DNA of 43,746 nucleotides from the sequence record PQ850621.1; one strand, written 5' to 3'. The translations under genes and the position numbers were made by a program. Position 1 is the first letter of the stretch. Every line of letters starts with the position of its first letter. The stretch comes from Escherichia phage NicoleGrasset_Bas72. The notes under the pieces are model-generated. The model was given only the letters and a program-made list of their open reading frames with translations, ran no database searches and had not been told where the DNA came from. This document shows positions 1-43,746 of the stretch, piece by piece.

Positions 1-549
1 GTGCGCTCTGATGGTCAGACGCATATGCAAGGGGATTCTATGAAGCTGAAACTTAAGCAGCCATCGCCAGAGGTGGTACAAGCTGCACATGAAGAAGCTG
101 TTAGCGCAAACCGTCGCCGTAAACGACCGCGCGGTAAACAGAGCCTTTATCAATCATCCCGTAATTCCGCCGCGTTGTGGGACCCGGGCTATTGCGATGC
201 ACTAATCGAGTTCTTCGACCGCACGTCGTGGGAGCTTGTGCCTACGTCTAAGGGTGACGAACGCCCGCTGATTCAGGATAAACCACCGTCACTGGCCCGC
301 TTCGCCTTACACATCGGAGTCACTATCCCGATTATTAAGCTTTGGCTGCGTGAGATTCCCGCATTTGCAGAAGCCTATGAAACGGCGCAGGCGCTGGAAG
401 AGGCGTACTTCACCGAGACAGGGGCCGCAGGTATCTCTGCTACGTTTGCTGCTGCGAAACTGGGGTTGAATAAAACAGTTGTCGCCGAAGAAGTACGCGA
501 CGAGCCAATCAGCGAAGTAACAATTAAGGTGGTGTCCGGTGAACGTTAA
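1..549 (+). CDS. putative terminase small subunit; ORF is open to the window edge, likely ATG start at 25 or 40
   Basis: ORF directly upstream of and overlapping the large terminase; basic stretch RRRKRPRGK; call is by position, no diagnostic motif recognised. Confidence 0.45.
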   Translation: MRSDGQTHMQGDSMKLKLKQPSPEVVQAAHEEAVSANRRRKRPRGKQSLYQSSRNSAALWDPGYCDALIEFFDRTSWELVPTSKGDERPLIQDKPPSLARFALHIGVTIPIIKLWLREIPAFAEAYETAQALEEAYFTETGAAGISATFAAAKLGLNKTVVAEEVRDEPISEVTIKVVSGER

Positions 550-1810
550 TATCACGGCAACGGAGCCGCAAGGCGCGTTTCTCGGTATGCATTGCAAGTT
601 TCCGGCATTCGTAGCTGGCTTCGGTACGGGTAAATCCGAAGTTATGTGCAACTCTGCACTACTCGACAGCATGGAAGGTGGTAGCGATTCTATCATCGCC
701 ATGTATGAGCCGACTTATGACCTGGTGCGCCTCATCCTTGCACCGCGTATGGAAGAAAAGCTCACCGACTGGGGTATCCGGTACAAATACAACAAGTCTG
801 ACAACATAATCTATACGTCTTCCGGACAATTTGGGGATTTTGTTCTGCGTACACTTGATAATCCAGCACGAATCGTTGGCTACGAATCGTTTCGTGCGAA
901 AATCGACGAGTTGGACACACTTAACATGGAGCACGCCGAGCACGCGTGGAACAAAGTCATCGCCCGTAACCGCCAGTTGCCGCGGACATATAAACCTATT
1001 ACACCGAAACCTGCTAATACCGTTTCCGTGTTCACTACCCCGGAAGGATTCCGTTTCGTACATGACCGCTGGGTAGTCAAAAAGAATCCAGGCTACGAGA
1101 TGATTCAGGCGTCCACCCTGTCTAACCCGTTCCTGCCAGAAGATTATGTGCAGTCGTTACGCGACACATACCCAGGTCAGTTGATTGACGCCTACATCAA
1201 CGGCGAGTTCGTCAACCTGACGGCGGGGACTGTCTATTACGCCTATGACCGCAGGAAAAACAGCAGCCGCGAAACAATAAAACCAGGCGAGACTCTGTAT
1301 ATCGGGCAGGACTTTAACGTAGGCCACATGGCTAGTACAGTTTACGTGCAACGTGGCAAAGTCTGGCATGCAGTCGCCGAGTTGGTGGATATGTTCGATA
1401 CGCCCGATGTGGTGAGAGCCGTAACAGAGCGCTGGAAAAGTAAGGGCCACTATATCGTTATGTACCCCGACGCAAGCGGTAAAAACCGTAAAAGTAACAA
1501 CGCCAGCACATCTGATATTGCCCAGTTACAGCAGGCCGGCTTCGAAGTGCGCGCTAAATCGACAAACCCACCGGTTAAAGACCGCGTAGCGGCGATGAAT
1601 AAGGCGCTTGAATCTGGTATGGTCATGATTAATGAACAGGCTTGCCCTGTTACCGCACGATGCCTGGAGCAACAGGCTTACGACAAGAACGGCGAACCGG
1701 ATAAATCAGGCGGTGTGGACCACCAGAATGATGGAACCACATACCCTATCGCGTATGAAATGCCGATTCGCAAACCAGTTATTAACGTCCCGGTGACTTT
1801 CGCACTTTAA
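539..1810 (+). CDS. terL: terminase large subunit
   Basis: 423 aa; GTG start with AAGGTGG SD 8 nt upstream; Walker A-like GFGTGKS near N-terminus; followed by portal-sized ORF. Confidence 0.8.
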   Translation: MNVNITATEPQGAFLGMHCKFPAFVAGFGTGKSEVMCNSALLDSMEGGSDSIIAMYEPTYDLVRLILAPRMEEKLTDWGIRYKYNKSDNIIYTSSGQFGDFVLRTLDNPARIVGYESFRAKIDELDTLNMEHAEHAWNKVIARNRQLPRTYKPITPKPANTVSVFTTPEGFRFVHDRWVVKKNPGYEMIQASTLSNPFLPEDYVQSLRDTYPGQLIDAYINGEFVNLTAGTVYYAYDRRKNSSRETIKPGETLYIGQDFNVGHMASTVYVQRGKVWHAVAELVDMFDTPDVVRAVTERWKSKGHYIVMYPDASGKNRKSNNASTSDIAQLQQAGFEVRAKSTNPPVKDRVAAMNKALESGMVMINEQACPVTARCLEQQAYDKNGEPDKSGGVDHQNDGTTYPIAYEMPIRKPVINVPVTFAL

Positions 1811-1822
1811 GAGGATTATTCA

Positions 1823-3304
1823 ATGTTAACTATGAACGGTCAGAATCAGGGTGTTAAGACAAAACACCGGGAATGGCTGCATCACTTCGATAAATGGCAG
1901 AAGGTACGCCACGCTCTTGAAGGCGACCTTATCCGCTATCTGCGCAACGTCGGGAAGAACGAGCCTGACCAGACCTACGCAGCACAGCGACAGGAAGAAT
2001 ACGAGAACGGCGCTATCTGCTACAATTTCACCAAACGCACGCTGGCGGGGATGACGGGGTCAGTGATGCGCAAAGACCCTGAGCAGATTATCCCGCCTGA
2101 ACTTGAGTACCTGTTGCACAACGCTGACGGTTCAGGTGTCGGGCTGTGGCAGCACGCGCAGGATACGCTGATGGAGATTAACTCGATAGGCCGTGGCGGG
2201 TTGCTGGTGGACGCCCCGGAAACAGCCGCAGCAACGGCGGCAGAGCAGAACGCGGGATTATTAAACCCGGTAATCGCATTCTATACCGCGGAGAACATTA
2301 TCAACTGGAGACTCACCCGCATCGGTTCAGTGAACCGCGTGACGATGGTTGTATTGCGTGAGGCATGGGAATACTCGGAACCAGGCGCTGAGTTTGAAAC
2401 AAAATTCGGCGAGCAATACCGCGTCCTTGACCTGATTGACGGTCGCTACCGCCAGCGCATCTACCGCTTCGATGCCGAAGGTGGCGCACAGGATGAAGTA
2501 ATCGAAATCTTCCCGGAACTCGGCGAACAGTTGCGCGGTAAAATCCCGTTCACGTTCATTGGCGCAAGCAACAACGACGCCACTATAGACGATGCGCCTT
2601 TACTGCCGTTATCTGAGCTAAATATAGGACACTTCAGAAATTCGGCCGATGTGGAAGAGGCCAGCTTTATAGTAGGTCAACCGACACTGTTCATTGCCCC
2701 CGGCGAGAACATGAGCATGGAGCAGTGGAAAGAAGCCAACCCACACGGCATACGCATGGGGTCGCGTTCAGGCCACAACATCGGCTCCGGCGGAAATGCG
2801 TTTCTGGTTCAGGCGGCGGAAACTAACCTCGCCAAACAGAACATGCTGGATAAAGAGAATCAGGCCATCCAGATTGGCGCGCAGCTTATCACCCCGACGC
2901 AGCAAATCACCGCGGAATCGGCCCGCCTGCAACGCGGCGCCGACACGTCAGTCATGGCAACAATAGCACGTAATGTAAGCATGGCGTATACCGATGCGTT
3001 GCGCTGGGTTGCGGGTATGCTTGGGCTTAGTGAAGATACTGAGATTGAGTTCAAGCTGAATATGGAATTCTTCCTGCAACCTATGACAGCTCAGGACCGC
3101 GCTCAGTGGATGGCGGATATTAACGCTGGCCTGCTACCCGCCACCGCTTACTATGCTGCGTTGCGCAAGGCAGGTGTGACTGACTGGACAGATGAGGACA
3201 TTCAGAACGCTATTGAAGACGCACCTCTGCCGTTGGGTTCTGTTGCTCAGGTAGCGGGAGAGATTCCGCAGTCGGCGCAGCAACAGGACACCACTCAGCA
3301 GTAA
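1823..3304 (+). CDS. portal protein
   Basis: 493 aa ORF immediately after terminase, AAGAGG SD; acidic Q-rich C-terminus; canonical gene order. Confidence 0.7.
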   Translation: MLTMNGQNQGVKTKHREWLHHFDKWQKVRHALEGDLIRYLRNVGKNEPDQTYAAQRQEEYENGAICYNFTKRTLAGMTGSVMRKDPEQIIPPELEYLLHNADGSGVGLWQHAQDTLMEINSIGRGGLLVDAPETAAATAAEQNAGLLNPVIAFYTAENIINWRLTRIGSVNRVTMVVLREAWEYSEPGAEFETKFGEQYRVLDLIDGRYRQRIYRFDAEGGAQDEVIEIFPELGEQLRGKIPFTFIGASNNDATIDDAPLLPLSELNIGHFRNSADVEEASFIVGQPTLFIAPGENMSMEQWKEANPHGIRMGSRSGHNIGSGGNAFLVQAAETNLAKQNMLDKENQAIQIGAQLITPTQQITAESARLQRGADTSVMATIARNVSMAYTDALRWVAGMLGLSEDTEIEFKLNMEFFLQPMTAQDRAQWMADINAGLLPATAYYAALRKAGVTDWTDEDIQNAIEDAPLPLGSVAQVAGEIPQSAQQQDTTQQ

Positions 3305-3312
3305 GTTCACCT

Positions 3313-3336
3313 ATAGCCCCGAAAGGGGCTTTCTTA
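3313..3336 (+). terminator. hairpin plus short T-tract between portal and head-morphogenesis genes (attenuator-like)
   Basis: AGCCCC gaaa GGGGCT then TTCTT. Confidence 0.35.
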
Positions 3337-3340
3337 TAGT

Positions 3341-4417
3341 ATGCTATTAACTTTAGCGCCACAGGGTTTATCTATGAGCTTACTTACATCCCTAATCAGC
3401 CATCAGATATGGCTGCAACGCACCGCATCCGGTGAAGTGAAAGACCTCACGCCGTTCATTCAGGAGATAAGGGATGAAATCAAACGGCAGGTGCTGTTAT
3501 TCGGTGACGACGGTCGCAGCACTGCGCGACTGAATAAACTGTTACGCGACCTGGAAGAAGCACTAACCGGTATTACGGGTGACTGGCAAACAAAGCTAAC
3601 AGACGACCTTAAGGAACTGGCGGCGTACGAGGCTGAGTGGAACGTAAAGACACTGACCGCCAACGTAGACGCGGAATTTGTTACGCCTACCGCTGAGCAG
3701 GTATGGGCCGCTGCCGAGTTTCAACCATTATCATTGAGCGACAAGCCCGTTGATTTCACCAAGCTGATGTCTGGATGGGGCGAAACGGAAGTAGCACGTC
3801 TTGTAACTGGAGTTAAGATGGGCTTTGTGCAAGGTCAAACCACACGGCAGATTGTTAAGAATGTTGTTGGCGCTGGTGGACTAGCCGACATCTCAGAACG
3901 TAACGCGACTACGGTAATCCGCACCGCGCTGTCCCACGTATCCAACGAGGCCCGTAACGAGACGTACCGCCAGAACGACGACATCATCGAGAAGTACGAG
4001 TGGGTGTCAACGCTTGACAGCCGCACCAGTACGATTTGCAGGGTCAGAGACGGGATGACGTGGGAAATTGGTAAGGGGCCGATGCCCCCAGCCCATCCGA
4101 ACTGCCGGTCGTGCACGGCTCCGGTAATCAGTTCCGAGTTCGACTTCCTCGATAAAGGCGCAAAACGCGCGGCTAAAGGCGCGGAAGGTGGCACTCAGGT
4201 AAGCGCAGACACCACTTACTACGAGTTCCTTAAACAACAACCGGCGTGGTTTCAGGACCAGGCGCTCGGCCCGGTGCGAGGTAAGATTTTCCGTAACAGC
4301 GGTATATCGCCGGAAGAGTTTCGCGTAATATCTGTAGATGGTTTCGGGAATCCGCTCACGCTTAAGCAGATGGCGGAACTCGATAAACGTGTTGCTGATT
4401 ATCTGAAAGGGGAATAA
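3341..4417 (+). CDS. head morphogenesis protein (Mu F / SPP1 gp7-like)
   Basis: 358 aa ORF after portal; canonical position; family assignment from memory of this module, not from a search. Confidence 0.6.
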   Translation: MLLTLAPQGLSMSLLTSLISHQIWLQRTASGEVKDLTPFIQEIRDEIKRQVLLFGDDGRSTARLNKLLRDLEEALTGITGDWQTKLTDDLKELAAYEAEWNVKTLTANVDAEFVTPTAEQVWAAAEFQPLSLSDKPVDFTKLMSGWGETEVARLVTGVKMGFVQGQTTRQIVKNVVGAGGLADISERNATTVIRTALSHVSNEARNETYRQNDDIIEKYEWVSTLDSRTSTICRVRDGMTWEIGKGPMPPAHPNCRSCTAPVISSEFDFLDKGAKRAAKGAEGGTQVSADTTYYEFLKQQPAWFQDQALGPVRGKIFRNSGISPEEFRVISVDGFGNPLTLKQMAELDKRVADYLKGE

Positions 4418-4878
4418 TGATGGGCTTTTTCAAAGTAACTGACGTACCGTCTCGTCGCGTAGTCCAGTACGCCCGCGTGTCTGGCTCTGGCGAGAACGTG
4501 GTATTTATTGAGGACGAAAGTGTACTCGGTACACCGGTAGATGATATGCCGTTTGCAGATAAAACCGGTATTGCGTTGCCCGCCGCCGGTATGCTTTATG
4601 AAATTCCGTATCTGGCGGACGCTGGCGACGTGTATTTCTCTGCGCAACCGCAGGACGCTGAACTGGCGGGCGGCAGCGCAACCATCACTGTCGAGGTTAA
4701 GGCAGGCAAAGCGCCGTATTCTCTGACCTGGTACAAAGACGGTAAGGAAGTGGTGAATGCGCCTGAGGAGGCTCTGTCTCTGACGGTTAATGCGGTCGGC
4801 GAATACTTCGTTAAAGTTACTGATGCCGATGGAGTAGAGGCGGTAAGCAAAGCGGCGAAGGTTACTAAGCCAGAATGA
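4417..4878 (+). CDS. Ig-like domain protein (head-associated)
   Basis: ATGA overlap with upstream gene; C-terminal segment PYSLTWYKDGKEV...GEYFVKVTDADG resembles Ig-like (Big/I-set) fold and is paralogous to 8190-8540. Confidence 0.55.
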   Translation: MMGFFKVTDVPSRRVVQYARVSGSGENVVFIEDESVLGTPVDDMPFADKTGIALPAAGMLYEIPYLADAGDVYFSAQPQDAELAGGSATITVEVKAGKAPYSLTWYKDGKEVVNAPEEALSLTVNAVGEYFVKVTDADGVEAVSKAAKVTKPE

Positions 4879-4880
4879 TA

Positions 4881-4909
4881 AAAGGCCCCATTATGGGGCC
4901 TTAGTTTTC
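4881..4909. terminator. rho-independent terminator, likely bidirectional
   Basis: AGGCCCCA tta TGGGGCCT then TAGTTTT; A-run on the other side; between convergent genes. Confidence 0.6.
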
Positions 4910-5111
4910 AACGGAATCTTGTGTTTAAATCCTGCTCATGGACAACCCTCAGAACAGTGTCATAATCCCCGTATCTTCCAGGTTCAAATATATCTAATGC
5001 CTTGTAAGCAGACATTGCGTCAGGGAAAACCTGCAGAACCTTTTTAACCCGGCACAAGTCACCGTCGAACTCTTCATCGAACTCTTGAACTACTTCGCAA
5101 ATTGCATACAT
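4908..5111 (-). CDS. hypothetical protein, 67 aa, acidic
   Basis: ATG with AGGAGGTG SD; sits between bidirectional terminator 4881-4909 and minus-strand promoter 5139-5167. Confidence 0.5.
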   Translation of the reverse strand: MYAICEVVQEFDEEFDGDLCRVKKVLQVFPDAMSAYKALDIFEPGRYGDYDTVLRVVHEQDLNTRFR

Positions 5112-5138
5112 TTTTCACCTCCTGTTTAAGTTAACTGA

Positions 5139-5167
5139 ATAGTACCCTATTATATTGGGGTGTGCAA
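5139..5167 (-). promoter_or_regulatory. promoter, TTGCAC-N17-TACTAT family
   Basis: On minus strand: TTGCAC, 17-nt spacer accccaatataataggg, TACTAT; drives 4908-5111. Confidence 0.55.
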
Positions 5168-5242
5168 ACTATTTATTTACGTATTCCATTTATTCCACTA
5201 AATTGTAAATATTGGAATAAACTATTCGAATAGTTGACTTTT

Positions 5243-5271
5243 CACTGAAAATGTGCTAAGCTCCACCTGAG
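5243..5271 (+). promoter_or_regulatory. promoter candidate TTGACT-N17-TAAGCT overlapped by a 16-bp palindrome
   Basis: -35 TTGACT at 5243-5248, -10 TAAGCT at 5266-5271; palindrome AACTATTCGAATAGTT at 5229-5244 overlaps the -35. Confidence 0.35.
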
Positions 5272-5439
5272 CTTGTGAAGTATGAACAAGCGACCGCGGC
5301 GCGGGCAGGTAACGGAGCGGGACGTAAGTCCTGAGTGTAGTTACGCTGACGCGTTCGGAAGGGCCATACTCTATTGCTTGTGTAAAAAGTAACAGGTTTA
5401 CTTAGATTACGCCGTTTCTATGTTTAAATGATAAGGACT

Positions 5440-5470
5440 AGCGCCCTGCTTTAAGGCAGGGCTTTACTTA
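5440..5470 (+). terminator. terminator-like hairpin upstream of the spanin genes
   Basis: GCCCTGC tttaag GCAGGGC then TTTACTTA. Confidence 0.4.
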
Positions 5471-5486
5471 TCGAGAAAGGAGAAAC

Positions 5487-5873
5487 ATGAATCTTAAAGC
5501 AACTGTCGTAGCGGGAGCATGTTTCATCATCCTGGCTTACACACACGGCATCTACCAGTACCGCATCGGCTGGAACGAAGGCCGGGCGAATCTCGTTTCT
5601 CAGCAACAGCAGAAAGCACAGGCCGAGATGACTAAGAAAACACAACGGCAGCAGCAGGACGAATCAAAGGCCGCAGCCGCTGACAACGAAGGCAAGACGA
5701 AATCAGAGGTGATCACCCGTGAAGTCGTTAAGTACATTAAAACGCCTGGTCGCAGCGGGTGCACTTTTGACCCTGAGCGCGTGCAGCTCAAGTCCCGCGC
5801 CGTCGCAAACGCTAATTCCATTACCGGATACGACGATGATGCAGCCTCCGTGCAAACTGGCAGCGCCAAGTAG
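5487..5873 (+). CDS. putative i-spanin (Rz-like)
   Basis: AAGGAG SD; N-terminal TM segment ATVVAGACFIILAYTHGIY followed by Q/K/E-rich coiled-coil-like periplasmic region; contains an embedded lipoprotein ORF in another frame. Confidence 0.6.
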   Translation: MNLKATVVAGACFIILAYTHGIYQYRIGWNEGRANLVSQQQQKAQAEMTKKTQRQQQDESKAAAADNEGKTKSEVITREVVKYIKTPGRSGCTFDPERVQLKSRAVANANSITGYDDDAASVQTGSAK

Positions 5874-5982
5874 CGATGCTGACGAGGATTTGGCTATAGA
5901 CGTTCAGAACGCCGAATGCGTGCGGCAACTGCGTCTGAAAGTATTCCAGTTGCAGGATTATGTGAGGAATATTCTGGAATAG
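5719..5982 (+). CDS. putative o-spanin (Rz1-like outer-membrane lipoprotein), GTG start
   Basis: Signal peptide with lipobox LSAC (MKSLSTLKRLVAAGALLTLSAC), Pro-rich mature region; starts inside 5487-5873 in a different frame and extends past it. Confidence 0.55.
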   Translation: MKSLSTLKRLVAAGALLTLSACSSSPAPSQTLIPLPDTTMMQPPCKLAAPSSDADEDLAIDVQNAECVRQLRLKVFQLQDYVRNILE

Positions 5983-6064
5983 TTGCCTTGCATGTTGGAA
6001 TAATTTATTCTTGACATGTAAATCCGGGTGGCCCGGGTTCCAACGTCCAGGGGACATACTGACT

Positions 6065-6766
6065 ATGAATCGTTTTTTACGTTATCCGTTCCAGGAAGAA
6101 GCTGGGGCAGAAGATAAAGCTGGTGGCGGTGACGCGCCGAAAATGTTCACCGCTGAAGAAGTTCAGGCGCTGATTGAGAAAGAAGTTGCCGGGCTTAAGG
6201 CTAATCAGGAAGCATTGTTGGCGGAGAAGAAAGAAGCCGCTCGCAAAGCAAAAGAGGCCGAAGAAGAACGGCAGCGCGCGCACCAGGAGGCGTTAAAAGC
6301 CGCTGGTAAGATGGATGAGTTCGAAAAGACGATTCGTAGCCAGTATGACCCGGTGTTAGCCGAGAAAGACGGTCGCATCTCCAGAATGGCAGAGCGTATC
6401 CTCGGCAGCGAACGTAAAGCGGTGCTAGGCTCTTTCGCGGGTGACTTTATTACCCCAGAAGCAGTGGACATTCTTGCGCCGTTCGTTAAGACTGAGTTCG
6501 AAGGCGATGATGTGGTTACTAAGTTTGTTGGTGCAGACGGTAACGTAATCACGACTGACCCGGAACAGTTCCGCAAATACCTGCGCGAACACAAGGCGTT
6601 TTCGCATTTGATCAAAGCAAATGCAGCTTCCGGCGGCGGGGCTTCCGGTAGCAAAGGCGGCGGGGCCGCACCAGCGTTTAAAGACATGAGTGAAGCAGAG
6701 CGTTTAGCCCTGTATAAATCGAACCCTGCCGAATTTGAACGGCAACTTAAAGCCCTGAGGAAATAA
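6065..6766 (+). CDS. putative capsid scaffolding protein
   Basis: A/E/K-rich helical sequence (EALLAEKKEAARKAKEAEEERQRAHQEALKAAGK) directly upstream of major capsid gene; first in-frame ATG is at 6065. Confidence 0.6.
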   Translation: MNRFLRYPFQEEAGAEDKAGGGDAPKMFTAEEVQALIEKEVAGLKANQEALLAEKKEAARKAKEAEEERQRAHQEALKAAGKMDEFEKTIRSQYDPVLAEKDGRISRMAERILGSERKAVLGSFAGDFITPEAVDILAPFVKTEFEGDDVVTKFVGADGNVITTDPEQFRKYLREHKAFSHLIKANAASGGGASGSKGGGAAPAFKDMSEAERLALYKSNPAEFERQLKALRK

Positions 6767-6768
6767 TA

Positions 6769-7818
6769 ATGGCAATTACCACTATCGGCGATATCGTAAC
6801 TGGCAACATCCCGGTCCTGGCGTCTTATATGACCGAGGACCCGGTAGAAAAAACCGCGTTCTTCCAGTCTGGTATTCTGACCCCGACCCCATACGCCGCC
6901 GAGATTGCCCGCGGCCCGTCCAACGTCGCTAATATTCCTTTCTGGAAAGCGATTGATACCTCTATCGAGCCGAACTACTCGAACGACGTATACCAGGACA
7001 TCGCCACCCCGCGTAACGTGCAGACCGGCGAGATGATGGCCCGCGTTGCATACCTGAACGAAGGTTTCGGTCAGGCGGATTTGACTGTCGAACTGACCAG
7101 CCAGAACCCGCTGCAATCCGTAGCGTCCCGTCTGGATAACTTCTGGCAGCGCCAGGCACAACGCCGTCTGATTGCTACCGCGCTCGGTCTGTACAACGAC
7201 AACGTAGCTGCTACCGATGCTTACCACGAGCAGAACGACATGGTTATCGACGTGTCTGCTACTCTGGGCTTCGATGTGGGCGCGTTCATCGACGCTACCC
7301 AGACTATGGGCGATGCTCTGATGGGCAACGGCGGTGAAGTGCTGGGGGCTATCGCGATGCATAGCTTCGTTTATGCGCAGGCACGTAAGCAGCAGCTTAT
7401 CGACTTCATCCGTGACGCGGACAACAACACCATGTTCGCCACCTACCAGGGCTACCGCGTGATTGTTGACGACAGCATGACCGTAGTCGGCACTGGCCCG
7501 ACCCGTAAGTTCATCTCCATCATCTTCGGCAACGGCGCTATCGGTTACGGTGAAGGTTCTCCGTCCAACCCGCTGGAATACGAGCGCGAAGCGTCCCGCG
7601 GCAACGGCGGCGGCGTTGAAACCCTGTGGACCCGTAAGACCTGGTTGCTACATCCGTTTGGTTACAGCTTCACCAGCGCAGTAATCACCGGTAACGGCAC
7701 CGAGACTGTCGCACGTTCTGCTTCCTGGCAGGACCTGGCGAACGCCTCTAACTGGAGCCGTGTTGTTGACCGTAAGCACGTACCGATTGCCTTCCTGGTA
7801 ACTGGTGTCGGTGCTTAA
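6769..7818 (+). CDS. major capsid protein
   Basis: 349 aa ORF with AGGAA SD after scaffold gene; followed by strong terminator 7834-7863, typical of a highly expressed capsid gene. Confidence 0.7.
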   Translation: MAITTIGDIVTGNIPVLASYMTEDPVEKTAFFQSGILTPTPYAAEIARGPSNVANIPFWKAIDTSIEPNYSNDVYQDIATPRNVQTGEMMARVAYLNEGFGQADLTVELTSQNPLQSVASRLDNFWQRQAQRRLIATALGLYNDNVAATDAYHEQNDMVIDVSATLGFDVGAFIDATQTMGDALMGNGGEVLGAIAMHSFVYAQARKQQLIDFIRDADNNTMFATYQGYRVIVDDSMTVVGTGPTRKFISIIFGNGAIGYGEGSPSNPLEYEREASRGNGGGVETLWTRKTWLLHPFGYSFTSAVITGNGTETVARSASWQDLANASNWSRVVDRKHVPIAFLVTGVGA

Positions 7819-7833
7819 GGTTAAGCTATAATC

Positions 7834-7863
7834 GAGAGGGACTTCGGTCCCTCTTTTCATTTA
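7834..7863 (+). terminator. rho-independent terminator after major capsid gene
   Basis: AGAGGGAC ttcg GTCCCTCT then TTTTCATTT. Confidence 0.7.
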
Positions 7864-7877
7864 CTAAGAGGTAAATT

Positions 7878-8177
7878 ATGGTCAAGACCGGAAAAGGCTT
7901 GCCGCGCAGCCTTCAGAATGTCGATTTCGGCGACTTTGATATCCCAGTCGCGCCTGCTACTACCAGCGTAGTTGGTGGGGTTAAAAAGTCAGCTACTGTA
8001 GCCGCACCTGCGGCGGTTACCGCTGGTAAAGGAGCGCAGTCCGCCGCGGCACCGACTAAGGGAGAGTTCGACGCCCTTGTAGCGGAGTACAACAAACTCC
8101 GAACCGATGTTACCGCGCTGCGCACTACCGTAGCAAATCTGTTGACTGCGCTTAAAAACGCAGGAACCGTAAGCTAA
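7878..8177 (+). CDS. hypothetical Ala-rich head-module protein
   Basis: AAGAGG SD; 99 aa; Ala/Thr/Val-rich with C-terminal helical segment. Confidence 0.55.
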   Translation: MVKTGKGLPRSLQNVDFGDFDIPVAPATTSVVGGVKKSATVAAPAAVTAGKGAQSAAAPTKGEFDALVAEYNKLRTDVTALRTTVANLLTALKNAGTVS

Positions 8178-8189
8178 AGGAGCTTAAAA

Positions 8190-8540
8190 ATGGTTGATGT
8201 AATCAAACGTCGTATTACCGGTGTTTCTGATGATTCTCCTGCCGATGGTCAGGTTGAAATCGATATGGCGAATATCTCGCCAGCGTCTTTTTCTACCGCG
8301 CTTGCGGCTACCACCGCAGTTACGGTGGGGCAGACTATGACTCTTACCGTAGTGGTAACTGGCGGTCTGGAGCCGTATTCCTACCAGTGGTACAAAGATA
8401 ACAACGCCATCGACGGAGCCACCGCAGCTACCTATGCGAAGGCGTCCACTACTACCGCAGATTCAGGCACGTATAAAGTGGTTGTTCACGATGTGTATGG
8501 TAATATTATCTCCAGCAGCACCGTAGCAACTGTGTCTTAA
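8190..8540 (+). CDS. Ig-like domain protein
   Basis: AAGGAG SD; segment PYSYQWYKDNNAIDGATAATY...SGTYKVVVHDVYG matches Ig-like pattern; paralog of 4417-4878. Confidence 0.6.
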   Translation: MVDVIKRRITGVSDDSPADGQVEIDMANISPASFSTALAATTAVTVGQTMTLTVVVTGGLEPYSYQWYKDNNAIDGATAATYAKASTTTADSGTYKVVVHDVYGNIISSSTVATVS

Positions 8541-8576
8541 TACAACGGCCCTTCGGGGCCGTAATAAGGAAAGGTC

Positions 8577-8756
8577 ATGGCAGATAATTACGTAATCCGC
8601 GAAAAGTATACCCACGTTGATATCGTTGACGGACAGGTGATGCCTGTTCGCGGTGTGGTAGAAGCGGATGAACTGGTTGCAACCCAACCAGACAATGAAG
8701 AAGCGCACAACAACGGCGGTGGTACTAAGCGTCGTCGCCGTAAGTCAGAGGAATAA
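8577..8756 (+). CDS. small hypothetical protein (59 aa)
   Basis: ATG with AAGGAAAGG SD; basic C-terminus GGGTKRRRRKSEE; not in the supplied ORF track (below length cutoff). Confidence 0.4.
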   Translation: MADNYVIREKYTHVDIVDGQVMPVRGVVEADELVATQPDNEEAHNNGGGTKRRRRKSEE

Positions 8757-8759
8757 TTT

Positions 8760-9272
8760 ATGCCGCTAATCGTGGAAACTGGGGTGATCGTCCCAAATGC
8801 CGACAGTTACATTAGTCTGGCTGACGCCCGCGCGTTAGCGGCTAATTATGGCCTTGAGCTGCCGGAAGACGATACCGCAGCAGAGGTGGCCTTACGCAAC
8901 GGTGCTACTTATGTAGGGCTTGCAGAACCGCAGATGTGCGGTCGTCGAGTATCCGCCGAACAGTCTCTTGCATACCCCCGCACCGGCGTTACGTTAAACG
9001 GGTTCCCGGTGGTCAACAACGCCATTCCGAAACAGGTGATTCTTGCGCAGGTAATCGCTGCCGCTACATATGGCGAGGGCACCGAAGTCCGGGCTAACTC
9101 AGACGGTCGCGCCGTGCAGACTGAGCGTGTCGAGGGTGCAGTAACAGTGACCTACTTCAACAATGGCAACAGTGGCGCTACGACCGCGATTACCGCTGCT
9201 GACGACGCTTTACGCCCGTTATTGTGTGGCGGTCTTAACAATGGTTTCTCGTTTAACGTGTACCGGGGTTAA
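8760..9272 (+). CDS. head-tail connector / head completion protein (putative)
   Basis: 170 aa ORF in head-to-tail junction position; tightly packed with neighbours. Confidence 0.5.
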   Translation: MPLIVETGVIVPNADSYISLADARALAANYGLELPEDDTAAEVALRNGATYVGLAEPQMCGRRVSAEQSLAYPRTGVTLNGFPVVNNAIPKQVILAQVIAAATYGEGTEVRANSDGRAVQTERVEGAVTVTYFNNGNSGATTAITAADDALRPLLCGGLNNGFSFNVYRG

Positions 9273-9274
9273 AA

Positions 9275-9889
9275 ATGGCGAAGACTAAATCAGAGATATT
9301 CACGCTAATCGGTTCCGAGCTACCGGACAACACGACCGGACTTATTACGCCTGCGAAGTTGCGCGGGGTATTAACCCAGATGGCTGACTCACCTATTTAC
9401 GCCACTCCGGGTGTTAAAGAGGTTGAAGTTCTCCGCGCTGCGTCGACAGTAGCGCAAGCGCCTACCGCAGTAGATACGGCGTTGCAGGTATCGTTCGGCT
9501 CTGCTCAGGGTAGTGCATCTGACCCGGTAATGATTAATGCTGCGGGGCTGGTTACATTCAACACCGCGGGTAACTATGCCGTTCGCATCAAGTTACAGGC
9601 CGGTCGCTCCGGCGCTAGCGGAACGTCTATCCTGTTGTCGCGTATCCTCATTAACGGCGCTCAGTACGGCTCACCAGCAGCTACGAAACTTGTTAGCTCG
9701 GAAACCACCATCCCTATTGAATCCCGTGTAGTGATTAACCCAACCGCCGGGCAAACATTCGCCGTTCAGATTATGCGAGATAGCGCCGGGACTAACTTCG
9801 GAGGCGTATACCCGCAGGTGGCTACTGTAACTGCATGGGGCACGGCACCGTCCGCGCTACTGGTTATTTCGAGACTGGAGGCTGCCTGA
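9275..9889 (+). CDS. structural protein (head-tail joining region)
   Basis: 204 aa ORF, 2-nt gap from upstream gene, co-oriented structural operon. Confidence 0.5.
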   Translation: MAKTKSEIFTLIGSELPDNTTGLITPAKLRGVLTQMADSPIYATPGVKEVEVLRAASTVAQAPTAVDTALQVSFGSAQGSASDPVMINAAGLVTFNTAGNYAVRIKLQAGRSGASGTSILLSRILINGAQYGSPAATKLVSSETTIPIESRVVINPTAGQTFAVQIMRDSAGTNFGGVYPQVATVTAWGTAPSALLVISRLEAA

Positions 9890-10248
9890 TGAGCACTGCT
9901 TTCAGTAAACGTATGCAAGGCGTGGGTACACGCCTGCTAACCAAATTCGGTAGCACGGTATCTCTGATTCGCGCTGGCTCGAAAGTGTGGGATGAAGTTC
10001 TCGGTGAGTACGTCTGGTCTGCGGACGAAGTGTTGCCGTTGAAGGCCGTTCCGGTTCCTGTTAATGCGGGTCTGGTGAACGGTACGACGATTCAGGCTGG
10101 TGACATGATTGTTAAAGCCGATTACAGCGTCGTTCCTAAGATGGAAGACAAAGTGCAATTCGGCGGCGAGCAATGGTCCGTCGTAGCCATTGAGAAGAAG
10201 GTGGTTAACGATGATGTTGTGGCCTACTTTATTCAGGTGAGAAAATGA
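9889..10248 (+). CDS. structural protein (head-tail joining region)
   Basis: ATGA start/stop overlap, GGAGG SD. Confidence 0.5.
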   Translation: MSTAFSKRMQGVGTRLLTKFGSTVSLIRAGSKVWDEVLGEYVWSADEVLPLKAVPVPVNAGLVNGTTIQAGDMIVKADYSVVPKMEDKVQFGGEQWSVVAIEKKVVNDDVVAYFIQVRK

Positions 10249-10745
10249 GTTTCGCGCTGGACGTCTCTAAGTTCGTGGAAAAGGCGAAGAAGAACCCAGA
10301 GAAGGTGATGCGTCAGGTGTCTATCAAGCTGTTTTCCGCTATTATAAAGGCGAGTCCGGTAGATACAGGCCGATTCCGAATGAACTGGATGGCCTCTGGC
10401 AGTACCCCCGCTTCCGGTACAAGCCGCGGTACTGACCCTAGCGGGGCGAACGCAATAAGTGCCATGGTTTCTACCGTGTCTGGTTTACCCGACTGGAGCG
10501 AGTTCACCCTGACAAATAATCTGCCGTATGCGGAAGTTATAGAGTTCGGGGGTTACGCTACCGGCTTCCATGGCCCTAAGCGTCCTTCTAACTTAGGCTC
10601 TAAATTTGTTGGCCCATTGAGGCCGAAAGCGCCCAGCAGAACAACCACAGACGGATATTCCCTTCAGGCTCCGCAAGGTGTTGTCCGGGTTAACGTTCAG
10701 CGATTCAATAAACTGCTCGAAGAAGAAGCGAGGAAGTATAAATAA
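10245..10745 (+). CDS. structural protein (tail completion region)
   Basis: 4-nt overlap with upstream gene; 166 aa. Confidence 0.5.
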   Translation: MSFALDVSKFVEKAKKNPEKVMRQVSIKLFSAIIKASPVDTGRFRMNWMASGSTPASGTSRGTDPSGANAISAMVSTVSGLPDWSEFTLTNNLPYAEVIEFGGYATGFHGPKRPSNLGSKFVGPLRPKAPSRTTTDGYSLQAPQGVVRVNVQRFNKLLEEEARKYK

Positions 10746-11158
10746 TGGGCTACTTTGAGGACTTAACAAAAGCGTTCGATGTTCCGCTGGTAGCCTTCGG
10801 AACCGCCAACGGCATCAAGGTTGCGCTTGAAAACATCGACGCGCCGACGTCAACCGATACGCCGTATCTGGCGAGTTACATGCTACTGGCAGATACCGAG
10901 CAGGCGGATTTGTTCTTCACTGAGCAACGCTCTGGTATTTATCAGGTAGACATTAACTACGCATCGGTGAAAGGTAGCGCGCCAATCAATAAAATGGCAG
11001 ACTTACTTAACACGGCGTTTAAAGCAGGTAAGTCATTTTCGCGTAACGACATCTGCGCCGAGGTTCAATCGGTTAGCCTGGGGCCGCTGATTGTAGAAAA
11101 CGGATGGGCCAAACGACCATTGTCAATTAACTTTATTGCATTCACCAAGAGGCTGTGA
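10745..11158 (+). CDS. structural protein (tail region)
   Basis: 1-nt overlap with upstream stop; 137 aa. Confidence 0.5.
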   Translation: MGYFEDLTKAFDVPLVAFGTANGIKVALENIDAPTSTDTPYLASYMLLADTEQADLFFTEQRSGIYQVDINYASVKGSAPINKMADLLNTAFKAGKSFSRNDICAEVQSVSLGPLIVENGWAKRPLSINFIAFTKRL

Positions 11159-12327
11159 ATATGGCTACAACTCCTTTTAAGGGCGCGAATACCGCGCAAT
11201 TCTATGTGGCGGAAACTACCCCTGGCGTAACACCGACTAACCCGGTATGGTCGCCGTTGCGTAACACGGGCGGCGTTCCCGCTGTAACCCGCGATGCACT
11301 GACTTCCAACGAACTGGACGGCAGCCGTGAAACTACATCCATCCGAACCGGTAACAAGCAGGTTAGCGGGGAGTATGCCATCGAACTTAGCTCTCGTAGC
11401 CAGGATGATTTCCTTGCGGGAGCGATGACTTCTACGTGGCAAGCTGGGGTAGAGATTACTGGCGCCGAAATTACGGTCGCCCCAGCAGGTAAAACATTCA
11501 CCCGCGCTGCCGGTAGCTTCATTACTGACGGTGTAGAAGTTGGCGACCTTATTGCGTTCACCGACTTAACCGGCGACAACGCAAAACCGTTTATCGTGAC
11601 CGCGGTTTCCGCTCTGGTAGTTACGGGCGCAGGTATTCAGCACACGCTGACAGCAGAGACAGTAACCACTGACGCAAAAACTGGCGACAAGCTGGAAACC
11701 GGTAACGCGTGTAAGACGTTCTCCATCCTGACGTGGTTCAAGGGCCAGTGTGGTAACCCGGACGCGTACATGCTGACCAAAGGTGTGGAAATCTCTGGCT
11801 TTACCGTAGAGCAGGCGGTTAACGCCATGGTCACCGGCAGCTTCCCGTTCATCGGCCTGAGTCAGGAGATTCTTACCGCGCCGCCGTCTGGCTCTGATTT
11901 CTCTCAGGTTACGTTCACCGATGAGCCGTTCTCGTCGGTAGATGTGTCGGTGTTCGATGGCTCCACGCCGTTGCGTTGCGATACTCTCACCATCACCAAC
12001 GACAACGGAGCTTCCGCGCAGTTCGAACTCGGTAACAGTAGCGTGGCGTTCGTCGAACGTGGACGCGCAGCTAACACATTCTCTATCTCTGGCAAGCTGT
12101 ACGACATGGCGATGATTCAGAAGTTTATCAACGAGCAGCAGGTAGAGATTAACTCTATTCTGGCAGGGGTAAACGGGGCTATGTCTTTCAGTTTGAAACG
12201 CGCAGAGCTTACGGCGGTTACACCTGAGATTGGTGGGCCTGAGTCAATCACTCAGTCCATTGAAGGCCAGGCTACCGGCAATCAGTACCAGTCGTCTATC
12301 GTAATTCAACGTATCACCTACGCATAA
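11155..12327 (+). CDS. putative major tail protein
   Basis: 390 aa ORF upstream of chaperone/tape-measure genes; followed by strong terminator at 12329-12356. Confidence 0.45.
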   Translation: MNMATTPFKGANTAQFYVAETTPGVTPTNPVWSPLRNTGGVPAVTRDALTSNELDGSRETTSIRTGNKQVSGEYAIELSSRSQDDFLAGAMTSTWQAGVEITGAEITVAPAGKTFTRAAGSFITDGVEVGDLIAFTDLTGDNAKPFIVTAVSALVVTGAGIQHTLTAETVTTDAKTGDKLETGNACKTFSILTWFKGQCGNPDAYMLTKGVEISGFTVEQAVNAMVTGSFPFIGLSQEILTAPPSGSDFSQVTFTDEPFSSVDVSVFDGSTPLRCDTLTITNDNGASAQFELGNSSVAFVERGRAANTFSISGKLYDMAMIQKFINEQQVEINSILAGVNGAMSFSLKRAELTAVTPEIGGPESITQSIEGQATGNQYQSSIVIQRITYA

Positions 12328-12328
12328 A

Positions 12329-12356
12329 ACTAAGGCCCCTTTCGGGGCCTTTTTCT
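12329..12356. terminator. bidirectional rho-independent terminator
   Basis: AGGCCCC tttc GGGGCCT then TTTTT; convergent genes on both sides. Confidence 0.75.
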
Positions 12357-12586
12357 CACTCATCAATATTACTTCGATACTCCCGTAACTTCTCCAGACT
12401 TTCAATTGCTTCTGCTAAGTCGGTTCCGGTGTCCTTATGCCCGCGAAGACCCATGCACAATAACTTCTTCAATGCGTGCTGTAGTGCGGGGTCACGGATG
12501 TCGAAGGCACGGAGAACATCGTAAACGTCTACGGTCATAGTGCTGCCGTGAGTGTTTGTCATTGTTCGGTTGTATTTTGAAGTCAT
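12356..12586 (-). CDS. hypothetical protein (76 aa)
   Basis: Last gene of minus-strand cassette; start overlaps stop of 12583-13713. Confidence 0.45.
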   Translation of the reverse strand: MTSKYNRTMTNTHGSTMTVDVYDVLRAFDIRDPALQHALKKLLCMGLRGHKDTGTDLAEAIESLEKLREYRSNIDE

Positions 12587-13713
12587 CCCAGCATCTCCGG
12601 TGAAATAGTTAAACGTGCGACCTCGCCATATTCGGCGCTATAAGTAATTACATTTGCACTACGGCCTGACATCCACCCGCCGCGGGAGGCATAGGCGTCT
12701 TTAGCCGCTAAGGTGCGGTGTTGCTCAACAATCATGTTACGGCTTTCTACAATCTTCTGGTGGTGCAGGTGGCCTACGTGGGCGTAGCTATAGACACTCT
12801 CACCGAACGCTTTGCGGAATTTGGCAATCATAACCGGTTCGATAGCATCGAATCGCGCCTTATGCCCGTGGTGAAAGAACAACGTCGTTTTTCCGTGTTG
12901 CACCATCTTGTAAACATCCGGCGACGTATCGACAATCACTCGGCTGTCGTTCGAATATAAAACTGTGAACATTTCAGCCAGCCATACAGAGCCTACAGGG
13001 TCATGGTTCCCCTGTACGATAAGCAAGCGAACATTTTTATGTTTAACCAGTGCCATATCTACAACACGGCGTACCATACGAATCATGTAGCGGACGAGTT
13101 TCTGGTAGCGAGTGTCTGCGTCCAACACGTGACGCGACTCAGGTGTAACGGCATCCAGACTATCGAAGTGCGCGAAATCACCCAGCAGGTTAATAACTCC
13201 TGTTCCTGCATCCGGTGCTTTCTGAAACGCCGCGTCGAACCAACGAGAGAACAGGTCTTCCGCAATCTTTATATCCCAGTCGTCGCCGCTCTCGTCGGCC
13301 CAGGCAAGCATACCGAGATGGAAATCAGATACCGTGTAAAGATTGAGTAGCTTGTCGTCGCGTTTGGCTCGAGTCGCTTTAGCCGGCGCAACTGGCGTAA
13401 TCTCTGACTTCATGCCTTCAATCACGGCTTTCATCAACTCGACCTGACGTTCAGCGTCGGTGTCTGTCTTAACCCATTGCAACTTAGTATTGCCGAACTC
13501 GTCTACCAGAGACGACGTCCCTTTAATCTTGTAGCCGTCTGGGACAAGGTGGCTAACGTCACGCCCGTGGCCTACACCTTTCTTAGCCAGCTTCGCTTTA
13601 CGGATACGAATAACTCGGTCTGAGATGCCGTATTTACGGGCGATGTCTACATTCTTCATCCCGGCGTTCAATTCTTCCTGTAACTGTTCGTCGGTTATTT
13701 TCTTCTGGGCCAT
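12583..13713 (-). CDS. HTH domain fused to calcineurin-like metallophosphoesterase
   Basis: Metallophosphoesterase motifs visible in order: SDFHLG (D-x-H), GDFAHFD (GD), GNHD, HHGH, GHLHH; N-terminal HTH-like segment VDIARKYGISDRVIRIRKAKL. Confidence 0.7.
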   Translation of the reverse strand: MAQKKITDEQLQEELNAGMKNVDIARKYGISDRVIRIRKAKLAKKGVGHGRDVSHLVPDGYKIKGTSSLVDEFGNTKLQWVKTDTDAERQVELMKAVIEGMKSEITPVAPAKATRAKRDDKLLNLYTVSDFHLGMLAWADESGDDWDIKIAEDLFSRWFDAAFQKAPDAGTGVINLLGDFAHFDSLDAVTPESRHVLDADTRYQKLVRYMIRMVRRVVDMALVKHKNVRLLIVQGNHDPVGSVWLAEMFTVLYSNDSRVIVDTSPDVYKMVQHGKTTLFFHHGHKARFDAIEPVMIAKFRKAFGESVYSYAHVGHLHHQKIVESRNMIVEQHRTLAAKDAYASRGGWMSGRSANVITYSAEYGEVARLTISPEMLG

Positions 13714-13778
13714 GCTTACTTCCTCGTGTTTAGGATTTGTCCTATTTAACCACAGTGGATTCCTTTAAATAAAGGCAA

Positions 13779-14105
13779 CTATTTACTTTCTGCGCCTATC
13801 GCCCACCCTGTCATTACCATTTGCAGACGGGTGGCTGTCAGTAGGCTATAGAAAGCATCTCCGTTTTTCTCTACCGAACGTATCACTGTGTAGGTTACGG
13901 CCTGCGGGGGTAGGCCCGATTTACCAACCTCCACGGCGGCCTCACACTCGCGAACTGTAGAGTCCTTGAACGCCTTTACAATAGTAGGGTCGGCTTTATC
14001 AAGCACACCAGAAGTCATAAGAACAGATTCACTAAATACCTGTTCGCACGGGGCTCCAAAAGTAGCAAAAGACATAAACCCCAGAGCTAATACTAATTTA
14101 CGCAT
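13779..14105 (-). CDS. small secreted protein (signal peptide)
   Basis: N-terminus MRKLVLALGFMSFATFGA is a signal-peptide-like n/h/c region; first gene downstream of promoter 14134-14162. Confidence 0.55.
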   Translation of the reverse strand: MRKLVLALGFMSFATFGAPCEQVFSESVLMTSGVLDKADPTIVKAFKDSTVRECEAAVEVGKSGLPPQAVTYTVIRSVEKNGDAFYSLLTATRLQMVMTGWAIGAESK

Positions 14106-14133
14106 AATTATACCCTCAGTAAGTTACTGGTGA

Positions 14134-14162
14134 ATAGTACCCTATTATATTGGGGCGCGCAA
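14134..14162 (-). promoter_or_regulatory. promoter, TTGCGC-N17-TACTAT family
   Basis: On minus strand: TTGCGC, spacer gccccaatataataggg, TACTAT; drives cassette 13779-14105 onward. Confidence 0.55.
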
Positions 14163-14269
14163 GTAGTGTGTTAGAATAAGTTTGCGCCTAGTGTCGCACA
14201 CGAAAAGCGGGTGGTTCCCGCCTGGCGCATTAACCATAACCAGTAACCTCTTAACCAAAGGACTAAAGA

Positions 14270-14686
14270 ATGAAACTTTCTGATTTCTATTTTGCCGACC
14301 GCCACGCCGCCGGTACTAAAATGCCTATCCTTCTGCCCAGTGGTAAAGATTCCGGTGAATGGTTGCAGGTCATCGGCCCCGATTGTGACGCTGGTGTTCG
14401 TGCGGGCCGTGCCTACACAACGGCAATTCGACGCCTTACGGAAGAACTTGCGCCATTAGATAAAGAGTGCGAGGCGCTGAATAACTGGGCGCGCTATAAT
14501 GATGAGAAGGGCTGGCGGGTGATGGACCTGAACAAGCAGCTTGCCGTGGAAATCGTCACCGGTTGGTCATTCGACGAACCATTCAGCAAAGAGGCGCTTG
14601 CTAACCTGTTCGACCAGTACAGTGGGTTGGCAGAGGCCGTAGTTAAGCATCACACCGATAGCCGTGAGAAACTCTCGGAAAAGTAA
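14270..14686 (+). CDS. tail assembly chaperone (G-like)
   Basis: 138 aa ORF immediately upstream of tape measure gene; downstream -1 frame ORF overlaps by 16 nt. Confidence 0.55.
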   Translation: MKLSDFYFADRHAAGTKMPILLPSGKDSGEWLQVIGPDCDAGVRAGRAYTTAIRRLTEELAPLDKECEALNNWARYNDEKGWRVMDLNKQLAVEIVTGWSFDEPFSKEALANLFDQYSGLAEAVVKHHTDSREKLSEK

Positions 14687-15048
14687 AAGCGCTGTATGAA
14701 TTTGCGCAATGGTGCTTTGTCGACCGCCACAAACGTAAGCAATTCGACGACATCGCGGCGGGCCACCAGGCGGCTTTGATTGCAATGGGCGTGATTAAAG
14801 AACCGCAGATGAAAGAAGCGACGGGGCCGGAATGCCCCGTTTCTCTTATCGACGTGTTCGAGAAATACCGTGCCATTAAATTCCTACAGCGCGAAACAGA
14901 TGATACTATCGTTATAATCCCGCGCGATGCGCTCAAATGGCAAGATTTGGTAGCGTTTCGTGATGTCGCCGGTTACGGCATAAGTTTGTTCGAAGCCGAG
15001 GTTATCATGGGCTTAGACGGAATATTTGAGGGCAGAGAAGATGGCTGA
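14668..15048 (+). CDS. -1 frame extension of tail chaperone (GT-like frameshift product), putative
   Basis: Frame -1 relative to 14270-14686 opens at 14668 with no in-frame ATG before 14785; ends overlapping the tape measure ATG; GAAAAG run at 14678-14683 lies in the overlap. Confidence 0.4.
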   Translation, partial: ETLGKVKALYEFAQWCFVDRHKRKQFDDIAAGHQAALIAMGVIKEPQMKEATGPECPVSLIDVFEKYRAIKFLQRETDDTIVIIPRDALKWQDLVAFRDVAGYGISLFEAEVIMGLDGIFEGREDG

Positions 15049-17353
15049 TACGGCTTCCCTAATTGCCAGAGTAAAAACAGAAGGCGCTGATGTAGCCGCT
15101 AAACAGCTTGACGCTATGGCGGCATCCGCAGACCGTGCGGACACATCCGTAAACAAACTAACGCCGGATGTTAATAAAGTAAACTCCGCTACGTCTAAAG
15201 CGGCTTCTGACGGTTTCGCTAAATTCCGTAACGCCGCCGGGCAGGTAGGCTTCCAGGTGCAGGACATGGTCGTCCAGTTGCAGTCCGGCACGTCTGCATT
15301 CGTAGCAATCGGGCAACAAGGCTCTCAGCTTGCGGGTGCTTTCGGCCCTGGTGGCGCGGTGCTTGGGGCCGTAATTGCTCTTGCGTCAGCAATCGGTGGT
15401 GTCCTGTATAAATCGTTAACCGAAGCAGAAGGCAGTTCAAAAGACCTCGAAGCCGCACAGAAACAGCTAAAAGATACTTTCCAGCAAACGGCGTCCGGCT
15501 CTCTCGAACTGACAGACGGCCTTATCCAGCTTACCCAAATCAGCAGAGAAGCGGCGGAGACTCAGCTTGCGCTGGCTAAGGCTAACGCGGACCTTATCGC
15601 ACAGCAAACAGCTAAAGCTGTTCGTGAGGACGCAGAATCATGGGAGACATGGAAGGCATCCACAGCATCAGCTATCAGCCAGTACGATGCATTGGCCTCT
15701 AAAGGTGCGGATGTAGGCGACACGTTAGAAAAACTCGGTGGCACTTACGAGGGTAACATCGTAGGCGTCAACATGCTGGCGCAGAATATCGCAGAGCTTA
15801 GCAGTAAGTTTGGGGTTAACCGTGACCAGGCGCTGGAGATGATAGCGGCGCAGAGTGCGTTTAACAAAGAGCCAACCGCCGAGAATGCCCGTCGCATCGC
15901 CGATGTGTTTACCGACTGGCTCGGTAATACAAAACAGTTGAACCCGGAACTTATCCGCCTGACCGACAATGCCAACAAGAACGCCACGGCACTGGAGAAC
16001 GCGGAGAAGTCCGCAAACGCGGCGGCGGAGGCCCAAAAGAATCTTGGTCGTAACGTCAACTCAACAACGCAGAGATTCCAGGAACAGAACGAAGCTATCG
16101 TCAAAAACCAGCAAATCGCTATCTTAAGTGACCGCGAGCGTATCCGTGCGCAAGCTGAACTGGATAAGCAGGCGTTCGCTAAACGTGAAGCTGTCACCAA
16201 AGAACAGATCGCCGCGTATAATGCTGCGCGTGACACGGAAGCACAACAAGACATCGCTCGCATCGACGCTACCGAAAAAGCGAAGGCCGACCGCGAGGCC
16301 AAATCGAACGAGAAACGGCTGGCGGCACAAGCCAAACGCGAAGAAACGGCGGCTGAACGACAGAAAAAAGCGGCGGAAGATTTCCTGGCTACTGTCGACC
16401 GCACAACCGGAGATGAGATTTCGCGCATTACCGCTGCGGAAGAACAGAAACTGGCGAAACTGGAGGAGTTCAACCGCGCCGGAACGATAAGCCAGCAGCA
16501 GTATGAAAACGCCAAAACTCAAATTATGCTCACAGCCGAGCAGGCCAGACAGGAAGAACTGGATAAGAAAAGAAAAGAGCAGCAGGAAAAGCAGCAGAAA
16601 GGCGAGGACTTCATGGCACAGATTATGGGTCAGAACGCTACTGAGCTTGAGCTTCTCGACATCCAGGAACAGCAGAAACTGGAGGTAGCGGATAAGTACC
16701 GTGAGCAGGGGCTTATTAGTGAGAAGCAGTACCAGGCGGCGCTTAACGCCATCAATGAGCAGTATGCTACGAAGCGTGCCGACGCAACGGCAACCGCCTT
16801 CGGTAACATGGCTTCAAACATCGGTTCGGCTTTGGGCGAGGCTTCTGGCGCGTATAAGGCATTCGCTATCGTACAGGCCACTATCGCCACGTACACCGCG
16901 GCTATCGAGGCGTACAAGTCCACAGCGGCTATCCCTGTAGTTGGTCCGTTCCTGGCTCCTGTAGCTGCCGCCGCTGCCGTTGGGGCGGGTATGGCGCAGA
17001 TTTCCGCTATCAGGTCCGCACGTGAACAGGGCGGACAGTTATCAGCCGGGCAGGCTTCCACCATCGCTGAACGTGGTAAACCAGAAGTTATCATGCCCGC
17101 TGGTGCGTCACGTGTACGCACCGCACAGCAGATGAAAGAAATTATGGGGCAAAACGGGTCTTCTTCCGGCCCATCTAATGTTACCATTGTAAATAATACA
17201 TCGAGTCAGATTGGCAACGTATCCACCGAGCAGGATGATGAAGGCCGTCTGCGTATCATCATAGAAGAGCAAGTTGCTGCATCTTTGCAGAACAGCAACA
17301 GTAAGATTAGCAAGGCCCGCAAGGCCACAAGAAACGCGCCGGGGTTTAAATAA
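15041..17353 (+). CDS. tail tape measure protein
   Basis: About 770 aa, highly A/E/K/Q-rich helical protein with low-complexity repeats; position after chaperone pair. Confidence 0.75.
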   Translation: MADTASLIARVKTEGADVAAKQLDAMAASADRADTSVNKLTPDVNKVNSATSKAASDGFAKFRNAAGQVGFQVQDMVVQLQSGTSAFVAIGQQGSQLAGAFGPGGAVLGAVIALASAIGGVLYKSLTEAEGSSKDLEAAQKQLKDTFQQTASGSLELTDGLIQLTQISREAAETQLALAKANADLIAQQTAKAVREDAESWETWKASTASAISQYDALASKGADVGDTLEKLGGTYEGNIVGVNMLAQNIAELSSKFGVNRDQALEMIAAQSAFNKEPTAENARRIADVFTDWLGNTKQLNPELIRLTDNANKNATALENAEKSANAAAEAQKNLGRNVNSTTQRFQEQNEAIVKNQQIAILSDRERIRAQAELDKQAFAKREAVTKEQIAAYNAARDTEAQQDIARIDATEKAKADREAKSNEKRLAAQAKREETAAERQKKAAEDFLATVDRTTGDEISRITAAEEQKLAKLEEFNRAGTISQQQYENAKTQIMLTAEQARQEELDKKRKEQQEKQQKGEDFMAQIMGQNATELELLDIQEQQKLEVADKYREQGLISEKQYQAALNAINEQYATKRADATATAFGNMASNIGSALGEASGAYKAFAIVQATIATYTAAIEAYKSTAAIPVVGPFLAPVAAAAAVGAGMAQISAIRSAREQGGQLSAGQASTIAERGKPEVIMPAGASRVRTAQQMKEIMGQNGSSSGPSNVTIVNNTSSQIGNVSTEQDDEGRLRIIIEEQVAASLQNSNSKISKARKATRNAPGFK

Positions 17354-18753
17354 TGAGCGACTTATATTTCCCACGTAGCCTTAAGCCGGTGGTATCGAAA
17401 GGCTACTCAATGACCAGACGCAACAACGTCTGGAGTGTAGATTTAGCCGGTGGCGGAGTGCGTCAAGGCCGTGACACGTATTATGATGTGTTCCCAATAA
17501 GCGTAACCCTGATTACATCTGCACTAGGGCGACAGGCGTTCCTGTCGTTCCTTGAGAAAGTGGACGGCGGCGCGTCAAGTTTCTGGATGGCGCATGACTT
17601 CGGCATGGGTATTGAAGATTATCAGGTAACCATCACGTCCACCATCGCGGAGTCCACCGAAGACGGCATTAACTGGACGATTACTTTCACGGCAACCGCC
17701 GAGAAATCCCCGTTCCAGGACCAAGAGAACCAGTGCCTGATTAACAATCTTCCAGATTTGTACGGTTGTTACGGGGATTGTCTGGGTAGTTTCCTGAAAA
17801 TATACGCGAACTACGAGACTACGTTCCCGCGCATCTGGAGCAATGAAGGGCCTGCCGGGCATCCACCGATTAACCTTCTGGCGTCGACTCTTGATAGCCG
17901 CATTGTTTACGACGGGCCACAGGTTTACTACATCAACCGAAATGGCAATCTTGTGCAGTCCGCCACTAATGAATGGCCTCTTACGTTTATCGATGGAGTT
18001 GCTGTTGGGCGTGTACCACCGGAAAAGGCGGCTACCAATGTGGTAGAACATTCTAACAACTTACTATCTACATCATTTTCACGTACCAGAACAACAACCA
18101 CGGCGAGTTCTTTGGCGTTATTCCAAGAAACTTATGCTGCTAAATTAACCGCAACGTCGGTATCAGGTAACCATTATATAAACCAGATGGTGGCTCCCGC
18201 ACCGGGAACAAGGTATTCTCTTAGCGCTATCATGAAAGCAGATGAGTACCAGTCGGCAGCGGTAGTCATCGGCAACCGAGCCGCTTTAGATAATTTCCAG
18301 TATGCCTATGTTGACTTAGCCTCCGGCTATTTGATATCAGGCGACACCTCAAGGTCGTTCGTAAGCAATCTTGGTGGTGGGTGGTATCACGTTTCAATGT
18401 CAGCGGACACTAACGACTCCGGCGGATTGATTTATTCGCAGATAAACATGTTGTCGCCGTCTAACTCCCTCACCTTCACAGGGGATGATGTCAGTGGGTT
18501 CAATGTGGCTCTAATTCAATCGGAGGCATCGCCATTTGCCACATCGCCAATAGTAACCGATGCGTCACCGGTAACCAGACACACGGCATCGGCAAAAGTA
18601 GCAATGAACGGCGCAACAAGCATCGACATTACCTATTCAGACGGCTCCGTGATAAACGTTCAGGCTGTTGACGGTTACGCCTCCATACCCCAAGCGGATT
18701 CGGCGTGGGGTAGTAAGTACATCACTCGTATTGATTTTAATGTGGACGGTTAA
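17353..18753 (+). CDS. minor tail protein
   Basis: 466 aa ORF; ATG overlaps tape measure stop (TAATG). Confidence 0.55.
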   Translation: MSDLYFPRSLKPVVSKGYSMTRRNNVWSVDLAGGGVRQGRDTYYDVFPISVTLITSALGRQAFLSFLEKVDGGASSFWMAHDFGMGIEDYQVTITSTIAESTEDGINWTITFTATAEKSPFQDQENQCLINNLPDLYGCYGDCLGSFLKIYANYETTFPRIWSNEGPAGHPPINLLASTLDSRIVYDGPQVYYINRNGNLVQSATNEWPLTFIDGVAVGRVPPEKAATNVVEHSNNLLSTSFSRTRTTTTASSLALFQETYAAKLTATSVSGNHYINQMVAPAPGTRYSLSAIMKADEYQSAAVVIGNRAALDNFQYAYVDLASGYLISGDTSRSFVSNLGGGWYHVSMSADTNDSGGLIYSQINMLSPSNSLTFTGDDVSGFNVALIQSEASPFATSPIVTDASPVTRHTASAKVAMNGATSIDITYSDGSVINVQAVDGYASIPQADSAWGSKYITRIDFNVDG

Positions 18754-18756
18754 TTT

Positions 18757-19272
18757 ATGAGCCAGGAATCTGTAGAAGCCGCCTATCGCCGTAAGCTGGC
18801 CTCAAATCCCGACGGCGAGATGGACTACATCACGTTGCAAATCAGCCACCCGTTGTTGTCAAAGACGTACTATCTTGTTCGTGGGCTACAGGAACTTACG
18901 GCGACACTGGAAACCGGCGAAACTATCACATTCGAACCCACCCCGATGGAGGCGTCGGGGGCCGCTAACAACAGTGATATGGACCAGACGACCACGTTTA
19001 CTTTACCGGATATCCTCAATCAACTTGATGATGAGATGGATAAAATCCCAATGGGCAATACGGAGTTGCCGAAGTTCGTATTTCGCCGTTACGTCAGCAC
19101 CGACCTGTCTTATCCGGCGGACGGCCCTGTCGTGTACGAGTTACAGGCCATCAACCAGGAGAAGGGCGAGTTCTCTGCGGATGTCGGTACACCTATGCTG
19201 AACCAACGAAGCACTGGTATACTGATGACACCTAAAGAGATACCGTTATTACGCGGCCTGTTGACTACATGA
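18757..19272 (+). CDS. minor tail protein
   Basis: 171 aa ORF in tail-tip gene block. Confidence 0.5.
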   Translation: MSQESVEAAYRRKLASNPDGEMDYITLQISHPLLSKTYYLVRGLQELTATLETGETITFEPTPMEASGAANNSDMDQTTTFTLPDILNQLDDEMDKIPMGNTELPKFVFRRYVSTDLSYPADGPVVYELQAINQEKGEFSADVGTPMLNQRSTGILMTPKEIPLLRGLLTT

Positions 19273-19634
19273 ATATTAACGACTACACGGGAATACCTTA
19301 CGACTTTCGCAAACGTAATTGCTGGCATCACGTGCGCATTGTCCGCGCGGATGCCGGGTTAGAAACCCCAGCGTTCGACGTTGCAAGCCCAACGGCGATT
19401 AACGAAGCGTTCGACGAAGGACATCGCAACACGAAGGGACTTACAAAAATTGATAAGCCTGAAAACTTCTGTGCGGTGCTTATGGGGTATCGCCGCGGCG
19501 GTCGTATCGTGTGGCACGCAGGAGTTTACTTCGACGGGATGGTGAGCCATTGCGAGCTTGCTTCCCGTCAGGTACGGCTTGACAGGCTGGCGGATCTCAG
19601 AGACACGTACACGGAGATTGAATTTTGGCGATAA
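19269..19634 (+). CDS. tail assembly protein with NlpC/P60-like Cys/His motif (lambda K-like)
   Basis: 121 aa; Cys then two His residues spaced as in NlpC/P60 peptidases (NCWHH...H...H); position before large tail-tip gene. Confidence 0.5.
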   Translation: MNINDYTGIPYDFRKRNCWHHVRIVRADAGLETPAFDVASPTAINEAFDEGHRNTKGLTKIDKPENFCAVLMGYRRGGRIVWHAGVYFDGMVSHCELASRQVRLDRLADLRDTYTEIEFWR

Positions 19635-19692
19635 TCCTGCACTACACGCGAAACGCTGATGGCGCTTTCAACCGTACAAAACACGTCGGGAT

Positions 19693-22192
19693 GCCGATGG
19701 AGTTTGTCGTTAACCGTATCCCGGACGGCGTTCCGGTACGCGTCTATCTTGGCGAGATTGGTGATGATACTGATGTTACAGACGACTTCGACGCGCTCAA
19801 AGACGAGGACGCCGTGTACCACATTATTGAGGGCGCTGGCGGCGGCATTGGCGACGCCATCGGGAGTGTATTCAGTTTCATCCTTAAGCCAATCGCCAAA
19901 TTGTTCGGGCTAAACACAGCGGCTAACGCTAATTATTCCGCTACCAACAATCAGGCTACGTCGCCTAACAACAGTCTCACCGACCGCTCAAACAAACCGC
20001 GACCTTATGAGCGTTCTTATGACATCTGCGGGACAGTGCAGACTATCCCCAATGACCTGATGCAGACGTATAAGGTGTTCAATGCCGCAGGTGCACTTAT
20101 TGAGTACGCGTATTATGACGCCGGGCGCGGGCATCTGCATATCGAAGCAGACGGTGTAACCGAGGCAGATACCAGAATCAGCGAGATAACAGGTTCGTCG
20201 GTTACGGTGTATGCGCCATACACATCACCCAATAACACCAGTACGCCGCAACTCCACATCGGGGACCCGATAGACCAGAAGTTGTACGTTACATTTAAAA
20301 ATGCCGATGTCGATGGGGCAGTTCTCCCCGCCCCCAACGATATCGCTATAGACGTGCAGGACTACACCGTCCAGCGGCAGGGAACAACCGGCGTTGTAGT
20401 AGGCGATGACGCTGGTTTCGATGAGTTTTTGGCTGTCGGAGACCTGGCATATTTCGATAACGTATACGCGGACACAACCCCAGGGTCTTTGGGTAATGAG
20501 GTTAACCTGGACGGCCGGTACACGGTTCTTTCGGTTAGTGAAACTACCCTTATTGTGGACGTCAGCACAAATCAATCAGTATGGAACCAGCTAGGGACGT
20601 CTGTGTGGTTTATAGGTGAAGAGGGTAACCATCTTATAGGCCCGGCGGACACTTACGCGGCTTCCCTCTCTGAATGGGCGTACATCACCCGCGGTACTGT
20701 CGACCGTGTTGTAGCCAATGTTGCCGCCAGCAACGGCATGTATAAATACAACGGTGACTATAACCGCGCTTCTGTGACAGTAGAACTGCAATACCAGATG
20801 GTTGATGAGTTGAAACGGCCCGTAGGTGATATATTCACCGTACAAGGAACTTTAACAGGCAGGAACACGGATTACACTGGGATAACTCTTTACGGAAGTT
20901 TACCAACTGCTTCCCGATTCCGCGCCCGTATGCGTCGTGTTTCTGACACCGATAAAGATTTTGAGGGTACTGTTAGTGACGAGGTTACTTTCACTAATCT
21001 GTACGGGCAGTCACCGGATACAACCCCGCACTACGGCAACCGCACTACCGTACACTGCGCTCGTAAACAAACGCCACGTGCCGCGGAGGTGTCCGAACCG
21101 GAACTACGCATGATTGCTACCGAGATGTGCTACAAATACTTAGGTAACGGCGTATTCGATACGGTAATGACCCCTAATACGCAGGCGGTGCAATCGCTAA
21201 TTCGACTGGCTCGCGACCCGGCGGTAGGTAATCTGGAACTGACAACGGCAAACATGGACAAGTTACTCGCCGTGCAGGAAGAAATTGAGTCATATTTCGG
21301 AAGTGAATTAGCGGGGCAGTTCTGCTACACGTTCGACGACTACGGCACCACAATGCAGGACATTGTTCAGACTATAGCTGAAGCCGTGTTCTGTACTGCG
21401 TACCGTAAAGGCGCGGATATTATGCTGCGATTCGACCGTCCGGTTGCTGGGCCTGAAATGGTGTTCACCCACCGCAGTAAGACGACCGGTACGGAGAAAT
21501 GGACGCGCACGTTCAACGATTCGACAACCTACGATAGCCTGTCGTTCTCGTACATTGACCCAGATACAAACGTACAGGAGACAATTTACATCCCGGAAGA
21601 ACTCGGTGCAAACACTGAGGAATACGAATCAAAGGGTGTGCGTAACTATCAGCAGGCGTACTGGCTGGCGTGGCGTCGCTACCAGCGCAACGCGTTAAGT
21701 AAAGTTGTCGTAGAGTTCGAAGCTACAGAAGAAGGTGCGCTCGCTACCCCCGGCGGGGTAATCAGCGTGGTTAAAGGCTCTCGCATTGCGCCGCAAGATG
21801 GTTATGTTGTTGCCGTTAATGGGCTTACGCTGACGCTGTCGCAGCCGGTTATGTTCACCCCCGGCGACGACCACTCCATCATCCTCAAGAAGCGCGATGG
21901 CTCGGTGCAGAGTATCTCCGTTATCAAAGGAAGCCACGACCGCGAAGTGATTATGCTCTCCGCACCTGAGGAGGCAATTTACACAGGGAATAGCGCGCTA
22001 AAAACTGAGTTTTCATTCGGCAACGAAGCAAGGCATAATGCTCAGAAGATAGTTGTTTCTTCAATCGACCCGGGCGACGACCGCACGGTAAAGATTACTG
22101 GATACAACTATGACGACGGATTCTATAAATACGACGGCGTCGCGCCATACGGCAGCGGTTTCTCCGACGGATTCAGCAATGGTTTTAATTAA
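19693..22192 (+). CDS. tail tip / host specificity protein (I/J-like fusion); alternative upstream start at 19625
   Basis: About 830 aa ORF; N-terminal segment with GAGGGIGDAIGSVFSFILKPIAKLF resembles tail assembly protein I-type proteins; large downstream domain. Confidence 0.55.
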
Positions 22193-22204
22193 AGAGGACT
22201 CTAT

Positions 22205-24136
22205 ATGTCAAGCGGATGCGGTGACGTTTTAAGCCTGGCGGATTTACAGACCGCCAAGAAGCACCAGATTTTTGAAGCCGAGGTTATCACAGGTAAATCC
22301 GGCGGAGTATCTACGGGTGCTGATATCGATTACGCGACAAATCAGGTTACAGGGCAGACTCAGAAGACGCTCCCGGCCGTGTTGCGTGACGCCGGGTTCA
22401 GACCTGCGCCATTCACATTCGAAACAGGTGGGACTTTGGGCGTTAACGACGCTGACCTGGCGGTGTTGTGGCCAGGGCCATCAGGCGACGGCAACTATTA
22501 TGCATGGAAAGGTGCCCTGCCAAAAACCATCCCGGCATCTTCAACCCCGGCGTCTACGGGCGGAGTAGGCCAGACCGCATGGGTTGCCGTTAGTGAAGCT
22601 GCATTGCGCCGTGATTTGGCCCTAAGCACTGGCGCAGGGCTAGTTGGTACGTCTTCGGGTCGCACAGTGCAAGGCGAGGTTGACCATTTCAAAATAGGGT
22701 ATATGACACCCGATGATTTCGGCGCGGTGGGTGATGGTGCCACCGACGACACCACGCCTTTGCAACAGGCTATTGACTATTGTTCAAGCAACGGTATCGC
22801 GTTAAGAATCCCCGCAAAATCTTATGTTTGGAATGGCGGTATTATAACTTCACCCATAACAATAATCGGTGACAGACGTCCAGATTACAATTTTAGCTCC
22901 AATTCTATGTCTAACGGGTCTGTCATAATTGGCAATTTAAGATTTTCCGCAAGCCAGGTGATTATTAAGTCACTTGGTGTGCGTAGGCCTACAGGCTCCC
23001 CCGGAGATTGTCTGGTGTTATCGACCGATAACTATGCTGGTGGGTCTTGTATTGTTCAAGATGTAGTTGCCGCGGGCCTTTCCGGTTCGGACACGTACCA
23101 CAGCGTTCTTGTTGAAGGCTACGATTCCGCGCATGTATCTCAAATAACTGGCGGTTATAATCTTTTTGGCCTCGCGATTAAGTCAAGAAACGTTGTTGCC
23201 AGAGGCGTAATAACCGTAAGCTGTGATACTGGCGTTATCATTAAATCTGATAGTGAGTTCAGCACGGCAAAAAATGTGGTGCTGGACGGGCACATTAATG
23301 TCGGTAATGGTGTTTCTAGTCAAGGTGTTTGGATTTACAGCACAACCGCACAACTTGAGCGTATTACCTGCGCAAACTTACAAAGCATCGATTCCGCTAT
23401 ACATATGCGGATTAAGTCCGAAAACGTAGCTAATGACGTGCAAATTGTTGGGGCAAATTATTCAGGATCTACTTATGCGGATGTGCTCGTCGAAGGCACT
23501 TCGGCTGGCACATTGTACAATGTTAGTTTAGATAGTATAACAGCAGTAGATAGCCAGAAATTTATGGCTGCAGGTTTCTGTGAACAACTGATGGTAACAG
23601 GATTCTATGGGTCCCTGAAACCTGGCGCTCCCGCCGATGCTGCGTTTGAGGTTAGCGCCGCCGTAGGGCTTTTTAGCGGGTCAAATATCCAACTAGTCCG
23701 TCAATACGGCAGTGACCTAATGACAATGAATCTCGGTAACAGTTATCTTAATAATAGATTATCATCTGTTAAGGCGAAAGTAATAGGAGACGGCAAACCT
23801 AGACCGGGGTATAAAGAACAGAATCTTAGCGGCGCTGCGGCTTCAATGATTGTCGGCGACAGTTTGGGTCCCTCTGGGGTTGTGTCTGTCACCGCGTTAT
23901 CCACCGGCAGTTCATTCAGCAGTATTTCTATTAATGACGACTATGGTCAGCCGGTTAAGCCAGGTTTTCTTCTAATAATCCGAAACGCATCCACTATCCC
24001 GTTCGTTATGAACCATAATCCAGGGTCTGGTGGAATCGCAAATAACAGGGCGGTGGGTAAGACCATTGCGGGCGGAGACACTATAATGTACGTTTTTGAC
24101 GGGGCGAATTGGCGTCAGACTCCATCAATAACATAA
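22205..24136 (+). CDS. tailspike with right-handed beta-helix (pectate-lyase-like) domain; candidate depolymerase
   Basis: 643 aa; motif FGAVGDGATDDTTPLQQAIDYCSSNG typical of pectate lyase superfamily beta-helix; Gly/Thr-rich N-terminal anchor region; last structural gene before terminator. Confidence 0.65.
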   Translation: MSSGCGDVLSLADLQTAKKHQIFEAEVITGKSGGVSTGADIDYATNQVTGQTQKTLPAVLRDAGFRPAPFTFETGGTLGVNDADLAVLWPGPSGDGNYYAWKGALPKTIPASSTPASTGGVGQTAWVAVSEAALRRDLALSTGAGLVGTSSGRTVQGEVDHFKIGYMTPDDFGAVGDGATDDTTPLQQAIDYCSSNGIALRIPAKSYVWNGGIITSPITIIGDRRPDYNFSSNSMSNGSVIIGNLRFSASQVIIKSLGVRRPTGSPGDCLVLSTDNYAGGSCIVQDVVAAGLSGSDTYHSVLVEGYDSAHVSQITGGYNLFGLAIKSRNVVARGVITVSCDTGVIIKSDSEFSTAKNVVLDGHINVGNGVSSQGVWIYSTTAQLERITCANLQSIDSAIHMRIKSENVANDVQIVGANYSGSTYADVLVEGTSAGTLYNVSLDSITAVDSQKFMAAGFCEQLMVTGFYGSLKPGAPADAAFEVSAAVGLFSGSNIQLVRQYGSDLMTMNLGNSYLNNRLSSVKAKVIGDGKPRPGYKEQNLSGAAASMIVGDSLGPSGVVSVTALSTGSSFSSISINDDYGQPVKPGFLLIIRNASTIPFVMNHNPGSGGIANNRAVGKTIAGGDTIMYVFDGANWRQTPSIT

Positions 24137-24137
24137 A

Positions 24138-24166
24138 ACTAAGGCCCCGTTTGGGGCCTTTTCTCT
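24138..24166. terminator. bidirectional rho-independent terminator at structural/replication module junction
   Basis: AGGCCCC gttt GGGGCCT then TTTTCT; near-identical to terminator at 12329. Confidence 0.75.
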
Positions 24167-24302
24167 ACTCTTCCGATAACTTCTCCAGCACAAACGCCAG
24201 TTGCGCATTAGCGGCATCTCTCTGCTGACGTAGTCGTAGAACCTCTTCTTCGAGTTCCTTGATACGTTTTTGCAATGCTGGAATCGGGGCTATGATGTTC
24301 AT
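24165..24302 (-). CDS. small coiled-coil peptide (45 aa), putative
   Basis: ATGA overlap with upstream gene stop; sequence MNIIAPIPALQKRIKELEEEVLRLRQQRDAANAQLAFVLEKLSEE; not in ORF track (short). Confidence 0.35.
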   Translation of the reverse strand: MNIIAPIPALQKRIKELEEEVLRLRQQRDAANAQLAFVLEKLSEE

Positions 24303-24484
24303 TTCTCACCTTCGCTTTTCTTGAAGCTGCGCTTTATGTCCGGCAGCGTGTAACATCGTGACTTTTCATATTTACCGTTCGAGCTTACTAAAACAAAGCT
24401 GTTGCCGTCTTTTGATATGTACTCGATGGTGAAAGTATTGAATGAGCGTATGCTGTATATTTCATCGCCAACATTAAGTTTCAT
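24299..24484 (-). CDS. hypothetical protein (61 aa)
   Basis: Overlaps helicase stop; co-oriented with replication operon. Confidence 0.45.
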   Translation of the reverse strand: MKLNVGDEIYSIRSFNTFTIEYISKDGNSFVLVSSNGKYEKSRCYTLPDIKRSFKKSEGEK

Positions 24485-25905
24485 TTCTTACCTCGTCTCT
24501 TCATGTAATTAAGCAACTCTTCCTGTACCGATTTTTTCTCGTCCGTACGCGCGGCAACAACCTCGTCCAGCGTGTCTTTAGCGACGATATGATAGAGGAA
24601 CACCGGGCGCTCGTGTCCCGCCTGTTTCTGGCGGACCGGGCCTATGCGCTCAACAACCTGTAAATAGTGCTCAAGGTTCCACCCTTGCGAAATAAACGCC
24701 AGATGATGTCCGCCGTCCTGTAAATTCAAACCATGACCAGCTGACGCAGGATGCACGCATAAGATCTCAATTTCACCACGGTTCCACGCTTCCATCTGCT
24801 TATTACCCTTAACTCCTTTGGCAAACGCCTGTGCCTGCGGGAATCGCTTAAGGATGCGCTCCAGTTCGTGCTTGAACTGATAAGCCACCAGTAACGGCGC
24901 ACCTTGTAGCTCCTCAACAATTGACTCGAGCGCATCCAGTTTCGTGTCGTGCACTTTCTCCCAGTCTTTGGTTGCTTCTCCGTCGTCACCCGTCACATAC
25001 ACAGCACCGGAAGCAATCTGCAAACACTTAGACGTCTTCGCTGCCGCGTTAGCCGCTTCAACTTCCCCGCTCTCCAGTTCCGCGAATAACTTTTCCTCCA
25101 TATCGATGTACGCCTGACGCGCTTTCTTCGGCAGGTCGATTTCAACAGGTACGATAACCGGCGCTTCGCATCCGAACCACTCAGCGGCGTCAATCGTGAG
25201 ACTGATGTCCTTCATCTTCTGGTGGATTTCAGTATCCGCACCCGGGCGGGCGTGGTATTCGCGCGCCATAGCAGATTTGCCTTTCTGCACCGAGTTAAAC
25301 CAGCGGTCGGTGAATGCCGTGTACGAAGAACCGAGGCGCTCGCCCGCGTCGATAAACCAGTTCTGTCCCCACAAGTCCTTGAGGCCGTTAGGCGATGGTG
25401 TACCTGTCAGGTTGATAAAACGCTTAACCTTTCCGAACGCCACTCTACTAAGCGCCTTCGCCCGCTTGCTGCCGCCTGAACGGCTGCGGAATGACTTCAG
25501 TTTCGTGCTTTCATCGGCAACGATAACGGTAAAAGGCCAGTCGTCTTTGCCGTAGTAGTCAATCAACCACTCTATTACCTCATAGTTCGTGCACACCACG
25601 TTAGCGTCCGACTCCAGCGCCGCGATGCGGCGCTTCTCTGAACCGGTCGCGTCTACGACACGCAGACATGGGAAATTCCACTTAGTTTGTTCCGCCGGCC
25701 ATGTGCCTGATGCAACGCGCAACGGGGCGAGGATTAACACGCGGTCCTCTTCTGTAAGCTGCCCGTTGCGGAACAGTCGGTTTAATGTCCACAGTACGCT
25801 GCCAGTCTTCCCGGCGCCCATGCTCGCCCAAATATTACAGCGATGGTGCCGCAACATGAACGAAGTCATTAGCTTCTGGTATTCGCGCCTTTGAAACTTA
25901 CTCAT
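24481..25905 (-). CDS. SNF2/DEAD-like helicase
   Basis: Walker A MGAGKTGS, DExx box VIVADESTKLK, helicase C-terminal region. Confidence 0.7.
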   Translation of the reverse strand: MSKFQRREYQKLMTSFMLRHHRCNIWASMGAGKTGSVLWTLNRLFRNGQLTEEDRVLILAPLRVASGTWPAEQTKWNFPCLRVVDATGSEKRRIAALESDANVVCTNYEVIEWLIDYYGKDDWPFTVIVADESTKLKSFRSRSGGSKRAKALSRVAFGKVKRFINLTGTPSPNGLKDLWGQNWFIDAGERLGSSYTAFTDRWFNSVQKGKSAMAREYHARPGADTEIHQKMKDISLTIDAAEWFGCEAPVIVPVEIDLPKKARQAYIDMEEKLFAELESGEVEAANAAAKTSKCLQIASGAVYVTGDDGEATKDWEKVHDTKLDALESIVEELQGAPLLVAYQFKHELERILKRFPQAQAFAKGVKGNKQMEAWNRGEIEILCVHPASAGHGLNLQDGGHHLAFISQGWNLEHYLQVVERIGPVRQKQAGHERPVFLYHIVAKDTLDEVVAARTDEKKSVQEELLNYMKRRGKK

Positions 25906-26692
25906 TTACGGCCCCCATGAACGCCTTTATAAATTCAGCGGCTACTTGCGGGACGATAGCATTGCCGTAACCGCGCAATCGTCCCACTCTGGCGGGTACC
26001 CCATTAGCCAGCGGGAATGTGCTGGGTTCAACTGGCCTGAATTTTCCATCCCGGCATCCGAGCCAGTCAGCATCTGACCAGAACCCGTTAGGCGGATTGG
26101 CTGTGTCAGAGATGCCTCTGTTTGCAGATTGTGGCCCCCGTTCCTGCCCTGATGGCCTGCTCCCGCCGAGTTGTTCGCACACGGTGTTGGCCAGTTGCTG
26201 CGCTCCGAAGAACAATCGATTCCTTTTGTGCGGTGCGCCGACGCTACAAGCTGGGAGTACGGCAAACCCGACGGCGTAGTCTTCTCTTTCCAGGTGAGTT
26301 TGTAAATCGCACATCCACGATTTTGCAATTGCTGCCGCAACCTGCTCCCCAAAGATGACTGGAGGGTGGCACTCGCTGATGAGGTCGAGGAGCACAGGTG
26401 CGAGGTGTCTCTGGTCGAACTGTCCGAGTTGCTTTCCTGCCGTGCTAAACGGTTGGCAAGGCGGACTTCCCGTCCATATAGGCGTATCTTCAGAAACTCC
26501 CGCAAGTCTGAGCGCGAGAGGCCAGCCGCCGATACCCGCGAAAAAATGACACTGGGTGAACCCGTCAAGGTCTTCTGGCTTAACTTCGGTAATGCTTCTT
26601 TCATCTACAACTCCAAAAGGTATGTGACCCTGTTTTATCAACTCACGCAGCCACGCGGCTGCGCCTTTATCCCATTCATTGTAATAGTTCAT
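25898..26692 (-). CDS. compact C5-cytosine DNA methyltransferase
   Basis: Motif I FFAGIGG, motif [11 protein letters not shown] (catalytic PCQ), motif VIII-like KRNRLFF, motif X-like [11 protein letters not shown]; only 264 aa, so the target recognition region is short. Confidence 0.7.
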
Positions 26693-26880
26693 TTCGCCAC
26701 CAGCACCAGCTCTTTACGCCCGAACGCCGTAACGTTACCCGTTACATCTTCGATAACCAGTTTACCGTTCGACTCGACGAACACCGTATCAACGGCAACA
26801 GGTTGACGTGTCTTAACGTTGAAAATCATGTCACCCGGTACGATGTCACGTGCTGGTTTGCGGTCGTATTCGTGTTTCAT
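26689..26880 (-). CDS. hypothetical protein (63 aa)
   Basis: AAGGAA SD; first gene downstream of promoter 26914-26942. Confidence 0.45.
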   Translation of the reverse strand: MKHEYDRKPARDIVPGDMIFNVKTRQPVAVDTVFVESNGKLVIEDVTGNVTAFGRKELVLVAK

Positions 26881-26910
26881 TTCTCAATTCCTTATATTGT
26901 TGGTGTGTGA

Positions 26911-27198
26911 TTAACTATAATAGCCCGCTATTAGGTCGTCAACCTGTTTAAACGAACCAACGACAAAAACATTTGCACCACGTTTACGCATCCGCTCGTG
27001 CTCTCGTAACTGGTGCGGGTCCGGCTTCGTGTTTTCGTCTTTCTTAACCTCGACGAACCAGATGATGCCACCAGGGAGAATTACCAGCAGGTCGGGGGCG
27101 CCGGAGCGCCCCTCATAAGACAGCTTACGAACGAGGCCACCAATGGCCTCGAATCGCTCTTTTGCGTATTTCTGCACGCGCCCCTCAGGCGTACTCAT
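26911..27198 (-). CDS. VRR-NUC domain nuclease (PD-(D/E)xK)
   Basis: 95 aa; GAPDLLVI...VEVKK pattern matches the D...E-x-K core of VRR-NUC; GAGGGG SD. Confidence 0.6.
   Translation of the reverse strand: MSTPEGRVQKYAKERFEAIGGLVRKLSYEGRSGAPDLLVILPGGIIWFVEVKKDENTKPDPHQLREHERMRKRGANVFVVGSFKQVDDLIAGYYS
26914..26942 (-). promoter_or_regulatory. sigma70-like promoter TTGACG-N17-TATAGT
   Basis: On minus strand; within the 3' end of the VRR-NUC gene; upstream of 26689-26880 and the methyltransferase. Confidence 0.5.
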
Positions 27199-27279
27199 CT
27201 ATACACCCCTCACGTTTCGTATGTTCAGTACCGCAGCGCGGACAGATTCGACAGTCTTCTTCATAAAACCAGTAGATTT

Positions 27280-27411
27280 TCATTCCAGCACCCACAGATA
27301 AATTGCGATGAACATGCCCAATATGGCAACCATCATGCCGTATTGACCCTCGTGACAGTAGACACCGGCAGCAAATCCCGCCAGTACCGCGATAATCAGT
27401 TTACTTGGCAT
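27280..27411 (-). CDS. small hydrophobic membrane peptide (43 aa), putative
   Basis: AAGGAG SD 9 nt upstream; MPSKLIIAVLAGFAAGVYCHEGQYGMMVAILGMFIAIYLWVLE; not in ORF track. Confidence 0.35.
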   Translation of the reverse strand: MPSKLIIAVLAGFAAGVYCHEGQYGMMVAILGMFIAIYLWVLE

Positions 27412-28096
27412 CTCTACATTCTCCTTCAGGCCACCTATTAGGAAAAGACGGTATATGTGAAACTTCTCTCGCCGCTTTTATTCTTTTAATGGCGGGACCT
27501 ATCTCCGTAACCATTTCAATGAATGTAAACCGGTGTCCTCTGGTAAGATTACATGTCTGACAACAAGAAACGCAGTTAGATACTATGTGCCCGCTTGTAT
27601 TATCTATGCGGTCTACCCCGACTTTTGTAGTGCTTCCGCAATAATGGCATGGCTGTGATATTAGTTTAATAACGCTTTCCAGTGTTAAATCGCAGATAAG
27701 CCCTTTTCCTGAATCTGCTCTTTTGTATCCTAACAAAAGCGCGTACGCCCGCGTCCTTTGGTCCTTATTCACCAGTTCCCTGCGTTGCTTGTTGAGACAC
27801 TCCCGGCAATCTTTCCTGATATGAGAGCCATTACTTTTATTTCCTTTCCTGAAGTTTTCCTCTGTTAAAGGTTTTACCTCCCCACACTTTCTGCATTTAA
27901 CAGGCTTCCCAGTGAAAACATACCAAGGGCTTTCTCGTCTGGATTTACCTTGTAATTTAAGTTTTTCGTCATACTTTTCCTTCCTGTTAGCATTTACACA
28001 CTCTTTACACCAGCGTTGCAGCCCGAGGCGCGTTGACTTTGAAAAATACTCTGTAGTCGCCGGTTTATCTTCGCCGCATCTTGAACACTTTTTCAT
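27401..28096 (-). CDS. HNH endonuclease with N-terminal zinc-binding Cys pairs
   Basis: CxxC pairs (CSRCG, CKEC, CRKCG) and HNH core HYCGSTTKVGVDRIDNTSGHIVSNCVSCCQTCN; ATG at 28096 with GGAG SD. Confidence 0.7.
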   Translation of the reverse strand: MKKCSRCGEDKPATTEYFSKSTRLGLQRWCKECVNANRKEKYDEKLKLQGKSRRESPWYVFTGKPVKCRKCGEVKPLTEENFRKGNKSNGSHIRKDCRECLNKQRRELVNKDQRTRAYALLLGYKRADSGKGLICDLTLESVIKLISQPCHYCGSTTKVGVDRIDNTSGHIVSNCVSCCQTCNLTRGHRFTFIEMVTEIGPAIKRIKAAREVSHIPSFPNRWPEGECRDAK

Positions 28097-28106
28097 TAAT
28101 AACTCC

Positions 28107-28141
28107 AAAAAAAAATACCGACATAGCCATTATATCGGTAT
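28107..28141 (-). terminator. rho-independent terminator (minus strand) between DNA polymerase and HNH genes
   Basis: On minus strand: stem ATACCGA/TCGGTAT with 13-nt loop, followed by a 9-nt U-run. Confidence 0.6.
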
Positions 28142-28173
28142 TTACATTTTCTACAACGTATTTCCTAAATCTA

Positions 28174-30354
28174 CTACTTGGCGTATCTGTACATTTCGCT
28201 ACCTTCTGCTACAAGAGGGAACCCCTCCGCCCATTCTGGTAATTCGCACATCAATCGCTCAAGCTCTGCGACATTGTATTCCGGCGTATCTGGAGTTTCG
28301 CAGATAATCTCATCGTGGACATGAAGTACAATTGGATAACCGTTTGCTTCTACGTTCAGCAGCGCGTTGGCCAGCAAATCACGGCACAACGCCTGAGTGC
28401 AGTTTTCCACCAGTTTACCAGAGTAGGTGTACTGGAAGCCCCACTGCCGGGTTAACTGGTTTTCGCCCTGGTACTTGATGCGCACGTTAGTAGACACCTT
28501 TCCATCTTCGTCTGTCTCTTTCGACACACTTAATCCGACGCCCGGGTATGACATAACGCGACCCGACGGCAACGTCATGCGCAACCACCAGCCCGCGACT
28601 TTGTCGCCGTTGTTGTCTGTCTCTATGTTACGCGAAAACTTAACGCCTCGCGGTCCTGCGGTGAACTCTTTACCTGGATTGCGGATAGCGGCCATAGCTG
28701 CGTCTTCAATATCTCGCCAGAAAGCTACTGTTTCAGGGTGTGACTCTCGCCACATACGCTTGATAGCGTCACAGGTACGCCACACTTTCTTATCAAGAAT
28801 ATACGATGGTCGGTCATCCTTCTCCCCGGGTCGCGGCGGTCGCTTGGCTTCCTGAATACGTGCCCATTCATAGCCGCGTGCAGTAGCCGCCCAGATGTGG
28901 TCCGGGAAAGTACCGTCCATTGTTTTTGACATATCAACAAGGTCAAGTCCGAGGTTCTTAGCAAACTGAACGAAAGCGCCAACACCACCAGCGTAGCCGA
29001 GGCCAAGCTCGCAGGCTTTACCAATCTGGCGCAAGTCTTTGCGTTCCTTCTTAATGTAATCCGGCTCCATGCCGAACATCTTACCCGCGGTTACACAGTA
29101 AATGTCCAGCCCGGCGCGGAACGTATCTAGCGCGGTTTCTTCACCCGCCAGCCACGCAAGACCGCGGCCTTCGACGTTAGAGTAATCGGCGACGACAAAC
29201 TTATGCCCAGCTTCCGGTATAATGCAGCTACGAACGGTAGATGCCGTCAGCTTGGCTACGTCAAATCGGCGGTGCGCCCGGCCCTTAAGTAACGCTGAAA
29301 TGCCTTTATCCAGTTCATCATCGTGATAGTACCCACGCGCCAGGTTCTGTGGCTGGAAGCCTTTACCCGCGAACCGTAACGTACGCTTTGCCCCACCGTA
29401 CTGGATACAACCGCGGCGTCGGTCGTCCGACGAGCGGCCTAACAGCAGCGGGTTATATTTCGTGGACGCTGTTGACGCGGCCCCGAGGCGCATTTCGATA
29501 ATCATCCGGGCGTCGTCCGGTAAATCATCATCTGCCAACAGGTCGTTAAGCGTCGACTTCTGTGCATTGTGTATGCGGTGCGCGGGCGCAAGTTCACGCA
29601 GAATCGGAAGGAAGTCTTTACCGGTAAGCGAGCCGCCGTATTTACGTTGAGCTTCTTCCTGTAACTGTGCCTTGTGCTTCTCTACGGCTTCAATCGCGGC
29701 TTCCGCCAGTGCGACGTCAACCTTAAATCCGCGGTCGTTGATTAACTGGTCAAGTTCCAGTACACGGTCTTCGAACTCGGAGTTACCCCAACGCGGCAGC
29801 TTATGGAACACTTCACGCATCGCTGTGATGTCACTCACGGCATACTTGATAAACAGCGCCCACTCATCCGGGTGCGTTTCCGCGGTATAGCGGCGGATTT
29901 TGTAGTTCTTTGGCGTAGGTTTAGAAAAACGCTGAATCAGCGCCTTGCCGCGTTTGTCTTTCGCGTTGTCTGCAGACACGCCCAGCACTTCGCACAGCGC
30001 ATCGAGTGACCCCGGCAGCGCGTGACGAAACGCCCAAATCATCGTATCAATGGTGTTGCTTACGGGAATATCAAAGCCCCAGCAGTGTTTCATGATGAGC
30101 CTGTCGAACATTGAGCCGTTGTGCCACACCATCTTAATACGACTGTTCGGCTTAACCAGGCGGCGCAGTGCGCGGTGCAAATCACCCGGCATGTCGCTGC
30201 CGTCGGTGCAATCCCATACCCGCACAGGCTCGTCGTCAAAAGCATATGTGCAGATAAGCACTTCGGTAGTCGGGTGTTCGGCGTAAGCGTAGGAGCCGAC
30301 TTTCTTTAAATCGGCTTCGGAGAATGTTTCAAAGTCCAGGTATAAGTAGCTCAT
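28174..30354 (-). CDS. family A DNA polymerase with 3'-5' exonuclease domain
   Basis: Exo I-like YLDFETFS near N-terminus and motif C-like LHVHDEIICE near C-terminus; start at internal ATG 30354 with AAGGA SD. Confidence 0.75.
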   Translation of the reverse strand: MSYLYLDFETFSEADLKKVGSYAYAEHPTTEVLICTYAFDDEPVRVWDCTDGSDMPGDLHRALRRLVKPNSRIKMVWHNGSMFDRLIMKHCWGFDIPVSNTIDTMIWAFRHALPGSLDALCEVLGVSADNAKDKRGKALIQRFSKPTPKNYKIRRYTAETHPDEWALFIKYAVSDITAMREVFHKLPRWGNSEFEDRVLELDQLINDRGFKVDVALAEAAIEAVEKHKAQLQEEAQRKYGGSLTGKDFLPILRELAPAHRIHNAQKSTLNDLLADDDLPDDARMIIEMRLGAASTASTKYNPLLLGRSSDDRRRGCIQYGGAKRTLRFAGKGFQPQNLARGYYHDDELDKGISALLKGRAHRRFDVAKLTASTVRSCIIPEAGHKFVVADYSNVEGRGLAWLAGEETALDTFRAGLDIYCVTAGKMFGMEPDYIKKERKDLRQIGKACELGLGYAGGVGAFVQFAKNLGLDLVDMSKTMDGTFPDHIWAATARGYEWARIQEAKRPPRPGEKDDRPSYILDKKVWRTCDAIKRMWRESHPETVAFWRDIEDAAMAAIRNPGKEFTAGPRGVKFSRNIETDNNGDKVAGWWLRMTLPSGRVMSYPGVGLSVSKETDEDGKVSTNVRIKYQGENQLTRQWGFQYTYSGKLVENCTQALCRDLLANALLNVEANGYPIVLHVHDEIICETPDTPEYNVAELERLMCELPEWAEGFPLVAEGSEMYRYAK

Positions 30355-30506
30355 TTCTTTTTCCTTAAATCCAGTGCCTTCGTTTCGCTGAGTCTTATTT
30401 TCATACAATCACGGCAAATCCACACATGCCTGTACCCGGCGCGGTACTCATCCGCGTACCACGGAAGCGGTTTCATATATCGGTATACGTGCTTACAGAA
30501 AAACAT
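30351..30506 (-). CDS. small zinc-ribbon-like protein (51 aa), putative
   Basis: Cys pairs (MFFCKHV...ICRDC); stop overlaps polymerase ATG (ATGA); not in ORF track. Confidence 0.35.
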   Translation of the reverse strand: MFFCKHVYRYMKPLPWYADEYRAGYRHVWICRDCMKIRLSETKALDLRKKK

Positions 30507-30519
30507 GATTTTCGACCCT

Positions 30520-30548
30520 TAGTAAAAAGGCCCAATGAAGGGCCTTAG
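30520..30548 (-). terminator. terminator (minus strand) after DUF2815-like gene
   Basis: On minus strand: AAGGCCC ttcattg GGGCCTT then TTTTTAC. Confidence 0.5.
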
Positions 30549-30565
30549 TTAAATTGATTCAGATA

Positions 30566-31192
30566 TTAACGGCGGCGACGTTCGCGGCGCGGTGCTTCAT
30601 CTTCTTCGTCGTCTTCCAGGTCGTCGACGCTTGCAGCAACTTTAGAGCCTCCAAACGCTTTACCTTCGCCAACGTACTTAATTGCCAGCAGGTTAACGCC
30701 GAGTACTTTATATTTCTGGCTGAACCAGATTTCAACGCTTACGTTAGCGACGCAGCCACTGTACACCTGTTCACCTTCAATCTGTTCGCCTTCTACATTG
30801 AAGTCTGGTTCTACCTGAGTTTCGCCTTTTTTAGATGTTACAATCAGAGGTTGTTTCTGCGCTTTCGCTTTGAAGTAGAAACCTTCCGGGAAGTCTTCAA
30901 ACGGATTGTCGCGCTCGGCGATGTCCTTAATCGCGCATTTATCCATGTGCTTGCCTTCGCCGTAGTTTGACTTCATCCATTTCTCTGCGGCGGCTGCACC
31001 CAACGCTTCTTCAACCACAGCGTAAACGGTGTCGTAGAGCGCGTCGATTTGAGCATGGTCAGACGGCAGGATGATAGTTGCGCTGTACTGGCCTTTAGTG
31101 ATTGAGCCGTCGTCGTTTTCACGGTCTTTTTCGCGTTCGAATACGTTAACCCATGCAGTGTTTACTTTACGCAGATTCAGTTTAATGCCCAT
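30566..31192 (-). CDS. DUF2815-like putative ssDNA-binding protein
   Basis: 208 aa with acidic DD/EE-rich then basic RRERRRR C-terminus; sits between nuclease and polymerase as in DUF2800/DUF2815/PolA modules; followed by terminator. Confidence 0.5.
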   Translation of the reverse strand: MGIKLNLRKVNTAWVNVFEREKDRENDDGSITKGQYSATIILPSDHAQIDALYDTVYAVVEEALGAAAAEKWMKSNYGEGKHMDKCAIKDIAERDNPFEDFPEGFYFKAKAQKQPLIVTSKKGETQVEPDFNVEGEQIEGEQVYSGCVANVSVEIWFSQKYKVLGVNLLAIKYVGEGKAFGGSKVAASVDDLEDDEEDEAPRRERRRR

Positions 31193-31245
31193 CTTGATTT
31201 CTCGCTTTTAAGTTTACTCCGGGAGCTGCCCGGCCAGTGATTAGA

Positions 31246-31274
31246 ACTATAATAGCTAACTATTCAGGTGTCAA
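31246..31274 (-). promoter_or_regulatory. sigma70-like promoter TTGACA-N17-TATAGT
   Basis: On minus strand; partly within the 3' end of 31260-31463; upstream of DUF2815-like gene. Confidence 0.55.
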
Positions 31275-31463
31275 ATAAAATTTCGCAATACGGACTATGT
31301 TCTCGAAATCATTCATATCAACGGGTTCGAATTCATCCTCCACATGGTTGTATCGCACCATCGTGCCGTTCAGGAACGTAAACGATTCCGAATGGATATA
31401 ACCGCCCCAGCGCCATATCATCACAAAATCTTTATCTGTGGGCATTTCATTTACTTGAATCAT
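31260..31463 (-). CDS. hypothetical protein (67 aa)
   Basis: ATG overlaps stop of upstream nuclease gene (ATGA); SD AGAGGAGGA lies within the upstream coding sequence. Confidence 0.45.
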   Translation of the reverse strand: MIQVNEMPTDKDFVMIWRWGGYIHSESFTFLNGTMVRYNHVEDEFEPVDMNDFENIVRIAKFYLTPE

Positions 31464-32740
31464 TCCAAATCCTCCTCTGTTACCTGATTCCACTCAGGAC
31501 GTTTGTCGTCTGCCGTTGCGACACATGGTGCGCCTGGCTTACGGGTAATGAAGTCTTTCAGTTCTTCTTCCGGTATGACTTTAACAGCTTCGGTAGGTGA
31601 CATGAGCACTTCTTTAGTCAGCTTGTCGCCGTAGAGTTCTGTTACTTTCTCCGCGTCTTTCCATGCACGATTACCCGGGCGGCCTTCAACCAACTTGTAA
31701 CCAGGAACTTTCTTACCTGAATGCAACGCGGCCGCCATAGCTTTCTCAACCTTGTCGATGTGCTGGCGCAACAGCGGCAACTTCTCATACTCAGCTACGA
31801 GTTGCTCCGGCGTCAGTTCCAGCACAAAGTCGTCTTCCAGTTCTTCCGCCAGTACAGAATTAACCGTCTTTGTACGCGCAGCGCATTGTTCAGAGAACCG
31901 GCACCACTGACAACCATCTACCGATGGCTTGAAGTCCGACGCTTTCAGGTTCTTCTTGCCACGGAAATACGCATCAAGCGCTAACAGCGCGCGTTTCTGT
32001 GCGAACTTAGCGAACAGTTCCAGTCCTTCAACCGAGATGTCCCACTCTGTCGCGCCCCCAGCGTAAGGCTGGAAGATGACCAGACGAACGGTTGTTATGT
32101 TATAACGTCTCTTGAGTCGACGATAAACACCGAGAGCGTAAAGCATAAGCTGCTTGTTTTCTTTCGCTTCGACGCGATGCCGTCCTGTTTTAAGGTCGCC
32201 GATAATGAGCATCGCGGAGTTACTTTCACCTGTAAAGCCTTCTATAACCGCCACTAAGTCGGCTGTCCCGAATGTCTCTAAATCATCCTCCTTACCTTCT
32301 TCACTCTCAGCAGGTACTTTGTAGCCCGGATGCAATACCTCAGTAAGATTGACACGCATTTCCAGCTTGGCGTAAGTCGCTACATCGATAATCGCTTTGC
32401 AGTAGTCGGTGTACTTGCGAACCTGTTCAATCATGTCAGCCGTAATCAGTACCGCGCCTTTCATAGGGCTGATTAACGCCTTAATCTGGCCTTTTCCTTC
32501 GTCCAGTACATAAGCGCCGACTTCACGTTCTAATGGCAACGCAGTGCCTTTGATGTACTGGTTAAGGTGTATCTCGGCTATGGTGTGCATTGCCGTGCCT
32601 AATATCGCAGCTTTACCGGACGTGTCAGGAATATCCTTTTCACAGGCCAGTGATGCGGCGCAGGTTAACCACTTTTTAGCACCTGACGGTGACAGTAAGG
32701 CGTGTACGTCGTTATTGCCGCCGCGTTCTTTTAGAATCAT
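31460..32740 (-). CDS. DUF2800-like PD-(D/E)xK (Cas4-like) nuclease
   Basis: N-terminal HALLSPSGAKKWLTCAAS signature; C-terminal Cys cluster VDGCQWCRFSEQCAAR consistent with Fe-S Cas4-like nucleases; ends with VTEEDLE. Confidence 0.6.
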   Translation of the reverse strand: MILKERGGNNDVHALLSPSGAKKWLTCAASLACEKDIPDTSGKAAILGTAMHTIAEIHLNQYIKGTALPLEREVGAYVLDEGKGQIKALISPMKGAVLITADMIEQVRKYTDYCKAIIDVATYAKLEMRVNLTEVLHPGYKVPAESEEGKEDDLETFGTADLVAVIEGFTGESNSAMLIIGDLKTGRHRVEAKENKQLMLYALGVYRRLKRRYNITTVRLVIFQPYAGGATEWDISVEGLELFAKFAQKRALLALDAYFRGKKNLKASDFKPSVDGCQWCRFSEQCAARTKTVNSVLAEELEDDFVLELTPEQLVAEYEKLPLLRQHIDKVEKAMAAALHSGKKVPGYKLVEGRPGNRAWKDAEKVTELYGDKLTKEVLMSPTEAVKVIPEEELKDFITRKPGAPCVATADDKRPEWNQVTEEDLE

Positions 32741-33099
32741 CGTAAACTCTCCAAATACAAGTTTAATGCCTGTAGCTGTTCTTCTGTGGGGATGAAAGAA
32801 TCATCACGATGTAAGTCGCTTAACTGTTGCAGCATTCCTGCGAACTTACGTCTTGCGTCAACAGTGGCCATGTGATGCTTTTCGCTTTTGTATATTAATG
32901 TTTTCGGGTAATCCTCAAGTCTTCCAGACGATTTATTCACGCGGAGTGCTCGAGCTTCATGCGCAATGTGGATGTACTTTTTGCCGTTTTGTAGCACAGT
33001 AGCTACGCCGCTGTTCTTTCTGCGGTCACCGACGGTGTAAACCTTGTCACCACTACGCAGATTAAGCCACCATTTATCCGTCATACCCGGTTCTCCCAC
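32737..33099 (-). CDS. hypothetical protein (120 aa)
   Basis: Co-oriented, overlapping start/stop in early-left operon. Confidence 0.45.
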   Translation of the reverse strand: MGEPGMTDKWWLNLRSGDKVYTVGDRRKNSGVATVLQNGKKYIHIAHEARALRVNKSSGRLEDYPKTLIYKSEKHHMATVDARRKFAGMLQQLSDLHRDDSFIPTEEQLQALNLYLESLR

Positions 33100-33353
33100 T
33101 GGTCAATTAAATGTCGTGTCTTGTGGTCACAATGCATCGCCCAGCTATACATCGACTCGAAGACATAAAAGTCACTTTTAACGAATGTCGTGCGCTTAAT
33201 CTGCGACAGGTGACGGCCTATATCTTTCGGCTTCGGTACTTTGCCGAGGTAGGCCATCTCTTCCATCTGGTGCGCGCCGGACGGCGCACGCAACAGCCAC
33301 AACGCCTCTGTGTTATCCCGTCGGTCAATACCTCGGTAGAGTTGGTAAATCAT
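33081..33353 (-). CDS. hypothetical protein (90 aa)
   Basis: Co-oriented ORF in early-left operon. Confidence 0.45.
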   Translation of the reverse strand: MIYQLYRGIDRRDNTEALWLLRAPSGAHQMEEMAYLGKVPKPKDIGRHLSQIKRTTFVKSDFYVFESMYSWAMHCDHKTRHLIDQWENRV

Positions 33354-33396
33354 ATTACGACCCTCTGTTAAAGCGGCCCGGAGGCCGCCAGATAAA

Positions 33397-33897
33397 TTAT
33401 TCTTCTTCGAAATACTTGTTCTTAATCGCCGTCAGGCGTTTCAGGTATTCAGCCAGGTCTTCGTCTTTAATCGCGGCAATCTTCATTTTCTTACCGGTGA
33501 ACTCCTCCAGCAGTTCATCGGAATCGTCGCACGCAGCATCGCTAGGACCTTCGTTAATTGCATCGTCGATAGCCTGAATCTGGTCACGAAGAGACTGGTA
33601 ATCGACCTCTTCTTTCTCTTCTTCTGGTTCTGGAGTCGGCTCCTCTACTTTAGCTTTACGCGGCTTGCGTTTCGGCTTCTCTTCTTCTGCTGGTTTAGCG
33701 TCAACGATGTCTTCACCTTCAACAGGGATTTCTTTTGTTGCTTCTTTTTCGCACTCAGCTACCGCTTCTTTGGTATACACTACCGTCTCTACTTCTAACG
33801 GCGCTGCAACTTGTGCTGACTGTTTCGCACTGTTCGCAGCAATCAGTTCATGTGCAACTACGAAACGTTCCAGTAATTTTAAGAATTGTTCTAACAT
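33397..33897 (-). CDS. highly acidic protein, first gene of early-left operon
   Basis: GAGGAGAG SD; E/D-rich (EPTPEPEEEKEEVDYQ, DDSDELLEEF); directly downstream of strong promoter 33929-33957. Confidence 0.55.
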   Translation of the reverse strand: MLEQFLKLLERFVVAHELIAANSAKQSAQVAAPLEVETVVYTKEAVAECEKEATKEIPVEGEDIVDAKPAEEEKPKRKPRKAKVEEPTPEPEEEKEEVDYQSLRDQIQAIDDAINEGPSDAACDDSDELLEEFTGKKMKIAAIKDEDLAEYLKRLTAIKNKYFEEE

Positions 33898-33928
33898 TTG
33901 TTTCTCTCCTCTCGTTTGGTATGGGCTA

Positions 33929-33957
33929 ACTATAATAGCGAACTATTCACATGTCAA
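33929..33957 (-). promoter_or_regulatory. sigma70-like promoter TTGACA-N17-TATAGT
   Basis: On minus strand; upstream of acidic-protein gene 33397-33897. Confidence 0.6.
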
Positions 33958-33961
33958 TGGG

Positions 33962-33990
33962 CTTTTCTAAAATAATTAATATGGTACTAT
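33962..33990 (+). promoter_or_regulatory. weak promoter candidate for HTH regulator gene
   Basis: TACTAT -10 at 33985-33990 with AT-rich upstream region; -35 poor (CTTTTC). Confidence 0.3.
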
Positions 33991-34021
33991 TCACATATCA
34001 ACTGACTAAGGAGTAATTGAC

Positions 34022-34237
34022 ATGCGACCATCTGAACTAGGCATCCGTGTAGAACAACGCCGCAAAGAACTCGGCATCTCCCAGCGCCGTTTGGCGGCCC
34101 TGACCGGCGTTTCCCAGGGCGCGATTAACCAACTGGCACTTGGAGTAACTCAGGACGTCCGCCCGGCAACGCTGTTCAAACTGGCGGAAGTTCTGGAAGT
34201 AGACGCCAAGTGGCTGGCGTTAGGTGAAGGGGCTTAA
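34022..34237 (+). CDS. XRE-family HTH transcriptional regulator (Cro/CI-like)
   Basis: 71 aa; classic HTH LGISQRRLAALTGVSQGAINQL; AAGGAG SD; own terminator 34227-34252. Confidence 0.7.
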   Translation: MRPSELGIRVEQRRKELGISQRRLAALTGVSQGAINQLALGVTQDVRPATLFKLAEVLEVDAKWLALGEGA

Positions 34238-34252
34238 AGCCCCTTTCTTTTT
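34227..34252 (+). terminator. rho-independent terminator after HTH regulator gene
   Basis: GGGGC ttaaa GCCCC then TTTCTTTTT. Confidence 0.6.
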
Positions 34253-34254
34253 AC

Positions 34255-36489
34255 CTATTCCAAATCCTCCTCTGTCACCACCAGCATCTCATTTGGTTCG
34301 TATAGTGTCTTCGGCCTTAATCTATCCCCTATTCTTTCGGGTATACGATATGTTCTCGGTACTACTTCGCCGTTAGCATCGCAACCAAGCATTAGTTCTC
34401 CATCTTTCAACATTTTATCAAGATGGGTGTTAGTCACAGAGAAGTCACCGGAACGAGCCACTATCTGCTGCTGAGTAAAACCGCGACCTGTGTCATCTGA
34501 CTGTTGCAGGTCTTCCAGTGCCGAAAGTATTGACTCCTTCCTTACTTCATCCCTGCCGCGTTTAACTTCTTCCTTTACTTTTTGCTTACCTTCTTTCGTC
34601 AACCCTTCTTCCCGCTCTTTCTCCTCGTCAGTTTTGAACGGCTCGAAACCCCACGGCATCAACACAAGCGCCTTGTGTGGTTCAGGAAGGTCCAGGTTTA
34701 CGATTGTGCCGTATTCTTCTGTGCCCCCCAGGAACTCAACCGCACGGTACTCTTTCGGCGGCGGAGCTTCGCGGAACTGCACAGACTCCAGCACCATGCC
34801 AACCGTTTTCTGTTGAGGACCGTGCTTAAATTTCGAGTGGTATACGTTTATTTGACGGTCGGTTGCACGTTCGATTGTCAGTTCCACGTCAACACCCGCA
34901 TACAGCGCCCCACTGCCGCGTGCTTTCTTTCCACCCTTCGGCGTATGGTGGACAACGCCTACTGCGGCTTTAGTTGCATCGCGTACTTCTTTCAGAATGG
35001 CGATAACTTTACCCATGCCGATTGCTGTTGATGAACTGTTCTCGTCGAACTTATCAATCGTCAGTGCCAGGGTCTGGTTAAGGGTGTCGAACGCAACCAT
35101 GCCAATTGGCTCGTCGCCAGCAGTTTCGCGCATTAACTTAATCAGGCTTTTAAGTTTGCCGACTTCGCCCATATCGATGACGTGTACATAATCTTTACCT
35201 TCCCCGCCATATTTAGCCGCTAGTGCATCAATACGGGTGCGTGTAGCTGCGCCACCCTCACCATCAATATAGAAATGGTGGCAACGCTGGGTATCCGCCC
35301 CCGCAAACCTGTACCCGGCGGCGCTGAGGTACATCATCCCCAGCGTATAGAACGATTTGTACGTGCCAGATTCCCCGACGATATCCCAGATACAATCCGA
35401 CGGCATGTACCCCTCAACGACGAAATCAGCCTTTACCGGCTCCGGTAACTCGTCCCCCTCTGAGTCCTCCTCTGAGTCCTCGTCGTCTTCCAGGTCGTCG
35501 AGGCTGCAAGTTACTGGGTCCTCGTTCTCTGTGCGGTGTAGTTCTTCAATCTCTTCTTCCGGTAAATCAGGCAGAGCCGCACGAATGCTGTTAATGCTGA
35601 TAGGTTGCTTGTCTACGTTAAGCTCGTCTGGCAGGCCGCACATACGCAGGGCCAAATGCTGTCGGCGGTTAAGCTCGGTGCAAGCGCCGTTGTTTGTATG
35701 CTGGCAGACAAAGCGCACTTCTTTACCGTCGAGCATTATGCTGGTGGAGCCCTTGCCTGTATGCAGATGTTCGTTAGGGCATGGCACTTCGTACCCGCGC
35801 CCGGAAGATAAAGCGTCAAGGCCAAGCTCGGCTTCGCAGAAGTGTGCTATATCCGCGTTAAGCCCATGCTCATCAGCGGCAAGTGTTTTAGCCTCACGCT
35901 TACGCAACCCCATCTCTTCGGCTTTCTTGATGTACCGCTCGGCACGGATAACACGCCCTTCTGTAACCGTTATCTTCGACTCTTTGTGCGGCAGGTAGAT
36001 AAGGCGGTTGCCATCTTCCGTGCAGTGGTCGCGCAACGCTTCGTCTATTTCTAACTCTGCACAAATAGCACGTTGCACCATCCACGCGTCGTTAGAGTTA
36101 AACGGCGTGCGAGCTGGAACCAGAACGCGGAAAGCGTAATCTCCGTTTTTACACACATGCTGATGCGATGCCGTTGTATGCAGAATATTGAAGAACGGTG
36201 CGTTCTTGAATTTGCGGGTAAGGTCGCGGTACTGAGTACGGTTGAGATGGTCAAAATCGAACTTAACCACACTGTCTTCCAGAATAGCGTTCTTACGGCG
36301 ACCGCCAACAGGCGCAATAGCTTTCTGTTTAATCTTGGCCGCGTCGTACTCTTCCTTAGTCCATGACGGGTCCACGGATAAACGCTTCGATGTATCGCAG
36401 ACATACTCCACAAACTGCTCGAGCGGCATCTCACGCGCTACAGGGTTTTTATCGAATGTGTTACGCAGCGTTGCAAAAACAATATTCAT
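34255..36489 (-). CDS. primase-helicase (N-terminal primase-like region, C-terminal RecA-like ATPase)
   Basis: Walker A GESGTYKS in C-terminal half; 744 aa; position in replication module; ends with VTEEDLE. Confidence 0.6.
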   Translation of the reverse strand: MNIVFATLRNTFDKNPVAREMPLEQFVEYVCDTSKRLSVDPSWTKEEYDAAKIKQKAIAPVGGRRKNAILEDSVVKFDFDHLNRTQYRDLTRKFKNAPFFNILHTTASHQHVCKNGDYAFRVLVPARTPFNSNDAWMVQRAICAELEIDEALRDHCTEDGNRLIYLPHKESKITVTEGRVIRAERYIKKAEEMGLRKREAKTLAADEHGLNADIAHFCEAELGLDALSSGRGYEVPCPNEHLHTGKGSTSIMLDGKEVRFVCQHTNNGACTELNRRQHLALRMCGLPDELNVDKQPISINSIRAALPDLPEEEIEELHRTENEDPVTCSLDDLEDDEDSEEDSEGDELPEPVKADFVVEGYMPSDCIWDIVGESGTYKSFYTLGMMYLSAAGYRFAGADTQRCHHFYIDGEGGAATRTRIDALAAKYGGEGKDYVHVIDMGEVGKLKSLIKLMRETAGDEPIGMVAFDTLNQTLALTIDKFDENSSSTAIGMGKVIAILKEVRDATKAAVGVVHHTPKGGKKARGSGALYAGVDVELTIERATDRQINVYHSKFKHGPQQKTVGMVLESVQFREAPPPKEYRAVEFLGGTEEYGTIVNLDLPEPHKALVLMPWGFEPFKTDEEKEREEGLTKEGKQKVKEEVKRGRDEVRKESILSALEDLQQSDDTGRGFTQQQIVARSGDFSVTNTHLDKMLKDGELMLGCDANGEVVPRTYRIPERIGDRLRPKTLYEPNEMLVVTEEDLE

Positions 36490-36614
36490 TTCTTTTTCTC
36501 CGCACGTTCTAAGGCTTCCTGCATACGGCGCATTGCGCGGTTCATCTTTACCGGTGCGAAGAAGTCAGCGCCGTGTTTCTGGCGGCGTAGCTGTGGAACT
36601 ATTAACTTTGTCAT
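36486..36614 (-). CDS. small basic peptide (42 aa), putative
   Basis: Stop overlaps primase ATG (ATGA); MTKLIVPQLRRQKHGADFFAPVKMNRAMRRMQEALERAEKKK; not in ORF track. Confidence 0.3.
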   Translation of the reverse strand: MTKLIVPQLRRQKHGADFFAPVKMNRAMRRMQEALERAEKKK

Positions 36615-36653
36615 TGTATAATCCTTATGCTTACTTTGATGATTTGTACTTTA

Positions 36654-36686
36654 GCCCCGACGTTCTGGCGTTGGGGTTTCTTTTTA
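36654..36686 (+). terminator. plus-strand terminator-like hairpin inside minus-strand operon
   Basis: CCCCGACG ttctgg CGTTGGGG (one G-U pair) then TTTCTTTTT. Confidence 0.4.
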
Positions 36687-36974
36687 CCGTTTAGCCAACC
36701 CTTCCAGCAAATTTTTATACTCTTCAAAATATTCCTCGACCAAATCATCGCCGAAATAGAAGTCGATATACTCGAGATTATCTCTTACGTTAAGCGATGC
36801 CGACATGGTGCTTAGTTGGCGTAAGCTAATTAGCTTCATTTCTGTTTCTACGCAGAAAGGCCGGTAGGTATCAAGATGGCAAGAGATATTGAAGCATAAA
36901 GCGAACTCTCCGGCCACGGAGTGAACCATATACACTTCGTTTTCTGCTTTATTGTGGAAAATTACGCCTTTCAT
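36684..36974 (-). CDS. hypothetical protein (96 aa)
   Basis: Co-oriented ORF; overlaps upstream gene stop. Confidence 0.45.
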   Translation of the reverse strand: MKGVIFHNKAENEVYMVHSVAGEFALCFNISCHLDTYRPFCVETEMKLISLRQLSTMSASLNVRDNLEYIDFYFGDDLVEEYFEEYKNLLEGLAKR

Positions 36975-37155
36975 TTCACGTTCTCCTTAATCCATGCTTC
37001 GACTTTATTACGGTCAAATGTTCCCGGTAAACGGCGGCCCATAACCTTAATACAGCAGTCAGGGAATTTGCCGCTGCGCAACCAGTTATTAATGGTCTGA
37101 CGTGTCACCCCGATACGCTCGGCTACCTCATTCTGTGTCATGTAATGTTGCATTT
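36971..37155 (-). CDS. small HTH DNA-binding protein (AlpA/excisionase-like fold), start at internal ATG
   Basis: HTH MTQNEVAERIGVTRQTINNWL; ATG at 37155 with AGGGGA SD; track ORF extends to 37267 but upstream part lacks SD. Confidence 0.55.
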
Positions 37156-37250
37156 TTATATCCCCTGTTTGTTTAGTGAAACCGAGTATAGGATAGCGGG
37201 AATGTAAAAGCAACCAACCCCTGCAATATTTAATCTTTACAAAAAAGTTA

Positions 37251-37280
37251 TTGAAAGTTCTTGACACATGTTTGTATAAT
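37251..37280 (+). promoter_or_regulatory. sigma70-like promoter candidate TTGAAA-N18-TATAAT
   Basis: In divergent control region; would transcribe through palindrome 37307-37347 toward hairpin 37482-37510. Confidence 0.35.
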
Positions 37281-37306
37281 GGTTTTGGGACTTGTATATA
37301 TATTAC

Positions 37307-37347
37307 GGAGTTGACGAACCCTCCCCGAGGGATTCGTCAACCCCTCC
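37307..37347. promoter_or_regulatory. long imperfect palindrome (operator or RNA stem candidate)
   Basis: GTTGACGAACCCTC ... GAGGGATTCGTCAAC, arms about 14 bp with a short central spacer and one bulge. Confidence 0.4.
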
Positions 37348-37481
37348 CAGACAGCTGAGATGCTTGCCTTGTGGTTTAAGGATAAGTGTATCTAAATCTC
37401 ATTTAAAGAAGTAACCCGCTGAAATATCTACTGTTTCTTAATGTGCCGTAGATTCGCAACCGTAAAAATGTAACGATTATT

Positions 37482-37510
37482 GGGCAGGCTTAGGGCCTGC
37501 CCTTTAGTTA
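37482..37510 (+). terminator. terminator-like hairpin in divergent control region
   Basis: GGGCAGGC ttagg GCCTGCCC then TTTAGTT. Confidence 0.4.
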
Positions 37511-37574
37511 CCAAGTAATAAGAATAAAGGCACAACAGTTTCGAAAGAATCACAACGGCAACGTAACTATTCTC

Positions 37575-37603
37575 TTGCACACCCCAACATAATAGGATAC
37601 TAT
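37575..37603 (+). promoter_or_regulatory. promoter, TTGCAC-N17-TACTAT family
   Basis: TTGCAC, spacer accccaacataatagga, TACTAT; about 35 nt upstream of gene at 37638. Confidence 0.55.
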
Positions 37604-37637
37604 TCACTTATCGAAACGAGACAGAGGAGTGAGGGTT

Positions 37638-37829
37638 ATGTTTAAGAAGGGTCAGTTGGTTAAAACTAAACGCGGAGGGCAATATGTATTAGTGTTGCAG
37701 GACGAGAGCGAGTATGACGAGGATAATCTGGTTGACGTATGGGGTCTGGTAAGAAAGAAAACTGGGTTCGCCTCCCGCGATAATTTAGAACTCATCGGCA
37801 ACAATTTTAAATTCAAAGGGACGAAGTGA
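37638..37829 (+). CDS. small early protein
   Basis: GAGGAG SD 8 nt before ATG 37638; downstream of promoter 37575-37603. Confidence 0.5.
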   Translation: MFKKGQLVKTKRGGQYVLVLQDESEYDEDNLVDVWGLVRKKTGFASRDNLELIGNNFKFKGTK

Positions 37830-38065
37830 TGCAAATCATAATTACGGATAACACAGTTGCCTACGAAAAAGGTGGCGACAATACTCTGGAAAGAATAGGC
37901 GTAAATATAGGTGACGTTTTTGATGTGCTTGGTACTGTATCAGGCGGTTGGTGGATTAAGGTTGGACGCAACAAAGTGCCAGTAACTAAGGCCGAAGCGG
38001 AAATATACACAACGGCATCGAATCATGATGCTCGTGCCAACGACTCTGAGGGAGGTTGCCGTTAA
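37829..38065 (+). CDS. small early protein (ITD...GD...F.V family)
   Basis: ATG overlapping upstream stop; paralog pattern shared with 38065-38256. Confidence 0.5.
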   Translation: MQIIITDNTVAYEKGGDNTLERIGVNIGDVFDVLGTVSGGWWIKVGRNKVPVTKAEAEIYTTASNHDARANDSEGGCR

Positions 38066-38256
38066 TGAGAATTCGTATAACTGATGTTGATTATGTGGAC
38101 CCGCGCGATGGTGACGATTTGTCGCTTAGTTACTGGGGAGTTTCGGTAGGTGATGAGTTTGAGGTTTCCCTTGCTGGTTCCGATATGTTCATTATCGAAT
38201 GTGACGCCGGATATGTGGTTGTGCACTCCTGTGAGTGTGAGGTTCTGGAGGACTAA
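38065..38256 (+). CDS. small early protein (ITD...GD...F.V family)
   Basis: GGGAGG SD; paralogous to 37829-38065. Confidence 0.5.
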   Translation: MRIRITDVDYVDPRDGDDLSLSYWGVSVGDEFEVSLAGSDMFIIECDAGYVVVHSCECEVLED

Positions 38257-38259
38257 GTT

Positions 38260-38403
38260 ATGAGAGGAGCATTTGAACGGTGGGCCGTAGTCGAGGGTCT
38301 GCCGGTTAACAAGGGTTCGAAGAAAGAGTACCTGAACGTTAAGACGCGTCTCGCGTGGCGGGCGTGGAAAGCTGGTGTGCAAACGGTGGTGAATACGAGG
38401 TGA
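38260..38403 (+). CDS. small basic protein (47 aa), putative
   Basis: ATG 3 nt after upstream stop; not in ORF track. Confidence 0.35.
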   Translation: MRGAFERWAVVEGLPVNKGSKKEYLNVKTRLAWRAWKAGVQTVVNTR

Positions 38404-38406
38404 GAT

Positions 38407-38631
38407 ATGAGCGAGTGGATTAAGTGTAGCGAGCGGATGCCGGAGCCTTATGAATACGTTCTTGTAACTGATGGTTTTGTCGGTTGTGAGGTTATGCGTG
38501 TTAATTCAGATGGCTACTGGGGACCAGCGAAGAGTTTATACCACGGTGATATCTCCCACTGGATGCCGTTACCCGAGCCGCCAGAAGTGTTATGTTATAC
38601 TGTAACAATAGTTTGGGATTTTACTGAGTGA
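38407..38631 (+). CDS. DUF551-like small protein
   Basis: N-terminus MSEWIKCSERMPEPYEYVLV matches the recurrent W-x-x-C-x-E-R-x-P-E pattern of DUF551 phage proteins. Confidence 0.5.
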   Translation: MSEWIKCSERMPEPYEYVLVTDGFVGCEVMRVNSDGYWGPAKSLYHGDISHWMPLPEPPEVLCYTVTIVWDFTE

Positions 38632-38748
38632 CCTACGCTGCTACACAGCAGCGTATCATTTTTCTCATTTTTGTTCTATTTCACCAAACGCAACAATCGA
38701 AGCGACTATTGCAGGAGACGCAACAATACAAACACCAATAAAATTTAC

Positions 38749-38777
38749 TTGCACACTAATATAGAATAGGCTACTAT
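38749..38777 (+). promoter_or_regulatory. promoter, TTGCAC-N17-TACTAT family
   Basis: TTGCAC, spacer actaatatagaataggc, TACTAT; upstream of 38809. Confidence 0.5.
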
Positions 38778-38808
38778 TCATTTACACAAACGAGAGGAGA
38801 GACAGAAT

Positions 38809-38958
38809 ATGGTTACTTTGATGATTATGGAATTCGAAAACAGCGCCGCAACTTATCGCGAGATGACTATGGCGCAGGCGTACCGCCTGGCCTCGAACGG
38901 CAACTTCTACAAGGCTCAAATCATCAATGAGTTCGGGGTAATTGACTATGAATTTTAG
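38809..38958 (+). CDS. small hypothetical protein (49 aa)
   Basis: GAGGAGAG SD; downstream of promoter 38749-38777; not in ORF track. Confidence 0.4.
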   Translation: MVTLMIMEFENSAATYREMTMAQAYRLASNGNFYKAQIINEFGVIDYEF

Positions 38959-39220
38959 AAGCTACACCGTGACCGTTGATTTTGAGGGGCTGGAGTTGCC
39001 CCTCCCTAACAACTACAGGTATATAACTCGTGACCGTTTCGGGTTTATTCAGGGGTGGCGGAACAAACCTACAGACACTGAGTTCGGGATGTCTGGCGGC
39101 GAAGAGTTGCCGATCACTTTCGGGCATCAGAGTAGTCACGAAGAGCTTAAAACGGTGATTCGTAAGTATCGCCGCCGCGGTAACACGGGGCTTATAGCAA
39201 TAACAGGCGCTGTTGAATAA
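38948..39220 (+). CDS. hypothetical protein
   Basis: ATG at 38948 overlapping upstream gene end. Confidence 0.45.
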   Translation: MNFRSYTVTVDFEGLELPLPNNYRYITRDRFGFIQGWRNKPTDTEFGMSGGEELPITFGHQSSHEELKTVIRKYRRRGNTGLIAITGAVE

Positions 39221-39237
39221 ACGAGAGGAGAGACAGA

Positions 39238-39651
39238 GTGAACACTAAAAACGAAGTATTCGAGTACCTGATTGACCAGCTACGGCAGCAGGTAAATAAC
39301 AACCAGTGCGAAGACCTGGCGCATGAGGTGCAGTCACTTAAAAACCAGTTACGTGATGCTTCGTCGCAGATTAAGGATTTGCATCTGGCGCTGGTTCGGG
39401 CTACGGGTGACGCGGAAGCGTACAAACTTATCCGCAAACAGGAGCAATCCGGTTGCTGTAAAGAGGATACCCAGGAATGCGAGCATGATTGGGTGCTAGA
39501 TGAAAAAGGGGACTACTTCATTTGCGCTAAATGCGGTAAGCAAGAATCGGAATTGAGCGATTGCCAACACGCTAATACCGTCGGTTTGCGCAAAGGCTTT
39601 GCGCAGGGTTTTACTAAAAAGTGTCTTGATTGCGGGGCTAAACTGAAATGA
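39238..39651 (+). CDS. zinc-finger / coiled-coil protein
   Basis: GTG start with GAGGAGAG SD; C-terminal Cys pairs (CAKCGK...CQH...CLDCG). Confidence 0.5.
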   Translation: MNTKNEVFEYLIDQLRQQVNNNQCEDLAHEVQSLKNQLRDASSQIKDLHLALVRATGDAEAYKLIRKQEQSGCCKEDTQECEHDWVLDEKGDYFICAKCGKQESELSDCQHANTVGLRKGFAQGFTKKCLDCGAKLK

Positions 39652-39851
39652 CCAGCATCTTATTTATCTGGGTACTGTCCGCAGGCCAGATGCACCTGGC
39701 GGCATCAGAAACGTTTTACTCGATGGAGGCGTGCCAGTCAGCGGCACGCGCCGCTGAGAACGCGCACTTTCTGTTTCAGGGTGACAAGCCCAACGATTCA
39801 GAGGTACGCGCTATCTGCTCACCTAAGCGACTTGGAAAACAGGAGAAATAA
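39648..39851 (+). CDS. small protein with N-terminal hydrophobic segment (possible secreted or membrane protein)
   Basis: MTSILFIWVLSAGQMHLAASE hydrophobic N-terminus; overlapping start/stop. Confidence 0.45.
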   Translation: MTSILFIWVLSAGQMHLAASETFYSMEACQSAARAAENAHFLFQGDKPNDSEVRAICSPKRLGKQEK

Positions 39852-39852
39852 C

Positions 39853-40056
39853 ATGGTACAGAGATATTCTAAGTATGGGTCCGACAACCATTTCATTGAC
39901 CGCCACGGGAAGTGGGTTAAGTTTGAGGACTACCAGAATCTTGACCTAAAGCTGTTGGAAGTTGAAGCCGAGTTACAGAAATACAAGGACCAGTTCCCGG
40001 ATTACGTCGAGTGCGCGAACTGTGGGTCAGTTACACATGTGGGAGGGGTGGAGTAA
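39853..40056 (+). CDS. small protein, MVQRY paralog 1
   Basis: AGGAGA SD; first 15 nt identical to start of 40056-40250. Confidence 0.5.
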   Translation: MVQRYSKYGSDNHFIDRHGKWVKFEDYQNLDLKLLEVEAELQKYKDQFPDYVECANCGSVTHVGGVE

Positions 40057-40250
40057 TGGTACAGAGATATGAGGTAAAAGCGTGGGGCCTGCCAGAGCCT
40101 GAGATGGCTGAGTACGCATACGGCGATTATGTAGAATATGACGCTTATCTGAAACTTGAAGCAAAGTTACGTGAATTCGCTAAGCAGGTGCTAGATAGCC
40201 CGTGTGACTGGAAGACAAATGAATTAGCGCGCGAGATTCTTGGAATATGA
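40056..40250 (+). CDS. small protein, MVQRY paralog 2
   Basis: GGGAGGGG SD; ATG overlaps upstream stop; shares YxxYxxLxLKLxE pattern. Confidence 0.5.
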   Translation: MVQRYEVKAWGLPEPEMAEYAYGDYVEYDAYLKLEAKLREFAKQVLDSPCDWKTNELAREILGI

Positions 40251-40540
40251 GCCTTGCAACTGACATCCTGAAACGAAGCGGCCTTGCGCCGCTGTCACCG
40301 AGAGCGAAGACACGTATACACAAGCGTCGCCGTAACGTGCTGTACCCAGAGATACAAGAACGGCGTAAAGCTATCCGCGCCTGTGGATTCCAGAACGGAA
40401 AGGCCGTGAATCTAGGAGAGTTTAAAACACAGGAACGCGCGGCAATCGCTAATCGGTTATTTAATTACTGGAAATCGCTCGGATACGATGATATTCCATC
40501 GAAACCGCAGAGACGACAATACATCTGGCGTCATAAATAA
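40247..40540 (+). CDS. small basic hypothetical protein
   Basis: 97 aa; R/K-rich; overlapping start. Confidence 0.45.
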   Translation: MSLATDILKRSGLAPLSPRAKTRIHKRRRNVLYPEIQERRKAIRACGFQNGKAVNLGEFKTQERAAIANRLFNYWKSLGYDDIPSKPQRRQYIWRHK

Positions 40541-40570
40541 ACCGTTATTAAGATAATTCCTAACCGTGCT

Positions 40571-40610
40571 ATCCTCCAGTTACTGCATACTTAATACGCA
40601 CCTGGAGGAT
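40571..40610 (+). promoter_or_regulatory. RNA hairpin sequestering the holin ribosome-binding site
   Basis: Perfect 9-bp inverted repeat ATCCTCCAG (40571-40579) / CTGGAGGAT (40602-40610); the second arm contains the GGAGGA SD of the TTG-start holin. Confidence 0.45.
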
Positions 40611-40615
40611 TCATC

Positions 40616-40924
40616 TTGGATAAATTTACTGAAACAGTGACGGGGTGGCTTCTCGCTGCCGCATTAGCTGGTGGGGTAATAGGCTTACGGCAACACAAAG
40701 CCACTATTACCGGCCCTGTCGATGCTCTCTGTTTTCTCGCCACTGGCTTTGCGTGCGCCGTATTCGGTGCGCCTCTCGCCGCTCAATGGTTCGGTATCGC
40801 AGGTGAACGCGAAATAGCGGGCCTTGGATTCATCATTGCTATTCTCTGGATGCCAATTTATTCCCGTCTCTCTGGCATTGTCGCCGGAGAATACATCGCA
40901 CGTCGCGGAGGTGGTAATGAATGA
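40616..40924 (+). CDS. putative holin (TTG start)
   Basis: Multiple TM-like hydrophobic segments, charged C-terminus RRGGGNE; GGAGGA SD 7 nt before TTG; directly upstream of endolysin. Confidence 0.55.
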   Translation: MDKFTETVTGWLLAAALAGGVIGLRQHKATITGPVDALCFLATGFACAVFGAPLAAQWFGIAGEREIAGLGFIIAILWMPIYSRLSGIVAGEYIARRGGGNE

Positions 40925-41189
40925 GTTATTCTGGTTCGGTGGTATGCTGGCAATCGGGGGCACATCGCTGTTTAATGTGTATCATCCCAGCGTGGACGAC
41001 GGATTATTTGGCCGGGTGCTCTATATCCTGACTGCCATCGTCTGTGCTGCCGGATGTATCCACCTGTTACAGGGCAGCATGTCACCAACGCTGCCTGAGA
41101 CGTTAATCACATTAGTTGCGCTGCGTCAGATTCGCCAGGTGTGGCTGTCATACGGAGGACATAAGCGTGTCTCGAAATATTTCAGATAA
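40917..41189 (+). CDS. second membrane protein of lysis cassette (holin/antiholin-like)
   Basis: Hydrophobic segments FWFGGMLAIGGTSLF and VLYILTAIVCAAGCIHLL; overlaps both neighbours. Confidence 0.5.
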   Translation: MNELFWFGGMLAIGGTSLFNVYHPSVDDGLFGRVLYILTAIVCAAGCIHLLQGSMSPTLPETLITLVALRQIRQVWLSYGGHKRVSKYFR

Positions 41190-41655
41190 TGGATTGCATT
41201 TTACCGCCGCGTTCGAGGGATTCCGAGGAACTGCGTATCGTGCTACGCCAAATGAGAAGTACATGACTATTGGGTACGGTCATTATGGGCCAGACGTAAC
41301 GCCAGGCAAGACCATCACCCCGGGACAAGGCCTCCTGTTACTGAATCGTGATATGGCTAAGGCCGTAGCTGCGGTTGACGCAGCAGCACACCATTCATTG
41401 ACACAGGCACAGTTCGATGCAGTGTGCGACCTGGTATACAACGCAGGTGCTGGTGTGATTGCTGCTACTACCGGCACGGGTAAGGCACTGCGTTCTGGTG
41501 ATATTGCAACGCTGCGGGCTAAGCTGACACTGTTCATCAACCAGAACGGCAGACCGTTACTTGGACTGCGTCGTCGTACCGCCGGTCGTCTGGCGCTGTT
41601 CGACGGTAAACCGTGGCAAGAGGCAGAGGCTATCGGGCGCGCGGTGAAAGGTTGA
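41167..41655 (+). CDS. endolysin, phage lysozyme (GH24, T4-lysozyme-like)
   Basis: GTG start with GGAGG SD; motifs FEGFRGTAYRATPNEKYMTIGYGH characteristic of GH24 lysozymes. Confidence 0.7.
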   Translation: MSRNISDNGLHFTAAFEGFRGTAYRATPNEKYMTIGYGHYGPDVTPGKTITPGQGLLLLNRDMAKAVAAVDAAAHHSLTQAQFDAVCDLVYNAGAGVIAATTGTGKALRSGDIATLRAKLTLFINQNGRPLLGLRRRTAGRLALFDGKPWQEAEAIGRAVKG

Positions 41656-41719
41656 CACCTGAGACTAATCCGACGATACTTAAATCACCTCCTGTTCCAT
41701 ACCTCTGCTCTCCAGTTTT

Positions 41720-41752
41720 ATCCCGGCCCTGACCCAGCCGGGATTTTTTTTA
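41720..41752 (+). terminator. rho-independent terminator after endolysin
   Basis: CCCGGC cctgaccca GCCGGG then 8 T. Confidence 0.75.
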
Positions 41753-41773
41753 TCTATTTTCTGCAATGACTAG

Positions 41774-41802
41774 TTGACTATTACCTACGACCCTATTATA
41801 TT
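41774..41802 (+). promoter_or_regulatory. sigma70-like promoter TTGACT-N17-TATATT
   Basis: Canonical spacing; follows terminator 41720-41752; precedes 41836. Confidence 0.55.
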
Positions 41803-41835
41803 TACTCCATCGACAACGAGAACGGAGTAGAGAAG

Positions 41836-42084
41836 ATGAGTAACGTACAGACAATCGCAATAACCGAGGAACTTGAAGCCAAATGTATCGCATGGACTAT
41901 GGGTAATGACCCGGTTGCTATGCGTAAATTTCCAATGAAAATCACAGATACCGAAGCATTCAAAGACGCACAACTGATGGCGCGTATCGCCGTTAGTAAC
42001 CTGAGCCGCAATATCCCTGCGGATGCGTTCTGGTTCGCTGCTATGCAGACACTGAAAGCAGCTTATGCAGGAGAGAAGAAATGA
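41836..42084 (+). CDS. hypothetical protein
   Basis: GGAG SD; downstream of promoter 41774-41802. Confidence 0.45.
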   Translation: MSNVQTIAITEELEAKCIAWTMGNDPVAMRKFPMKITDTEAFKDAQLMARIAVSNLSRNIPADAFWFAAMQTLKAAYAGEKK

Positions 42085-42278
42085 AAGTTAAAGCCGCTAA
42101 AATTCTCTGGTTAGCCGCCCTTGACTATGTCACAGAGGGTAAAGTGTATGATGTATACAACCCGACAGCTACTGGTTTCGGTTATATAGACTCCGACGAC
42201 GACTGCCATATTTTCATAGACTTTGGTAACGATGACGGTGATGGTTTCCACGGCGTTAAATGGGAGGTTGTAGAATGA
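42081..42278 (+). CDS. hypothetical acidic protein
   Basis: ATGA overlap with upstream gene. Confidence 0.45.
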   Translation: MKVKAAKILWLAALDYVTEGKVYDVYNPTATGFGYIDSDDDCHIFIDFGNDDGDGFHGVKWEVVE

Positions 42279-42436
42279 GCGAACAAGGTCAAGTAAGCCA
42301 GCCATTACGAGTAGGCCGTAAGGTGAGTCACACCCCGTTCCCGACACGCGAGGAACTGATGAAACGTAACAGTTTCCCTGGGCCGGACAAGAACAAGTAT
42401 CTCAACCGCATGTGGGGAGAGCGTAAAAATGACTGA
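42275..42436 (+). CDS. small hypothetical protein (53 aa)
   Basis: GGGAGG SD; ATGA overlap; not in ORF track. Confidence 0.35.
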   Translation: MSEQGQVSQPLRVGRKVSHTPFPTREELMKRNSFPGPDKNKYLNRMWGERKND

Positions 42437-42614
42437 CCGTGAATATGAAAAGATGATGGTAGAGGCCGTTAACGGCGGCGTAGACATTAGCCACGTGATG
42501 TGCGTCCTGAATAATAAAATCGCGGTAGCCGAGCAAATGGTGGAGTCGCTTTATGAGACGCGCCGCGAACTGATTAACCGCTTCAACCTGAACAAAGGTG
42601 ACACCAATGCCTAA
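42429..42614 (+). CDS. hypothetical protein
   Basis: 61 aa; overlapping gene chain. Confidence 0.45.
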   Translation: MTDREYEKMMVEAVNGGVDISHVMCVLNNKIAVAEQMVESLYETRRELINRFNLNKGDTNA

Positions 42615-42906
42615 AATCACAATTGCATCGCTCGAGCGCCGTATTATGGTGCTTGAGTCGGAGAAACAGACGTTAGGCGGGCAACTGTCAATTAACGGTG
42701 AGTTTCAACTGGAGGCGTATAAAGAACTTCTAGAGGCGTTTAAAGAGCTACAAGCCATCGCGTCTGACATAGAAAATATGATTGGATTGTTGCAATCCGG
42801 GGAGTGGGCCGAACACTGCACTAAATCGGCGTTAGGAAAACGGCTTGAGACGGAGATTACTGACATGCTGAGTTGTCTTGTTGAGGCGCCAGATGAGCAC
42901 GCCTGA
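42607..42906 (+). CDS. hypothetical coiled-coil protein
   Basis: ATG at 42607 overlapping upstream stop. Confidence 0.45.
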   Translation: MPKITIASLERRIMVLESEKQTLGGQLSINGEFQLEAYKELLEAFKELQAIASDIENMIGLLQSGEWAEHCTKSALGKRLETEITDMLSCLVEAPDEHA

Positions 42907-43075
42907 GCCGGTAGTTATCGATGGCGTCCTGTGGAAACCTTACTCGGTTAACCACGTCGACGCCGATGGGAAGAAGTTCAGTTTCTACATTTTTGCGATT
43001 AGCCGCGAGCACGCTGCGTGTGTAGTAGACGATATACGAGAAACGGCGTGGCTTGGCGATGAGATAGTGGGGTGA
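42893..43075 (+). CDS. hypothetical protein
   Basis: ATG 42893 in frame of track ORF 42878-43075. Confidence 0.4.
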   Translation: MSTPEPVVIDGVLWKPYSVNHVDADGKKFSFYIFAISREHAACVVDDIRETAWLGDEIVG

Positions 43076-43162
43076 GAGCATGAGTCTTGAGGTTGTTATA
43101 AGTCTGGTTGGTCTTAGTTACTTCATTGGGCTATTGGTCGGTTTTCTGTGGGGTAGATACTA

Positions 43163-43334
43163 ATGTTCAGCGACATCAACGCAGCAATCGAAGAAGCAAT
43201 CTGGCGCCGTTACAACGGCGAGCAACAGCGTCACTTCTGCCTGGTGCAACGTGGTAACATGGTCGCCGTGGTGCAGGACCGCGATAACAAATATCCGAAT
43301 GCGATGTGGACAACGAGGAATTTCTTAGGATGAT
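43163..43334 (+). CDS. small hypothetical protein (56 aa)
   Basis: ATG immediately after upstream stop; not in ORF track. Confidence 0.3.
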
Positions 43335-43566
43335 TACCAGCATTCCTAACCTGATTAAAGAATATGGCACGATGGCCGAGACATGCCGACAAACCGGCAT
43401 CAACGAAATGACTATTGCTAAGTACAGCAAAGATGTTAACTGCGATCGCCACGTAATTTTTAACAACCGTCTGATGACGCACGTTAAGACAAGCCCGGTG
43501 TTATTCACGCGCCGGGGTATCACTAAAACAGAGCAACGCATTGCTAAAGAGGAGAGTGGGGGATGA
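43331..43566 (+). CDS. hypothetical protein with possible HTH
   Basis: ATG 43331 overlapping upstream stop; segment AETCRQTGINEMTIAKY is HTH-like. Confidence 0.4.
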
Positions 43567-43667
43567 GACTACTAGTCTTTCCGAATTCCTGGGCTATCGC
43601 CGTAGCTAACGACCATTACGGCGGCGACGGTAAACGAGCGCCACGCCACGGCCTATATAACTGATAC

Positions 43668-43692
43668 AAGCCCTCTACGGAGGGCTTTTCTG
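43668..43692 (+). terminator. rho-independent terminator at end of early gene block
   Basis: GCCCTC tacg GAGGGC then TTTTC. Confidence 0.6.
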
Positions 43693-43746
43693 TACATCCC
43701 GCCCAATCCCCTTATATAATCCCTTTAGACGCGTAGGGCGCGTCTG

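Follow-up and report, generated by a model that had tools for sequence, protein, structure and literature searches.

Two short neighboring genes of Escherichia phage NicoleGrasset_Bas72 (PQ850621.1) are paralogues, and very probably both are long-established tandem representatives of an extensive, unannotated family of modular small phage proteins, an evolutionary account that rests on sequence comparison. In the window analyzed here, namely the whole 43,746-nt stretch, gene 1 (67 aa) occupies positions 39853..40056 (+) and gene 2 (64 aa) positions 40056..40250 (+), and both proteins start with MVQRY. The comparisons described below establish the paralogy of the pair, its family membership, the modular make-up and copy-number variation of the family, and the position of identity breakpoints at the 15-nt sequence that encodes MVQRY (the 15-mer).

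The window can be assigned as a near-complete genome of a Kagunavirus-type (Guernseyvirinae) E. coli siphophage, an identity backed by synteny with related phages. Its genes run rightward to 24.1 kb, leftward from 24.5 to 36.5 kb, and rightward again from ~36.7 kb. The large ORFs of the first rightward block are taken to be packaging and virion genes. The second rightward block is composed of small genes with a lysis cassette at its end; a sigma-70-like site with 11/12 matches lies at 37251-37280, and the small-gene operon is probably driven by the host RNAP. The 1-kb region around the gene pair is matched by 300 phage records, chiefly of Escherichia and Salmonella phages, with Bas71 (96.5%) and SCS92/NTEC3 (97.4-97.7%) being the closest.

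Two conserved genes border the slot that holds the pair. The upstream flank gene (67 aa, phrog_3766; 39648..39851, +) is 92-100% identical at the amino acid level in nearly all loci, with one locus at 78%, and is truncated or absent in L022, L023, and L025. The downstream flank gene (97 aa, phrog_9632; 40247..40540, +) is ~85-98% identical in most loci. Further upstream, a 137-aa protein (39238..39651, +) combines an N-terminal coiled coil with a Cys-rich tail (CC..C.H...C..C...C...C..C). The genes are tightly packed: the 137-aa gene runs into the 67-aa gene with an ATGA overlap, the stop of the 67-aa gene lies one base ahead of the ATG of gene 1, gene 1 and gene 2 overlap by one base (TAATG, where the A of the gene 2 ATG is the final A of the gene 1 TAA), and the ATG of the 97-aa gene overlaps the TGA of gene 2, again as ATGA. 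As read from the sequence, this spacing suggests a translationally coupled operon, and the packing of gene 1 and gene 2 would be tight enough for coupling of these two. A lysis cassette (40616-41655, +) begins 76 nt past the 97-aa gene, its counterparts in Bas71 being annotated as two holins and an endolysin, and the MVQRY slot is thus the last variable block ahead of lysis. A DUF551 protein (Pfam E = 1.5e-15) is also encoded 1.2 kb upstream of the pair, at 38407-38631 (+).

Gene 1 consists of MVQRY, a hypervariable cassette SKYGSDNHFIDRH (aa 6-18; 39868..39906, +), a conserved hinge GKWVKFEDYQNLD (G-x-W-V-x-F-E-D-Y-x-x-L-D; 39907..39945, +), a helix, and the C-terminal module C1 (AELQKYKDQFPDYVECANCGSVTHVGGVE; 39967..40053, +). 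The cassette is replaced by unrelated sequence in Bas71, with near-identical flanks. The hinge motif is kept in distant relatives, and its residues G19, V22, and Y27 are nearly invariant in alignment A2. C1 carries the zinc-type residues of gene 1, a single CxxC (C54, C57) and H62. In gene 2, MVQRY is followed by the cassette EVKAWGLPEPEMAEYAY (aa 6-22; 40071..40121, +), the hinge GDYVEYDAYLKLE (G-D-Y-V-E-Y-D-A-Y-L-K-L-E; 40122..40160, +, as aligned with relatives), and a C-terminal two-helix module, C2 (AKLREFAKQVLDSPCDWKTNELAREILGI); this protein has one Cys. Its cassette is replaced in L004 and is found elsewhere with C1, C2, C3, and C4 C-termini, at array position 1 or 2. Each gene is preceded by a candidate ribosome-binding site, read from the sequence: a Shine-Dalgarno AGGAG at 39842..39846 (+), 6 nt ahead of the gene 1 ATG, and GGAGG at 40042-46, within the last codons of gene 1, for gene 2. 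With an in-frame GTG at 39781 (39781-39852, +) as its start, gene 1 would reach 91 aa and cover the 3' end of the 67-aa gene. This longer start is used in some databases (P0158), and the extension reads ..TIQRYAL.., a faint echo of the family start. We favour the ATG at 39853 based on the Shine-Dalgarno site and the family-wide N-terminus.

The initial annotation of this locus had described tandem paralogues with an identical 15-bp start and a common Y-x-x-Y-x-x-L-x-L-K-L-x-E pattern. The 15-nt starts of gene 1 (39853..39867, +) and gene 2 (40056..40070, +), both ATGGTACAGAGATAT, indeed form an exact direct repeat with a spacing of 203 nt at the gene coordinates as claimed. These are the only two matches in the whole window, and none more appear with 2 mismatches allowed (expected 0.10). 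The pattern was nearly right: gene 1 has F for the first Y and gene 2 has A for L, and what the two proteins have in common is [FY]-x-x-Y-x-x-L-x-[LA]-K-L-x-E within a longer G-x-[WY]-V-x-[FY]-[ED]-x-Y-x-x-L. Their similarity reaches well past the first five residues in both alignment and profile comparison. Pairwise BLASTP gives 13/40 identities (~33%, E = 0.005). Profile A5, which represents the N-terminal module and was built mostly from distant relatives, matches gene 1 with E = 1.7e-12 and gene 2 with E = 3.1e-15, and the next ORF in a six-frame scan of the window reaches only E = 0.13. Gene 1 and gene 2 are thus true paralogues and the sole two family members in this genome; the same scan found no third copy in the window.

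The family extends far beyond this phage. An exhaustive profile search returned 219 clusters (at 50% identity) at E < 1e-3 from many phage groups, most of which match profile positions 1-45 only, starting from their own residue 1; homologue clusters number 360 for gene 1 and 29 for gene 2. The family consensus reads MVxRY, ~16 variable residues, GxYVxYEDYxxLE, and then a helix. Both window proteins carry the family N-terminus M-[VI]-x-[RK]-[YF] at residues 1-5, in the form MVQRY, which starts 116/148 close homologues, and MVxRY is the consensus of 116 distant relatives. Both also carry the family hinge G-x-[WYF]-V-x-[YF]-x-D-Y-x-x-L 10-25 residues past the start, as GKWVKFEDYQNL (aa 19-30) in gene 1 and GDYVEYDAYLKL (aa 23-34) in gene 2; the G, V, D, Y, and L of this hinge are at least 90% conserved in alignment A5. 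The N-terminal module heads proteins of ~68-kb E. coli phages, including Mansfield, WFH, and FEC19, and is also found in Skatevirus VSt472. In lambdoid phages it is followed by a coiled coil and by the exo-xis/ea-region domain of the HK97 gp37 type, and its other tails include a DUF551-like domain (P0289) and the 'GGENPVPG...DIIAYRVV' domain of phrog_9174. Two N-terminal modules occur in one polypeptide in P0174 and P0178. On a 64 kb metagenomic phage contig unrelated to Kagunavirus (L026, 3598-4921), two overlapping tandem paralogues start with MVKTFRF... and MVKRLTM... and have the hinge and a C-terminal end, REGGKADG, in common. Members of the MVxRY family seem to have duplicated in tandem repeatedly.

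Existing classifications capture this family in pieces. Gene 1 matches phrog_29624, to which no function is assigned, over the full length (E = 9e-23), and weak matches to the N-terminal 40 positions of this PHROG are seen for gene 2 and the distant relatives; phrog_29624, 23083, 22955, 1378, and 37174 divide the family by C-terminus. Neither Pfam nor NCBIfam has a model that matches the N-terminal module in either gene or in the distant relatives scanned, and Pfam, NCBIfam, and PADLOC scans of these proteins gave no significant family, only coiled-coil models and a sub-threshold Lar match. PADLOC contained no match for the gene pair or for either flank gene (67 aa and 97 aa), and the 137-aa neighbor gave only weak matches to coiled-coil JetC (E >= 0.012). 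The database matches are all annotated 'hypothetical' and point to no function, and no study of these genes was found in the literature on Kagunavirus and hypervariable tandem paralogues.

AF2 models based on the family alignment are of moderate confidence overall (pLDDT 69-72). The gene 1 model (mean pLDDT 69) contains strands at residues 4-8, 12-15, and 21-22 and a helix at 24-47, followed by an unconfident C-terminus. The gene 2 model contains helices at 28-47 and 52-62 with a pLDDT of ~88, and its N-terminus is of low confidence. Both models place a long helix straight after the hinge (24-47 and 28-47, respectively), and the distant relatives match leucine-zipper-type or coiled-coil models only in Pfam. 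The family proteins would likely form a coiled-coil oligomer. A Foldseek search against BFVD retrieved members of the family together with further small phage proteins, likewise uncharacterised, that combine a sheet and a helix in the same way; one of these is a protein of Pseudomonas phage TC6 (TMq 0.63). The PDB yielded no match, the best E of the sequence profile search being not below 0.36.

Comparison of 148 close homologues and 25 related loci resolved the proteins into five parts: MVQRY, a hypervariable insert, the hinge, an optional coiled-coil cassette, and a C-terminal module. The insert is 11-24 aa long and falls into 18 unrelated clusters, with 82 distinct sequences among the 148 proteins. 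The coiled-coil cassette (~27-35 aa) is of at least five types. The C-terminal modules comprise C1, AELQKYKDQFPDYVECANCGSVTHVEGVE, which in some proteins runs on into a zinc ribbon resembling the tail of the 137-aa protein; C2, KLREFAxQV..PC..T.E.AREILGI; and C3 and C4. Using rough regular-expression classes, we counted approximately 66 combinations of insert, middle, and C-terminus in 153 proteins, as well as about 109 four-gamete quartets, in which two inserts and two downstream architectures are present in all four pairings. Independent invention of unrelated 11-24 aa inserts is implausible, and these combinations thus indicate recombination. The 137-aa protein takes part in this exchange: P0148 is a chimera of its N-terminus with C1, P0172 and P0151 join an MVQRY head to its zinc-ribbon tail, and in L025 it is fused straight to the C1 end and the MVQRY gene is gone.

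The same comparison bears on the suggestion of the initial annotation that identical starts could promote recombination or copy-number variation, and on its proposal to check copy number in related genomes. The variable slot between the 67-aa and 97-aa genes measures 184-792 nt, and across the 25 related loci it holds 0 to 3 MVQRY genes: one in ~10 loci, two in ~12, and three in SCS92, with no intact N-terminal module in the slots of L025 and L023. If the metagenomic genomes with these empty slots are viable, the MVQRY genes would appear to be dispensable. Both SCS92 and NTEC3 have three MVQRY-type genes. These two phages also carry a homing endonuclease gene (L002 1033-1506 in SCS92) between the 137-aa-like gene and the conserved 67-aa gene, which is missing from the window.

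Segment identities computed over 210 locus pairs vary sharply along the slot. The median nucleotide identity is 92.5% for the upstream 200 nt, 93% for the 15-mer, 48.8% for the insert, 67% for the hinge, and 94% for C1, where every pair reaches at least 87%. Insert identity is bimodal, in that 93% of the pairs do not exceed 60%, 5% reach at least 85%, and only 2% fall between, and it is uncorrelated with that of the flanks (r = 0.08), which are 92-94% identical. Judged from these alignments, the inserts change by cassette replacement, not by drift. The DNA of MVQRY, the hinge, and the C1 start is conserved and the stretches between are not, so that these segments probably serve as seams for homologous recombination. 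The breakpoints of individual alignments support such a role for the 15-mer. Between the position-1 gene of L022 and the position-2 gene of SCS92 (L002), identity rises from 44% in the upstream 45 nt to 100% in the 15-mer and is 99.6% over the following 255 nt. Between gene 1 of the window and gene 1 of Bas71, identity drops from 96% upstream and 93% in the 15-mer to 38% in the next 45 nt. In the multiple alignment, L004 shows no difference from the window throughout gene 1, and the two sequences part right after the ATGGT of gene 2. The identity breakpoints thus coincide with the edges of the 15-mer, from which we infer recombination at this seam. The suggestion made in the initial annotation is supported by comparison among phages. 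A length of 15 nt is short for RecA-type recombination, so that crossovers may depend on a phage recombinase or on more extended homology in the flanks.

The initial annotation had also read the identical starts as evidence of a recent duplication, and this part of it does not hold. Past the first 15 nt, gene 1 and gene 2 are 53.7% identical in DNA, the level of shuffled controls (55.6 +/- 3.8%); the two genes have no 8-mer in common outside the 15-mer, and no DNA repeat extending past 15 nt was found. The two copies have separate sets of orthologues, which are distributed over Kagunavirus and Jerseyvirus phages. NTEC3 and KMB35 contain a gene 1 with 100% identity and Bas71 a gene 2 with 100% identity, the partner gene in these phages differing from that of the window; by these matches, the gene pair of the window is itself a mosaic. 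Codons 2-5 vary synonymously in relatives (GTA/GTG/GTT, AGA/AGG/CGC/CGA, TAT/TAC). The starts differ by a mean of 2.5 nt within one genome versus 2.45 nt between genomes, and about one pair in six is fully identical, within and between genomes alike. Comparison within and between genomes thus gives no sign of recent copying or of gene conversion between the two starts, and together with the synonymous variation it attributes the 15/15 identity to conservation of the peptide and a common codon preference.

Taken as a mechanism, these observations suggest the following picture. MVQRY would be an invariant N-terminal strand, the identical 15 nt being its codons, kept by selection on the peptide and by the common codon preference. 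The hinge, G-x-W/Y-V-x-Y-E-D-Y-x-x-L-E, would lead into a long helix or coiled coil, which may end in a lone CxxC-His knuckle (C1 in gene 1) or a helical hairpin (C2 in gene 2). Recombination at the seams, within the array and between co-infecting phages, would create, delete, and re-sort whole genes as well as sub-gene cassettes. This would explain how phages with near-identical flanks come to bear different cassette combinations, and it suggests that some tiny 'hypothetical' phage genes diversify by swapping cassettes at short seams inside proteins of 60-90 aa instead of by drift. Mosaic accessory genes are already known in phages; the gene pair offers a clean case in which sub-genic cassettes are shuffled within a widespread, unannotated family.

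As to function, we tentatively propose that the two genes encode oligomeric coiled-coil accessory proteins, produced from the rightward small-gene operon ahead of lysis, whose insert and C-terminal module may bind host or defence targets and determine which target is recognized. An accessory role in host interaction is suggested by the turnover of cassettes on a conserved scaffold, the apparent dispensability of the genes, their position in a small-gene operon, and the parallel with the ea region of lambdoid phages; the turnover of cassettes may reflect an arms race with the host.

The parallel with the ea region raises the alternative that these proteins are reduced forms of the early developmental regulators typified by lambda Ea22. 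They would then assemble as coiled-coil tetramers, bind a host protein through their terminal domains, and modulate host physiology, a reading which we regard as doubtful. Lambda Ea22 combines a short variable N-terminus, a coiled coil, and a swappable C-terminal domain (including DUF551, which has been reported in the V2 variant of Stx-phage Ea22), and it is mosaic and tetrameric (PMC10834534). The architecture and mosaic make-up of the MVxRY proteins are the same, and both kinds of gene sit among small accessory genes and are mosaic between phages. Some MVxRY-headed relatives have C-terminal parts homologous to lambdoid exo-xis/ea proteins such as HK97 gp37, and P0289 carries a DUF551-like tail. 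However, Ead_Ea22 (PF13935) gives no match at E <= 1 for gene 1 or gene 2 and none at E <= 0.01 for ten relatives, and the Ead/Ea22-like protein of VSe13 starts with VSEINYQALREVAERA, not MVxRY. We take the N-terminus of lambda Ea22 itself to be unrelated to MVxRY. Unlike the window proteins, Ea22 is a tetramer of 182-aa chains from temperate phages and is pro-lysogenic; the phage studied here is virulent, and a pro-lysogenic role cannot apply.

The HK97 gp37-like proteins (exo-xis / P22 ea region; phrog_492/614/368) are linked to the window genes in that some members share the N-terminal module, followed by a coiled coil. P0260, P0286, P0399, and Skatevirus VSt472 gp78 start with M-S-V-K-R-Y ... 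D-G-x-Y-V-x-Y-E-D-Y-A-x-L-E. The C-terminal domain of this group (TPATDAFLAEVRAQGV...) is missing from the window genes, and most lambdoid homologues match from residue 29 on only, so they have other N-termini. One ea-region protein with an MSVKRYE head (P0357, Enterobacter, 298 aa) appears to contain an HNH-AP2 endonuclease domain inserted in frame between the coiled coil and the C-terminal 'AAQLRKG' end. A P0357-related protein with a different N-terminus in Salmonella phage VSe13 (L028, 1396-2022) is annotated 'HNH endonuclease' and looks like an uninterrupted HK97 gp37-like protein.

A second alternative concerns the 15-mer, which might be kept not for the peptide but as a nucleic-acid element, be it for translation initiation, as a protein-binding site, or as a recombinase crossover site. 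Codon usage in the 15-mer is strongly skewed to GTA-CAG-AGA-TAT/C, with the rare AGA included, at both array positions, and the breakpoints at the 15-mer agree with this idea. RNA structure at the two starts was not significant (z = -0.29 and +1.08); the RNA at the start of gene 1 folds no more than shuffles (z = +1.1), which suits an open initiation region. On the other hand, seven variants of the 15-mer occur at position 1 and eight at position 2, including synonymous ones (GTG, GTT, AGG, CGC, CGA, TAC), distant relatives keep the peptide M-V-x-R-Y and not the DNA, and the pattern occurs nowhere else in the window. Maintenance as a nucleic-acid element is thus unlikely, and selection on the peptide remains our preferred reading of the 15-mer.

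It is very unlikely that gene 1 is a Lar-type restriction-alleviation zinc ribbon and that the family is anti-restriction. C1 and the Lar zinc ribbon both contain a CxxCG knuckle, and Pfam Lar_restr_allev weakly matches gene 1 (13.1 bits) and reaches 23.3 bits (E = 7.7e-5) in relatives in which a second zinc knuckle follows on from C1. There is also a weak match between the N-terminal module and the N-terminus of phrog_3592 ('Lar-like'), and Skatevirus VSt472 has a Lar-like gene close to a member of the family. Every score, however, is under the Pfam cut-off of 28.6 bits (PF14354), and gene 2 gives no match. With its one CxxC, gene 1 provides half the zinc ligands and lacks the second Cys knuckle, and gene 2 is without a zinc motif. 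Phenotyping of the BASEL collection found Kagunavirus phages to be highly sensitive to restriction-modification systems (PMC11990801), so that an anti-restriction role is not apparent. When the alignment of fused C1 and zinc ribbon was compared with a bona fide Lar-like protein by hhalign, the probability was 1.8%, and the Lar reading was rejected. The foldon of T4 fibritin was also considered, as a lead only: its short aromatic beta-hairpin (..YVRKDGEWVLL..) on a coiled coil presumably resembles the R-Y ... D-G-x-W-V-x-Y beside the helix of the MVxRY proteins. The foldon is C-terminal and trimerises a fibre, and no link between it and the MVxRY proteins emerged from sequence or fold searches.

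That gene 2 arose recently by copying of gene 1 and still shows this origin in the identical 15 nt, as the adjacency, common strand, and identical first 15 nt of the genes might suggest, is extremely improbable given DNA at the level of shuffled sequence past the 15-mer, proteins ~33% identical over 40 aa, separate orthologues of each copy in other phages, the same peptide start in distant phage groups, and within-genome starts no closer than between-genome ones. For annotators, the rule to be drawn is that identical starts of neighboring small phage genes do not equate to recent duplication.

More speculatively, MVxRY may mark a large undescribed superfamily of coiled-coil accessory proteins that works as a natural combinatorial library. 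If so, a conserved scaffold of beta-strand and hinge would carry two sets of interchangeable parts: the hypervariable inserts on one side and, on the opposite side, small effector domains such as the zinc knuckle, the helical hairpin, and DUF551-like and ea-region domains. Tandem arrays and conserved DNA seams would let virulent and temperate enterobacterial phages recombine their specificities so as to bind or evade variable host defence or takeover targets. The N-terminal module, new in that it is absent from Pfam and NCBIfam, ties the virulent Guernseyvirinae, the 68-kb E. coli phages, and Skatevirus to lambdoid exo-xis/ea proteins. The identical gene 2 in Bas71, a member of the BASEL community collection, makes deletion and swap experiments against defence panels feasible.

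A further feature of the C1 region is a second open reading frame. In many loci, the +1 frame over C1 and the junction of gene 1 and gene 2 (window 39966-40072; L001 1818-1955 among the relatives) contains 36-65 codons without a stop and reads ..SYRNT[KR]TSSRITSSARTVGQLHMW.GWS.G.EI. Rather than a gene, this open frame is probably a side effect of the strong conservation of the C1 DNA.

Follow-up and report, generated by a model that had tools for sequence, protein, structure and literature searches.

The stretch of DNA analyzed here (the window; 43,746 nucleotides of Escherichia phage NicoleGrasset_Bas72) comprises nearly the entire genome of an E. coli siphophage of the Kagunavirus type (Guernseyvirinae). 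The replication genes occupy the minus strand between 24.5 and 37.3 kb, and the genes of the plus strand extend from about 37.6 kb through the lysis genes to those for the terminase and the structural proteins. When 1,051 nt around the hairpin described below were used as a query, 118 GenBank phage records matched, nearly all of them with 80-95% identity and nearly all belonging to Escherichia/Kagunavirus. The lysis region and its immediate upstream neighbor contain the following features.

40247..40540, plus strand: upstream gene encoding a basic protein of 97 aa (phrog_9632, unknown function), which ends a tightly packed plus-strand run
40616..40924, plus strand: holin gene, 102 aa, TTG start, three predicted hydrophobic segments (phrog_2359 'holin', E = 3.7e-29)
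40917..41189, plus strand: second holin-like gene, 90 aa, ATG start, overlapping the end of the first holin gene (phrog_2508 'holin', E = 4.6e-34)
41167..41655, plus strand: endolysin gene, GTG start (PF00959 Phage_lysozyme, E = 6.5e-27)
41720..41752, plus strand: canonical terminator closing the lysis cassette, ATCCCGGC-9 nt-GCCGGGAT followed by T8 (motif scan)

The same-strand genes that precede the cassette are tightly packed over positions 38809-40540, with promoter motifs at 37591 and 38765 and a terminator-like site at 39585-39607. For the 97-aa protein at the end of this run, we found no relatives in Pfam, NCBIfam or PDB, and no similarity to the upstream gene of phage HK578. The 102-aa ORF is a putative holin as judged by its family annotation and the gene order; the Pfam search gave no match to a holin family, and no relatives were detected in prophages or genomes among 185,579 species genomes. 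The intergenic region 3' of the endolysin combines the canonical terminator with a new promoter and contains good sigma-70 promoters, and in phage fBC-Eco01 a terminator is annotated at the place equivalent to 41720-41752. Directly 3' of the endolysin, there is also a possible RNA of approximately 65 nt with the 5' sequence CACCUCCU.

The original prediction of a TTG initiation codon for the holin proved correct. TTG 40616 is the earliest possible start of the 102-aa ORF, the alignment with phrog_2359 begins at residue 1 of the window protein, and the Dhillonvirus homologues start with ATG-GAT-AAG (MDK) where the window has TTG-GAT-AAA; judging by these homologue N-termini, we consider the start assignment sound. 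The TTG start is conserved across Kagunavirus and in the outgroup L098, a metagenomic contig, and few genes of the related phage Bas71 use TTG (4 of 52 annotated CDS). A lambda-type dual-start motif was rejected for this gene, as the N-terminus reads M-D-K-F-T-E-T-V and the next start-like codon is a GTG at codon 8 without an SD.

The 75-nt gap between the upstream gene and the holin gene contains an inverted repeat that includes the holin SD. Its elements are listed below together with the flanking bases that extend the helix.

40566..40568, plus strand: 5' half of the extension helix, GUG (from folding); also the TG of a candidate extended -10 element
40571..40579, plus strand: 5' arm ATCCTCCAG, with the anti-SD TCCTCC at 40572-40577; invariant or wobble-compatible in 16 distinct variants
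40580..40601, plus strand: 22-nt loop TTACTGCATACTTAATACGCAC with a weak inner 3-bp helix; 5' UTR under the internal-promoter model
40602..40610, plus strand: 3' arm CTGGAGGAT, with the holin SD GGAGGA at 40604-40609; paired with the 5' arm
40612..40614, plus strand: 3' half of the extension helix, CAU (from folding)

The arms ATCCTCCAG and CTGGAGGAT lie 22 nt apart and are 100% complementary over 9 bp, which bears out the claim that a perfect inverted repeat places TCCTCC against the holin GGAGGA. The SD is followed by a 6-nt spacer (TTCATC) and by the TTG at 40616-40618. Perfect 9-bp inverted repeats with loops of 3-30 nt are not in excess in the window, where we counted six of them against 5.1±2.9 in dinucleotide shuffles. 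The inverted repeat alone is not beyond chance, and the case for its function rests on its position and its conservation.

In isolation, the hairpin folds with -14.2 kcal/mol (z = -4.6; none of 200 shuffles was as stable), and in wider sequence contexts the z-score is about -2.3 to -2.5. Addition of the 3-bp extension lowers the energy to -15.6 kcal/mol, and the extended helix is predicted to reach within 1 nt of the UUG start. Whenever the 5' arm is included in the folded sequence, the SD is paired with a probability of at least 0.99, and the folding model indicates that the holin SD is almost certainly occluded in RNAs carrying both arms. Freeing positions -17 to +3 costs 9.8 kcal/mol in the -70..+40 context, which ranks 11th among 68 crude gene calls (median 6.5, sd 2.9 kcal/mol); this opening cost is high, not extreme. 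The cost depends on where the RNA begins: it is 10-16 kcal/mol for RNAs starting at 40541 or 40500, versus 4.6-8.2 kcal/mol for an RNA starting at 40582, which folds with only -3.6 kcal/mol over 54 nt. The leader of the latter RNA shows no sign of selection for unusual openness (z = +0.4, an ordinary value).

These energetics bear directly on the original prediction of restrained holin translation. The occlusion of the SD by a hairpin that appears to be under selection, together with the conserved TTG, supports restraint as such, but a stability of -14 to -16 kcal/mol combined with an SD that is at least 99% paired suggests an off-switch rather than a gentle throttle. According to an alternative that seems to us rather unlikely, every holin mRNA would contain both arms, and rare breathing of the stem together with the UUG start would give a low and steady rate of holin synthesis that sets the lysis time, without any internal promoter. 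Conservation of the hairpin, SD and TTG together agrees with such a uniform throttle, and in phage lambda a stem-loop upstream of the S gene does limit access to the SD, with the rate of holin translation setting the lysis time (bioRxiv 10.1101/2025.05.14.654169). However, an opening cost of 10-16 kcal/mol predicts near-silence and not tuning, and the comparable structure of T4 gene e costs about 100-fold in expression (PMC3014915).

Conservation was analyzed in 41-47 distinct Kagunavirus sequences collected from IMG/VR, metagenomes and GenBank, and the following block stood out.

40581..40640, plus strand: hyperconserved block comprising the loop, SD, start codon and first 8 codons (0.3-0.9% non-majority bases)

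By comparison, the proportion of non-majority bases is 10-25% in the coding DNA of the holin, second holin and endolysin, and 14-25% in the intergenic region after the endolysin, with its promoters and terminator. Positions 40541-40640 are retained with at least 95% identity in 110 of 120 GenBank records, whereas the surrounding 1 kb reaches this level in only 3 of 118. The translation initiation regions (TIRs) of the three lysis genes each form a local maximum of conservation, and no other stretch of the lysis region is as conserved as the hairpin element in about 120 genomes, whose flanks differ by 10-20%; this suggests that it is probably the main cis-control of lysis in Kagunavirus. The block sits exactly where relatives gain or lose a gene for an HslV-like peptidase.

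The 12-bp helix formed by the arms and the extension is 99% paired across the 16 distinct variants, which include the outgroup L098. All four variable pairs show one-sided changes only, mostly to or from G·U. The A40578G substitution, which converts A-U to G·U, is found in three loop backgrounds (L037, EcoPhCCP1 and TU03), and further pairing-compatible changes include C40577U, G40566A, C40612U and U40614C, the last of which (in L113) turns a G·U into a G-C pair in the extension helix. In LSPA1, TU03, the L002 type and SHAK7693, substitutions in the loop lengthen the stem to 11-17 bp, with energies of -20.8 to -25.5 kcal/mol. Two singletons have one broken pair each (T40603C in L079 and C40612A in L023).

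Formal covariation among the 16 variants was not significant (a score of 0.089 against 0.080±0.007, reached by 56 of 500 shuffles), and the main helix shows zero double-sided changes in this set. The double compensatory combination A40578G + T40603C was found in none of the GenBank phage records, the best matches being the wild type with two mismatches. A lack of significant covariation is to be expected if the SD arm cannot vary, but it means that the structural case rests on conservation and on the one-sided changes. On these grounds, the hairpin is likely to be a selected structure that occludes the SD.

The G·U-compatible changes also discriminate between levels of action, since compatibility with G·U counts only in RNA, and an RNA structure is thereby favored over a DNA palindrome. 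We consider it very improbable that the locus is a DNA-level element, such as a promoter or operator, a protein-binding palindrome or a junction for module recombination, in which the repeat would be incidental. Consistent with such an element are the gain and loss of the peptidase gene at this exact site, an invariance that extends over all 90 nt of the block, loop included, and would be unusual in a simple hairpin, and an imperfect palindrome (TTAGGATAATTCCTAA) just upstream. Nevertheless, most substitutions in the arms are transitions that preserve RNA pairing and not DNA symmetry, the outgroup and other genera keep a hairpin with different sequences, and L098 lacks the upstream palindrome. 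The hairpin block does not contain the promoter/operator motif that is repeated in this phage (AATAGGnTACTATTCA), and a comparison of the block with the rest of the genome for shared motifs yielded only chance-level 13-mer matches.

The 22-nt loop is nearly invariant in Kagunavirus, which exceeds what either a throttle or a promoter model strictly needs. We think it very unlikely that the invariant 60-nt block is a timed translational operator opened or closed by a trans-acting phage factor, and extremely unlikely that timed opening or closing of the holin ribosome-binding site depends on a phage protein or small RNA that recognizes the loop or leader. Structural need does not account for the invariance of the loop and the first 8 codons, and the factor could be a protein or the possible RNA of about 65 nt after the endolysin. 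On the other hand, the loop is replaced in L098 and altered in LSPA1 and TU03 with the hairpin kept, we found no candidate factor, and the region of the candidate small RNA is not conserved in the Kagunavirus alignment. An Rfam scan of positions 39800-41800 (E <= 10) returned nothing at the hairpin (40541-40640). If true, an operator acted upon in trans would represent a dedicated post-transcriptional lysis clock in a virulent siphovirus.

Comparison with relatives of the holin gene outside the main Kagunavirus form provides a view of the older history of the element. In the outgroup L098, the holin is 66% identical and the start codon is preceded by a 12-bp hairpin that includes the SD, with an energy of -15.2 kcal/mol and an unrelated, shorter loop of 9 nt. 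The 12 pairs that it shares with the window contain four differences, all wobble-compatible (C40577U, A40578G, G40566A and C40612U), and the motif scan calls this hairpin a terminator with the tail UUAUUUUG. Homologous holins also occur in Dhillonvirus (HK578 and SO-1, with approximately 48% identity), and in divergent Dhillon-like phages of the L058/L096 type and KW1E_UTAR-type phages (about 34-40%), the overall range for these groups being 34-49%. All three groups have hairpins of different sequence that end 3-8 nt before the ATG and are followed by U6-U8, with a purine run in the 3' arm (CUGGGAC, CGGGGA), and between L058 and HK578 there is a matched change in both hairpin arms. These hairpins were called intrinsic terminators by the scan, and those of HK578, KW1E and L098 have tails of U5-U8. 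In the more distant FelixO1-like contigs, a terminator lies further upstream and the SD is free.

The hairpins of Dhillonvirus and KW1E resemble that of the window in position, in the SD-like purine run of the 3' arm and in their flanks (CGTGnTAT upstream and an MDK/MHK start downstream), which remain recognisably homologous, as in CGTGcTATCCTCCAGT of the window versus CGTGaTATAGTCCCAGT of HK578. They have loops of only 6-7 nt, U6-U8 tails, weak SDs and ATG starts, whereas the window combines a 22-nt loop and a decayed U-tract with a strong GGAGGA and a TTG. The compared lineages are homologous and hence do not represent independent trials. U-to-C changes have eroded the U-tract of the main Kagunavirus form, and the one at 40612 adds a G-C pair to the extension helix. 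Since the homologues in L098, Dhillonvirus and KW1E are terminators that abut the start codon, the element marks the 5' boundary of the lysis cassette. The comparison suggests that it is an old boundary hairpin that shifted from a terminator to a translational lock in the main Kagunavirus form, and the lineages appear to form an evolutionary series from a terminator at the holin start (Dhillonvirus, the KW1E type and L098) to a pure SD lock (Kagunavirus), the 5' arm of which apparently harbors a promoter.

The same comparison gives the terminator function itself some claim on the window. In that reading, the hairpin stops or pauses RNA polymerase arriving from the upstream genes, the holin is expressed through leak-through or phage antitermination, and occlusion of the SD is a by-product. 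The terminator calls with U5-U8 tails in L098, HK578 and KW1E agree with this, as does the fact that the 3' end of the cassette is likewise closed by a terminator. For the window we nevertheless find it improbable: with its 22-nt loop and the tail UUCAUCUU, the hairpin was not called an intrinsic terminator here, nor was that of LSPA1, the U-to-C changes in the Kagunavirus tail strengthen the extension helix instead, and no antiterminator homologue was found in the upstream gene (Pfam, PHROG, NCBIfam and PDB).

A hairpin that locks the holin SD in long RNAs raises the question of how the holin is made, and the sequence at the 5' arm offers a candidate answer.

40548..40553, plus strand: -35-like TTAAGA, 16 nt upstream of TATCCT
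40567..40575, plus strand: candidate extended -10 element TGcTATCCT, overlapping the 5' arm (indicative rank by the sigma-70 matrix, 47th of 87,420 positions)
40582, plus strand: predicted transcription start by geometry, the 7th base after the -10 hexamer and 3 nt past the 5' arm

The sigma-70 matrix is rough, being based on literature values for hexamer frequencies, and its ranks are indicative only; among approximately 88,000 positions per genome, the elements at the hairpin ranked 9th in KW1E, 24th in HK578 and 47th in the window. In KW1E, the scan called a promoter, TTGACC-17-TACTAT (3431-3459), that ends exactly where the hairpin (3460-3482) begins. In HK578, TGaTATAGT overlaps the 5' arm, and similar extended -10 elements occur in two other plus-strand intergenic regions, one of them right after a terminator. 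Between the window and L098, the -35-like block GTTATTAAGATA is identical and TGnTATCCT is kept (as TGgTATCCT in L098), with a diverged spacer between them. Within Kagunavirus, the unpaired T40570 (position -12) is invariant, and the neighboring N of TGnTATCCT is the only variable base. In each of the four lineages, the 5' arm ends at the predicted start (A40582 in the window) or just before it.

Taken by itself, the promoter match of the window is weak (4/6 and 4/6 plus the TG, with a 16-nt spacer that is 15 nt in L098). The promoter scan did not call TTAAGA-16-TGcTATCCT and detected no strong promoter in the 75-nt gap, which accords with a uniform throttle, as would the conservation maxima at the three TIRs. 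The pattern TGnTAnnnT occurs in 79 copies in the window, and the TG of the candidate element can be explained by the extension helix as well. The published annotations in the genome papers on Golestan and fBC-Eco01 give no promoter or terminator in this gap, and the sole Kagunavirus RNA-seq paper describes timing at the gene level and leaves the holin unmentioned.

Two other arrangements of signals were tried and rejected. The hexamer CATACT (40586-91) in the loop, considered as a -10 element, lacks both a -35 and a TG and does not survive in LSPA1. A lambda-like pR'-tR'/Q unit, with GATAAT at 40552-57 and the hairpin as tR', lacks a -35 element and a Q-like gene, and L098 does not retain the hexamer.

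As far as sequence comparison can tell, three observations suggest that the 5' arm harbors a promoter. First, in the Dhillonvirus and KW1E types, the terminator lies too close to the ATG for a promoter to fit between them. Second, a -10-like element abuts or overlaps the 5' arm in all lineages, so that a transcript initiated there would be devoid of the anti-SD. Third, in addition to the shared geometry of the predicted start, the invariant block matches the 5' UTR plus the beginning of the coding region in the predicted mRNA starting at 40582. It is quite possible, though we would stop short of calling it probable, that an internal promoter bypasses the hairpin in this way.

Together, these elements would make up a conserved RNA hairpin that acts in cis at the 5' border of the lysis cassette, accompanied by a bypass promoter, an explanation that we judge as a whole to have about an even chance of being right. 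In an RNA that contains both arms, TCCTCC would pair with the holin GGAGGA, and binding of the 30S subunit would cost about 10-16 kcal/mol; with the SD occluded and a weak UUG, such an RNA should be essentially untranslated for the holin. The RNAs with both arms would be read-through transcripts of the upstream gene run, from the sigma-70-type promoters at about 37.6 and 38.8 kb. Read-through is assumed here, and the terminator-like site at 39585-39607 might already reduce it. The productive holin mRNA would come from the weak extended -10 promoter TTAAGA-16-TGcTATCCT and start near 40582, with no anti-SD and with an open, highly conserved leader of 34 nt. The hairpin would thus insulate the holin dosage from upstream transcription, and the rate of holin synthesis would depend on the gene's own weak promoter together with a strong SD and a weak start codon. 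In the sister lineages, the hairpin with its U-tract should also terminate read-through, and in the main Kagunavirus form, where the U-tract has decayed to UUCAUCUU, the translational lock would dominate.

On balance, the energetics and the comparison argue less for a uniform throttle than for a lock or insulator that acts on read-through RNA and may well be bypassed by an internal promoter. The throttle also leaves unexplained why the terminators of the sister lineages directly adjoin the start codon and leave no space for a promoter downstream, and why a -10-like element always abuts the 5' arm. With respect to the restraint originally predicted for the holin, the promoter-like -10 at the 5' arm suggests that repression is specific to certain transcripts, as in T4 gene e, and not uniform.

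Holin dosage sets the lysis time, which is a major fitness trait of phages and a practical one for therapeutic Kagunaviruses, phages often isolated against pathogenic E. coli. The element offers a small and well-defined target for engineering faster or slower lysis. The control type as such is known, T4 gene e and lambda S being textbook cases; the Kagunavirus example is undescribed, and the conceptual gain is modest. Among known systems, we consider T4 gene e the closest in its logic, and the lambda S stem-loop the closest example of a holin SD within a hairpin.

A further case of a structured lysis gene start is known from the RNA phage MS2, where the start is closed by local RNA structure and the lysis protein is rarely made. 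Opening of the MS2 site depends on ribosomes that terminate in the overlapping coat gene. The window differs in that the stop codon of the upstream ORF (40538-40540) lies 31 nt before the 5' arm, so that translational coupling to this ORF is unlikely, and we rejected it as an explanation.

In T4, long early transcripts of gene e form an inhibitory structure that decreases lysozyme synthesis about 100-fold, and the late promoters of the gene lie inside the 5' strand of this structure; the same logic applies to soc, 49 and I-TevI (PMC3014915). The locus described here is similar in that a lysis gene lies downstream of earlier-expressed genes, its SD and/or start would be sequestered in long transcripts, and a promoter (a candidate one here) is positioned such that its transcripts lose the 5' strand and get translated, with the shared purpose of avoiding premature lysis. 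It differs in that the target is a holin and not an endolysin, the phage is a siphovirus that is unrelated to T4, the candidate promoter belongs to the sigma-70 extended -10 type and not to the T4 late TATAAATA type, and the hairpin of the sister lineages doubles as an intrinsic terminator.

In lambda, it is a stem-loop upstream of S (sdi, nt -21 to -7) that determines how readily ribosomes reach the SD (bioRxiv 10.1101/2025.05.14.654169), and as at the locus studied here, the hairpin lies just upstream of the holin start, includes the SD and limits access of the 30S subunit. The lambda gene has no sequence or protein homology to the window holin, and it splits initiation between Met1 for the antiholin and Met3 for the holin. 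The window, in contrast, has a single TTG start, a longer and more stable stem, and a separate second holin-like gene that follows the first.

As at the holin start, local conservation maxima coincide with the start region of the second holin (40921-40935) and with that of the endolysin (41161-41180; GTG start, SD GGAGGA), which suggests that translation rate is under selection for all three lysis genes. In the metagenomic outgroup contig L098, whose holin is 66% identical, the second holin-like gene is absent, and a single holin-like gene is followed directly by the endolysin (1501-2313 of that contig).

Upstream of the holin hairpin, we found one further element between the -35-like and -10-like sequences of the candidate holin promoter:

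40548-40563, imperfect palindrome TTAAGATAATTCCTAA

This palindrome, which takes the perfect form TTAGGATAATTCCTAA in many relatives and is absent in L098, may fold into a small hairpin or act as an operator. The gene just 5' of the holin (40247-40540) encodes a very basic 97-aa protein (phrog_9632) without relatives in Pfam, NCBIfam or PDB, and unrelated to the product of the gene in the equivalent place in the Dhillonvirus phage HK578. In about half of the related phages, an additional gene for an HslV-family peptidase ('ATP-dependent protease') is inserted at the equivalent of ~40541-40546 in the window and separates the 97-aa ORF from the holin. Because the downstream edge of this gene falls exactly where the conserved block begins on its 5' side, this position is a module junction.

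The region directly 3' of the endolysin stop contains two putative signals:

within 41652-41752, sigma-70-like promoter TTGACA-17-GATACT
within 41652-41752, ~40 nt past the promoter, canonical terminator ATCCCGGC-9 nt-GCCGGGAT followed by T8

Together they could specify a ~65-nt small RNA, with the anti-SD-like 5' end CACCUCCU. Conservation of this region is not especially high, and its weak Rfam matches are terminator-driven.

A motif of ~30 nt, tgcacaccccaaYATAATAGGRTACTATTCA, recurs in the window:

37591, plus strand, copy
38765, plus strand, copy
14131, minus strand, copy
5136, minus strand, copy
31251, 33934, 33978 and 5229, plus strand, weaker copies
41767, minus strand, weaker copy

It reads as a sigma-70 promoter (-35 TGCACA, -10 TACTAT) whose core, GAATAG-N4-CTATTC, is palindromic, so the motif may serve as both promoter and operator. 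In the Kagunavirus phage fBC-Eco01, the same motif was labelled 'phage promoter' by PHIRE (consensus tgAATAGTa-ccTATTat-T). Back-to-back with minus-strand copies are two plus-strand sequence patterns:

5229-5262, plus strand, extended -10 promoter TTGACT-17-TGcTAAGCT
14141-14177, plus strand, extended -10 promoter TTGGGG-16-TGtTAGAAT

These promoters apparently resume rightward transcription of the structural genes past small leftward gene inserts.

The Kagunavirus lysis block was also present in vB_EcoM_SHAK7693 (OR594180.1), named EcoM and filed in GenBank under Autographiviridae/Kayfunavirus; given this block, the taxonomic label is probably wrong.
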